From Octopus vulgaris (taxonomy: Eukaryota): a stretch of DNA of 64,000 bases. The DNA lies in assembly GCA_951406725.2 (NCBI GenBank), contig OX597816.1, forward strand, positions 29,884,001 to 29,948,000. The letters run 5' to 3'. Numbering within the stretch: the stretch's first letter is position 1; every line of letters begins with the position of its first letter. Of this stretch, positions 1 through 64,000 are shown in pieces. Under the pieces are notes generated by a model that was not told where the DNA came from, did no database searches, and saw only the letters and a program-made list of their open reading frames with translations. The translations under genes and the position numbers were made by a program.

Positions 1-1152
1 TTTCTTTTCATTACATGTTTTTGGTAATTTCTGGTGGGGAGGCTTTGGTCTTGTGCTGCAATTAAAAATCCCTCTGTTTCTGCTTTGAGTCCTGAGCTTC
101 TCAACCATTGCAGGGATTTTTCTTTGTCTATTTCTTTTGCGTTTAGTTTAGTGCAGTATTTACCATGAAGGGGTTTTTCTTGCCATCGTTTTATCATGGT
201 TCGTTGCTGTTCTATTTTTAGTTTGGATTTCATTTGTTTTATAGCTTTTGTTGTTTCTTCATCATCTTCTTCTTCTTCTTTGTGTTTATTAGGTGGTATG
301 ATTTCTTGTTTGTATTTGTCAGCTTCCTTAAATACTGAGAACAGTTTTTTGTTTTGCTCGTGTTTTGCTGCTATCTGGATCAGTTTTCCTTCCTTCTGGA
401 GTAGGTATTTTTGCAGTCCTATGGTGGTTATTTTATAATAGTTTTCCAGCTGTATAAGGCCTCTACCACCTTCTATACGTTGTATATATAGTCTTTCTAT
501 GTCAGATTTTGGGTGATGCATCCTAGATCCTGTCAGTATTTTTCTTGTTTTCCTATCTATTTTGGACAGTTCATTTCGTGTCCAGTTAAGGATATTGTAG
601 CTGTAACTTATAACTGGGACAGCTAAAGTGTTGATACCTATTATCTTGTTTTTAGCATTGAGCTCTGTTTTTAGTATTGATCTAACTCGTCTATAATATT
701 CTTTTTTTATTTTCTCTTTCATTTGTGTGTGTTGTGTCTTATCTAGTTCATGGATTCCTAAGTATTTGTAAGTTTGGCTTTGGTCTAATTCTTTTATTTC
801 ATTGGTTTTATCTAGTGTGATGTTGTTACTCTTAACTAGTTTTCCTCTTTTCATGGTTACTTTGGCGCATTTTTCTAATCCAAATTTCATATCTATTTCT
901 TTGGTAAATCCATGAACTGTCTTTAATAGTGTTTCCAGCTGTTTGTCATTTGCAGTGTATAGTTTTAGGTCATCCATATATAAAAGGTGGCTGATCGTTT
1001 TGCCGTAACATTTATATCCGCATCCAGTTCTATTTAGCATATCAGATAGAGGTGACAGTGCCAAGCAGAAAAGGAGTGGAGAGAGCGTGTCTCCCTGGAA
1101 TATTCCTCTTCTAATGGGGATGTCTTTGGTTTTCATGAGTCCCTCTTTTGTT
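1..1152 (-). mobile_element. R4/Dong-clade non-LTR retrotransposon, 5'-truncated, open RT reading frame running off the window start
   Basis: Manual translation without stops: RRGIFQGDTLSPLLF...HLLYMDDLKLY...FGLEKCAK...YKYLG...HHPKSDIERLY...GGRGL...KPLHGKY...WLRSSGLKAETEGFLIAAQDQSL. The truncated 5' end abuts a (TAA)n tract. Probably missing from the ORF track because no stop lies in the window. Confidence 0.92.
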
Positions 1153-1219
1153 TATTATTATTATTATTATCATTATTATTATTATCATTATTATTATTAT
1201 TATCATTATCATTATTATC

Positions 1220-1252
<33 letters not shown>

Positions 1253-1806
1253 GAGTGAGCGAGCAGAGCATGCCATCAAAGTGACACTGGGGTAAAATAT
1301 ACGAAGCCCAGTATACCCATCATGACTACCCGTCTGATAAGGGTACACCAGGCACATGCATCACAACCATATGTGCGCGACATGGTGATCTCATATCAAG
1401 ATAAACAGCACATGACCTTGCAGGTGGAGCCCAGTTAGAATTTTCTTCAGATCGAGTAACCCATCCCGCTCAAAAGGTCCCTGAATAAGGGTTGTTTAAG
1501 GACGTTGAACGAAACACCCATGTTTCCAGAGGTGAATTATTCAAACCCCAAAGAATCCTTCTCAACACATGGCTATGATGCTCCCCCACTACTTCTACTC
1601 GTGATCAGAGATGCACATATCGTCAGCCACTAAGGGACATGCTCAACTGGTTAAGGTCAAACAACTGACAAGCAAATCTGTGGTATTGAGCAGAATATTT
1701 GCTGTAGCCCATCTTTTATACCAAGACAAAACAATGTACATGATAACACTTCCAATCAGTTAAGATCAGAAGCCATGAGAGCCACTGCCTGGTACTGCAT
1801 CAGGGC

Positions 1807-1808
<2 letters not shown>
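1253..1808 (-). mobile_element. ~555-bp non-coding interspersed element embedded in (TAA)n, copy 1
   Basis: Near-identical to 58622-59168 with the same two ends; flanked by ATT-type repeats. Strand inferred from G.U-containing hairpins and the (AAT)n tail. Confidence 0.85.
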
Positions 1809-1887
<79 letters not shown>

Positions 1888-1928
1888 CATCATTATAATT
1901 ATTATTATCATCATTATTATTATTATTA

Positions 1929-1992
<64 letters not shown>

Positions 1993-2055
1993 CATTATTA
2001 TTATCATCATCATCATCAACATCATCACAATCATCATTATCATCGTCATCATCAT
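1809..2055. repeat. (ATT)n/(ATC)n microsatellite
   Basis: Seen directly. Confidence 0.97.
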
Positions 2056-2384
2056 TTATGCAGATATTAGTGATAAATGATTGCCTAACTGCCATATTTT
2101 CTGCGTAGCAGTAGGAAGCTGAGCAACACCACTATTAACGGAAATAATGATTTGTATCAAAAACAATATAATTTGATCAATATTGCTTCGAGATTCCACC
2201 ACACAAATGGTGAATAAACATTCCCGACATTTCTTTAGATTCTTCACATTTTCTTTCTATCATGAATTTTTATTACTTATCTTTTCTTCTCTTTCTTCTC
2301 CATTGCTCATATGAAAATGAAAACAATTTCCTAACTTCTATTAATTCACAGACTCCACTAGAACGCAAATAGCATTCATTTATT

Positions 2385-2422
2385 TATATCCACACATATA
2401 TGAATATATATATATTCATACC

Positions 2423-2455
<33 letters not shown>

Positions 2456-2716
2456 CACACGCATATATATATGTATATGTATATATGTATGTGTGTATGC
2501 ATGTGTGCGTGTGTGAGTGTATGCGTACGTGTGTATGTGAGTGTCTGTGTGAGTGTGCATGTGTGTGTATGCATAGATACATATACGTATGTAAGTAATA
2601 TATCTAAAAATGTATACGATTATCTATGTATGCTTGTAAGTATGAATGTAATACTATGTATGTATATGTATATATGCATATATTTATATATGTGTGTTCA
2701 TGTGTATATATATGCA

Positions 2717-2771
<55 letters not shown>

Positions 2772-3175
2772 TGATATATATACATATATATGTATATCTG
2801 AATATATATGTATGTTTATATATATATATATATACATATATATATGTGTGTGTGTGTGCGTGTGTGTGTGTATGTGTGTGTGAGTGTGTGTATAATCTTT
2901 ATGCACACATGGACAGATAGAGAGCGGTATAGACAGACAGATAGACAGATAGACAGATAGACAGACGGGTTGGTAGATAGATTTGTATGTATGTATATAT
3001 GTGTATGCATGTATATATGAGCATATTTGTGAATACAGATATGTGGGGGGAAATGTATATAAGTATATTTAGGTATATAAGTGGATGTCTATACATAGAC
3101 ACACACTCTCTTTCACACACGTACACAAACAAAATATCACACACACACACGCACACACACACATACGCATATGGA
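2385..3175. repeat. Compound (TA)n/(TG)n/(AGAY)n microsatellite block
   Basis: Seen directly. Confidence 0.95.
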
Positions 3176-3584
3176 TTTAAATACCTCGTGGCTATTTGAA
3201 ATTCATTGCTTGTGAGAGCACTTATTGGATTAGGCTTGCCGGTAGCTTACATCCCCACTACAGAGTAGGCTACATTATCTGAAGTTAATAATGCCATGAA
3301 TCTCAAGAATCCATTTGGCTGGTGCTTAACAGCGGTTTCTCTGGCATTAAATGGATCGAATGGCTCGATTTTAACAATGCTGAATATAAGGGTTGATGAA
3401 AATTCACCTATATATGTAAAAATGATTGAGATTCATTTACACAGAGCAGCCTCTTCGACAAAGCCATCTAGTCCGCATAATTCTTCACTATAATAATGAG
3501 CGAGCTAAGCATTATAATACACACCAGGAAATCGATTCCTTTTTAACAACACCGGATTTTCGGTAAGAAAAGATGAAAGCGAAC

Positions 3585-3915
<331 letters not shown>

Positions 3916-3991
3916 ATATATATATTCATGTTTGTGTAATCTTTGAATTTATGTATGTATGCATGTAGGTATACCTGTCTTTATATATTTG

Positions 3992-4035
<44 letters not shown>

Positions 4036-4206
4036 GGTGTATGTGTGTGAATGTGTTTCTATGCATGTATGAAACTATGTATGAATGCATGCATGCCTGC
4101 ATGTATGAGTATGTACGTAGTAATGTATGAATGTGCTTACATGTATACAAATAAAAAAACGCGTACACACAGGCAACACACACATGTACGTACGCACACA
4201 GAAACA

Positions 4207-4278
<72 letters not shown>

Positions 4279-5589
4279 CACACACGCACATATGCTAACA
4301 ACACTTTCTGAGATTCCTTTCACTGCAATTTCCCATGTAAAGCAATATCACCAATACTAAAAGATCGCATTTTATGCAAATCGGGAAAACGCAACCTCGC
4401 TGAATGACACAAAAGCCATAAATGGTGAGTGTGTTTATAAGTGTATGTCACGTTCGCTTTTATCTTTTCTTCTCGAAAAGCCATTATTGTTAATTGAATT
4501 GTTAAGAAGTTCATTTCGTATCACGAGGTCACGCGATCGACCTAATTGTTTGGCATCATGGGCCACACATTTTCAATAAACCCACGTCTCCCCATACTTC
4601 GTGAATGAAATTAGGTCGACGAAAACGGTATAGAAGCCTGTCAAATGGGTTGAACCTGTAATGCAAAAGTGCAGCCTTGCCATACAGAGTGTCACGAAGT
4701 TTCTGCTTCGGAATTACATTAAGGGGACACGTGTCTTTAATACGCTCGGACGTCTACACGATAATTCAGGTGTATATAATTCAATTGATCGAATTCTCAA
4801 CGTCGATCGACAGAGATCTACTACCATAAATTCATACATACATACATACATACATACATACATACATACATACATACACACATACATACACACATACATA
4901 CATACATACATACATACATACATACATACATACATACATACATGCAAATATCATGTCCCTGAACATCATCTAGTTCGCTTCTATTCCCTTTGTACCAATG
5001 CCTAGTTTTCTCAGCTTGCTACCTAGGTCTTCGCTGAGGTTTTGTTTCACAATGTGCTGTTCCATTTTGCTGATGTTTAGTTGCTTGTTCGCCAACTTCT
5101 CTTGTGGTCACCGCCAGGACTATCGAGTAATATAAGAAACTTTGAAGTATTTAAATATTTTATAACGTCGACGAAACCAAAATGTTTCCTTCGTGATCTT
5201 GTGAAGGCGGTTGCCGATGCTGAGAAGAAACTCCATTATTTCGTTAACACAAGAATTGAAGATTAGTGGCTGTCTGTGTAAGGTCTTGAAAATATTTTGT
5301 ACTGAAGTTGTATACTATTGATTTCCCTTTTAATCCTTGGTATAGATATCTCATTAGAATTATTTCGACCTAAATTGTTACTAAATTTAAAGGGTAGTCA
5401 TGAGTCTTGACTGTACGTATGTAAACAGTGTTCTTAGCTAAGTTGACAATAGCTACTGGATTATGTTGGGTTCAGCGTAAGATTGTTTTCGTTATAACAT
5501 TTATAGTAAAATGCTATATTGATGAATATTTCTCTACGGCAAAAAAAAAGTTAACTCCATTGAAGCTGTAGGGTTCGGGTTCTCAGGCT

Positions 5590-5829
5590 TTAAATAATTT
5601 GTGAATTCACTTTCCGAGGTCCCTGTCGGCCGGGACGAGAATCTGTTGATTCTTTTCTTTGGCTTTTGAATTGCACTATAATTCTATTAACAGTGGCAAG
5701 AGGAAATTGAAGATTTTCGGCAATTTTTTGCTGGCTAAGACCAGCCTCAGATTGACCAGCTATGCGATCTCTTTGAAAATCTGATAGTTCTGCTGAATTT
5801 TTTGTGTGTGGCATGGTTACTCTCCGCAA
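5590..5829 (-). pseudogene. Tc1-family transposase N-terminal HTH fragment, copy 1
   Basis: [20 protein letters not shown]...[11 protein letters not shown]...TVNRIIVQF...RPGR matches the Tc1 paired-like HTH and GRPR-like motif; no DDE domain follows. Confidence 0.78.
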
Positions 5830-6138
5830 ATGTTTAATATAATGTCACCTGGAATGAAAAAGAATAATTACATTGTAAATTCTACACCGCTGAAAACATG
5901 TTAAAACGCTTATATCAGAAATTTTGAAAATTAAAGGTGTCTATTTACTTCCTGCATGTCTGTGTATATATTTAATTAGAGGATCCGAGGAAATACTGGT
6001 TCAATACCTAGTATTTTGGGGGAATGAAATTTCCATAAAACAATACTTGTATATATATAAAGCATCTGTGGGCTTATCAATTCATTTCAGCAGTCTGCTG
6101 AAATGAATTGACAAGCCCACATATAACACCCAAAGTTA

Positions 6139-6251
6139 CATCTTTTTTCTCTGATGAAATTATACTCAGGTCACATAAATGTAAACTTAATGTACACATT
6201 TGTAGCTAAATTATTGAGTATTAATTGAAACAGCTGTAAGAAGGAAAGATG
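6139..6251 (+). ncRNA. Type I hammerhead ribozyme (GUA site after 6238)
   Basis: Stem I CATCTTTTTTCT/AGAAGGAAAGATG; CTGATGA 6151-6157; stem II AATTATACTCA/TGAGTATTAATT; GAAA 6227-6230; palindromic stem III ACAGCTGT. Confidence 0.8.
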
Positions 6252-6804
6252 ACTAATTTGTTAATAATAATCAATTATTACATTCCTTATCTCCATTTTC
6301 TTTTTTTTTTTTCTAATATATATGTGAATGTTCAGTTTAGAAGGAAAGATCCAGAAGAACTGTTACAAGGTAGCCAGATGTCATATAAGCGTCCTAGAAA
6401 TTAGTAATCACACTTGGGTGGGAGTTAATTACGGGGAGAAGTGGTACGTGCTTTGGACAACACAAGAATTGAAGATTAGTGGCTGTCTGTGTAAGGTCTT
6501 GAAAATATTTTGTACTGAAGTTGTATACTATTGATTTCCCTTTTTAATCCTTGGTATAGATATCTCATTAGAATTATTTCGACCTAAATTGTTACTAAAT
6601 TTAAAGGGTAGTCATGAGTCTTGACTGTACGTATGTAAACAGTGTTCTTAGCTAAGTTGACAATAGCTACTGGATTATGTTGGGTTCAGCGTAAGATTGT
6701 TTTCGTTATAACATTTATAGTAAAATGCTATATTGATGAATATTTCTCTACGGCAAAAAAAAAGTTAACTCCATTGAAGCTGTAGGGTTCGGAGTTCTCA
6801 GGCT

Positions 6805-7044
6805 TTAAATAATTTGTGAATTCACTTTCCGAGGTCCCTGTCGGCCGGGACGAGAATCTGTTGATTCTTTTCTTTGGCTTTTGAATTGCACTATAATTCT
6901 ATTAACAGTGGCAAGAAGAAATTGAAGATTTTCGGCAATTTTTCGCTGGCTAAGACCAGCCTCAGATTGACCAGCTATGCGATCTCTTTGAAAATCTGAT
7001 AGTTCTGCTGAATTTTTTGTGTGTGGCATGGTTACTCTCCGCAA
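6805..7044 (-). pseudogene. Tc1-family transposase N-terminal HTH fragment, copy 2
   Basis: Duplicate of 5590-5829 with 2 amino acid changes. Confidence 0.78.
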
Positions 7045-7351
7045 ATGTTTAATATAATGTCACCTGGAATGAAAAAGAATAATTACATTGTAAATTCTAC
7101 ACCGCTGAAAACATGTTAAAACGCTTATATCAGAAATTTTGAAAATTAAAGGTGTCTATTTACTTCCTGCATGTCTGTGTATATATTTAATTAGAGGATC
7201 CGAGGAAATACTGGTTCAATACCTAGTATTTTGGGGGAATGAAATTTCCTTAAAACAATACTTGTATATATAAAGCATCTGTGGGCTTATCAATTCATTT
7301 CAGCAGTCTGCTGAAATGAATTGACAAGCCCACATATAACACCCAAAGTTA

Positions 7352-7464
7352 CATCTTTTTTCTCTGATGAAATTATACTCAGGTCACATAAATGTAAACT
7401 TAATGTACACATTTGTAGCTAAATTATTGAGTATTAATTGAAACAGCTGTAAGAAGGAAAGATG
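7352..7464 (+). ncRNA. Type I hammerhead ribozyme (GUA site after 7451), duplicate of 6139-6251
   Basis: CTGATGA 7364-7370, GAAA 7440-7443, ACAGCTGT-A, same stems. Confidence 0.8.
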
Positions 7465-7712
7465 ACTAATTTGTTAATAATAATCAATTATTACATTCCT
7501 TATCTCCATTTTCTTTTTTTTTTCTAATATATATGTGAATGTTCAGTTTAGAAGGAAAGATCCAGAAGAACTGTTACAAGGTAGCCAGATGTCATATAAG
7601 CGTCCTAGAAATTAGTAATCACACTTGGGTGGGAGTTAATTACGGGGAGAAGTGGTACGTGCTTTGGACAACATAAGAATAATGGAAAATGGAAATGAAC
7701 ACTGTTGTTTAC

Positions 7713-7799
7713 ATCCACTCTGATGAGATTGATGCATTTTTCCACATTCTTCTTCATCTCGGATTTATTGTAATGCATCCATCGAAACATGTCGGTGAT
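7713..7799 (+). ncRNA. Type I hammerhead ribozyme (GUC site after 7793)
   Basis: Stem I CACT/GGTG; CTGATGA 7720-7726; stem II GATTGATGCATT/AATGCATCCATC (11 of 12 paired); GAAA 7784-7787; palindromic stem III ACATGT then C. Confidence 0.82.
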
Positions 7800-7894
7800 A
7801 TGGTGATATAAATGATTTAAAGAACATCTTGAGCTTTTGTCTCCATTTTTCATTATTCTTATATATATATATATATATATATATAACTTATAAA

Positions 7895-8015
7895 TAAGGG
7901 CAAACGAAAAAAATTCTAATACCAAATATGCCGAAATTAGACACATTGTCCATAACCATATAATTTATCACAATAAGCACGTTACTCGAAAAAGGTCGAC
8001 AGAAATTTCTAAAAG
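7895..8015 (-). mobile_element. Decayed fragment of the repeat family seen at 48368-48801
   Basis: AGGGCAAA...CTAATACCAAATATGCCGAAATTAGACACA...AACCATATAATTTATCAC...AGAAATTTCTAAA aligns by eye to 48368-48485. Confidence 0.7.
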
Positions 8016-8389
8016 GACGGAATTTTTTTCCTGTTTCTGTCTGCCAAATCCACTCTCAAAGCTTTGGTGGGCCCGAGGTTATAGCTCTAAACACTTGCCG
8101 AAGATATCCGCGCTGGGGTTATATTCGGAGCCGTGTGATTGAGAAGCAATCTTCTTACCTCACAGTTGGCCACACCTGTACATAAATGTGATGCTGGTTG
8201 GATAAGCTGGTGTTAAAGGCTGCTTATGAAACCACCTTAGCTGTAGTAATAGATCAGTTCCCTCTTCACTTCGACATATTCAACTCATTAACATTCCATC
8301 TAATCTTTCCATTTTTTTAATCAACATTCTTCATTAAAATAAAATGTTTTGATGTTGAGATGTTACATTCTAATATCTTGAGCTGCTAA

Positions 8390-8830
8390 GGTGGCGAACC
8401 ATCAGGATCGTTAGCACGACTGGTTAAATGCTTCGTGCATTTCGTCCGTCTACGCGTTCCGAATTCAAATTCCTTCGAGGTAGAATTTGCCCTTCATCCT
8501 TTCGGAGTCGATAAAATAAGTACCAGTTGAGTACTGGGGTCAATGTAAGTGACTTAGCTCTTCCCCATACTTGCTGGCTTTGGACTAAAATTTGAAACCA
8601 ATATAATTGTAATCTAAAGGCGGCTAGCTGGCAGAATTGCTAGCACACTGGGTAAAACGCTTAGCGGAATTTCGTCTGCCTTTACGTTCCGAATTCAAAT
8701 TTTATCGAGGTAGCCTTCGCCTTTCATCCTTTGGGGATCTATAAAATAACTACCAGTCGAAGACTGGGGTCGGTGTAATCGACTTACTCCCTCCCCCGGA
8801 ATTGCTGGCCTGTACCAAAAAAATTAAAAT
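8390..8830 (+). mobile_element. Two adjacent diverged family A SINEs (Nin/Deu-like domain)
   Basis: GGCGGCGAGCTGGCAGAA-like head, GTTCAAAT-like B box, GCCTTTCATCCTTTCGGGGTCGATAAA-like domain. Confidence 0.8.
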
Positions 8831-9083
8831 CAATATATTTGCAATCTACATCATTAAAACCTATGAGGAAACAAATAAATAAAAACAGAACACACCTGAT
8901 TTGTGTAATTTTTGCATAGTATTCTAATTTTCTGATACGCCAGCTTGGGCAGCGAACTTTACTACAAACCTTGGCTGGCCGATTACTTCTGAACGAATTT
9001 GGTAGACGAAAACTGTGTGGAAGCCCATCGTATGTGTGAGTGTGAGAGTGCGAGTGTGTGCACGTATGCGTGCGTACTTTGTG

Positions 9084-9530
9084 GGATCTTTTCGGTTTGA
9101 ACGGCAGTTTTTTCTAGCGGTGTCATATGAAATTGTCACCCATAATTATGACCCTAGTATCGATCTATTGCATTTCAATCTATTTTAGGGTTAGTTAAGG
9201 TTAGTTAGGATTAGGGTTAGGGTTAGGTTTATGGGTGGGGGAATGGTATCTTTTTTTCTTCACAAATGTAAATAAACCCAATCTGTTTCTTAAACAAGGG
9301 ACATATTCATACGACACAGAATGCTTTTTAACTTAATGGACGTCAGTGATTGGTTGAAATTGAAGAAATTGAAGAAAAAAACAACAAATATCTTACAAAC
9401 TATAGAATTTTCTGAATAAAGCCAAGAGAAAAAGATGTTTTATAAACACATTCTACCAGTTTACGAAGTTTAAAATTTTTTAGTTACCTAGAAATTATGT
9501 TAAAAACTGCCGTTCAAACCGAAAAGATTC
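9084..9530 (+). mobile_element. MITE with ~29-bp TIRs and internal TTAGGG repeats, copy 1 (inside a decayed family B SINE)
   Basis: TIR GGATCTTTTCGGTTTGAACGGCAGTTTTT; 8-bp TSD ACTTTGTG. Confidence 0.93.
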
Positions 9531-10165
9531 ACTTTGTGTTAGCCCCTGCACCGTTTGATAACTGTTATTGGTTTGTTTACGTCCAGGTGACTTAGTGGTT
9601 TGGAAATAGCAACGGTTAGGATGAATAACAGGCTTGAAAAGTAAGCACAAAGACTCGATAAAATTCAATTTTATGCGTTATTTCTCCGTGATAAACCGTG
9701 ACTCTGGTGGTCGATATCAAATATCAAAAATATATTAGAGTGTGTTATTTCTGAGGCAGTTGATTGACAGATTACTTTGGATAGCGGACAATCAGCTTGG
9801 GGGAATTCAATGGTTCACATCTTACTAACGGCACTGCATGCTGACCATCACACGCAATTAAATTATTGCCTTGGACTTGCGCAGTTCGCAATTTTTGCCC
9901 CTGCAATCCTGTTCTGTCGTATGATGTAGCATTTCTGTTCGTGCTGCTTCACCAACACTGGTTCTGTGCAGTGGTAACAATGTTCGTTTGATAAGTATTC
10001 AGTATCTTACAGTGATGAAATGAATTCTTTCTGGGAGTAGACTGCATATCCAGGTAGGAAGTGGTGTTTTCTATTCATTAACCATTTAGCATTCAGGTTA
10101 CTCTGTTAAATGTTATGCTTATTGATTCACAATTTTTCTGAATTAATTGTGGAGTGTCTTCCACC

Positions 10166-10583
10166 GGATCTTTTTCGGCTTGAACGGCAGTTTTTAACAT
10201 AATTTCTAGGTAACTAAAAAATTTTAAACTTCGTATACTGGTAGAATGTGTTTATAAAACATCTCTTTCTCTTGACTTTATTGAGAAAATTCTATAGTTT
10301 GTAAGATATTTGTTCTTTTTTTTCTTCAATTTCTGCAATTTCAACCAATCAGTGACGTCCATGAAGGTAAAAAAACATTCTGTGCCGTATGAATATGTCC
10401 CTCGTTTAAGAAACAGATTGGGTTTATTTACATTTGTGAAGAAAAATAAGATACCCTTCCCCCACCCCTAACCCTAACCCTAAAATAGATTGAAATGCAA
10501 TAGATCGATACTAGGATCATAATTATGGGTGACAATTTCATATGACACCGCTAGAAAAAACTGCTGTTCAAACCGAAAAATCC
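10166..10583 (-). mobile_element. Same MITE, copy 2, opposite orientation
   Basis: TIRs; 8-bp TSD CTTCCACC; internal CCCTAA repeats. Confidence 0.93.
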
Positions 10584-11042
10584 CTTCCACCTTCAATTTG
10601 TTACTGATGTGATTGTACATTGAAGGGTAGGTGTGAGAGACCAGATCTGGCTGGTTTGAACATAAAACAGGTAGAACATTTTGGCCAAATATGGCCATGC
10701 ATCGTGGAGAGCCCTAGCCAACTCGAAAGCCTTCATCTGCAAAATCTTACGAAATCGCTCCCTGCTGACTTTAATAAAAAGTGGAAGAAAACTGCATAAT
10801 TTTGTTCTAGATGAATGTCTGGAAAAACAGTGAATGTTCGTAGTAGGAACGTCTTTGATATTTCTGTCCACACAGGACTGACCTAGGGCTACACAACAAC
10901 GCTGATTCGAAAATGTTTCTGTTTTTTACATTATATCAAATCAATAAGTTTTATTTACTTTTTTTTTATTAGATCGGATCAATGCTACGTTTCTGAATTG
11001 AATATATACCTTGTACAAACTAACCAATAGCGTTAAGCATCT

Positions 11043-11391
11043 GTTGTTGTTGGTGGTGGAGGTGGTGGTGGTGGTGGTGGTGGTGGTGGTATTACTGCTG
11101 TTGTTAGTGGTGTGGTTGTTCTAACAATTATTTTTATTATTTTTGTCGTTGCTGTTGTTGTTAATATTGTTTTTTTATTGTTATCACTGCTTTCAATGTT
11201 ATTGTTACAGTTGTTTGTTTGTTTTATTTTTGTTTTTTTTTAATTTTATTTGTGGTGCTGTAGTTGCTCGTGTTGATGTTGCGTTGTTGCTATTGTCGTT
11301 AATGTTACTGTTGTTGTCGTTACTACTACTACTACTATTGATGCTACTACTGCTACTGCTTTTGCTACTACTACCACTACTACTACTGCTG

Positions 11392-11427
<36 letters not shown>

Positions 11428-11612
11428 GTACTACTACTACTACTGCTGCTGCTGCTACTACTGCTACTACTACTACTGCTGCTGCTACTATTACTACTAC
11501 TACTACTGCTACTACTACTACTACTACCACCACCACCACTATTACTACAACCACTACTATTACTACAACCACTACTACTAATACCACCACTATTACTACC
11601 ACCACTATTACT

Positions 11613-11673
<61 letters not shown>

Positions 11674-11850
11674 TTGTTGTTTTTGTTGACGCTACTATGT
11701 CTTATCGCTACTGCTTTTTGTTATTGCTGTTGCTATTACTCTAGTTGTTGCTGTTGTTACTGTTGTCACTTTTGTTGTTGCCATTGTTACAACAGCTGCT
11801 GTTGTTATTGTTGTTGTTGCTGTTGTTATTGCATCTATTATCATTGTTGT
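11043..11850. repeat. Compound trinucleotide low-complexity block (GGT, GTT, CTA, CCA, CTG)
   Basis: Seen directly; explains the 292-aa poly-Leu ORF. Confidence 0.93.
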
Positions 11851-13068
11851 AACGATGTAATATTGATTTCACTTCATAATATTCTTTACATGTCTGTAAT
11901 TACTTGTGTCATACGTCATTTACATTTCATTAGATTTGATTTGATGTTTAGCACTGTCAGGTTGGCGGTGGGGGGGTGGGGGAAGAACGTTTTCTTTGGG
12001 TCCTCTTGCACCGTATTCTAGGAAAAATAAATATCTCTTATTATTGCCGAAATTAACGTAATTGTTATTGGAGACTGAAAATTTAAAAAAACAAAAAAAA
12101 ACAAAATGAGGATATTTTTTTTTTCTACAGAAATAAAAATGACTTTGAGAGATAGAAATGACAACAGTCTCAAATAAACGCTCAATTAATTTTTTTTTTT
12201 ATTTTAATTATATTTTGTTCAATTTTATTTTCTTTATTGACATGAGATACCACCTAAAGAGGCCACTAATACTGCATTATAAGTGAAATGACAGTTAATA
12301 TGAACAACTAGTTACGAACAAGTGTCATTGTTGGATATTTAATATACTGCTGCTTAGACAGCAATTGAAGCGTGCATGCTCTTGGTGATCGTTTCATCAC
12401 TACTTTTCACCAATTTATTAAGCGTGGGTTCGTCTATACCGCGCTGATGAAATCATAATGTTTCCGAAACATATCCAGGATTGTCTCCTCTTCTTTCTGA
12501 ATTGATATACTTAGTCAATGAGAGATGTTGTTTCTCTATCTCTCTCCATAGTTATTTCTGATTATTTTCTTTTTATTAAAAAGAAAATAACCATGCATTG
12601 AATTCGTTTTTGGTCAGGTATTCATGAAGTAATCAATGGGGGAAAGGGCTGCACCTATTACCTTTCTCTGCGTACAAGAAATTCATGAGAAAAAAGGGAG
12701 AAAGTTATCTTCAAACGAGACATCTGGACCTGGCCTGGGTACTTTCAAAAGAGTGATTCCGCCAAAGGTCATTAATTACGAGGTGGTGGTATTGAAACTG
12801 ACAAACTGCTTACATTTACTACCTGACAACAAGAACTCATGTACTTACTGTTAGTACAAATACATACAAATACGTACTATTTGATGTCAACTAATCATAA
12901 GATGTTTGTATGAGGCTTTGATTTCCTCATGAAACTTTGGATATGCTTTTGCTATGTTCCATTCCAAGACATTGATCTGAACAATGTTTTATGGAAGATC
13001 AGCAGTTGCTCACTCATGCAATGCTACTATATCCACAAGGTACTCTCTCACAAGGTATTGGGTCACAA

Positions 13069-13488
13069 GGCGGCGAGCTGGCAGAAACGCTTAGCGGTAT
13101 TTCGTCTGCCGTAGCGGTATTTCGTCTGCCGTTACGTTGTGAGTTCAAATTCCGCCGAGGTCGACTTTGCCTTTCATCCTTTCGGGGTCGATAAATTAAG
13201 TACCAGTTACGCACTGGGGTCGATGTAATCGTCTTAATACCTATGTCTGTCTGTCCTTGTTTGTCCCCTCTGTGTTTGGCCCCTTGTGGGTAATAAAGAA
13301 ATAGGTATTTCGTCTGCCGTTACGTTCTGAGTTCAAATTCCGACGAGGTCGACTTTGCCTTTCATCCTTTCGGGGTCAATAAATTAAGTACCAGTTACGC
13401 ACTGGGGTCGATGTAATCGACTTAATACCTATGTCTATCCTTGTTTGTCCCCTCTGTGCTTGGCCCCTTGTGGGTAATAAAGAAATAG
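13069..13488 (+). mobile_element. Family A SINE with tandemly duplicated body
   Basis: One head, body repeated twice, flanking direct repeat AGGTATTGGGTCA (13053-13065, 13487-13499). Confidence 0.9.
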
Positions 13489-15095
13489 GTATTGGGTCAT
13501 TTTTTGATGAAACAAACGTGTATCGCCACCTTTAAAATGTTGGTGAATATCGATGTATAAAGATGTTGAAGAAATTATGGGATTCGACAAAAGAGTTGCT
13601 CTACAGAGTTCGAATTATCTTTTACCTCGAAACAAGGGACATGAAACTTTTGGAATATATTTCCGTGAAGTTATTCTGAAATCTTTAAGAAAATACATTC
13701 AATACATTCGAGATGCTTTCTGTAGCTGTTGATGTTTAGTACCAGATCGACACAACGAGAAAACCTATTATCAAAGTTTCTCGGCCATAACAGCAGTGTC
13801 TTTTTATAGTTAATCTCGAACCGCTTCCTCTAGTTTATTCTTTCTTTTTTAGGACAGCAAGATGTGATTTGAGAGAAACTTAACCATTGTTTTTGCAGGG
13901 TGAGCAACCAAGTTGAATCTCCCACGGTGGTTTGACATTCGGTAGAATATAACGACAATAAACATTAGTATTTTAGTCTGGAATAACTCAAAAGTCTTGA
14001 TCTCACATCCTGTTCTCTCTTTAATCAAACATTTATCGAGTTTATAATTAGTAATGAATATGTCAAGTTTATTTTAAAGAGAAAGTTCCTTTATATTTAT
14101 GGATTCCGAGATCAGCAAGATTGAGTGAGGTCACTGCTTTATTAAATTTTGTGCAATTCAAATAGTATTTTAAGATAAAAGTAGTGAAAATATAAAAGAG
14201 ATACAACACCCTGAAATTTTGGTGATGGACGGAATAGTTAATCATATCAACGTCAGCATTTCGCTGGTCCTTAATTTGTCCACTTGGATGAATGTAAAAT
14301 GAAGTCGATCTTTGTGGGATTTGGACTCAGAAATGCAAATTAGGGTGACTAAATACTGTTTAGGATTGTATCGGCAAACCTGACGATTCTGCTCATAGAC
14401 CTTCCTTTTATAGATATATAATTTGGCAACTATTATTGCTTTATAGCAATATATTTAATACCAAAACGACCGATTGTTTTGTCATTCCCATTGCGGTTAT
14501 TGATGCTGTTGCTTAACATTAAATCAGTCCTGATCAAGCGGACACTTCAATCAGAGACGATCATTCCACTTGTGATTATCTGTGACAGAAAATTTTACAT
14601 GTAGTGAATTTAATAATCCCCTCTTCAGACGGTAAGCGTGTGTAAGTAAGGTGTATAATTTAAAGTAGGTTTTGGCTGTAATTTCTTGTATAGAAAACTG
14701 TAAGAAGAGTTGGAAAAATCATTCTGAATAATACAGCCAACTATCACCTGTGAACAAGTATGACTTGATAGCATGTACTGTGTTTTCAATTTTATAACCG
14801 AAATTCAAAATTCAGCCGTATAGATTTCACCAGTTCAATGTTTGATAATGCGGAACATCCAATAATATACTGGTGTGATTCAATTGACATTACACTTTAC
14901 ATAGGAAAATAAGAATCTTTTATGCGAATACTTGGTTGCAAGTCTTTCAATGATTATGGGATAAAAGACATGTGATATTACTATTTAATTGCAGATTAAA
15001 CCGAGTCAAGAAAATTTATGTTTTAAACTATTCAAAGTGTATGCATTTTGTCTTTACATCTTTTATTCCGACATAATGCATCTAAGACTTCATTA

Positions 15096-15973
15096 CGAGG
15101 GGGTACCCAAAAGTAACCGAAAACGATCTCCGTGGGACAAGCCCGTTGTAGTTAGGGCTTCCATCGTTAGAAGCCACTTGATGCGACCCTCAGGCATCAG
15201 TCAGACGACCTGCATCGTCTATTGAGGTCGTACTGCCACGTAGTATCTCTTAGTTTCGCAGTACTTCTACCCTGTTCGTCGATTTTTATGATTGCTGAAA
15301 CGAAGGAACAGCATGCTTCCGGGAAATTCTGCTGTAGAAAACGACGGCCGAAACAGTTGTCATGCTTCAAACAGCTTGTAAGGACGCTACCATGAGCAGA
15401 ATACAAGTTTGCGAGTGGTTTCTATACTTTAGGAATGGCCACTTGTCGCTTGAAGATCAACCTCGTTCAGGGCGACCTTCGACCTCTCGAATGAATGAAA
15501 GCATCATAAAAGTTCATGATCTGATTTTGGAGGACTACCACTGAACAATTGATGAATTTTTTTATATGATTGCTGTGTCCTGGAGCTCCTGCTAACGTAT
15601 TTTTTGAGCGAGGAATTGCGAATGGGAAGAGTTTCAGCAAAATTTGTGCCTCGCTTGCTCAGGGAAGATCAAAAGCAGTCACGACTGAATGCGTGTCGTG
15701 AACTGGATAAACAACTGGAAGTTGATCCGGACCTTTTTTCGAAGGTCGTCACTGTTGAGGAAATTTGCAGTTGTGGAATTTGCAGTTGTGGAAGAGATGA
15801 AGAAAAAAACGATGGATGCGTCACTTTGCAAGTGTTCCAGCATTGCTTCAAACAGTGGAAAACGCGTCTGGACTTCAAATGGAAAAGACTTTGAAGCGAT
15901 AAAAGTGTAAACGTGTAAAACTAAGTGAATAAAATGGCATTACAAAATTCTGGTTTCTTTTCGGTATTCCTCG
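15096..15973 (+). mobile_element. Mariner transposon relic, internally deleted
   Basis: TA flanks; TIRs CGAGGGGGTACCCAAAAGTAACC / GGTTTCTTTTCGGTATTCCTCG; fragments EWF..F..G..SLEDQPRSGRP, SAKFVPRLL, FQHCFKQWKTR; stops and frameshifts. Confidence 0.9.
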
Positions 15974-17131
15974 TATCTAATGTATTATTGCTTCTTCTTC
16001 AAGACGCCAGGCCATCATTTGAAGGAAATTTGACAGCTTTTCCTAGCAAGGCGAGCATCTCTTATAGAGAATATCACTTTTTTTCCCCTGTATATTTTTA
16101 TTGTTTAACTTCAAGTCAATCCTGAAAACTTTTGAGGATAAATCGATCCATTCCTGAGTATCATATTTTTAGACATGGTATATCCAGACTTACATCCTCC
16201 AGTAAGTCTTTTTATTTTGAGCATTAGAAACAATAAGGGAAACTCTTTTCAGTTTATTATTCTGCAAGTTATTGCAGTCAGATATCCCTCAAATTACACC
16301 CAGCTACTAGGTGAATGTACAAGTTTATATGAATATAGTGTAAGTGAATGAAAACAAGCCATGGCGTCGTTATTCAGTCCGCAGTTCGGTGGTGAATACA
16401 TGCTGTTTATTAAAATCAGACTATTATCTGATTTTTCTTGGGTGGATTCTTATCTTTCAGTGAGTAATGTCGGGAAAATCTTGGCAATTTAACCTAAATA
16501 ATGCTAGTTATTTTTTATACTACACTCACTTGAACTTCGAAATTTCGTCTTCCAGTATTCTCATGAGACTATATCGAATCGATATTTGGAAATTTAATCA
16601 TGTTTTCTTATTTTTTTGTGGTGGAAATTTTTGAAGAATATTTTAAAGTTTATGTCAGTTTTAATCGCTGATCATGAAACTAACTTTTCCTCTTACAAAG
16701 GTCATTGATGTGTTTTCGGAGTGGCTGCAGGTAACTTAGCATCACTTTTGGGGATAGTTGATCAATTAATTTCTGTGGTAAATTTCCCTGAAATGTAAGA
16801 TAATGAGAAAATTACGATTTGAACGTATAACGTAATAAAATATACAAGTAAAGCAAACACAATATTGATTTCAGATAATAGGAATAAAGATCAAAATATT
16901 GTGAAGAAAACAAGAAAAGACAGAATTGCTGTAACTATGAAAGGTTTAAAATAATGTTTAGAAATATAAAAAGAGAACAAACATGTTAACATAGAATTTT
17001 CTGTTTTGTAAAGTATGTTGTCTGGTCCAGTGGAGCGGAATATTTAATAAAAACAACATGATCTAAGACAGTTTCAAATATCTAAGAGGATTTTAGTTTA
17101 AGTATGTGTGTGTTTGTGCTTGCGTGTATAT

Positions 17132-17231
17132 NNNNNNNNNNNNNNNNNNNNNNNNNNNNNNNNNNNNNNNNNNNNNNNNNNNNNNNNNNNNNNNNNNNNN
17201 NNNNNNNNNNNNNNNNNNNNNNNNNNNNNNN
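17132..17231. other. Assembly gap (100 N)
   Basis: Run of N. Confidence 0.99.
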
Positions 17232-18020
17232 GAGTCTAAGTGGTCACTCAGTGGAATTTGTCGGTATTCCGGGAGATTTATTTGTTCTTTATGCACCGTT
17301 ACTCGTTTACGTAACGGGAGACTCGTTTGTCCCACATAATTATGTTGGCAACCAGCGCATGTGAGAACGTAGATAAGGTTCTCGGAGGAACAGGAGAAGT
17401 TAGTCTTGATTTTAAACTTCGTACCTTGTTTGAAGGTAAATTCAGAGCCTTCAAGTAGAAAGGGGCAGGTACCACAGTTTGAGCGTGCACATTTTTTTAC
17501 TGTTGGGGATGGATGTGGTGTGTGAAGTTTGGCATTTGTCAAGAGTTTTTTTTAAAGATTTGTGTTGCCTTTTGCATTTGAGGATTTTGTGTGTATTTAT
17601 AATGTTTTTCATTTTTGGGTCTGTTGACAGTAGACTGAGGTTTTGTATGATTGTGGTGTATGCTTCGCTATTTTTGGGGTTGTGGGTGGAAATGTATGGA
17701 AGTATTTTGAGGTTGTGTGTGGTGTTAGGTTGGGTGGTTTTCAGTGTAGTGTTGTCTAGTTCTTTGGCGCGTTTTATTCCATACTCTATAAGGGTGGAGG
17801 GATATTGACGTTGTAATAGTGTTTTTTTGAGGTCTTGAAGGCGTATTTCTCGTGTTTTTGGATCCGAGACAATGGTGCATACCCTTTTAGCTAAATTGAA
17901 AGGGATATTTGTCTTGGTGTGTTTTGGGTGGCATGAACTAAAGAGGAGGTATTGTTGTGAGTCTGTAGGTTTGTGGTAGATGTCTGTTATGATTTGGTTC
18001 TTAGGTGTTTTTATAATTAG
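17232..18020 (-). mobile_element. Neptune-like Penelope element fragment: RT thumb, Zn linker, GIY-YIG
   Basis: TDIYHKPTDSQQYLLFSSCHPKH...IPFNLAKR; KCARSNCGTC; NLIYVLTCAGCQHNYVGQT...R...H; one frameshift in an A run near 17545; cut by the gap. Confidence 0.9.
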
Positions 18021-18073
18021 GAGATTCTTTTTTTCCCCTTTCTAATTTTCAAAAAAACTTCTTAAAACATAAA

Positions 18074-18114
18074 TATTCTTGACAAGTCATACATTGACGA
18101 AAACCGGTTGAATA
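18074..18114 (+). ncRNA. Variant hammerhead (UUGACAA core) in the inverted terminal repeat beside the Neptune fragment
   Basis: TATTC-TTGACAA-GTCA tacat TGAC-GAAA(A)-CCGG-TT-GAATA; one extra A after GAAA. Confidence 0.6.
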
Positions 18115-18252
18115 AATATATATATTTATATATTTTATCATTTTCTCATTTTATTAAAATTTTATTTCATTTGAGCATTCTGCATTTTTAAAAAATTTTT
18201 CCTTACTTATCATTTCTCCACGTGCGGTCAACACAACCCCACCATTTATTGA

Positions 18253-18283
<31 letters not shown>

Positions 18284-18293
18284 TTATTTATAT

Positions 18294-18344
<51 letters not shown>

Positions 18345-18439
18345 GTATGTATGTATGTATATATATATATACGTATTTATGCATTATTTACATTCAACAG
18401 ATACTTGTCGGGCAATTATGGAGTGAATTTTAGGGCTTA

Positions 18440-19110
18440 TAAATCTAATATTCTCCTGCCCTTCTTTAATACCGGTTCCCATATGCTATTCATATCTGCA
18501 TTCAGTCTGCTTAGGAGGTTGTTGTGTCCTAACATATGTGCTGCTTCTTTTAGTTTTCATATTTTCCAGTGTAGTTCTCTCTCTATTATGTTAAGTTCAT
18601 TCCACAGTGGGAGATGGTCTCTATTTTTCCATACATGATCAGCTATACCCGATTTATCAATATTTCCTCGTGTCACAGCTTTGCGATGTTTGTCTACCCT
18701 TGTTTTGAAGGGGTGGCATGTTTCGCTTTTGTATAACCTACCACAGCTGCATAGGATGAAGTACACGCAGTCTTTGGTCATATTCTCTTCTATTGATGGT
18801 TTTACCCGAAGGAGATATGTGCGAAGTGTTGTATTACTTTTGAATACTGTCTTGATGTCATATAGGCCGCATACCTTTTGTATCTCTTTCGAAGAGGCCT
18901 TTCACATAGGGTAAACAAACTGTGGACAGTTTATTGGCCTCATCCTCTCTCTTCTTCATAACTGGAGTCGATAGTGTACTTTGGGGATAGTTGTTGCTTA
19001 ACAGATCGTTATTGAGCTTGATCATTTCTTCGTGGTGTGTATCACGATTGCTACTTATATAATTTGTACTATGTTTTAGGCACTGAGCAAAAAGCACGAT
19101 GAGAACAATA
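18440..19110 (-). mobile_element. Penelope/Poseidon-like element 3' fragment with GIY-YIG
   Basis: LLSNNYP...VCLPYVKGL...CVYFILCSCGRLYKSETCHPFKTRVDKH...SGIADHVW...KLKEA; decayed. Confidence 0.88.
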
Positions 19111-19111
19111 T

Positions 19112-19605
19112 CCATTGAGTGCAAATAATGTAAACAATGTAAATAATGCACGTAATTCCTCATCTTTTAAATATAGAACTGTATTATCTAATCGGTACGG
19201 AGCCGACATTAGACTTCAATGGAGATATATAGAGAAACTCCATCAAAAACTAGCTCATCTTTCAAACCATCTAACTTTCTTATGTAGATGTAGAGACTTG
19301 GCTTGAATATAATGACACCAATCGATTATTCACATAAAGCTAAAAGAGTAACGGAAAGGACAGGACATGCCCTCGTCCGTGAGCGGACCCATTACAACCG
19401 CTGGAAAAACATGAATTAAATAACGAAATCAAAGACAGGTTATCTTCATTACTTAGAAAAACAACCAGCGATGATGATAGAAAGGGATTCCAACAAGATC
19501 TGGAAAAGTCGTACAAGAAAGAATTTGCAAGAATTTGAAGAAATGCCAGATTAAGAAGTTTATGAAAATCATAGGTCAGAGAATGAAGACTGAAATCCGT
19601 CACCC
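19112..19605 (+). mobile_element. Penelope terminal-repeat tail plus N-terminal ORF fragment, inverted relative to 18440-19110
   Basis: RYGADIRLQWRYIEKLHQKLAHLSNHLTFLCRCRD...ALVRER...QIKKF resembles PLE N-termini; first 70 bp shared with 19764-19827. Confidence 0.75.
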
Positions 19606-19607
19606 GC

Positions 19608-19827
19608 GGTCATATGGCATAGTGGTTAAGAGCGCGGGCTACTAACCTCAATACCTTAGGAATGAGAACCCAGCTTCGAAATTTCCCCCAAGACACCTGA
19701 AGAAAGCTGGAGGGTATATCAGCCGAAACGTTTTGTTAACAACAAACAAGATGAAGACACATTTCCGTTGAATGTAAATAATGTAAATAATGCACATAAT
19801 TCTTCATCTCTTAAATATAGAACTGTA
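19608..19827 (+). mobile_element. tRNA-like head joined to a Penelope terminal repeat with a minimal HHR (19692-19737)
   Basis: A box TGGCATAGTGG then TTAAGAGCGCGGGCTACTAACC; CTGAAGA-A-AGCTGG..TCAGCC-GAAA-CG-TT; 3' end matches 19112-19183. Confidence 0.72.
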
Positions 19828-19833
19828 TATACG

Positions 19834-19894
<61 letters not shown>

Positions 19895-19957
19895 ATATAT
19901 ATGTATATATATGTATGATATGTATTTATGTGTATATATATATATATATATATATAC

Positions 19958-21040
19958 GTAATGGAAATAGCTAACTCCATTCACCAAAGTTTCAAGATAA
20001 CTGTAGATTACCCCACTAAGCACCCCAACAATAGACTCCTCGTATTGATACTGAACTTTGGTTAGAGACAGTGAACAATAGACTGCAGCTCCTCCACTCC
20101 TATTACATGAAACCTATAGCTTCAAAATATGTTGTTCACAAGAACTCATCTTTGTCACACAACATGAAAATTAATATACTGATAGCAGACTTAGTTAGGA
20201 TAATGAACAACGTGTCCCTACTATGCGAACGCTATGAAATGAGAAAGCATATACAAAACTTCATGCGCAGCATGCGGTTTTCTGGATATGATCAGAAAGA
20301 TAGGGTTCGAGTATACAGGGGTGCTAGTAGGAAATTAGATAACATTATACATAATGATACAAGTGGTACCTGCCCTAGATATAGAAACAAAGACTGGAAT
20401 TGGATACAAAGAAATTGTGACAAAACAAACAGGGCGAACACGTGGTATAAAACTGACAAATATCGGGGAGTGATGTTTGTAGAGGCCACAGCCCATGGAG
20501 AATTAGCCCGTAGATTTAGAAAAGCTCTGAAGGAGACCAAACTCAACATTAAGATTGTTGAAAAGCCAGGGAACTCCGTCAGATCACAAATATGTAGGAC
20601 GTACCCCTTTGAGAATACCATATGCACTAATGATAACTGCATGATATGTAGGATTAGCTCTGGCATTAACTGTAGAACTAGAAATGTAGATTACAGCATA
20701 AGATGCATAGAAGGTGCTTGTAAAGACATGAACATGACGCACATAGAGGAGACATCTAGGAGCATTGCGTAACGACAAAATGAACATCTGAGACAATATG
20801 ACAACAAAAAACAGTCCTCCATACTCTACCAGCATGCCAAAGACCACCATGGAGGCAACTTGGGTCAACTTGATATCCGCATCATATCCAAGCACCCAAA
20901 AGACCCAACACTCAGACAAGTACGGGAGTACGTCCGTATAAATGAAACTTCCCTAATACTAAATAGGAAATATACATAGTAGATATCATACCCCCATACC
21001 CACAGTTTACACAGGTAGAGTAGAATAGTTAGTAGACTGT
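19958..21040 (+). mobile_element. Naiad-like Penelope element, 5'-truncated (RT C-terminus plus GIY-YIG)
   Basis: IANSIH...VDYP..HPNNRL; YYMKPIASKYVVHKNSSLS...K; SGY; WY..MFVEAT; CTNDNCMIC...C...YSIRC...C...ETSRSIA*RQNEH...RQVRE...LNRK; microsatellites on both sides. Confidence 0.75.
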
Positions 21041-22211
21041 TATGTAGATAGATGTATGTATGTGTGTGTGTCTTTGTATGAGTGTGTGACAATCACACTT
21101 AGCCATTTGTAACAGATTATATCACCTTCTACACGTATTTCGGGAACATAATCGTAATGAATAATTTCAATATTGAAAAACTCTTGAACGTTAATGTCTG
21201 TTTGTGTTTGTTGTCTGTGTTTGTCCCCCATCACCAGTTGATAGCAGGTGTTGGTGTGTTTTCGTCCCTGTAACTTGGGGGTTCGGCAAAAGAGAATAAT
21301 ATAAGTACCAAGCTTAAACAACAACATATATACATACATCTGTGTGTGTTTATGTGTGAGTATATGCGTGTATGTGTATAGTTTTATAACTCATTGTATA
21401 TACGTACATTTTTAGATTAAGCCACAATTTTTCACGTAAGTTGCTGAAATTTTCTCTATTATACATCTTTTCAGACAGAAGTCATAGAATATGTGATATA
21501 AATTTATTAATAATGGAGATTGTAGACTTACTGTTGACGGAAATGGATTTGTATTGAAAAAGGAAAAGTGATAGGAAATTAGCTTGAGTATATTTAAGTG
21601 GTGGTCTGGGGAAACAGTTATGATAACTCTTATCCTGTGTTGATATTCACTGTCCATTTATGTAGGCACGTATGTACGTATGTGTAGATGTATGTGGGCA
21701 TGCAAATAGAGGAAATTGATTTTAAATGTCTATAAATATCGGAAATGGTCTCTGAATAAGTGTTTTCAGAGAATATTAGTATTCATCGGATTTCAAATAT
21801 GTCATTTGCAGGTATTTGATAGTCTTGCGCTAATTTTCAGAAACGCGCACATTTGCTTCGCGGTATTGAATAACTTCTCTCTGTACACTTTTTGTGTGTG
21901 AAAATAGGGCGAGATTTATATGACTAGGGCAGTATCAATCATTGAAGTGGGCGAAATTAAACTAAATGACTTGTGGCTGATAGTCATGCGTTGGCTAATT
22001 CCAACTTAGTAAACTTCAGTACACGTTCTCTTTGTTAATTTCTATAAAAGAATGTAAGTTTATGTTTTGCTCTAGAAGACGGAAGTGGTGTCTATCATTG
22101 AAGAGATCAAATTAAATCGAAACGCAGGTGTCTGATATTTCTCTGATGTCATTTGCAACACGTGTTTTTACATAAAAATTCTACAAATGTTGTTCTCCGA
22201 AACAATAACAC

Positions 22212-22257
<46 letters not shown>

Positions 22258-23532
22258 ATACATACATACACACAAACATATATGCTTACGTACACGCCCC
22301 CCCCACACACACACAGATTATGTACCTTGGCAAAGTAAATATTTTTCACCCCCTCTCAAAACCCAAAGCATATATTCTTTCATTTTCCCTTTTCAGAATA
22401 TACTTCCCTCACTCGTACGCTACAATCGTGTTCATTCTCAAAATGTTATATACTTACGTATTAATATGTGTACATGTGCTCACTATAAGAACTGCGCAAA
22501 TACACATCAGTGCAAAAGTGTGTGTTTGATATGTATATCTTCCCTATATATCTAACGCTTGTGTGTATGGGAATGTAGGTGTATGTTTCTGTATGCATGT
22601 CTGTATGCTTGTATGCTACCTGCGCATGAAAAAATTTTTTTTTTAATTTTTGTTGCCTCATAATGAAGCGGCGCTATTTGACGCATGCAGCTATAATAGA
22701 ATTTTTTTTTTTTTTTGAGGGGTGTCTTTGAAGTTTATAGGGCACAGAAATTGGAAGATATTTCGAGATAAAGGGCTCAAGTTTAAGAGTACAGTTGTAG
22801 AAACATTTTATTGTGCTCACAATGTACTGCTTTCCCTAAAATTACTGTGCACGCAATCAGAAGACAAACTCTAGATTTTAATCATATATGGTGACAAATA
22901 ATATATGAAATCTACTTTACATATTGAGTTATTTTTCACTCGCTGGCATAAACTCTATGAGGAGAGCAGGGAGGATGAGAAGGCAAATCCAGTCTACATA
23001 TGTTTCCAAGTCAATCTAAACATGTTTTATGTAACACGTAACACATAAATACAACCTAGCTTTTCCCCAGTTCTAATTACTCGCGGTTGCAATCCATCGT
23101 TGCAAATAAAAAATTGAATACTACACTAATTTAACCACACCAGGATGATAGATAGAAATATTTAGAACAAATGACCAATGAAATTCATTGCCAACAGGAA
23201 GACAACATTCAAGAGGAGAGACTAGAAATTGTGCAATTAGACGTGACAGTTAAATAATTTATAATGTCTAGAATACAAAAAACTAACATGTATATATAAC
23301 CGTTACATGTAAAGAATATATATATAAATATATAAGAAACGAAACAGAAAAGGCACATAGAAAGAGCACGTACAGAATAAAAGGATTATATACACATATA
23401 TAAACATATAATTTATACCAACATGCATAAAATATAGAATATAACAATGAGTATAAACCAGACAGTATTTCAAAGGAAGAAACTGGTTCATATAAAAAGT
23501 AAAGAAAACCCAAAGAAAATATACATATATAA

Positions 23533-23588
<56 letters not shown>

Positions 23589-23595
<7 letters not shown>

Positions 23596-24193
23596 CAAAA
23601 TAAGCAACAAGAATATCTTCGGTAATTTGGTACGATCGTTTCACGCTACATCATTTTATTAAACATTGTAAGTATTACAACAGTTTTAAAATATTGAGCA
23701 ATCATCAGCCATTTATAGAGGTTTTCCATCAATACATATACTTATTTTCATGTTAATTGGTAACATTATAAAGAGGCTAGATATATAGACAAAGATGTTG
23801 ATTTGAATGTTAAGAACATTAAGGTATTAGAATTTATCTTCTGACTGAAGAATATTCTTTAAGTTATTTTGAACTGCTAGAAAGGGGGGAGTGATATTCT
23901 GTTGAATGGAAACAAAAGAGAGCTTCTATTTATAGAAGTAGGTAGGGGTGAAATAAATGTCAAAAGTTATTCCTAAACAAAATTAAAGTGGAAAGGGGAT
24001 TATATTGTCTTAGAGTTTACTCCTACATGAAAATAAGTATATGTATTGATGGAAAATTGATGGAAAATAAATGGCTGATGATTGCTTAACATTTTAAAAC
24101 TATTGTAATACTAACAATGTTTAATAAAATGATGTAGCGTGAAATGATCGTACCAAATTACCGAAGATATTCTTGTTGCTTATTTTGATTATA
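23589..24193. repeat. Inverted repeat with ~165-bp arms, each carrying an HHR-like motif
   Basis: 23589-23753 is the reverse complement of 24025-24193; HHR-like motifs 23628-23711 (-) and 24072-24155 (+): TGG-CTGATGA...GAAA-(C/T)GATCG-TA-CCA. Confidence 0.85.
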
Positions 24194-24283
24194 ATCACCC
24201 TATGGATTTATATGGATAACACCGTACAAAATTCTGGTGCATCTAATTTAAGTACCACGTTCATTTGAATCTAAATTTTGCTG

Positions 24284-24364
<81 letters not shown>

Positions 24365-24552
24365 GTTTCTATGTATGTATGTTTATATATAGGTGAGAAA
24401 GTTGGTGTGTGAAAGCACGTGGTTGGATGTATAAAAAATAGAAAAGAGTGAAAAAAACTACACAAGGCTTGTTTTATAAGGTTAAAGAATATATTTAAGT
24501 CGTTATATTAGAAAAATGTTATAAAATTTTGTGTATAGTAACATAGATTTTG

Positions 24553-24591
24553 GAGAAATAACCGGTTTCGGGTAAACTTTTCAAATTTCTC
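24553..24591 (-). ncRNA. Minimal variant hammerhead (UUGAAAA core) downstream of a Neptune GIY-YIG
   Basis: Minus strand GAGAAAT-TTGAAAA-GtttaccC-GAAA-CCGG-TT-ATTTCTC: 7-bp stem I, 1-bp stem II, palindromic stem III. Confidence 0.62.
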
Positions 24592-24717
24592 AAATTTCTT
24601 TACCTACATCGTGTTATGTCTTCGTTATGAAGTGCAAAGAAGAGTTCCGGGCAGGGGAGGTAATCAGGGATTTCTTCCGGTATAAGGGAAATAATCGCTT
24701 TATATTTTTTCTTTTTT

Positions 24718-25283
24718 TCAATGAGATGAGTTTCTCTGTATAAGAATGTTAGGATGGTTAAGTTCAGGCTTATATTTTTCAATGAAGAATATTTCCTTGT
24801 TTAATCTAATTTGGGTTAGTGTTCCAATAGCACATTGATAGAATGGAAAGATTAAAAATTGTGGTAGTAGTTGCTTTGCGCATTTCTCAATATGCTCACT
24901 AAAGGGTATCATTCTGTATTCTGGGAATGCAATCTGTTGTCGATGCAGAGTGCATCTGCATCTGAGTGATAATCCCGTGGCCCCTACGTAGTTTTGGTGG
25001 CAGCCCGAGCATCTTATGACATAAATTATGTTTTCAGAACCACAAGTAAAATTAGATTTGATCTTGAATTTTTGTCCTTCTTTGAAAAGGAATTCTGATC
25101 CTTCTAGAAGATTTGGGCATGTTGCGCAGTTTGGTCTACCGCATTTTTTAACTTTTGCATCCGTAATTTCAGAAAACAATTTTGTTTTTGTGAGAATCTT
25201 TTTTAGTGATTTAGGTTGTTTGTAGCTTTTAATGATTTTATGTATGTTTAGAATTTCCTTTAATTTAGGGTCCTTATGAAGTA
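24718..25283 (-). mobile_element. Neptune-like Penelope element 3' fragment (GIY-YIG)
   Basis: KCGRPNCATC...NIIYVIRCSGCHQNYVGAT...R...HRQQI...E.FFIEKYKPELN. Confidence 0.9.
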
Positions 25284-25342
25284 TAATTTAGGGTCCTTAT
25301 GAAGTATAATTTAGGGTCCTTATGAAGTATAATTTAGGGTCC
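25261..25342. repeat. 23-bp tandem repeat, ~3.6 copies
   Basis: TAATTTAGGGTCCTTATGAAGTA repeated. Confidence 0.93.
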
Positions 25343-25438
25343 CTTCTTTCCTGAGCATCAATAATACTTTAATTGTTCCACGTCCTTGCGTTGCTGTGTT
25401 TTTTCTCTTTTTTTCTGTGCTTTCTTGTTTGGATTAAC

Positions 25439-25470
<32 letters not shown>

Positions 25471-25516
25471 TATGTATGTATATATATATGTATAAATATA
25501 TACATACACACACACG

Positions 25517-25554
<38 letters not shown>

Positions 25555-25814
25555 ATACAACCAATATACATAAAGAAACAGAACATCTATGTGCAAAAAC
25601 ATATATATATATCAATATGCAAAAAGATGCGCACAAAAGATAAATATAAGAAAACAGAAAATGTAAATACAGATCTAAAGAAGACCATGCAAAAAATATA
25701 TGGAAGTTTATAAGTGTATACACACACATACACACATACGTACGGGCACTCACATACACACACACACAGAGGCACACACACACACACACATACATATATA
25801 TATATGTATGTATA

Positions 25815-26010
25815 TAAAATATAACGTGTCCGGAATGGCACAACAATGCAGAATGGACTACAATAACTGTTATAATTCCTAGCGATATCTGAAGAAGGAA
25901 GTTTTGTATTCCCAAATATTATTATTATATCAGACCATGGATAATTAAATTATAACAGTTATTATAGTCCACTCTGCACTGCTGTGCCATTCAAGACACG
26001 CTATATTTTA
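25815..26010. repeat. 63-bp inverted repeat with a damaged HHR-like motif in the spacer (25884-25931, +)
   Basis: Arms 25815-25877 and 25948-26010; GATAT-CTGAAGA-A-GGAA..TTCC-CAAA...TT-ATATC. Confidence 0.8.
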
Positions 26011-26774
26011 CAAACAATTCACAATGCTTCAAGCGAACTACAATACTCCCCTATATATATATATGAACACGCATAATAGAACAAGCAAATAGAACAAAAA
26101 ATACATCAATACAAACTTGGGTCTTTTCATAGGATATTGCCTTCTGTAAGACATTGTAAGTATAAGTTCAGTGGGACCTAATTCAAGGTACGTGAAAAGC
26201 TCTAGTAAAATATCAGTAGGGTATGAAAAAGTAAAGAAAAGAAGTAACAAAATGATAGGAAAAATTAGGGTTACAGAGACGAAGAAGGAAAAGAAGGAAA
26301 AGTACGTAAAGTAATAAGGAGGGAAGACAGCTATTAAAAGGGAATTATACTTTATATCTTTAGAAAGTAATGCATAAATGATACCGGCATAATAGATCCA
26401 GTTGCTATACTGGTTTATATAATCCTTACATTGCATAACAGCTAAGATTTTGACGATGCAGTGCATATATATATATATATATATTATCATTATTGTTTTT
26501 ACGTATTTTTGTATTTTTATTCGTTTCACATCGTCGGTTTTCCGTCCTTGTTTTGTACACATTCGAGGCTTTCTTCCAAGGAATCTAATGCGCTTGGCTT
26601 AGATTTTCCTTTGGGGCTGGCCAGGTCGGAGCAATCTCAAGATTAATCAGCCGAAATTGCGAAGATGGTCCGGTTCATGACTGAAGGTTGAAGGCTACGA
26701 ATGTCCCGTCCGTGTTTTTTGTGTCGTCTTCTAAATGTTTCACGTTCTTGTCCCAGTTTGTATTTTTTTACTTT

Positions 26775-26827
<53 letters not shown>

Positions 26828-26998
26828 TACTGGCTCAGGATGGTGTTCGTACTAGCAAGCAGGACTGCTGATTTTGTAGCATTTACATATTTTCCAATGT
26901 AAGTACTGTCCTACTCTATCGTGGATATTTTTATATTCGTTTGGACATCCCAAGACGATATTATAATTATAATTATTATAATTATTATTATTTTGTTA

Positions 26999-27210
26999 GG
27001 GCATCGAGCTTGTAGAATCGTTAGCATGCCGGGCAAAATGCTTAGCAGTATTTCGGCCGTCTTCATGTTCTGAGTTCGAATGCCACCGAGGTCGACTTTG
27101 CCTTTCATGCTTTCGGAATCGATAAATTAAGTACCAGTGGAACACGGGTCGATATAATCGACTAATCTCCTCCCCACACACTTCAAACCTTGTGCTTATA
27201 GCAGAAACGA
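26999..27210 (+). mobile_element. Family A SINE
   Basis: Head, B box GTTCGAATG, Nin-like domain. Confidence 0.85.
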
Positions 27211-27269
27211 TTGTATTATTATTATTATTGTTGTTGTTGTTGTTGCTGCTGTTGCTGTTGTTGTTGTTG

Positions 27270-27340
<71 letters not shown>

Positions 27341-27830
27341 TGCCCTGCCACCCACCTTTGGCCGAGAGAGGCAGGCAATTTTTATTTGTCTAGTAGCTGT
27401 AGCGAAAGAGGTCGCATGGTGGACCCGTTTGAAAGGGCTAAAGACAGACACTTTCCGGCCAAACTCTCATCAACTTTTCAAGTTTCACTTGAAAAGGAAG
27501 TTGCGGTGGAGAAGTTAGGGTTGCCTTGAAGCAAGTTCGTTGAAAGATGGGTGAATGTTGGAAGAATGGCCAGTGTGAAAGGACCAATTCTGAGCATACA
27601 GCTGTAAAGAAAAGGAGAAGGGCTCTTGCCCTGTTGTTCAGGTACCCGTGGCTTTTGTGGGGTTTTCGACGAGGTCCTTAAAGCGCTTGGGTATTTTAAA
27701 TAGTTTAATTTTTAATTGTTATTATATTGTTTACACGTTGTAAAACCCATTGTATCGTACTGTTTTGTTATTTATGTTGTTGCATGTCATTTAATGTAAT
27801 TTTATGTAAGCCCTTGTGACCAATAAACGA

Positions 27831-27833
<3 letters not shown>
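27341..27833 (+). mobile_element. L1/Tx1-like LINE 3' fragment inside (ATT)n
   Basis: AIFICLVAVAKEVAWWTR...FHLKRKLR is homologous to the 59843-60253 ORF; AATAAA precedes (ATT)n. Confidence 0.75.
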
Positions 27834-27870
<37 letters not shown>

Positions 27871-27880
27871 GTCATTATTA

Positions 27881-27942
<62 letters not shown>

Positions 27943-28044
27943 TTCTTTTAATTTTATTTCAGTTACTTTGCCCGACACCTAGAGCAAAGAAACTCACCGC
28001 ATTCCTTGGTAGGCTATTAAAATAAAGACACATATATAAAGTCA

Positions 28045-28740
28045 TGTGATAGAAAAAGAAGATCACAAGGCATACTCATGTCAGTCAATAGACAAACTTT
28101 ATTGTTTTGGTTTTTCACAACAATATCTGTTTTATTAGCTTTGATGATCCAGTCTGTACATACTGGTAAGTCCCAAAGAATCGTTACATTTTTTCCCTCA
28201 GTTACAGCCTCAGGATGGTGCTTGTACCATTTGTCAGCACATTTGATTTTATAATACCGACATATTTGCCAGTGTAGATATTGGCCAACTCTGTCATGCC
28301 TTGATTTGTACTCAACAGGTGCTAAAACCTTACACTCAGAGATTAGGTGGTTCCTTGTTTCAATCCTATCGTTACAGTATCGGTACTGTGGGTCTACTCC
28401 ATTTTTCATCACAGTGGCTTGGTAATTCCAAATGCTCTGATCTTGAGCAGCTAAGATAAAGCCTTCACTCTCTGCCTTTAGCCCTGAGCTCCGTAGCCGC
28501 TGATAGGTGTGCTTCTGGTCTATATCAGCTTGTTTGCTACGGGCCGCATATTTGTCGTGCAGAGGGGTTTTTTTTCACACCAATCAGCCAATTGTTCAAA
28601 CGCATTTTGCTTTGCCATTAATTTCACTCTCTTTGTAACTACATTAGTTCCACTTCACTCACGCTGTTCAACCTGAGTATCATGCATGAACTCACTAACA
28701 GCTTTTTTTGCTCCCCTTTCTGACAGAATGAAGCTTCTTA
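28045..28740 (-). mobile_element. Decayed R4/Dong 3' fragment (zinc knuckle and restriction-like endonuclease)
   Basis: LRSSGLKAESEGFILAAQDQS...YC...ET..HLISEC...YKSRHDRV...ILWD...ANKTDIVV...D. Confidence 0.88.
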
Positions 28741-30289
28741 CGTGTCTCTTAGTTACTCAATAGGGTGCGTAGCTTGGATACAGGTACCATTACTCCAGTC
28801 AGAGTAGACCTGGGAACAATAGAGGCTACGAGGTGGTGCCTCACGCCTCAAAACTCTGAATCTTCCAAACCGAGGAGACATTTTAAAGTCGTAGCAAGGA
28901 CAGTATCAGCTAGTTAGGACATATTGTAGCTTACTAAGAATCCATATCAACCTACCTCCACTGGAAGTATTATACACCGCGATCCTCTGTTTTCACATGA
29001 TAGCCACAGCTCTTCAAACTTTTGGTTCTTTATTCATATGTATCCCATCTACATTGCTTTTCAAGCTATTGTCAGCTTAATGATCAAAACACTTTTATTA
29101 AATCAGAATATTCCATAATGTTAACGTGCCTCATCTTTATTGCAATATAACTTGGGAACACAAGCATTTTCATCAAACCCACTTTCTGAAATCACTTCGT
29201 TAACTTGCCCCTGTGCTCAACAGAAAAAGCGTCCTCTAACCTGCTTTGGTAACGCGAAATCCTTAGTGCATTCTGATGCCCACTTGCTCATCTGATGAGA
29301 TAAAACAAATTTACTATATTTTGTCATTTTAGCATCCTCATATTTTCATATTTTGTAGCCAGAGTTCACTAGAATGAAAACAAACAGCATGCTTGGTGCC
29401 AATAGCAAGAACAAAAGCAAAAATAAATATTCTATTTAATATCCCTATGTCATGATAAATCTGTGACCGCAAAACCACCAAATATTTAAGGAAATCTAAC
29501 ATAGCATCCCTCTGCAACTATAATAGCAACTTTGATATTTGATGAATAATAACAACTGCGTCAGCAACAGTTTCAAGGAGGAAATAGAAACATTCTATTT
29601 AATATTCCTCTGCTACAATAACGGCATCTAATACTTGTTCAACACAACAATTAACAAGAGAGGCAGCAACACCTGCCTCTAGAAGATTCATCTGAAGTTG
29701 ACCTTCAATTCCATGAACTGACTTTACTCCCCACCTTTCTAGCACTTCCATTATTACTTCCACTTCTGTCACGAATGCTGCTATTACGAATGCAACTACT
29801 ACTGCTTCACCTACAACTATCAGTAGTACTGCTGCAACTTCTACTGTTACTCCTACTACTGTTGCTGCTGCTGCCACTACTACTACGCCTACTATCACCA
29901 CTACAACTGTGATTTTAGCGGCTTCTCTTTCTTTCGTTTACTTTCTTTTTCTCTTTTTAGATTTTCTAATCTCTTTTTATTCTTTCCACTATTTCTCTTT
30001 TGTTTTTCCTAATATCCCCCCACCCACCACCACCACTAATTTTCAATAGAGTTAAAAGGTCACCCCTTCTTTTCTGTGTTTTCTTGCGAGATAGATATAC
30101 CACACCATTCGGTTTCAAATCACCATCAGGCTCATGGGTGTCTAATCGGTGTTCACTGTAATGCAAACATTTGGATGAGGCCTCCGAACTGGGATTATCC
30201 GTGCGTTACCCCCCCCCCCCCACCATTACTCGCTACACTTTCCCATGATAAAAAAAATAATAACCCAACCCAACCTAGACCAATTCTCC

Positions 30290-30810
30290 CTCCTCCTCTC
30301 AAATGTCGGAGATCTCTCCAACTTAGATCCTACACATCACTTCTTGCATGTACACATCTTTATTTCCCAGCTGGCGACCGGAAGGGGAGGTTGTCCTCTC
30401 AACGATGCTGTGGGTACCGCTGGATGACGAACTCTGGTGATGATGTTAGTCCATGCTTGAGGTCGAGGTGTTGCGACTTCAGGTCTTCCTCAGTTTGTTT
30501 CGCCCATGTCTTCTTCGGAGCGCTGCGCTGGATTCTCCAGTGCATGGATCGTTGCCACCTTAAAAATTTGGTGTGGTAGTCTTCAGGTGCTCATACTGCA
30601 GACTTGGCCAAACCACTGTAGCGTGCACAACCGGACCGGGATCTTCAATAGGCGGCTTCTATTGCTAACATTGCTCTTGGTTGTTGCTGTTTGAGATTCG
30701 GTCACCAAGGATTTGACGAAAACACCACACTTGGAAAACCTCAAGCTTATTCAGGTGTTTTTTTAGGATGGCCCAGGTCTCAGCGCTTTAGAGGAAGATA
30801 GGCAGAGTAA
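30290..30810 (-). mobile_element. RTE-like LINE 3' fragment, decayed
   Basis: AETWAI...KLEVFQVWCFRQILG...LQWFGQVCSM..RLPHQI. Confidence 0.72.
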
Positions 30811-31039
30811 CTAGAAGTTATTGTTACTGGAATTTAGGTGAGAAGCGAAAGACAGGATATGTGGTGTCTTCGCATGTCAGCAGCAGAGGTGGATTCTGGA
30901 AAGATGCATATATGGTGTGCGTCTTTTCTGCGCACAAAGTCTCCCTTTAACATTCCCCTAACTACTTTCATTTCTATCAGTCTCTAATCTCCGCAAAACA
31001 TCAGCAACTCTTTAATTACATATGTCTCACTTCTCCCTC

Positions 31040-31553
31040 TCTCGAAGGTCATAGCTGACTTTAACGCTCCACAGTCCATAGCGCTTACCCTCGTCCTATT
31101 CCGAGTTTACTGCTACCAAAGCTGAACTCTTTACTATTCACACGACTTGACACCAACTTGTTTCACCCTTTACTCGCACTCCAGACTGACACACAGATAT
31201 CCTAAATGTGTCTGAGGTGTACGTGTATCAGTACGCCCGCATTACATCTGACTCCACACTACATACTTTTGGCCAATCGCCTCGAAATTCATTTCCTTTT
31301 TATTTCAAAATGCTCCCCATCCCACTTATACCACATGCTAAATGCAGAACTACTTCCAGTTGTTTCAAACAAACAAGGGCCATTGGTCCTTGTTTGTTTG
31401 AAATACATACCATAACTTGCTTCTGTACTCATTAGATTGTTGTTTGCAAACACACTGCTATAGGTCATCTTCCAACATATTCCGAACCAGTCAACTATTG
31501 CATTGCCAAGGTAATGGTGACAGCCATTAACAACGACGTTCTCCATCGCCTTG

Positions 31554-31620
<67 letters not shown>

Positions 31621-32205
31621 CTATTTATCTATCTTATTTATTTACTACCCACAAGGGGCTACACACAGAGGGGACAAACAAGGACAGACAAACGGATTAA
31701 GTCGATTACATCGACCCCAGTGCGTAACTGGTACTTAATTTATCGACCCCGAAAGGATGAAAGGCAAAGTCGACCTCGGCGGAATTTGAACTCAGAACGT
31801 AACGGCAGACGAAATACCACAAAGCATTTCGCCCGGCGTGCTAACGTTTCTGCCAGCTCACCGCCTATTTATTTATCTATTTATCGCTCTCTATTTATCT
31901 ATCTATCTATTTACTTCTCTCCTTCTCTCTCCCATTTTTCTCTCCCCTTTCTCTTTCTCTTTCGCTCGTCCGCACTCTCCGCTCCGTCCTTTTGTACGGC
32001 TTCCGCAGAGGTAAATCTACTGAAGTCCTTAGTCTTTTATATCACTCACTGGTGGTTTCTTCCTTTCGAGAAGTTCAGCAATTGCAATATTTGTGCTCTA
32101 GGCATCAGTGAAGCCTTTGACCGTGTCTAGCATGCGAATCTCTCATCAAAACTTCCCCGCCTACGGGCTTCATCCATCTCTCATCTCTTGTACTGCTGGT
32201 TTCGA
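31040..32205 (+). mobile_element. Heavily decayed CR1/Jockey-group LINE interrupted by (CT)n and a SINE
   Basis: Endonuclease remnants IADFNA and LTPTC/TRTPD; RT remnants YGFRRGKST and ALGISEAFDRV*HANLSSKL. Confidence 0.62.
31634..31866 (-). mobile_element. Family A SINE, full length
   Basis: Reverse complement of the family consensus. Confidence 0.9.
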
Positions 32206-34537
32206 ATGATTGACATGCTGTTCGAACGTGTTCTAATGACGCACATTTCATATGCTTGTGCGTCATGGCGCATCTCTCTCCCTTCTTTATCTCCCTATCT
32301 CTTGCACACTCTTTCTCTCTCTCTCACTATCTTGCACTTTCTCCCTTTCTCTATCTTCCTTTCTCTTTCTCTCCCCCTTTCTCACCTTATTACTTTTGGA
32401 AGTTTATTATCTTTCACTATAATTGCATTGACAAAAGAAGAGTTAATAACTATTACTTCACCTCCTCATCCTCGAACTCTTACTGCAATTGTTGTTGCTG
32501 TTATTGTTGCTGTTGTTATTGCTACTGCTATTACTACTGCTACTCCTGCTGCTGCCGCTGAAGCTACTGTGATGTTATTGTTGTTGTTGATTGCTATCCT
32601 TTTATTTTTTTATAATGATTACTATCATTTTTTTCTGTATCTTTCTGTTTTTGTTTACCTTCCATGTAATAATAATACCACATACTATCGTTAACAAGTG
32701 TTTCATTAATTGCAGTGCCGGTCAGCAGCAAATGTATTCACACACATATAGTTTATTGCAAACACTTCAATATTGTCATCTAAATAAAGAACGAAAATTA
32801 ATTACTTCATTTGTTACAGATTGATTCTTGCGTCGTTGAATAAAAATACAACTTTTCTTCGTGTTTCTAATTGAAACTAGCATGTGTCATGAAATGACCC
32901 CAGACAAAATGCATTTAGCAGTTTCGTCATTGTGTTTTATTTAATTTATATTCGTATTTCTAATGAATGAAGGAATGTATTGTGTGGATGTTTGAGTGGA
33001 TGTTACTATTTCATTTATTTAAATAGGCTATTAAATCGAGATTTTTCTTTCGACTAAAACTTCCAAGAAGTTTAGAATATTTAAGCGAAGTCATGACAGA
33101 AATAAAATTCATTTTAATCAACTCCAATCTAGAATAAAATATAATTTCTGTATTAGCTATATCGCTGTTGTTGTGATGCTGCTAATGTTGTGATGCTACC
33201 GTTGTTGTTATCGTTCCACGTGAAGCCTACTTTCGAAAGCACTCCCACCATGACCATCTCATCTTTTTGATGGTTCAATATAGTCCATAATCGTCACTCT
33301 CAAAGGCTTTATCGATGTAATGCATTTCAATGTGTGAAGTGCAACATTTAGCCTCTTCTCAGATTCTGGGTCCTCACACTCTAAGGCGATCAGTCATATT
33401 CGGGTAAAGACCTAGAACTTTGATTTCGTAGCAAGACCGTCCCTGCTATAACTTTCACGAGGAGAGACTGCTCCCACTGTACTGGGTGGTTCTAGAGTAG
33501 CGTACCACGAAAACAAAATAGTCAAAGTACTAAATGGCAGAACAAGTGGATCAAGACATGATATCAATGGCTAAACTCACGGAAGAAGGCAATGCCGGAC
33601 GGGCTGGATAAGAATGTGCAACTTAAGGAACACCTGTATTGATGGCAATCCGTTGTAGTTTTGTTGTCTGAATCTGGATGTCATATTTCACGAGAAACAG
33701 ATGTCTTCAAAACTAGGTCACTTCATGGCAAGTCGGAACCCACGCAATTCGAAACCACGCCACCGGCATTTCTACACTGATCATTTCTCTTGGAATTACA
33801 AACGAAGAAAGAAATATTAGGAAACGAGAAGGAGTCGACGACGACAAGTCATCATTTGCGAGTGAATATGACTTAGTAGCATATATGCTGCTTTTATGAT
33901 TTCGCTAATTATTTTAGATACCTACGTTGCCGAGAGCAAACAAAGAAATCAACTTGCACATCACATTCTTGATCCAGCGAAATATTGAGTATGTAATAAC
34001 TGGAGAGAGGGTACTGCTCGGCTAGTACATATTTGCAACGGAATAGACTGGAACAACGTGAAAATACCTTACTTGAGGATATAATGCATCAGCTGTTCCG
34101 AGAATCAAACCTACTAAATATCCCAAGGAATCAAATATCCTAACCACTAGGCCATGAGGCAATATGTAATAAAGTCTATTTTTATTCATTGCAGTTTGGT
34201 ATAAGAGATATTTAGCTACTACTGCTCGCAGCTATAGCAACCACATAGATGTCCCCTTACTTGTTCGTAACCTGACCGTGTCTAGTTTTGTGGCTGGTAT
34301 CAGTTGTATCAAGCGATAATTATGCTTCCATTTTCAAATTTACCTTGCTTAATGGATAGGCTCTGTCAACTGTTCCCATGTTATGTAAAGTCCATAAAGT
34401 ACAATAGACTTATTAACCCGCAAGACCCCTCACTAATCGTTAAGATTTTCTCCTCACCGCACACAAAATTATATATTTTATATATTTTATTAAGATACTT
34501 TATTAAGAAATTCCATCACTATAATAATCTTTTGACC

Positions 34538-34764
34538 GGCGAGCTGGCAGAAACGTTAGCACGCCGGGCGAAATGCGTTGCCGTATTTCGTCTGTCGTTA
34601 CGTTCTCAGTTCAAATTCCACCGAGGTCCACTTTGCCTTTCATCCTCTCGGGGTCGATAAATAAAGTACCGGTTTCGCACTGGCTTGATGTAATCGACTT
34701 AATCCGTTTGTCTGTCCTTGTTTGTCCCCTCTATGTTTAGCCCATTGTGAGTAGTAAAGAAATA
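34538..34764 (+). mobile_element. Family A SINE, full length
   Basis: Head to AGTAAAGAAAT tail. Confidence 0.9.
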
Positions 34765-35454
34765 TATAATGTTTTGACCGTTTAGTCAAGAAGAGAAGGC
34801 GGTACCCATGACTCTATATTTTTTCGGAACCTCTAATTCTGATGGGGGTAAGGAGGAAGATGTTCTCTAAGCAGAGGCCCTGTCTGGTTACTTGCAACAG
34901 AGTTAACTCTCTTTTATGGATCCAGTGACTAATTGGTGGTGTTAAACTGGCCGATGGATTAAGCCTGCCGCCTAAGAACTCGAAATGCAAAAATCAGAAA
35001 TAAATACCACGAAGCATCTCATTCTATGTTTTACAAATTTCACTAAAGGTCTAAAGGTGGTGGTGGTGGTGGTGGTGGTGGTGGTGGTCATGATAATGTC
35101 GTGGGGCTCTATTCATAGTGCTGGTAGTGTAAACATGATGTAGTAGTTGTTGTGGTGGTAGTAGTTATAGGGATTGTTTGGCCTTGGGTCTAGTTCGATT
35201 AAGCAGAAGGCGGAATTCGAAAGTAAACGTAGACGAAAAACCGCCAACACGCCACCTTATAGGTAGGAACAATGATAATATATCACAGGTGAGAAAAGAA
35301 TGATTATAATTCTTTTAACTTTTTGGCACACGGTCAGTAACTTTGAAGTGGGGAGAAGTCAAATACATCGACCCAGTATATCATTGATACTTTATTTTGT
35401 CGATTCAGAAAGAATAAAAGGAAAAGTTGACCTCAGCAGGATTTGAGCGCAAAA

Positions 35455-35685
35455 GCGGCGAGCTGGCAGAAACGTTAGCACGCCGGGCGAAATGCGTAGC
35501 CGTATTTCGTCTGATGTTACGTTCTGAGTTCAAATTCCGCCGAGGTCGACTTTGCCTTTCATCCTTTCGGGATCGATAACTAAAGTACCAGTTACGCACT
35601 GGGGTCGATATAATCGACTTAATCCGTTCGTCTGTCCTTGTTTGTCTCCTCTGTGTTTAGCCCCTTGTGGGTAGTAAAGAAATAG
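35455..35685 (+). mobile_element. Family A SINE nested in an older antisense family A copy (~35325-35770)
   Basis: 14-bp TSD AGGATTTGAGCGCA (35438-35451, 35684-35697). Confidence 0.9.
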
Positions 35686-36521
35686 GATTTGAGCGCAGAA
35701 TGTAATGAGCCGAAAGAAACGCCGATAAGCAGTTTATTCGACGTGCTAACAATTTTGACAACACACTGCCTCAGGAATAATATTAATAAAATGGTATGAT
35801 ATATCTGGCAGGAAATAACAGTCATATCTGCTTCATTATATTGCTTTGAAGCTGTATCGTGTTCAGCAATATACAATCTAGAGAGGAAATAGTTGTGGTA
35901 TCTACTCTTCTCTATAGAAGTTGTACAATTGACAGGAAATAAGAGTTGTAACTGACTTCACCGTATTGTTATAAAATCCGTAATATGACAGGTAGAGAAG
36001 CTAACGATCGTCTATCGCGGTTTATGTAAGGATACTGCCGTGTTTCACTTTCGTTAGACGTCATTCCCTTGTCATCTTATACTTACCACTTCAAATTAAA
36101 GGCAACTGAATTACTCTGACTACGGACAAAGTAATGACTCATTGGACAAAAGCAACCCAAAATGTCGATTGGAAAAGTTCAGATGATCGTGGTTCAAAAG
36201 CCGTTGATCATAGCTAAGCTCAATCAGAGGTGATCTAGGTTTAAACAACAACCACGGTAATAAAAAGTATGTTGAAATTAATTACAGTGGAGAGTATACA
36301 ATATGTTCAGGTTGTTGCAATCCATAACAGTCATCGTTACGTGTCAAGATGTGTTCATCAGCTCGGTGGAGAGATATGGTATTATGGAATTTATCTGTAA
36401 TCGAATCTCGTTGTTCGGCTGACAACCATCGTGCCGTAAAACTGTCTGGTCAGAGCTGACCCTAGAGCATCAGCAACAACGACACACAGTATTACCTATT
36501 ATATAAGGCATCCTACATATA

Positions 36522-36740
36522 TGAGAGGATGCTGAAAACTCCCTGACTTTGGGTAAAAGAAAATACAGGAGTATTAGTTAATTATGATTTTATTCAACAT
36601 ATCTTTCCCCAACCTGTTCACACACTCATTACAATGGTCTTTCAGTTTTTCTAAGCCCTGTAAAAGAATTCGGAAGGTTAGGCTTCCAACAAAGCCTTTC
36701 ACGATTCTCTTAAAGCCAAGAACTTTTCGGTATGCCCTCG
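36522..36740 (-). mobile_element. Mariner-derived MITE
   Basis: TA flanks; TIRs TGAGAGGATGCTGAAAACT / AACTTTTCGGTATGCCCTCG; C-terminal remnant GLEKLKDHCNECV..G. Confidence 0.72.
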
Positions 36741-37042
36741 TATGTATGTATGCATGTATGTATGTATGCATGTATGTATGCATGCATGTATGCATGTATG
36801 TATGTATGTATGCATGCATGTATGTATGTATGTATGTATATATGTATGTATGTATTATGCATGTATGTATTATGCATGTATGTATGTATGTATGTATGCA
36901 TGCATGTATGTATGTATGCATGTATGTATGTATGCATGTATGTATGTATGTGTGGATGTATGCATGCATGTATGGATGTATGTATGTATGTATGTGTGTA
37001 TGTATGTATGTATGTATGTATGTATATATGTATGTATGTATG
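36741..37042. repeat. (TATG/CATG)n microsatellite
   Basis: Seen directly. Confidence 0.96.
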
Positions 37043-37964
37043 CTTGTGTAGGAGTTGAAAGTGGGATTCTTAATCGATAACCAGTGAATGGTGAACGTTC
37101 CCTTACCCTTTGTGGTTATTTTTTGTTCCTATTTTCTGTATGTCCCTTCGTCGTCCTCCAGGGTCACATTTTACTATTGTATGCATACATACGTACGTAC
37201 GTATGTACGCACATACGTACGTACATACATACATACATACATACATACATGTGTGTGTGCACATGTGCATATGTACCTATGCATATGTGTACTATATGCA
37301 TACATGGGGTGAAAGAGGGTTAGAGAAAGGGAATAAAGGATTTGCGAGGCATGTGTGTATGTGTGCATAACAGCAGCAACAGCAGTAGCAACAACAACAA
37401 CAACAACAACAGAGTGCATTCTTTTCAAAATGATGTCTATCTCAATAAAGGGCTATTCTCATATCCATGAACATATCTCACTCATCAATTTGATGCCTCA
37501 GTAAACATAAATAAGAACTGAACTAGCGAAAGGAAATATTTATTCTTTAAATTGTGACTGGATCATAAATTAGACGTCATTTTAGTTTAGCTTCACTGGT
37601 TTATGCTTCACAGACATATGAAAGTATAAACAAAATATAGGTGCCGAAATTGCAATGATTTCTGGTTGAGAACTGGTGAAGGGATTACAATGCGATATGC
37701 TTGCGCTCTGTTGTAGTTTTTCTGTAACTTTCTTTATTATCCCTCAGTGCTATCTGTCCCATATATATGTTTGTGTGTGTGTGTGTATACATGTGTATGT
37801 ATGCGAGGATGTGTATGCGTGCATATGTACATATATTTGTGTGTGCACGTATGCATATGTATATATATGGGTGGGTGTGTGGGTGTATGCATATATGTAT
37901 ACTTATATACATTTATATATGAATGTAAATCTCTCTCTCTCTCTCTCTTACATATATACATACA

Positions 37965-38028
<64 letters not shown>

Positions 38029-39023
38029 CATACATACATATATACATACATATATATATACATGAAATTAATGTACACATACATGCATACGAACGTACAT
38101 GGAACGGAGAATAGCAAAATGTTTAACAGACCCTCCCTTATTCTGGCTATCATTAAATCAAGTGACTAGTGATTTCCTCCATGGAAACTTGTAATCAACG
38201 ATGCTATTGTTCGTCAGTTGACATATATAAATTAAAACGTTAACAGTTACATGCTGTTTCTTCATAATGTTGCAGTTAAGAATCATTAGAAGAGAATAAA
38301 ATATAGGGAAATGTCTAAAGTAAATAGATTCAGTCGTCTTTCAGTGATCACGTATTATAAAAGTATCGATAATATTAATACGCTAACGTTTTGTTTTTGT
38401 ACGTACCTGTTGTGTGCGTCACACTTACTGCAAAGAAGTGGCAAAGCGAGAGAGAGGAGGACAGAGAGGAAGTAAGATAGAGAGAGAAAGCGGGAGAGTG
38501 AAAGATACAGTGAGTGGTGACGGCGTTCGTTTTGTGTTTTTTAATGTTTCAGAGAGGACGTAAGAGAGAAAGAAAGAGAGTGAGGGAGAGAGAAGAAGTG
38601 AGAGAGAATGAAAGAGACAGTGAGTGATGACAGCGTTCATCGCAAGAGAAGTAGCTACAGAGATACATATACACATTGTTAAATCAAAAGCAGGAGAGAA
38701 GAGGGACACAAAGGAAATGAAAGAGAAAGACACAGTAAATATTAGATATCAATTTCACTTTCCATTAGCATACGAGGATAAAATTAACTTACAAATAGCT
38801 GAGTATTCTACAGACATGCATAACATTAACGTATTTCTCAGGGAGATTCAGCCTTACACAGAATATGGCAAGGCTAGCCCCTTTGAATTACAGCTACAAC
38901 TCGAGACATATGTATGTATATGGGGGGGCGTAGAAGGTTAGTGGTGACTCAAAGGAAGTTGGTGTTTGTTTCGTTTTTTCAACCACAGAAAATATTGGAT
39001 ACCGTATCCTAAACAAAAACTTC

Positions 39024-39470
39024 GGATCTTTTCGGTTTGAACGGCAGTTTTTTCGAGCGGTGTCATATGAAATTGTCACCCATATTTATGACCCTAGAAT
39101 CGATCTATTGCATTTCGATCTCTTTTAGGGTTAAGGTTAGTTAGGGTTAGTTAGGGTTAGGGTTAAGGTTAAGTGTGGGGGAAGGATATCTTTTTTTCTT
39201 CACAAATGTAAATAAACCTAATGTGTTTCTTAAACGAGGGACATATTCATACGGCACAGAATGCTTTTTAACTCAATAGACGTCAGTGATTGGTTGGAAT
39301 TGCAGAAATTGAAGAAAAAAAACAACAAATATCTTACAAACTATAGAATTTTCTCAATAAAGCCAAGAGAAAAGATGTTTTATAGACACATTCTACCAGT
39401 ATACGAAGTTTAAAATTTTTTAGTTACCTAGAAATTATGTTAAAAACTGCCGTTCAAACCGAAAAGATCC
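39024..39470 (+). mobile_element. TTAGGG-containing MITE, copy 3
   Basis: TIRs; 8-bp TSD AAAACTTC. Confidence 0.94.
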
Positions 39471-40430
39471 AAAACTTCTAATAACATTCGTATATGTTTT
39501 TCAACTGAAACACTGAATCATTTTGGACATTTATTGTTTTAATTGCACGAGAAAAACTGAGGGAGAAAGAGAGAGTGAATGAAAGAGTTTGAAAACACAA
39601 CTAAAACAATTCCAATCAGTGGCAAAGCAACAGGTAGGAAGAAAGACAGAGAGGGGTGAAGACTTCGTTGTGGACTATCTGACACTTACTCTCTGTCTGC
39701 CTCTCTCTCTCTCTCTCTCTCTCTCTAGGTATGTTTGTGCATGTGTGTGCATGTATGTGTATGTTTGTATGTAAGTTACCGGCTGACACTCGCTGACGAT
39801 ACATCGAAGAGGCCAGGGAACAGAAAAAAGAAGAAGAAAGAAGACGTGCACCCAACACCAGAGCTGAAGACACCTCCGAAAGAGGGGGGCGCCACGTCAA
39901 AACGGTAGAGGAGTAGGGGCCGAAACCAGACGTGGCTCCTCCTGATGATGTCTTGAGCTAACTGGATCCTATAAAGGAGCTGTTGTGGTAGCAGACCACG
40001 AAACCCGGTTGTATTTCCCCCTGATTGCACGTGTTGCCGTTTTGAATTCCTTTCTGCGACTGACCTTAAACTGCTATTAAAAGTCCAACCACACACACAC
40101 ACACGCACACGTTTTTTAACCCATTTGAACTACAGCCATACACCAAAACACGAGGTGTTTTGCACCAAAATTAAAATTTTTAATTTGTTTTCATTATAAA
40201 ATTACACCTCAGCTAAAAAACATCTTTTGGCTTCAGAATACAACGTTGTCTTTTTCTTTCTACATTTTTTAAGTTAGAATTTCTGGCTCATTTGTTGATG
40301 TGTCATCATTACACATCCACATTACACCTTTAAGATCGAGGAACAAGTTAGGGCCCGCTGGATCTCTTTCGGCATACCAGCAAACCACAAAATCGCACCA
40401 ACCAGCTTCACCACTACCTCTAAGCCCATC

Positions 40431-40465
<35 letters not shown>

Positions 40466-41276
40466 TGTATGTATGTATGTATGTATGTATGTGTGTATGC
40501 GTGTATGTATGTATGTGACTGTTTGTGTCTGTTTGTCCCACCACCACCATTGCTTGACAACCGGTATTGGTGCATTTGCGTCCCTGTCGTTTCGCTGTTC
40601 AGGCTTACAGGGAATAAGTCCAAGGGTCAATTTCTTCGACAAAAAGGGCGGTGCTCCAGCATGGTCACCGTCAACTGACTGAAACAAGTAAAAGAATAAA
40701 AGAATACCAGAAAAACATTCCGTACCACTAAATCAAGAAGGTTCTTTAAATAGTAATTCCGTTTACGTGGAGGTGGCCAGTAGATTAGATCGACCTCAGT
40801 ACACAACTGGTACGTAATTTATCGACCCCGAAAGAACGAAGGGCAAAGCTGACCTCGACAGAATTTGAACTCAGAACGTAAAGAAAGACGGTCATAATAT
40901 ACAAACATTTCTCATGGCACCAGTACACTGTATACAGATGTTTACATTTTTTATGTTTTCCGTGAATTTTTCACGGGTCCACCTAGTGTATAATATGTTT
41001 GTCACAGCCTTCATTTGTTTGAGTGTTAGGCCTCCGAAACTTTATCTATAAGAAGGAATCGAAGATATAATGAGAATATTTAGTATGGTGAATCAAGGCC
41101 GGGTGCTATGCTTTCAACAGCTTTAAGTTTATAAAGGAATCTGGAACATAATCGAGATATTTAATGCAATGATTCAAGGTCGCGTGTTAGGCTTTCGACA
41201 ATCTTATGTACGGAAGGTAATTGGAGGCATAATTGAAATATTTAATATTATGAAGCAATGTTAACCTTATAAAATA

Positions 41277-41665
41277 CTAGCAGTATCACCCAGCGTTGCT
41301 CAGGTTTGTTTCGACCTTTTAGATTTGGAATTTTTGAAAAGTAAAACTTTTGCATTATGTAGCTTCTTATTCTCTTTAAGTGAACATATTTCGGGTTGAA
41401 ATATACCGAAAATGGCGACACAGTAGTCAAAAAAATCGTAAAAAATAGGGATTTTCATAGAAAAAAGTACCTTTTTGATGTAAATAATTTTTGGTCTTAA
41501 CGTGATCCGATTTGAATTTTATCTTCTACGGAATGTAGAGCAAGCCTTCTTCTATCATACTCTCAATTTTGGTCAACTTGCGCCGCAGGGTCTCGGAGGA
41601 GATAGTGTTAGTTGAAGGCTACCAAACCTGTCACACACAGACAACTTCAGCTTTATATATATAGA
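41277..41665 (-). mobile_element. Non-autonomous Helitron
   Basis: Minus strand begins A|TCTATATATATAAAG and ends with hairpin CCTGAGCAACGCTGGG then CTAG|T; no TSD. Confidence 0.85.
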
Positions 41666-41869
41666 TTATAACATTTAAAAATCACGGAAATTCTTCGGCT
41701 TCCGCTAACATTTTATTAATTTCCATGATCACTGTTGTTATTGGCGTGGTTTTTGTTGTTACTGTTTAGTCCCGATGTCATTGAGGATTTAGGAGACTTA
41801 TGATCAGAGAAATCTTCTATGCAACATCTTGACATTTATTTAGTTAGAATTCGATATTTTCACCTCTTT

Positions 41870-42262
41870 TACTCTCTTTTACTCTGAGGTCATGCTGGAG
41901 CACCGCCTTTTAGTTGAGCAAATCGACCCCAGGACTTATTCTTTGTAAACCTAGTACTTATTCTATCGATCTCGTTTACCGAACTGCTAAGTTACGGGGA
42001 CGTAAACACACCACATCAGTTGTCAAGCGATGTTGGGGGGACAAACACAGACACACAGACATATACACTCATATATATATATATATATAAATGTATATAT
42101 ACGACGGGCTTGTTTCAGTTTCCGTCTACCAAATCCACTCACTAGGCTTTGGTCGGCCCGAGGCTATAGTAGAAGACACTTGCCCAAGGTGCCACGCAGT
42201 GGGACTGAGCCCGGAACCATGTGGTTCGTAATCAAGCTACATACCACACAGCCACTTCTACG
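41870..42262 (-). mobile_element. Family B SINE (CORE-like domain, bipartite)
   Basis: TGGCACCTTGGGCAAGTGTCTT core; internal microsatellite; AAAGAGT tail. Confidence 0.88.
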
Positions 42263-42371
42263 TATAATTTTGTAAACCTTCTTGTAAAAATGAGTTCGCG
42301 GTTATTTTTAGTGCTTTGAACGATTATAAGCAAATTCCTCATTGAGTACATAGTATTGTTGATGATGTTGC

Positions 42372-42412
<41 letters not shown>

Positions 42413-43084
42413 TCCGCCAAGACAGATATAATCAATAAAACTTATGATTACGGCCATGACAAAAAACCTCCTCTAAAAAATAATGGCACATCTTGGACTT
42501 CGTTATATCCGGTTTCCCTCTTGTAAAGCATTAAGCTGTGATATGAAGTATATATTACTGCTATTTCTAGCTGAACAAGCGACCTCATTTGCTTCTTTCT
42601 ACATTTGTAAACCCCAGTACTGTTTGCACAGAATGCTTTATGCAAAAGCATACAATTGATTCAATACATTATAGCAAATGAACTAGCGATGTGACGAACA
42701 GACAGACACCAAACAAACAAACAAACAAACACACAAATAAACAAGCAAATAATAATTAGGTGAATAAAATTAACAGAGAATATATATAAAAAAAATAATA
42801 AAAAGATTGCCTGCTATGAAAATAGAATCGCGATATTGGAATTCCTGCTGTCTAGACGGGAATGGTTAAAAAGAATGTTTGTTCTGAAGAACACTATCAA
42901 CAAATAGAAAATATACGAATAAACTAAATGTTTCGTTTTGTCAATATCTGACCAAACAGGAAAAAACAACATTTTGTTAAGTAAATAGTCCAGCATTTAT
43001 TCAAAGACATCACTGCTCCCCCTAACAGTTACATGCACAAAATACGCACTATACGTTTTACGTTATATGTACATGTGCGCTCAT

Positions 43085-43410
<326 letters not shown>

Positions 43411-43716
43411 CATTGAAAGGCTGGAGAATCAGGGGCAGATAACTGGTATTGACAATACGAATTTAGGACATAAAACAGATGAATGAATAAAAATAAATAA
43501 ATACATAAATATTCTTTCATTCATGACGTTGTTTGGAAGAGACATTGGAACAGAATTGAATATAAAGAAATCAGAATTTCCAATCTTATCAAATAAAGGA
43601 AGCAAAAAATATGCGCTAAGAATGAGATAATTTTCAATGGAGACACGTGATAAAAGCTGTGGAGTAGAGCAAAGAAACGCATTAATGGAATCGTTACAGT
43701 ACGGAATGAAGCTTCC

Positions 43717-43938
43717 CAGCTGGCAGAAACATTAGCACGCCGGGCGAAATGCTTTGTGGTATTTCGTCCGCTTCTGAGTTCAAATTCCGCCAAGGTCGAC
43801 TTTCCCTTTTATCCTTTCGGGGGTCGATAAATTAAGCACCAATTACGTACTTGGGGGTCGATGTAATCGACTTAATTCGTTTGTCTGTCCGTGTTTGTCC
43901 CCTCTGTGTTTAGCTCCTTGTGGATAGTAAAGAAATAG
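43717..43938 (+). mobile_element. Family A SINE
   Basis: Matches family consensus. Confidence 0.88.
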
Positions 43939-44844
43939 GTATCCATTCTAGCACTCTGAGTTCAATTCCTGTCTATGTTAACTTTATCTTTTATCGTTTC
44001 GGGGCCGATAGATAATACACCAATTCCAGATGTTGGGTTGTCGGAATTGTTAGAACGATTGTTGGGATGCCTTGTGGTGTATGTTTCGAATCTGTGCGTT
44101 CTGAAACAATGTTTACGATACCACTGTTGCTTAGTTGACTGATTATGTCTTTCCCTTAGAGAATATGAGTGGCATAGACATAGATAATAATATATGTGAA
44201 GTAAGATGTTGGTTTCTCACTATATATAGGTGTTCTCACTACTACTACTTGGAGAGAAACTTCCAGTTACAGCCCCTCATACAGAGGTTTCGGAGAGCAA
44301 GTAATTATTTAGTTTATTTTAGGTATTTAGACCAAGGGCAGATTTGAGCACCATCTTTAAGAAACAATTAAAACTCCGATGAGTAAAAATGACAGAAGCG
44401 GTGCGATTTCAATTCTTGATAAAGTAGTCATGCTAAAATGGTTATTGTAAATTTTTGTCAGTTTTTGTTTGGGAATTGTGTTAACAAGGTTTTCAGTCTT
44501 TCCGTGTATCTCTAACTTTTACGAACCACTATCATAGATTTCCAAATTTCTAGTTTGAATGATTTGAGATAAACACGAAATACCGCAAGACGAGGAACTT
44601 CCTGCTTGAATTTCACTCGAATCACATCATACCTCTTAAGATCTCGTCCAAAATGTAAAATCAGATGCATGAAACTAAAACGACTTTCATCATTCGCAAG
44701 CAAGTACGCCTTGATAGCATGCTCCGTACTTTCGCTAATTGTTTTATGTGTTTTGGTAGTCACGAACACAAATACTCTTTCAATCCCCCCATCTTTATCA
44801 CCGCGAAACATATACACACACATACATATATAAATGCATATATA

Positions 44845-45005
44845 CGACGGGCTTGTTTCAGTTTCCGTCTACCAAATCCACTCACTAGGCTTTGGTCGGC
44901 CCGAGGCTATAGTAGAAGACACTTGCCCAAGGTGCCACGCAGTGAGACTGAACTCGGAACCATGTGGTTTGTAAGCAAGCTACTTACCACACAGCCACTC
45001 CTACG
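44845..45005 (-). mobile_element. Family B SINE, 5' half
   Basis: Head and CORE-like domain. Confidence 0.85.
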
Positions 45006-46499
45006 TATAATTACAGATAATGACAGTTTAGTCATGACTGGGAGGCCTGTCATCTAAATCATTCCAATTAGAGTGTTGTGGATGGTTATTAAAAGATAAC
45101 TGAAAGAAAACAAAATATCATAATAGACAGAAACTAAAATGGTTTAACGAACCTGGAATTTCGAAACTAATGTATTCCATTTCAATTGTTCATCAATATT
45201 GAAAGCAAGATCTTCAAAAAGTTCAGCGGGTCCCATATCAAGTCGTGCCTTGAATATAGAAAAACATTTTCTAAATAACCCAAAAATACATTTTGATCTT
45301 GCTCAACAGTAAATTTAATAATGACAGTATAAATTTGCAAGCAAAATTTAATTTACATACTAAAGTGTAAAACAAGTAGTATATTTGATTTATACATTTA
45401 TTACTTTCCAGAGCTATGAAGGTCGGTTATATAAGGAATTTATTATAGAATTTATTGTACCAAATTATTAACTGACTGGTACATCTACTTCACTATTTGA
45501 GAGTCTTTCCATCACCATGAATTTCTCCTGGCGAAAGCACAACCTCAACATAGTAGTGACTAAATCCCAATGACTGGTCCTTCTCTTTAGGTTCAGAAAA
45601 TAGCTGTATACTCCGAAAATTTTTTACACTCTATAAAGCCAAAAAAGAAGTATTGCTCTCACTTTTGGAATACTTGACAACGTCAGAAAAGGGTTATCCG
45701 ACTGATTAGCACAAAATCCCTCATAAGAAACACACTCTAGCCTTTGGCCCACAAATGAGCTGTCTCCTTCCCAACCTTTTCAGCCACTACTATAATGGGC
45801 TCTACTTTTTGGGATTGTTTAAGCCTCCATTATTTCATCTCTCAGCTGACCATATAGCCAGCCTTCTCATATCCTTCCCGTACTTCACCAAAAACGCTAA
45901 TGGCTTCAGCTTCACTAGTTTAGGAAGGCATTCAAAAACCATGGTTTACTGTCCCTTACTTCAGACCCAGGTTTTGAAAAAAGCCGAGAAACTCACATTG
46001 TCATTACATGTCTCAAAACAGCAAGGACATATAAGATAATTTAACCCTACGTACACAAAGAAAAGAGATGGTCACAGCTAGGAGATCTTTGATTATACAT
46101 TTGTATGATTGGGACTGACTTTAGGCTAAAGAGCACACAATAACAACAAATGTTACTTAGATAAATAAAGCAAAATCTCCCTCGACAGATATTAGTCCAA
46201 AATATAGATATACCAGGCTGGATACTGCAACATATTTAGTCCCATAATCCACACACTCTATCAGTGACATAGTCATGGTGTGTGGTGTGCCTCCTAGAGT
46301 CGTCCATAAGTTAAGATGTACTCCATATCCTACGAAATCTACAACATAATAGATAGATATATAGTGTTACCTTTCTTGGCTCCTTTTAGCTACAGTAATA
46401 TTGTCTTCCAGCTCATATTTCCAATTGAACTTTTTTCTTTTAGTTTTTCATTTGAAGATTTAACATAAAACTTACAGCTTCAAAAAATAGCTTTAGATC

Positions 46500-47620
46500 T
46501 TAAAACTAATGAATAATCGCCTTTATCGAGTATTTTCTTTAAGATATTCCTTCAATAATGTTGCTCCTTACTACAATAAAGCATTGAAACTGAGCTTCAT
46601 TATAGAATTAATTATAAAAATAATGATAATTTTCAGGCGTAAAAATAGAAGACGAAAATTATTTGGTTCAAGGCACCATTCAATTTTAGGGAGTGTTCAC
46701 ATATTACTAAGCATTTCTTGTATTAGACACTTCCCTAAGAACCATAAATATCACAAAAAGAAATGCTAGAAAAAAGTTTTAAAATTTAGCTATGTGAATA
46801 AACCTAAAGTAGGTATAGCAAACTCAGTAGTAAAACTCAGAAACAACCTTATACATCTAGCATATCCTGCTCGTGTAACGGTCTTAATCTCATAAATTAT
46901 CCAAGAAATAATTTATCTTTCAAAATGTTAATAGTTTATTGTACAAAATGTCCATAAGCGCAGGAGTGGCTGTGTGGTAAGTAGCTTGCTAACCAACCAC
47001 ATGGTTCCGGGTTCAGTCCCACTGCGTGGCATCTTGGGCAAGTGTCTTCTGCTATAGCCCCGGGCCGACCAATGCCTTGTGAGTGGATTTGGTAGACGGA
47101 AACTGAAAGAAGCCTGTCGTATATATATATGTATGTGTGTGTATATATATATATGCGTGTACGTGTTTGTGTGTCTGTGTTTGTCCCCCTGGCATTGCTT
47201 GACAACCGATGCTGGTGTGTTTACGTCCCCGTCACTTAGCGGTTCGGCAAAAGAGACCGATAGAATAAGTACTGGGCTTACAAAGGATAAGTCCCGGGGT
47301 CGATTTGCTCGACTTAAAGGCGGTGCTCCAGCATGGCCGCAGTCAAATGACTGAAACAAGTAAAAGAGTAAAGAGTAATAGTGTATATTGGGTTGACTGA
47401 AATAAATTTAAAGGACGATTTAATCGCATCTCCGTTTTAATAAAAAAAGTCACTGGACTGTATTTTATCAAATATATATGAACTATAAAAAGTAACAATA
47501 TTAAGGATTGCAAAATTGCGTGAAATATATTAAAAGCCAGACTATATAAATCGAGTAAGAATTGGTGTAACCTTTACTTCTTTGTGATAATAAATATACT
47601 TTCCTATATAAGTTCCGTTT
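46500..47620 (+). mobile_element. Heavily decayed Penelope-like element split by a SINE
   Basis: FNNVAPYYNKALKLS, RHFPKNHKYHK, then YIGLTENKFKGRF...LSKYI*...WCNL. Confidence 0.62.
46958..47377 (+). mobile_element. Family B SINE, full length
   Basis: A box TGGCTGTGTGG, B box GGTTCAGTCC, CORE-like domain, AAAGAGT tail. Confidence 0.92.
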
Positions 47621-47820
47621 TGAACAAACATTCAGAACTGATGTCTTTTTGTCGGCATAAATCAAAATATTTCAACAAATATTTTGATTTACCTAACAAC
47701 TTATAAGCGTGTAGTCTAGTAATATATTGATCACATTTTCTTAAAAGAAAATCAAATAACTCTTCATTTAACGTGAATAAAAATACGGTATTTTTGTCGT
47801 CTGTGTGTGTAAGTACGTAC

Positions 47821-47887
<67 letters not shown>

Positions 47888-47995
47888 CATGACTGACCAG
47901 GCTATCAGATGTTGCTACATATCGCTGGTCACAATGCGCTTTGCATTGATTTAGCCTTCAAGTGACGCCACCCCGCTGGCTAAGCGAGCAGGCCA

Positions 47996-48062
<67 letters not shown>

Positions 48063-48072
48063 TATATGTACA

Positions 48073-48134
<62 letters not shown>

Positions 48135-48156
48135 CATATATATATATAATATACAC

Positions 48157-48196
<40 letters not shown>

Positions 48197-48333
48197 GTAT
48201 ATGTATGTATATATATACACATGTATATATATATGTATATATATATACATATACACATGTATATATACATATACACATGTATATATATATATACACATGT
48301 ATATATATATATAAAATGTGTGCGTGTGTCTGA

Positions 48334-48364
<31 letters not shown>

Positions 48365-48497
48365 GTTAGGGCAAAAGAATAGATCTCTAATGCCAAAATA
48401 TACCGAAAATAGACACAACGTCAAAAACCATGTAATTTATCACTACAAGCACGCGTTTCGAAGAAAGCCGATAGAAATTTCTAAAGAAATCCCGTTA

Positions 48498-48558
48498 TTA
48501 CCATATCGGACCCGATTTCAGAGTTAGTTCATAAGGACCTTCCCTTCATCAGTGATAA
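48498..48558 (-). ncRNA. Type I hammerhead ribozyme (AUA site), left arm
   Basis: TTATCA-CTGATGA-AGGG..CTCT-GAAA-TCGG gt CCGA-TA-TGGTAA. Confidence 0.75.
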
Positions 48559-48611
48559 ATGCGACAAAGAAATAAGTGAAATACTTATACCCACTTATTT
48601 CTTTGCCGCAT

Positions 48612-48672
48612 TTATCACTGATGAAGGGAAGGTTCTTATGAACTAACTCTGAAATCGGGTTCGATATGGTAA
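48612..48672 (+). ncRNA. Type I hammerhead ribozyme (AUA site after 48666), right arm
   Basis: CTGATGA 48618-48624; stem II AGGG/CTCT plus GGTTC/GAACT; GAAA 48651-48654; stem III ATCG/CGAT; stem I TTATCA/TGGTAA. Confidence 0.75.
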
Positions 48673-48887
48673 TAACGGGATTTTTAAAGAAATTTCTATC
48701 GGCTTTCTTCGAAAAGCGTGCTTGTAGTGATAAATTACATGGTTATTGACATTATGTCTATTTTCGGCATATTTTGGCATTAGAGATTTTTCTTTTGCCC
48801 TTACTTATAAATTGTTTATAAATTTAACCTTTAAAGGTAATTTTAAATATGTTGGCCATTGATAGAATTTTTTTCGAAAAATTTCAA

Positions 48888-49258
48888 ACCAGTCACATGG
48901 TTCCGGGTTCAGTCCCACTGCGTGGCACCTTGGGCAAGTGTCTTCTGCTATAGTCCCGGGCCGACCAATGCCTTGTGAGTGGATTTGGTAGACGGAAACT
49001 GAAAGAAGCCTGTCGTATATATGTATATATGTGTGTATATGTTTGTGTGTATGTGTTTGTATGTCTGTGTTTGTCCCCCTAGCATTGCTTAACAACCGAT
49101 GCTGGTGTGTTTACGTCCCCGTCATTTAACAGTTCGGCAAAAGAGACCGATAGAATAAGTACTGGGCTTACAAAGAATAAGTCCCGGGGTCGATTTGCTC
49201 GACTAAAAGGTGGTGCTCCAGCATGGCCGCAGTCAAATGACTGAAACAAGTAAAGAGA
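48888..49258 (+). mobile_element. Family B SINE, 5'-clipped
   Basis: Matches 46958-47377. Confidence 0.9.
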
Positions 49259-49460
49259 CTACATTAGATGTTAATTTAATAGTATTCACTTCCGCACTCT
49301 CTCACTTTACGCGAGTTTTTAGTTCGAATCGCACCTGTCTCGAGATGGGCTGGAGAGTTTCTATTTTTGGATATATTTGGGGTACTTATTTGTGCTCATG
49401 ACTTAGTGTTCGCTTCTTCCATGGTTATAAGTAAGCATTTCACTTATTTCTTTGCCGCAT

Positions 49461-49521
49461 TTATTACTGATGAAGGAAAGGTTCTTATGAACTAACTCTG
49501 AAATCAGGTCCGATATGGTAA
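49461..49521 (+). ncRNA. Third copy of the same hammerhead, with stem mismatches
   Basis: CTGATGA 49467-49473, GAAA 49500-49503; lies in a repeat copy spanning ~49425-49545. Confidence 0.62.
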
Positions 49522-49714
49522 TAACGGGATTTTTTTAGAAATTTCACTCACAAGATATCTAATCTATAGCTGCAGGGATATATCTAAAATGCAATGCATT
49601 GTCATCGAGTAATGAACCACGTGAGTACTAAGAGGACACCTTATCCCGCACATCCGTATCTCAAACTGAATCAACGTAAAATTAAATTACCTAGCAATAT
49701 TGGTTTTAAATCTT

Positions 49715-49917
49715 GGCACAAAGCTTGCAAGTTCGTAGGAGTGCGCAAGTCGATTACATTCATTCCAGGGTCCAACTGGTACTTAACTTATTTTATCGAC
49801 CTTGAAAGGTTGAAAGGTAATGTCGGGCTCGGCAGCATTTGACTCAGAATGTAAAGACGGACGAAATGATGTTAAGCACTTTGTTCGGCACGCTAAGGAT
49901 TCTTCCAGCTCACCGCC
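49715..49917 (-). mobile_element. Diverged family A SINE
   Basis: Reverse complement of the Nin-like domain and head. Confidence 0.8.
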
Positions 49918-49964
49918 ATAATTTCCCTAGAAATATTACAAAATATTTTATATAGAAACGAAAG

Positions 49965-50241
49965 TGGAGGCACATGGTGAGATCATGAGTTCGAATCTCA
50001 GATCGGGCGGTGTGTGTGTTTATGAGCGAAACACCTAAACTCCACGCGGCTCCGGCAGAAGGTAATGGCGAAACTTCTGCTGACTCTTCCGCCACAACTT
50101 TCTCTCACTCTTTCCTCCTGCATCTTGCAGCTCACCTGCGATGGACCGGCGTCCTATCCAGGTGGGGAACCTATACGCTAAGAAACCGGGAAACCGGCCC
50201 TTATGAGCCAGGCATGGCTCAAGAAGGAACAAACAACAACA
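49965..50241 (+). mobile_element. Family C tRNA-derived SINE with Meta/V-like domain
   Basis: GTTCGAATC B box; CCTGCGATGGACCGGCGTCCTATCCAGG...GAAACCGGG; AAC tail; body shared with 62411-62595. Confidence 0.7.
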
Positions 50242-50946
50242 TATAGAAACGAAGCGGCAACTTATGCCTTACGACTGAAACCAACCAATACCTTTCGACC
50301 CGCAAATAGTTTAAATAAATACTCACTTGTAAAACCGTTACACAGCCATATATATCTGACCATTGACTCCTCACACACCCATCAATAGGGTTCTGTCCAA
50401 CTTTAATTGTCCACTCCATGGATGTCTCTATCCAAGACTGAATAACCTTCCAAGCATTGTTCACATCTTCGCTGTAAACTTCCTGTATTAAAGAGTAGCA
50501 TATAAAACTATGAGCGTGAATATGTGTGTGCATAAGAACATAAAACCATTGCGTACTACAATTAAGAAATGATACTATATTGCTGGTTTGCTACGATTAA
50601 TGTTGTTTAGTCCCAGATATACACTCGTTGAGTAGACGTATGTTCAAACGCATTTAAACCAAAACCATCCCGTCATTTGCTTCTCAGAAATTGTGTTTCT
50701 CTAATTCAACGGCGTTAGATTGTAAGGGTGATTTGATAGTCATTTCATGCACGCCAAGCAATTGCGTAGAGGACTCCGTCTATGCACTATCTTGCTGTTT
50801 TCTTTTTAGTCACGTCTCAATTTTCTATCTGCCTGATATCCCCTATTCTATTACTGGTATTGATGCTGTTGAGTTGTCAGTGATGAAAGACGAAGTACGT
50901 TCTTGTGTCATTAGAACTAGGAGTTTAAAATTACTGAAATATATAT

Positions 50947-51177
50947 ATTTATTTCTTTATTGCCCACAAGGAGCTAAACACAGAGGGGACAAACAAAGAC
51001 AGACAAAGAGATTAAGTCTACTACATCGAACCCAGTGCGTAACTGGTACTTTATTTATCGACCCCGAAAGGATAAAAGGCAAAGTCGACCTCGGCTGAAT
51101 TTGAACTCGGAACATATCGACAGACGAAAAACAGCTACGCATTTCGCCCGACTTGCTAACGTTTCTGCTAGCTCGCC
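50947..51177 (-). mobile_element. Family A SINE
   Basis: Reverse complement of consensus. Confidence 0.87.
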
Positions 51178-51825
51178 AGTGCAGCAGTCAATGATGTCAA
51201 CTCATTCATTGTCGATGGTACGTGTCCATATATGTATATATCAGTGTGCGTATGTCTGTGTGTATATATATGTATATACGTATATGTGTGTTTGTATGTA
51301 CTTGAGTCTATGTGTTCATGCACGTGAATATGCATATACCTTTGTAAGGGGGGGCGGTGTGTGCGCGTATGTTTGTATGTGGTTGAGCACGTGTCTGTGT
51401 TAGTATTGACGGATTGTCCGGATACGCAAGTTTTAATTTTAGAAAAATAACACACGGGACGATGTTGGCTCTGATACACTTATTGGTATGATGGTGACGG
51501 TTATATCTTTGATAATATCCGTGATAACTTAGGGCTAACTCTGGGGGCGAAATAATAGCAGCAATTACAACAACAACGGTAATAAACACTGGGCAACTGC
51601 GTAATTTTCCTCGTTGATTGGTTTGCAGATGACCGCTGCCTGTAGCGGTTGTGCATACAGACCCGCCGAGGTCAACTTTGCCTTTCATCCTTTCGGGGTC
51701 GATTAAATAAGCACCAGTTGCGCACTGAGGTTGATATAATTGACTTAATCCCTTTGTCTGTCCTTGTTTGTCCCTTCTATGTTTAGCCCCTTGTGGGCAA
51801 TAAAGAAATAAATAGTACATACAGG

Positions 51826-51857
<32 letters not shown>

Positions 51858-51977
51858 TGCATGGTGTTCGTGCATAAATGTGAGTGCATATGTGTGTGAT
51901 TGCAGGATTGTGTGTGAGCGTGAATATGTGTGTGCATAAGAATGTATCTATGTTTATATACATATCATATACATATA

Positions 51978-52537
51978 GGCGTAGGAGTGGCTGTGTGGTG
52001 AGTAGCTTGCTTACCAACCACATGGTTCCGGGTTCAGTCTCACTGCGTGGCACCTTGGGCAAGTGTCTTCTACTATAGCCGACTAAAGCCTTGTGAGTGG
52101 ATTTGGTTGACGGAAACTGGAAGACGCCCGCCGTATATGTATATATATGTACATTATGTGTCTGTGTGTCTGTGTTTGTCCCTCCCCCCCCCCAACATCG
52201 CTTGACAACCGATGGTGGTGTGTTTACGTCCCCGTAACTTAGCGGTTCGGCAAAAAGAGACCGATAGAATAAGTACTAGGCTTCCAAAGAATAAGTCCTG
52301 GGGTCGATTTGCTCGACTAAAGGCGGTGCTCCAGCATGGCCACAGTCAAATGACTGAAACAAGTAAAAGAGTAAAGAGTATATATGCAGGCGCAGGCGTG
52401 GCTGTGTGGTAAGAAGCTTGCTTCCCAACCATATGGTTCTGGGTTCAGTTCTACTGCGTGACACCTTGGGCAACTGTCTTCAAATACATCCCCCGGCCTT
52501 ATGAGTGGATTTCGTAGACGGCAACTGAGAGAACTCG

Positions 52538-52614
<77 letters not shown>

Positions 52615-52870
52615 TTGTATGTATGTGGTGTCTTTGTGTCTGTGTTTGTTCACCCCACCCTAATGAAGGGGATAATTCCAATAATATTCTGTCTATTTGT
52701 AGCACAAGGCGAGAAATTTTAGGAAACTGGGCTAGTCATTTACATCTACCCTGGTTACGTCTCCGTAAATTAGCGTTTCAGCAAAGAGACCGATAAAATA
52801 AGTACTAGGGTCGAAACATTCGACTAAGGATTCATCAAGGTGATGCCCCAGCACGACAATTAAAAGAAAG
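51978..52870 (+). mobile_element. Two tandem family B SINEs (young 51978-52380, older 52389-52870)
   Basis: Both have the head and CORE-like domain. Confidence 0.87.
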
Positions 52871-53009
52871 AAATAAGACATGCATACACACTCATAGATA
52901 CGCACACACACATACACATGCACGCGTGCACGCAACCTTATTCTTCCTAACCAGCCAAACTGAATTTAATGCAAGAAGGGGTTATATTTTCCCTGATAGA
53001 ATGCAGTAT

Positions 53010-54110
53010 CGTATCATCGCCTTTTCAGTGGCCATTCTAATGCAATAGGCTCTTGGTGAAGGAGGGAGTTCGACACAGCTGCCTTCTTTTGAGTTTCTGG
53101 CCGTGATATAGGTTCATCTGGGACCTTGAACAGGAAGATATCAAGTTGTTTCTTGAAAACATTTATCCATACTCCGTGGAGATCGTTCAGACATCTTGGC
53201 AAGATATTAAATAGCTGTAGGTCCTTGAATCCCAGGCTTCTGCAGTACATGGTCCTCAGTCTAGATGGAATAGCTGAGACCTTTGGTAGTGTAGTGACGT
53301 CCAGCTAGGGGTTTAGTATAGCTCTTGATGTCAAAGTTTGGTGCCAACCCTTCTGGGATCTCCCCAACGTATATCACTGCATACCCCTCCCGTCTTCACT
53401 CAAGGTCATAGAGTTATAGCTCTTTCAGTCTCTCCCTGTAGCTTACGTTCCATTGATGCAATCTTCCTGATGTAGCACCGCTGAAGTGCCTCAAGTTCCG
53501 CTATTAATTTAGCACTGTGGGATGACCACAGTTGAGAACAGTAGCGCAGACGGCTGAGTACAAATGTTCTCCAATAAACCAGCATAGTTTCCTGGTCCCT
53601 TATTCTAAAGATTCTCAAAATCCATCCAGTCATTCGCTTGCACACTGCCACCATATTGGTGATATGTACGCGAATCAAGGCGTCGTTGCTCATGTCGATC
53701 CTCAGATCACTCATTGTACTTCATTCTGGCCCAAAGTATTGTCGTTTCGGCATGTGAACACTGGCTTGCTGATAGCGGCGGGCTTGGAATATGCTTACAT
53801 TTAATCGCATGTTGTTTTCTTCAGCTCATTTGTATATGGCATCGATGTCTTTCTGAAAAAGATTAGCATCGGAAGGTTCCTTGACTGCTTGTACTACTTT
53901 TGGGTCGTCAGCATAACAAGTAAGTGTAGTGTGGCTGCCTGAATAATTGATGGCATGTCTGAGAGAGACACCATAAACAGCAGCGACTGCAACACAGCTC
54001 CCTGAGGCACTCCACTCTCTATTACTGTCTCCTTGGAAAGAGCATCTTTAGCTGCCATTGCTTGGCTTCTGTCTTTTAAGACGTCATGTAACCACTCACC
54101 CGATTTTCCA
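53010..54110 (-). mobile_element. CR1-type LINE 3' fragment (RT)
   Basis: SGVPQGAVL..LLF, YADD, GWILRIF...SRLRYCSQLWS...LEALQR, LFNILP...FKKQLDIFL..VPDEP; stops and frameshifts. Confidence 0.88.
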
Positions 54111-54869
54111 TACATACATTCATACATACATACATACATACATACATACATACATACATACATACATACATACATACATACTTACTTACTTACATACATG
54201 CATACATACATACAGACACACACACACACACACAAGCACATACATACACACACATAATACATACATGCATACATACATCATAAACAAACTTTTATCTATA
54301 CATGTTAAACAGTTACTTTGAATTATATATAAATGTCTGCATATGTAGGTGTCTATGTATACATATATGTATGGGTGTATATGTGCACGTGTGTATGTGT
54401 GTGCGAGTGCGTGTGTGTGAGTGTGTGTGTCTGTCTGAGTGCATGTGTGTCTGTATGTATATAAATATGGATACGTATGTGTTTGTATATATCTCAATAT
54501 ATGAAAATATTAGAACGCACGCGAATATATGTATATATACATGTGTGTGTGTGTTAATGTATGAATATATGTGTGTTTGTATGTGCTTATACGTATATAA
54601 ATGAATATATATGCGTGTGTATTTGTATGTGTATGAGTGTGTATGTATGTCGGTGTGTACGTGTAAGTATGTATGTATATATATATATATATATGGGTAA
54701 ATTTATGAATTATGGGATTCTTTATTGCTCTTGAAATATCAACTTAATCCGGTTATGGAATTTGAGAGTATATGGACAATTTCGGATTTATCCTAAATTT
54801 CGTTCTCTAAATATAATAGATTTTTATAGAATAAAATCATTATAGCATTCTTTTGAAATCTCCCTCCCC

Positions 54870-54937
<68 letters not shown>

Positions 54938-55091
54938 ATGTATGTATAAGTATGTGTAAATATATACCTATGCATGTATATATGTATTTATATACGCACA
55001 CGCACGCACTTACACACACACATGCATATATATATATTTATGTACATACATACACACATAAATACATATAAACATATGTGTGTGTGTGTGC

Positions 55092-55152
<61 letters not shown>

Positions 55153-55158
<6 letters not shown>

Positions 55159-56040
55159 GCAGAGAATAAACTGTCGCCTAAATTACTCAAAAAGGAAAAT
55201 AATACTGTTATCTCATTTTAACAGATATATTTACCAGCATTACATAAAAATATCTTAAAATACTAAACAGTAAATTTATTCAATAAAATCGCCATTGGTT
55301 TCAACCACGGCCTCCAGACGACTTCGTAATATTGTGCAACTTTTCTGGATGGTCTCCTTGTTTATGTTGGTTAATGCTACCATAATACTTGTCTTCAGTT
55401 CATCTTTGGTGTTACAAAGGGTTTTGTTGGTCTCTCGCTCAACTGCACCTCATACATAATAATCAAGGCGGTTGCAGTCTGGTGAGCTAGCTGACTAGAT
55501 GTTAGGGGTGATGCTGTCGCAGAAATTGTCTGACAGTAATTACTGGATCTTCCTGCTCATGTGGCATGGTGCAGAGTCCTGTTGCCAGACATAGGGTCTT
55601 CCAGCAGCCATCCTCTTAATCCAGGGCAGTACTACCTCCTCCAGGCACCTGATGTAGATCTCCGTGTTGAGTCTGAGGCCGTGTGCGAAGATGAATGGAG
55701 GCATAACGTTGCCATCACTAGTGACCACTCCAAACACCATGATGTTGGCAGGATGCTTGATTTTTATCACTCTTGGTATATGTTTTGGAGCCACGGCAAT
55801 CAACGGTTGTTTTATATGTTCACCATCTGTTCGTATTGGAGCCTCCGGTGCGAATGCAAGCAGCACAGCATGTTGTTTCCAAAATTCTGGCTTGAGTGAA
55901 TTGAGTCATAGTACTGTTTTTCTAACAGACGGTGCTCAACTAATCTTACTATACTGTGTAGTCGACAAAATCAAAAACAAAAAATAGGCATGCGCAAAAT
56001 TAGAGATATAAAATGGGGAGAATTTACCCGTCGTACCCTG
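55153..56040 (-). mobile_element. DD37D (maT-like) Tc1/mariner relic
   Basis: IMVFGVVTSDG...WQQDSAPCH...SPDCNRLDY with 37 residues between the Asp positions; TA flanks; degenerate TIR CAGGGT...TAAA. Confidence 0.83.
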
Positions 56041-56121
56041 TATGTATGTATGTATGTATGTATGTATGTATGTACTATGTATGTATGTATGTACGTACGT
56101 ACGTATGTATGTATGTACATA

Positions 56122-56171
<50 letters not shown>

Positions 56172-56173
56172 CA

Positions 56174-56508
56174 GGAGCAGGAGTGGCTGCGTGGTAAGAA
56201 ACTTGCTCCCCAACCACATGGTTCCAAGTTCAGCCCCACTACGTTGCACCTTGGGCATGTGTCTTCTACTATAGCCCTGGACCGACCAAAGCCTTGTGAA
56301 TGTATTTGGTAAACGGAAACTGATAGAAGCCCTGCTCGAAATACGTGAATAGAAAAACAAACAACAACTGATGCAGGGTCGTCCTTTATGCTGTTTGTCT
56401 TATTTTCCATTTAAGTCTTTCGATGTTCGAAAAAATAGTTCATATTCCATGTACTCATACTTCGTATTCTTTTCTTTTACACATTTCATGACGTCCTGTG
56501 AACACATA

Positions 56509-56573
<65 letters not shown>

Positions 56574-56715
56574 GTATATATGTATGTATATATGTATATA
56601 TGTATGTGTGTGTGTGTGTGTGTGTGTGTATAGATGTAAGTATGTACATATATATATGTATACACACACACATACATATATATATTTCAATATATTATTT
56701 ATATTATTTATATCA

Positions 56716-56755
<40 letters not shown>

Positions 56756-56985
56756 ATGTATATATGTATGCATGTATTTGTGTCTGTGTTTGTCTTCTCA
56801 CCATCGTTTGAGAACCAATGTAGGTGTGTTTACGTCCCCGTTATCTAGCGGTTCGGCAAAGGTGGCCGATAGAATAAGTACTAAGCTTACTAAGAATAAG
56901 TCCTGAAGTCGATTCGTTCGACTAAAGGCGGTGTTATAGCATGGCCGCAGTCAGATGACTGAAACAAGTAGAAGAATAAAAGAAT
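56174..56985 (+). mobile_element. Family B SINE halves (56174-56335 and ~56770-56985) separated by other sequence
   Basis: Head/CORE half and tail half recognisable. Confidence 0.75.
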
Positions 56986-56997
56986 ATATATATAAAA

Positions 56998-57080
<83 letters not shown>

Positions 57081-57176
57081 TCAGAGTAGAAAAAATTTTA
57101 GAAATTTCTATTACCAGTGGCCTAGCGTGTAGAAAAATTAGTCAGAAGACTATATATTATTCATATAAATACAATG

Positions 57177-57310
57177 TACATTTAAACACATATGAGCTAT
57201 CCATCATAGGATATCTTCGAAATTTGTCCCTAATAGTGGTTAGGATTTTGGCTATTCCTTCTAGCGTGCCAGGTATCCTACGATGGATACTTCTTATGTG
57301 TTTAAATGTA
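57177..57310. repeat. 37-bp imperfect inverted repeat, 60-bp spacer
   Basis: TACATTTAAACACATA...ATCCATCATAGGATA / TATCCTACGATGGAT...TATGTGTTTAAATGTA. Confidence 0.8.
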
Positions 57311-57311
57311 T

Positions 57312-57351
<40 letters not shown>

Positions 57352-57546
57352 CTTGTAAACATTCTTGTAGTTTGATTTCTTTTATAATCTTCTTAAAATT
57401 TTTCTATATAATTATATGATAATATATAATAATTAAGCATTTAATCCCATTAGTTATTTAGTATTTAGGATAATTTAATTGAACATGTTAATGATATAAT
57501 GATGTATTAAACTTAACAGTATCATTATTATTGGTGGTCTTGTTAA

Positions 57547-58130
57547 GGGGGTGAGCTGGCGGAATCGTTAGCTCACCGCTCAAAATGCAGCATTTCCTCT
57601 TGATGTTAAAGTTTGGTGTCAACCCTTCTGGAATATTCCCTACGTATAACAGAACACAACACAAATTAAAGACAACAACGCAACACAGCACAGCACACTG
57701 ACATAATACAAAACAACAGCACAACACAAGAGCAGTACAACACAACAATCTGCATTAGCAGCATTTCATCCGTATTGAAGATCTTATATAAAAACCCGCT
57801 GATGTCGACTTTCCCTTTCATCCTTTCGGGGTCGATAAAATAAGTACTAGTTGAACAGTGTGGTTGATGTAATCGACTCACTCCCTCCTCCAAAATAGCT
57901 GGCCTTGTGCCAAAATTTGAAACGAATATTAATGCGGTGAGATAGCAGAATTGTTTGCACTGGGGGCAAAATCTTTCCGTTCTGGGTTCAAATTCCGCCG
58001 AGGTCGATTTTACCTTTCATCTTTTCAGTAAGATAAGTACCAGTTGAACACTGGCGTTAATCCAATCGACTTAATCACCCTCCACCCTCCACCCGGAATT
58101 GCTGGTTTTGTCCCAAAATTAGAACCCATT
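57547..58130 (+). mobile_element. Two diverged family A SINEs, the first interrupted by an ACAAC-rich repeat
   Basis: Head at 57547, Nin-like domains near 57800 and 58000. Confidence 0.75.
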
Positions 58131-58441
58131 ATTGTTTTTGTTGTTATTGTAGATACTACTGTTATGAACTGACAAAATCATTAATGAAGAAGACGAAATG
58201 ATTGCTTGCATTTCGTCCTTCTTTCTCTGTTTTCCTTCATTTTTTTTCTGTTCATAGATTCGGTGTTGTATAATTTGTATCAGTTACCTCTTAGAGTCAT
58301 GGTAATTCACTATTCGTATCTCCCGAAATTCTCAAGTTGTACATATTCGAATTACATAATATAGTTTTTTTTTTAATTTTATCATAGTTATTTAAATGTT
58401 GTTGCTGTTTATCGTTGTTGTTGTAGTTGTTGCAACTACTT

Positions 58442-58500
<59 letters not shown>

Positions 58501-58621
58501 ACTACCACCACCACCGCCACCACCACCACTACTACTACTACTACCACTATTATTATCATTATATTGAGGCCTTGTGCCTCGAGTAGAAAGGATTATTATC
58601 ATTATTATTATTATAATCATT

Positions 58622-59168
58622 GAGTGAGAGAGCAGTTCATGCCATCAAAGTGACACTGGGGTAAAATATACGAAGCCCAATATGACTACCCGTCTGATAA
58701 AGGTACACCAGGCACATGCATCACAACCATATGTGCGCGACATGGTGGTCTCATATCAAGATAAACAGCACATGACCTTGCAGGTAGGGCCCAGTTAGAA
58801 TTTTCTTCAGGTTGAGTAGCCCATCCCGCTCAAACGGTCCCTGAATAAGGGTTGTTTAAGGATGTTGAAAGAACCACCCATGTTTCCAGAGGTGAACTAT
58901 TCAAACCCCAAAGAATCCCTCTCAACACATGGCTATGATGCTCCCCCACTACTTCTGCTCGTGATCAGAGATGCACATATCGTCAGCCACTAAGGGACAT
59001 GCTCGACTGGTTAAGGTCAAACAACTGACAAGCAAATCTGTGGTATTGAGCAGAATATTTGCTGTAGCCCATCTTTTATACCAAGACAAAACAATGTACA
59101 TGATAATACTTCCAATCAGTTAAGATCAGAAGCCATGAGAGCCACTGCCTGGTACTGCATCAGGGCAT
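58622..59168 (-). mobile_element. ~555-bp (TAA)n-embedded element, copy 2
   Basis: Same ends as 1253-1808; small deletion near 58680. Confidence 0.85.
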
Positions 59169-59174
59169 TTATTA

Positions 59175-59253
<79 letters not shown>

Positions 59254-59604
59254 GATAAATAATATTAATACGCTAACGTTTTGTTTTTGTACTTACCTGT
59301 GTGTCACTTCAAAGAAATGGAAAAGTGAGAGGGAGAGGAGGACAGAAAGGAAGTAAGAGAGGGAGAGTGAAAGAGACAGTGAATGGTAACGGCATTCATC
59401 GCAAGAGAAGTAGATACATAGATACATATACACATTGATAAAGCAAAAGCGGGAGAGAAGAGGGACATAAAGGAAGTGAAAGAGAGAGGGAAGGAGAGAG
59501 AGAGAGAGAGACAGAGAGAGAGAGTAGATACTTAAATCAGTAGATACACACTGCAAATATTGGATATCAATTTCACGTTTGAAGACAACTGAAACAATCC
59601 CAGT

Positions 59605-60335
59605 CAATTTCTTTATTAACCATGAGGTTGAGAAAAAGCGGGGACGATACGCAGTCAGACAAAACAAACATTGGGGTCAGGGTATCGAATGAGACGAAAC
59701 GTATGAATAAACAAACAATTAAAATATATACAACTAAATGAGAATGAGTGATTTACAAAAAAATAGAAGCGGAGGACACGGTCGACCCCACAAACCACAT
59801 ACTCACACTGAAGACTTTGCTTTCTCCTTTTTATATTCTCGATTAAACAGGTTCTTTCACTCGCAACATACTTGCTATAGACTTCCATCTTTTACGAAAC
59901 ACACTTTGCGACAGGCATTTCTTCTCCAGCCTTATTTTCCGTTTCATGTGGAAAACGAAAAAGTCGATTAGCTCGAGACTGGAGATGAACATGCCTGTTG
60001 CAATTCCTTCCATTCTCGTCTTCCATACTACCTCTTTCGCTACAGCAACTACCAAGAGAAAACAGGCTCGCTCCTCCCTATTCAGGGAGGTCGGCGAAAC
60101 GATCTTAATTACAGATTCGCTCGGCAGTCGTACTCTTCTCGACTGCAACAGCAGGTGTTCGACATAAGCCCAAAGCTCAGTCACCTTGGGGCATTGCACA
60201 ATCGCGTGCAGGACAGTTTCCCTGTCCTGCTCGCATCTTACACAAACCGGCAAAGGTGCACACCCATGTCTAAAGAGCTTATCTCGAACCGGTAAAGCTC
60301 CTCTGTAACATTGCTAGGCCAGGAACTTTTAGTAA
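59605..60335 (-). mobile_element. L1/Tx1-clade LINE 3' fragment
   Basis: GALPVRDKL...CVRCEQDRETVLHAIVQC (CCHC zinc finger)...VW..R; 3' UTR ending AATAAAG. Confidence 0.85.
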
Positions 60336-60616
60336 TTATCCATACATACATACACACATGCTCTTGTATGTATATATATGTATGTAATAGTGTATGTGTA
60401 TAGGTATGTATGTATGCATGTATATCAATGAAAGAATGTCACCTCTGCTTGTTTTAAACGCAACTCTCTTGCGATATTTACTCTGTCCGATTTGACGGAT
60501 AACTTTTCTCTCGCGTCGTAGTAAACGAAGTGAGACAATGCTTAACCAATTAGAAAACAGCACCTAATGATGCGCAGGCGACATAAAAAATATAAATAAC
60601 TAACTAAACTTACAAA

Positions 60617-61012
60617 TCTTTATATATAAAAGTCAAGTTGTGTGTCTGTCTCCTACGATTTAGATTCCTAACTACTCCCACATTTTGCGGTGCAGTTTAA
60701 CCAAAACCGGGTATCTTATAGTCGTGATTCATATCGAGCCTTCTGGGTATTAGCGCGCGTCTACGAAAAGTCTACGATTAAAAAAAAAATTTACCATCAT
60801 TTTTTTCCATTTTAATGCCTTTTTTCGCTATTATATAAGGGAAGTAACTCTCTAAAAATGTCTACGATGAGTCAACGATTTAAAAAAAATTTACCATCAT
60901 TTTTTTTCCATTTTTAATGCATTTTTTTGCTATTTTTTTGCTATAACTCTCTAAAAATGCTTATATAGTTATTTCCCTTACAAACCCGAGCAACGCCGGA
61001 TGATACTGCTAG
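60617..61012 (+). mobile_element. Non-autonomous Helitron with an internal ~100-bp tandem repeat
   Basis: A|TCTTTATATATAAAAG...CCCGAGCAACGCCGGA...CTAG|T; termini shared with 41277-41665. Confidence 0.87.
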
Positions 61013-61440
61013 TAATAAATAAAAAATTTCGAACCTTGTCTTTCAGAGATCGATCCTGGACACAAATATCATTTTTACAATGTAATTGTTTTAATTTCTC
61101 TTCCGTCTCCGTGGTATCTTCATCTTCGTCGTCACTTTCTTCATTGAAATGCACTGTGTAAAAGATAATTATATTCTCATACAATTCGGAAATAATTTCT
61201 GCGTCAGCGTAATAACGAAATCCACAAAAGTTTTCAAAAACAAAACAAAAAGAAAAAGAAAACAGTAAAATTAAAATAGAATTAATTTTATTTTTGTAGA
61301 GATAAAAGTAATGATCACTCCAACCCCTCTGATGATGATACTTCGTCAAGAAATGATGAGAGACAAACGTTGAGAAGAAAATATTTTTTACTTCTACGGA
61401 CTTTCCTCTGTGGTTTTTGATGAAATAGTCTGAAGTACTG

Positions 61441-61510
<70 letters not shown>

Positions 61511-61645
61511 TTATTATATAAAATTAATTACTCTGTACTGTTGTGTGCTTTGTTTTTGTTGATATATTTCTGAAATCTGTGAGTAAAAGATGCCTAAAAG
61601 TTCAAATTTATTGGCGGATTACTATGACACGCAAGAAGATTGGTG

Positions 61646-62061
61646 GGATCTTTTCGGTTTGAACGGCAGTTTTTTCTAGCGGTGTCATATGAAATTGTCA
61701 CCTATAATTATGACCCTAGTATCAATCTATTGCATTTCAGTCTGTTTTAGGGTTAGGGTTAGGGTTAGGGGTGGGGGAAGGGTAGCTTTTTTTCTTCTCA
61801 AATGTAAATAAACCCAATCTGTTTCTTAAACGTATTCATACGGCACAGAATTTTTTTTTTCCTCAATAGACGTCAGTGATTGGTTGAAATTGCAGAAATT
61901 GAAGAAAAAAAACAACAAATATCTTACAAACTATAGAATTTTCTCAATAAAGCCGAGAGAAAAAGATGTTTTATAAACACATTCTACCAGTATACGAAGT
62001 TTAAAATTTTTTAGTTACCTAGAAATTATGTTAAAAACTGCCATTCAAACCGAAAAGATCC
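61646..62061 (+). mobile_element. TTAGGG-containing MITE, copy 4
   Basis: TIRs; TSD GATTGGTG/GATTGGTA. Confidence 0.92.
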
Positions 62062-62410
62062 GATTGGTACATAGACATAGGAAAATAAAGACATAAGTAC
62101 AGTGCAGAAAGGATTATAGGAAGAGGCAAACATGGGACAGTAAAGAGGAGGGAATCCATTGATAGGGAGACATGGAAGTAGAAAGAGGAAATGTTGAGGA
62201 AGGCAAAAGGGAACAAAGAGGAATGACAACAGAAGAATATGTGTATAGGGGTACAAAGGGACATAGAGGCAAGAAGGAAACATAGAGAAGAAAAAAAAAC
62301 AGAGTGACAGAGGTTCAGATGCAATAACAGATCAACAGAACACAACTCGAATTAAGACAACAACGCAACACAACACAGCACACTGACATAATACAACACA
62401 ACAGCACAGT

Positions 62411-62860
62411 GGGGGCGCAATGGCTCAGTGGTTAGGGCAGCGAACTCGCGGTCGTAAGAACGCGGTTTCGATTCCCAGACCGGGCATTGTGAGTGTTTAT
62501 TGAGCAAAAAATACCTAAGCTCCACGAGGCTCCGGCGGCGGGGTGAACCCCGCTGTACTCTTTCACCACAACTTTCTCTCACTCTTTCTTCCTACTTCTG
62601 CCACAAAGCAGAGGAACCATGGTGTAACCCACAATGGTGTGGTAAACTTTCAGACCCTCGTCTAGATTGCGAATCCTCTGTACCCCCAGGATGGTTCAGT
62701 TCTCTCCACCCGTTAATAAAGACACCGTTTACGGAATGAGGATAACCACGTAGCTTTCGCGCCCGTGCAACCGCCAGTCTATCGTGTGCGGTGGGTGGTG
62801 GGTCTATCGCGTGTGGTCCCGATTGGAAGAAGAAGAAGAAGAAGAAGAAGAAGAAGAAGA
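62411..62860 (+). mobile_element. Family C SINE head/body followed by a different 3' segment ending in (GAA)n
   Basis: TGGCTCAGTGG A box, TTTCGATTCC B box; diverges from 49965-50241 after ~62595. Confidence 0.7.
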
Positions 62861-63622
62861 AAACACAACACTGCAACACAATACACCAGCACAACACAAT
62901 ATAGTAACATACTGTAATACACAGCAGCAACACCATACGTTAGTACTCACACGTACGGTCGATTTCCGCCCATAATTGTTTTTGCAGTTCATGAGACAAA
63001 ATATATCCTTATAAAGTAACACAAACCCCTAAAATCCAATATTTAACGGTTTTGCCTTTATTATATATAACTACCTATTTATTGGTAATGTTTCAAGGCA
63101 CCGCTTCTGTTTTATGGTGACCATCACTGAAGAAGCCATGTTAGGCATAGCATGAAAAAGTTTCTAAAACTGCTTAAGCATTTAACACAATGAATTGGCA
63201 GGGAGGAATTACAACCAGGAGGAATTACAACCAGGAGGAACCACGTCCGGTTTCGGCCCCTACTCCTCTACCGTTTTGACGTGGCGGGGCCCCTCCTTTC
63301 GGAGGTGTCTTCAGCTTTGGTGTGAGTTAGGCCTCGTGTTATTTTTTCTGACTTTGTGTGCTCCGAGCCCAAATCTCAACGAAGTCATCGCATTTTGACC
63401 ACTCAGAATTCAAAATTCATAGATTCGAAGTCAGATGGGTTTTTAAGTCTACCACATAGGTAGTACGCTTAATTCGTTATCCGGTTTGGTGTCACAATCT
63501 GGCGTTTTAAGTTTCTTTTGCAGAGTCCATTCTATTGCAAGCACTTGGATCGGCACATCGTCTTGAGGATACCGTCTTCTCTCTCACTAATATCGGGGTT
63601 TCTGTAAAGTATCATAAGTACT

Positions 63623-64000
63623 TAATAATAATGAAATTATTGTATACAGTGCTCAGGTGCACCACAACTTGTCAAAAAGTGCGTATAAAGTATATGAAGT
63701 AATGTACAAATGTCTGGAAAGCGAACAATGTATGAGTCAGATACATGCTTGTGTGTGTATGGAGGGGAGAAAATCAGGTGTAGTGTTGGCGAATCTCAGA
63801 AAGCATGGAAGTTTTGAAGGATGCACTGCTCCGACAACTAACAACTGATGCCGGCAGTCTGTTCCATGCTTCAGCAACTCTTAGCGTGAAAAAATGTTTC
63901 CGAAAGTCATAGGAACTGTGCTGTTTTCTTACTTTGTAAACATGTCCACGGGTGTTAGACAGATGGAGTTTGAAAAGGTCGTCAGTGTTATTGTTTGTAA
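63623..64000 (-). mobile_element. CR1 LINE 3' end
   Basis: NTRGHVYKVRKQ...RKHFFTLRVAEAWNRLPASVV...FK* then 3' UTR and (ATT) tail. Confidence 0.9.

Follow-up and report, generated by a model that had tools for sequence, protein, structure and literature searches.

Tandem hammerhead ribozymes at an Octopus vulgaris locus probably derive from terminal repeats of dispersed Penelope-type elements

Introduction

Does a tandem repeat with a hammerhead ribozyme (HHR) in each unit represent a retrozyme, or can HHR motifs of other origin be brought into the same layout? This question was raised by a 64-kb stretch of Octopus vulgaris DNA (contig OX597816.1), referred to here as the window, for which an initial annotation had proposed a retrozyme-like layout of three co-oriented HHRs, two of them in a 1213-bp tandem repeat. 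Monomers of non-LTR retrozymes measure 150 to 450 bp (PMC7229834), and a working criterion for retrozymes is a type I HHR in consecutive units with a period limit of 1000 bp (bioRxiv 10.64898/2026.07.22.740005). Single and inverted-pair arrangements have been described for the HHRs of Penelope-like elements (PLEs) (PMC4209133). The marks of the Hydra clade of PLEs are a DKT motif, a CxCX5C linker, a C-terminal endonuclease, (TA)n targets and HHRs (PMC8557442, section 11).

Results

Three type I hammerhead motifs at the locus

A descriptor scan of both strands detected six type I HHR motifs in the window, with cores at 6151, 7364, 7720, 48618 and 49467 on the plus strand and at 48552 on the minus strand. 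The three motifs at the locus, HHR1 (6137 to 6251), HHR2 (7350 to 7464, identical to HHR1) and HHR3 (7713 to 7802), have the conserved core and helices I to III of type I HHRs. As the initial annotation had stated, all three lie on the plus strand and have full CUGAUGA and GAAA cores; CUGAUGA starts at 6151, 7364 and 7720 (6151 to 6157 in HHR1 and 7720 to 7726 in HHR3) and GAAA at 6227, 7440 and 7784 (6227 to 6230 and 7784 to 7787 in HHR1 and HHR3). The predicted cut triplets are GUA in HHR1 and HHR2 and GUC in HHR3, with predicted cuts after 6238, 7451 and 7793. Helix III reads ACAGCUGU in HHR1 (6230 to 6237) and HHR2 and ACAUGU in HHR3. A long stem II was likewise recovered, with helix II spanning 69, 69 and 57 nt, respectively. 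HHR1 and HHR2 have A10.1-U11.1 where the conserved pair is G-C.

The possibility that these motifs are chance matches in AT-rich repeats drew some support from the weak whole-motif folding z-scores (-1.85 and +0.24) and from Rfam, in which no HHR family was called for the motifs at the gathering and E-value thresholds; the only Rfam matches were miRNA-like chance ones on a hairpin at 6064 to 6124. However, 200 dinucleotide shuffles of the window in 1-kb blocks averaged 0.06 HHRs and never gave more than 1, versus the six real motifs, three of which have a perfect palindromic helix III. Furthermore, a like architecture was present downstream of reverse transcriptase-endonuclease (RT-EN) remnants in family B, and it recurs in each terminal repeat of an element with an intact 778-codon frame (see below). 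On the strength of the shuffle counts and these terminal repeats, a chance origin was rejected and is scarcely credible.

The 1213-bp unit is a single-locus mosaic

The tandem repeat itself was confirmed. Copy 1 (5246 to 6469) and copy 2 (6459 to 7680) were 99.18% identical over 1226 columns, with four mismatches (5702, 5729, 6035 and 6463) and four indels (5327, 5578, 6050 and 6301). The unit consisted of single-locus DNA, a Tc1-like piece, a remnant of one HHR family (family A) and 154 bp of the tail of another (family B). The single-locus DNA at the unit start (5246 to 5560, again at 6459 to 6774) matched only its two window copies in a genome search. The Tc1-like piece, on the minus strand at 5610 to 5971 (again at ~6824 to 7186), is a truncated part of a ~590-bp Tc1/mariner-like non-autonomous element and retains one terminal inverted repeat at ~5921 to 5968. 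It also bears an antisense helix-turn-helix (HTH) ORF remnant at 5590 to 5829 (Pfam HTH_SB, E = 9e-06, below the curated cut-off), in agreement with the earlier description of an antisense Tc1 fragment in the unit. This element is dispersed (1376 candidates) and shares with Tc1/mariner non-autonomous elements an HTH remnant, ~50-bp terminal inverted repeats, a TA flank and a very high copy number; unlike them, the window copy is a one-ended fragment of ~360 bp and a bystander in the unit. No tRNA genes were found in the window, and no host exons were recognised by eye among its ORFs of at least 100 aa.

The two copies meet in a microhomology at 6459 to 6469 (AACACAAGAAT at 5246 and 6459, AACATAAGAAT at 7670). 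A junction microhomology of 11 bp had been proposed; the microhomology is present, but matches at 10 of 11 bp. The 31-nt junction occurred once in the genome, and neither it nor the unit's unique part turned up elsewhere when the genome was searched for the unit. Tails of family B aligned across the repeat end at 7680, to 7689 to 7703, in 24 of 25 matches, and stopped at 6468 to 6470 in 14 of 16 matches on the junction. The repeat end thus cuts family B at the microhomology, indicating that the duplication postdates the insertions. The flanks of the tandem continued pre-existing sequence on both sides.

HHR1 and HHR2 belong to a dispersed family

A search of the 2.8-Gb genome placed HHR1 and HHR2 in family A, for which there were 1367 first-look candidates; among the 40 scored, the top-ranking copies elsewhere were 80 to 89% identical to the window copy. 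The window copy lies between TA runs and comprises a 3' tail on the minus strand, inverted relative to its hammerhead part and adjoining a TA run (5983 to 6064, again at ~7198 to 7277), a hairpin at the inversion point (6064 to 6124, again at 7277 to 7337) and a forward, pLTR-like piece with HHR1 on the plus strand (6092 to 6315). The forward piece started within about 10 nt of the window site in 23 of 27 family-A loci; a longer form extends about 230 nt further 5', right up to (TA)n. Family A therefore bears PLE marks: a pLTR-type HHR, inverted 5'-truncated pieces and microsatellite (TA-run) targets.

A motif scan did not find a coding parent for family A. Loci L094 and L103 were considered as coding parents and discarded, the stretch in common being another repeat. 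Two PLE proteins used as tblastn queries gave no RT or endonuclease match in the 30 loci that reach furthest 5', and beyond the start of the longer form these loci had no unique sequence in common. Family A is therefore likely to be non-coding, with a length of about 360 or 590 nt, and rare full-length or coding parents may exist beyond the 30 loci searched. We infer that it is a non-autonomous passenger of Hydra-type enzymes.

The HHRs of the locus had been called apparently intact. Their cores are indeed complete, but for HHR1 and HHR2 this is unremarkable, as the strict core was kept in 32 of 50 family-A copies (fetched loci only). Core columns were somewhat better kept than other columns (0.96 versus 0.89), but this comparison was made on the best-scoring loci and counts indel-prone positions among the other columns. 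With a per-site divergence of about 8%, selection is not needed to account for complete family-A cores.

HHR3 belongs to a second family with coding parents

HHR3 was assigned to a different dispersed family, family B (436 first-look candidates, 40 scored). The window copy is built like that of family A, with an inverted 3' tail on the minus strand that continues past the repeat end (7527 to 7703), a forward pLTR piece with HHR3 on the plus strand (7695 to 7862) and then a (TA)n microsatellite (7860 to 7887), the likely insertion target. In copy 1, the family-B tail (6316 to 6469, minus strand) is ended by the duplication junction. Just right of the TA run lies a tail, without a hammerhead, of a third HHR family, family C (7872 to 8013, minus strand), and three PLE-type insertions have therefore accumulated at the TA runs of this site.

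Longer family-B copies had a CNCGPNKTC-type linker and a GIY-YIG-like stretch upstream of the HHR. The CNCGPNKTC-type motif was detected in seven distinct loci, five of them with a family-B match (L048, L051, L062, L064 and L070), and was followed by VYQC...Y/FIG-like motifs, a resemblance at the motif level. RT remnants with DKT were present in L066 (QSDKTGN) and L064 (QSDKTGS), both of which carry an endonuclease region and a downstream family-B HHR; L064 also has CxCX5C. Pfam and PDB searches with the RT/EN proteins of these elements were blank. Family B has its HHR in the 3' repeat and inserts into (TA)n, as do Hydra PLEs. Since its parents have an RT, a CxCX5C linker and a GIY-YIG motif, family B is recognisable, from motifs and by-eye comparison with the Hydra-1_Obim protein, as a Hydra-type PLE. 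These parents, with their downstream HHRs, support the link to Penelope terminal repeats that had been drawn for the locus.

A related family retained intact 778-codon frames (three full-length matches; L073 to L075), with CLLC at 738 and CKH at 766, sequences of the CxxC and CxH form that Hydra-clade PLEs, which lack CCHH, have next to the conserved E and N. In L073, direct repeats lie on either side of the ORF, and both contain a hammerhead of like build (core CCGAAGA, a 56-nt helix II with z-scores of -4.3 and -3.7, and helix III ACAUAUGU). The helix III of family B is also ACAUAUGU (22 of 36 copies), and the ACAUGU of HHR3 is a private 2-nt deletion of it. Thus, of the short palindromic stem III ascribed to these HHRs, the palindromes are present in all three, but that of HHR3 was shortened by a copy-specific deletion. 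A complete core was found in 8 of 36 family-B copies, with A at G8 in 14, and the cores were no better kept than the flanks (0.89 versus 0.92).

Arrangement of HHRs was compared in ~3.2-kb loci of both families, overlapping loci being counted once. Among 27 loci of family A, 18 had a single HHR, 9 had an inverted HHR partner and none had a co-oriented one; the corresponding numbers for 27 loci of family B were 19, 7 and 0. These loci are the best-scoring ones and not a random draw.

Support for the duplication in public-run contigs

Contigs of seven public runs (six DNA or unlabelled, from five studies with four organism labels) were compared with the window; such contigs show presence, not absence, and one run may be the source of the assembly. 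The left boundary was bridged unbroken by contigs of X2 and X3, from 4952 through 5246 to 5654, and the right boundary at 7680 by contigs of X1 (7497 to 7779), X4 (7427 to 7818) and X5 (7514 to 7818). Long contigs of X1, X2, X4 and X5 were gap-free against copy 2 over 6459 to 6869; they aligned to copy 2 from 6459 only and then continued into other sequence, which in the X2 contig was the left flank. The X8 contig matched to 6469 and then had 123 letters unlike the window. No contig among those listed for the seven runs bridged the junction at 6459 to 6469, bearing in mind that contigs show presence only, and 6462 to 6560 was nearly without cover among the contigs listed. Run X15, guessed to be RNA, had one depth-5 contig at 5184 to 5379 and many repeat contigs and was not taken as evidence of expression.

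Copy 2 agreed with the contigs of other samples. The runs carried copy-2 letters at all four indels, namely at 5327 (X2, X3 and X15), 5578 (X2 and X3), 6050 (X2) and 6301 (X8), and hence the copy-1 indels, absent from all contigs compared, are private. Three of the four lie in TA runs or homopolymers, where read errors are to be expected. At 5702 the family letter is in copy 1 and not in copy 2, a pattern as compatible with two real alleles as with errors. Both boundaries would also exist in a duplicated allele; the telling point is that contigs were unbroken there, as they would normally break if a junction path existed. We infer from this that the other samples look single-copy. Overall, an assembly artefact is favoured by a narrow margin over a real private duplication. 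The caveat entered in the initial annotation, of an ordinary DNA-level duplication or a misassembly, was therefore supported by the mosaic unit and by unbroken boundary contigs with copy-2 letters.

Predicted folding of the tandem pair

A transcript of 6040 to 7480 was modelled as secondary structure only, without tertiary contacts. Core nucleotides C3-U4-G5 were predicted to pair with the CAG of helix III at probabilities of 0.81 and 0.99, which is an inactive fold, and the predicted probability of a helix III swap between HHR1 and HHR2 was 0.001. A fold with a double hammerhead was 6.6 kcal/mol above the minimum and 3.4 kcal/mol below two monomers. The 8 nt of helix III in HHR1 and HHR2 form a perfect palindrome (self-duplex, -11.1 kcal/mol). 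Helix III of HHR3 gave -4.6 kcal/mol, versus -7.0 kcal/mol for the ACAUAUGU of its family, and cannot pair with helix III of HHR2 (-0.3 kcal/mol). The predicted cuts are spaced at 1213 and 342 nt, in agreement with the pieces foreseen earlier, but the 342-nt piece has no status as a unit, because HHR3 comes from a different family and insertion.

Discussion

The HHRs of this locus are, with considerable confidence, terminal-repeat motifs of two dispersed Penelope-type families that were likely deposited as short, in part inverted retrocopies at TA runs next to a Tc1-like element; the tandem is likely a later DNA-level duplication or an assembly error. The proposed course begins with insertion of the Tc1-like element at a TA. 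Short retrocopies of families A, B and C would have been inserted at neighbouring TA runs by Hydra-type RT/endonucleases, gaining the 5' inversions typical of PLEs, and 1.2 kb would then have been doubled through the microhomology, either by the cell or during assembly. The HHRs would have served their parent elements by protein-assisted or dimeric cleavage of element RNA, and at this locus they are probably without a role and decaying.

The retrozyme-like layout originally proposed did not hold. A type I HHR is present in two consecutive tandem units, those of HHR1 and HHR2. However, the unit of 1213 bp is far from the short monomer of 150 to 450 bp (PMC7229834), so that the remark that it is much longer than typical retrozymes was correct. 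Dispersed multi-copy arrays were not found either, the unit being a single-locus mosaic that ends inside another element. A genuine family of non-LTR retrozymes whose monomer, at 1213 nt, is unusually long and was retrotransposed as a dimer would satisfy the working criterion of bioRxiv 10.64898/2026.07.22.740005 if its period limit were set aside. Against such a family are the restriction of the unit to one locus, its mosaic build, its end within family B, the continuation of pre-existing sequence in both flanks and the lack of a co-oriented tandem in either family (0 of 27 and 0 of 27 loci). This reading was largely refuted and is highly improbable. Animal non-LTR retrozymes (PMC7229834; bioRxiv 10.64898/2026.07.22.740005) resemble the locus in having a type I HHR in consecutive units, low GC and a likely PLE origin, but differ in that the unit here is 1213 bp long, occurs at one locus, is a mosaic of older insertions and forms no arrays.

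Alternatively, the duplication could be real, and HHR1 and HHR2 could swap helix III in a plus-strand read-through transcript, so that a 1213-nt RNA would be cut out and may circularise, either as a by-product or as a nascent retrozyme. Both cores are complete, helix III is a perfect palindrome and the double fold is predicted to be better than two monomers; moreover, retrozyme dimers cleave well, and there is published evidence that animal type I HHRs can cleave as dimers (PMC7229834). In contrast, the double fold lies well above the free minimum, the predicted swap is rare and C3-U4-G5 is predicted to be sequestered by helix III. Furthermore, metazoan PLE HHRs show little cleavage in vitro, even as dimers (PMC4209133), the HHR of the anole Poseidon element cleaves only with its protein (PMC11167929) and other samples look single-copy. 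Cleavage at the locus is possible on these models, requiring a plus-strand transcript, but an accidental double hammerhead of this kind is unlikely. Still less likely is the stronger version, in which a private 1.2-kb duplication would have created a working double hammerhead and a circularisable 1213-nt RNA of host DNA and transposon debris, a retrozyme arising from solo pLTRs. The preferred reading thus remains that of terminal-repeat remnants which were later doubled, in the DNA or in the assembly.

Family B resembles the Hydra-clade PLEs of Craig et al. 2021 (PMC8557442) in its C-terminal GIY-YIG, DKT, CxCX5C linker and (TA)n targets, and the elements here also share with them inverted 5'-truncated pieces and a 3' repeat that bears a type I HHR on the sense strand. 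They differ in an 8-nt palindromic helix III, in the lack of an ORF found for family A and in a helix II of 56 to 69 nt, which in the 26 Hydra rows of File S2 does not exceed about 26 nt; one non-Hydra row, flagged as deviant, has a helix II of about 52 nt. The supplement of the same paper already lists a Hydra-type element for an octopus, Hydra-1_Obim, with a different, short-helix-II HHR, and the families here are distinct from it. Six short motifs of these families were absent from that supplement, in which parts of the long protein runs are missing. The metazoan PLE HHRs of Cervera and de la Pena 2014 (PMC4209133) are also mostly single motifs from truncated PLEs, with opposite-strand pairs 100 to 700 bp apart, a small palindromic helix III and presumed dimers; unlike them, the motifs here have a much longer helix II, and HHR1 and HHR2 have A10.1-U11.1 in place of G-C. 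The available portion of the octopus repeat annotation (PMC13282606) does not mention hammerhead, ribozyme or Hydra. No Hydra-type HHR with a 56- to 69-nt helix II was found in the parts of the literature covered, and supplements of other papers may list such motifs. HHRs in PLE terminal repeats are already known, and the small new point is the helix II of 56 to 69 nt in three families here.

As it stands, the locus is of little import, with real motifs of ordinary origin. The combination of a long helix II and an 8-nt palindromic helix III in three families is missed by short-spacer descriptors and by Rfam, and HHR counts in such genomes are therefore likely to be too low. Because HHR remnants are scattered in their thousands, a retrozyme dimer is mimicked by any segment that is locally duplicated or misassembled, and a tandem HHR call therefore needs checks on how many copies of the unit exist and on whether its junction is supported. 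Should the duplicated pair prove to cleave and circularise, it would provide a direct case of PLE debris giving rise to a retrozyme, and would show retrozymes arising from solo pLTRs by plain DNA duplication.

Hammerhead repeats and retroelement remnants in the window

Remnants of Penelope-type and LINE-type elements in the window were assigned by eye from the ORF list. Four of these (17096-18041, 18560-19166, 20035-20769 and 24721-25287) read like other Penelope-type frames with RT-thumb and GIY-YIG regions, and three on the minus strand (3-1151, 28020-28574 and 59846-60313) were taken for remnants of LINE-type reverse transcriptase and related sequences. A scaffold gap of 100 N (17132-17231) lies 9 kb from the 1213-bp tandem repeat.

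Two repeats of a third hammerhead family, family C, were observed in a head-to-head palindromic arrangement at 48334-48826, with cores at 48552 (-) and 48618 (+), and a further copy was detected at 49440-49545 (core 49467). The motif has a helix II of 26 nt and a helix III region of 12 nt. A genome search yielded 3,241 first-look candidates, the best copies having 92 to 96% identity, and no coding parent was seen at the 20 loci inspected.

In family A, the dispersed family of the tandem's hammerheads, 23 of 27 copies (loci L003-L030) shared one start site, which corresponds to window position 6092 and precedes the hammerhead core by ∼60 nt. This fixed site could be a 5' end or an inversion point. 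Separately, a ∼680-bp repeat adjoining family A copies was common to L094 (-) and L103; in L103, inverted ends were present at its bounds, beside TA runs.

Penelope-like families with hammerheads

Judged by protein motifs, L073 (1035-4044), L074 and L075 represent a young Hydra-type Penelope-like family. The 778-codon frame is intact and contains RWL, DKT, YRDD, GIY-YIG-like, CxxC and CxH motifs; the CxCX5C linker is absent from it. The direct terminal repeats of this family carry a hammerhead whose core is of the U4C type (CCGAAGA) and whose helix II spans 56 nt.

In family B, the dispersed Hydra-type family of the third hammerhead, HHR3, core position G8 was replaced by A in 14 of 36 copies (loci L032-L072), a pattern suggesting that a sub-family with a broken C3-G8 pair has spread.
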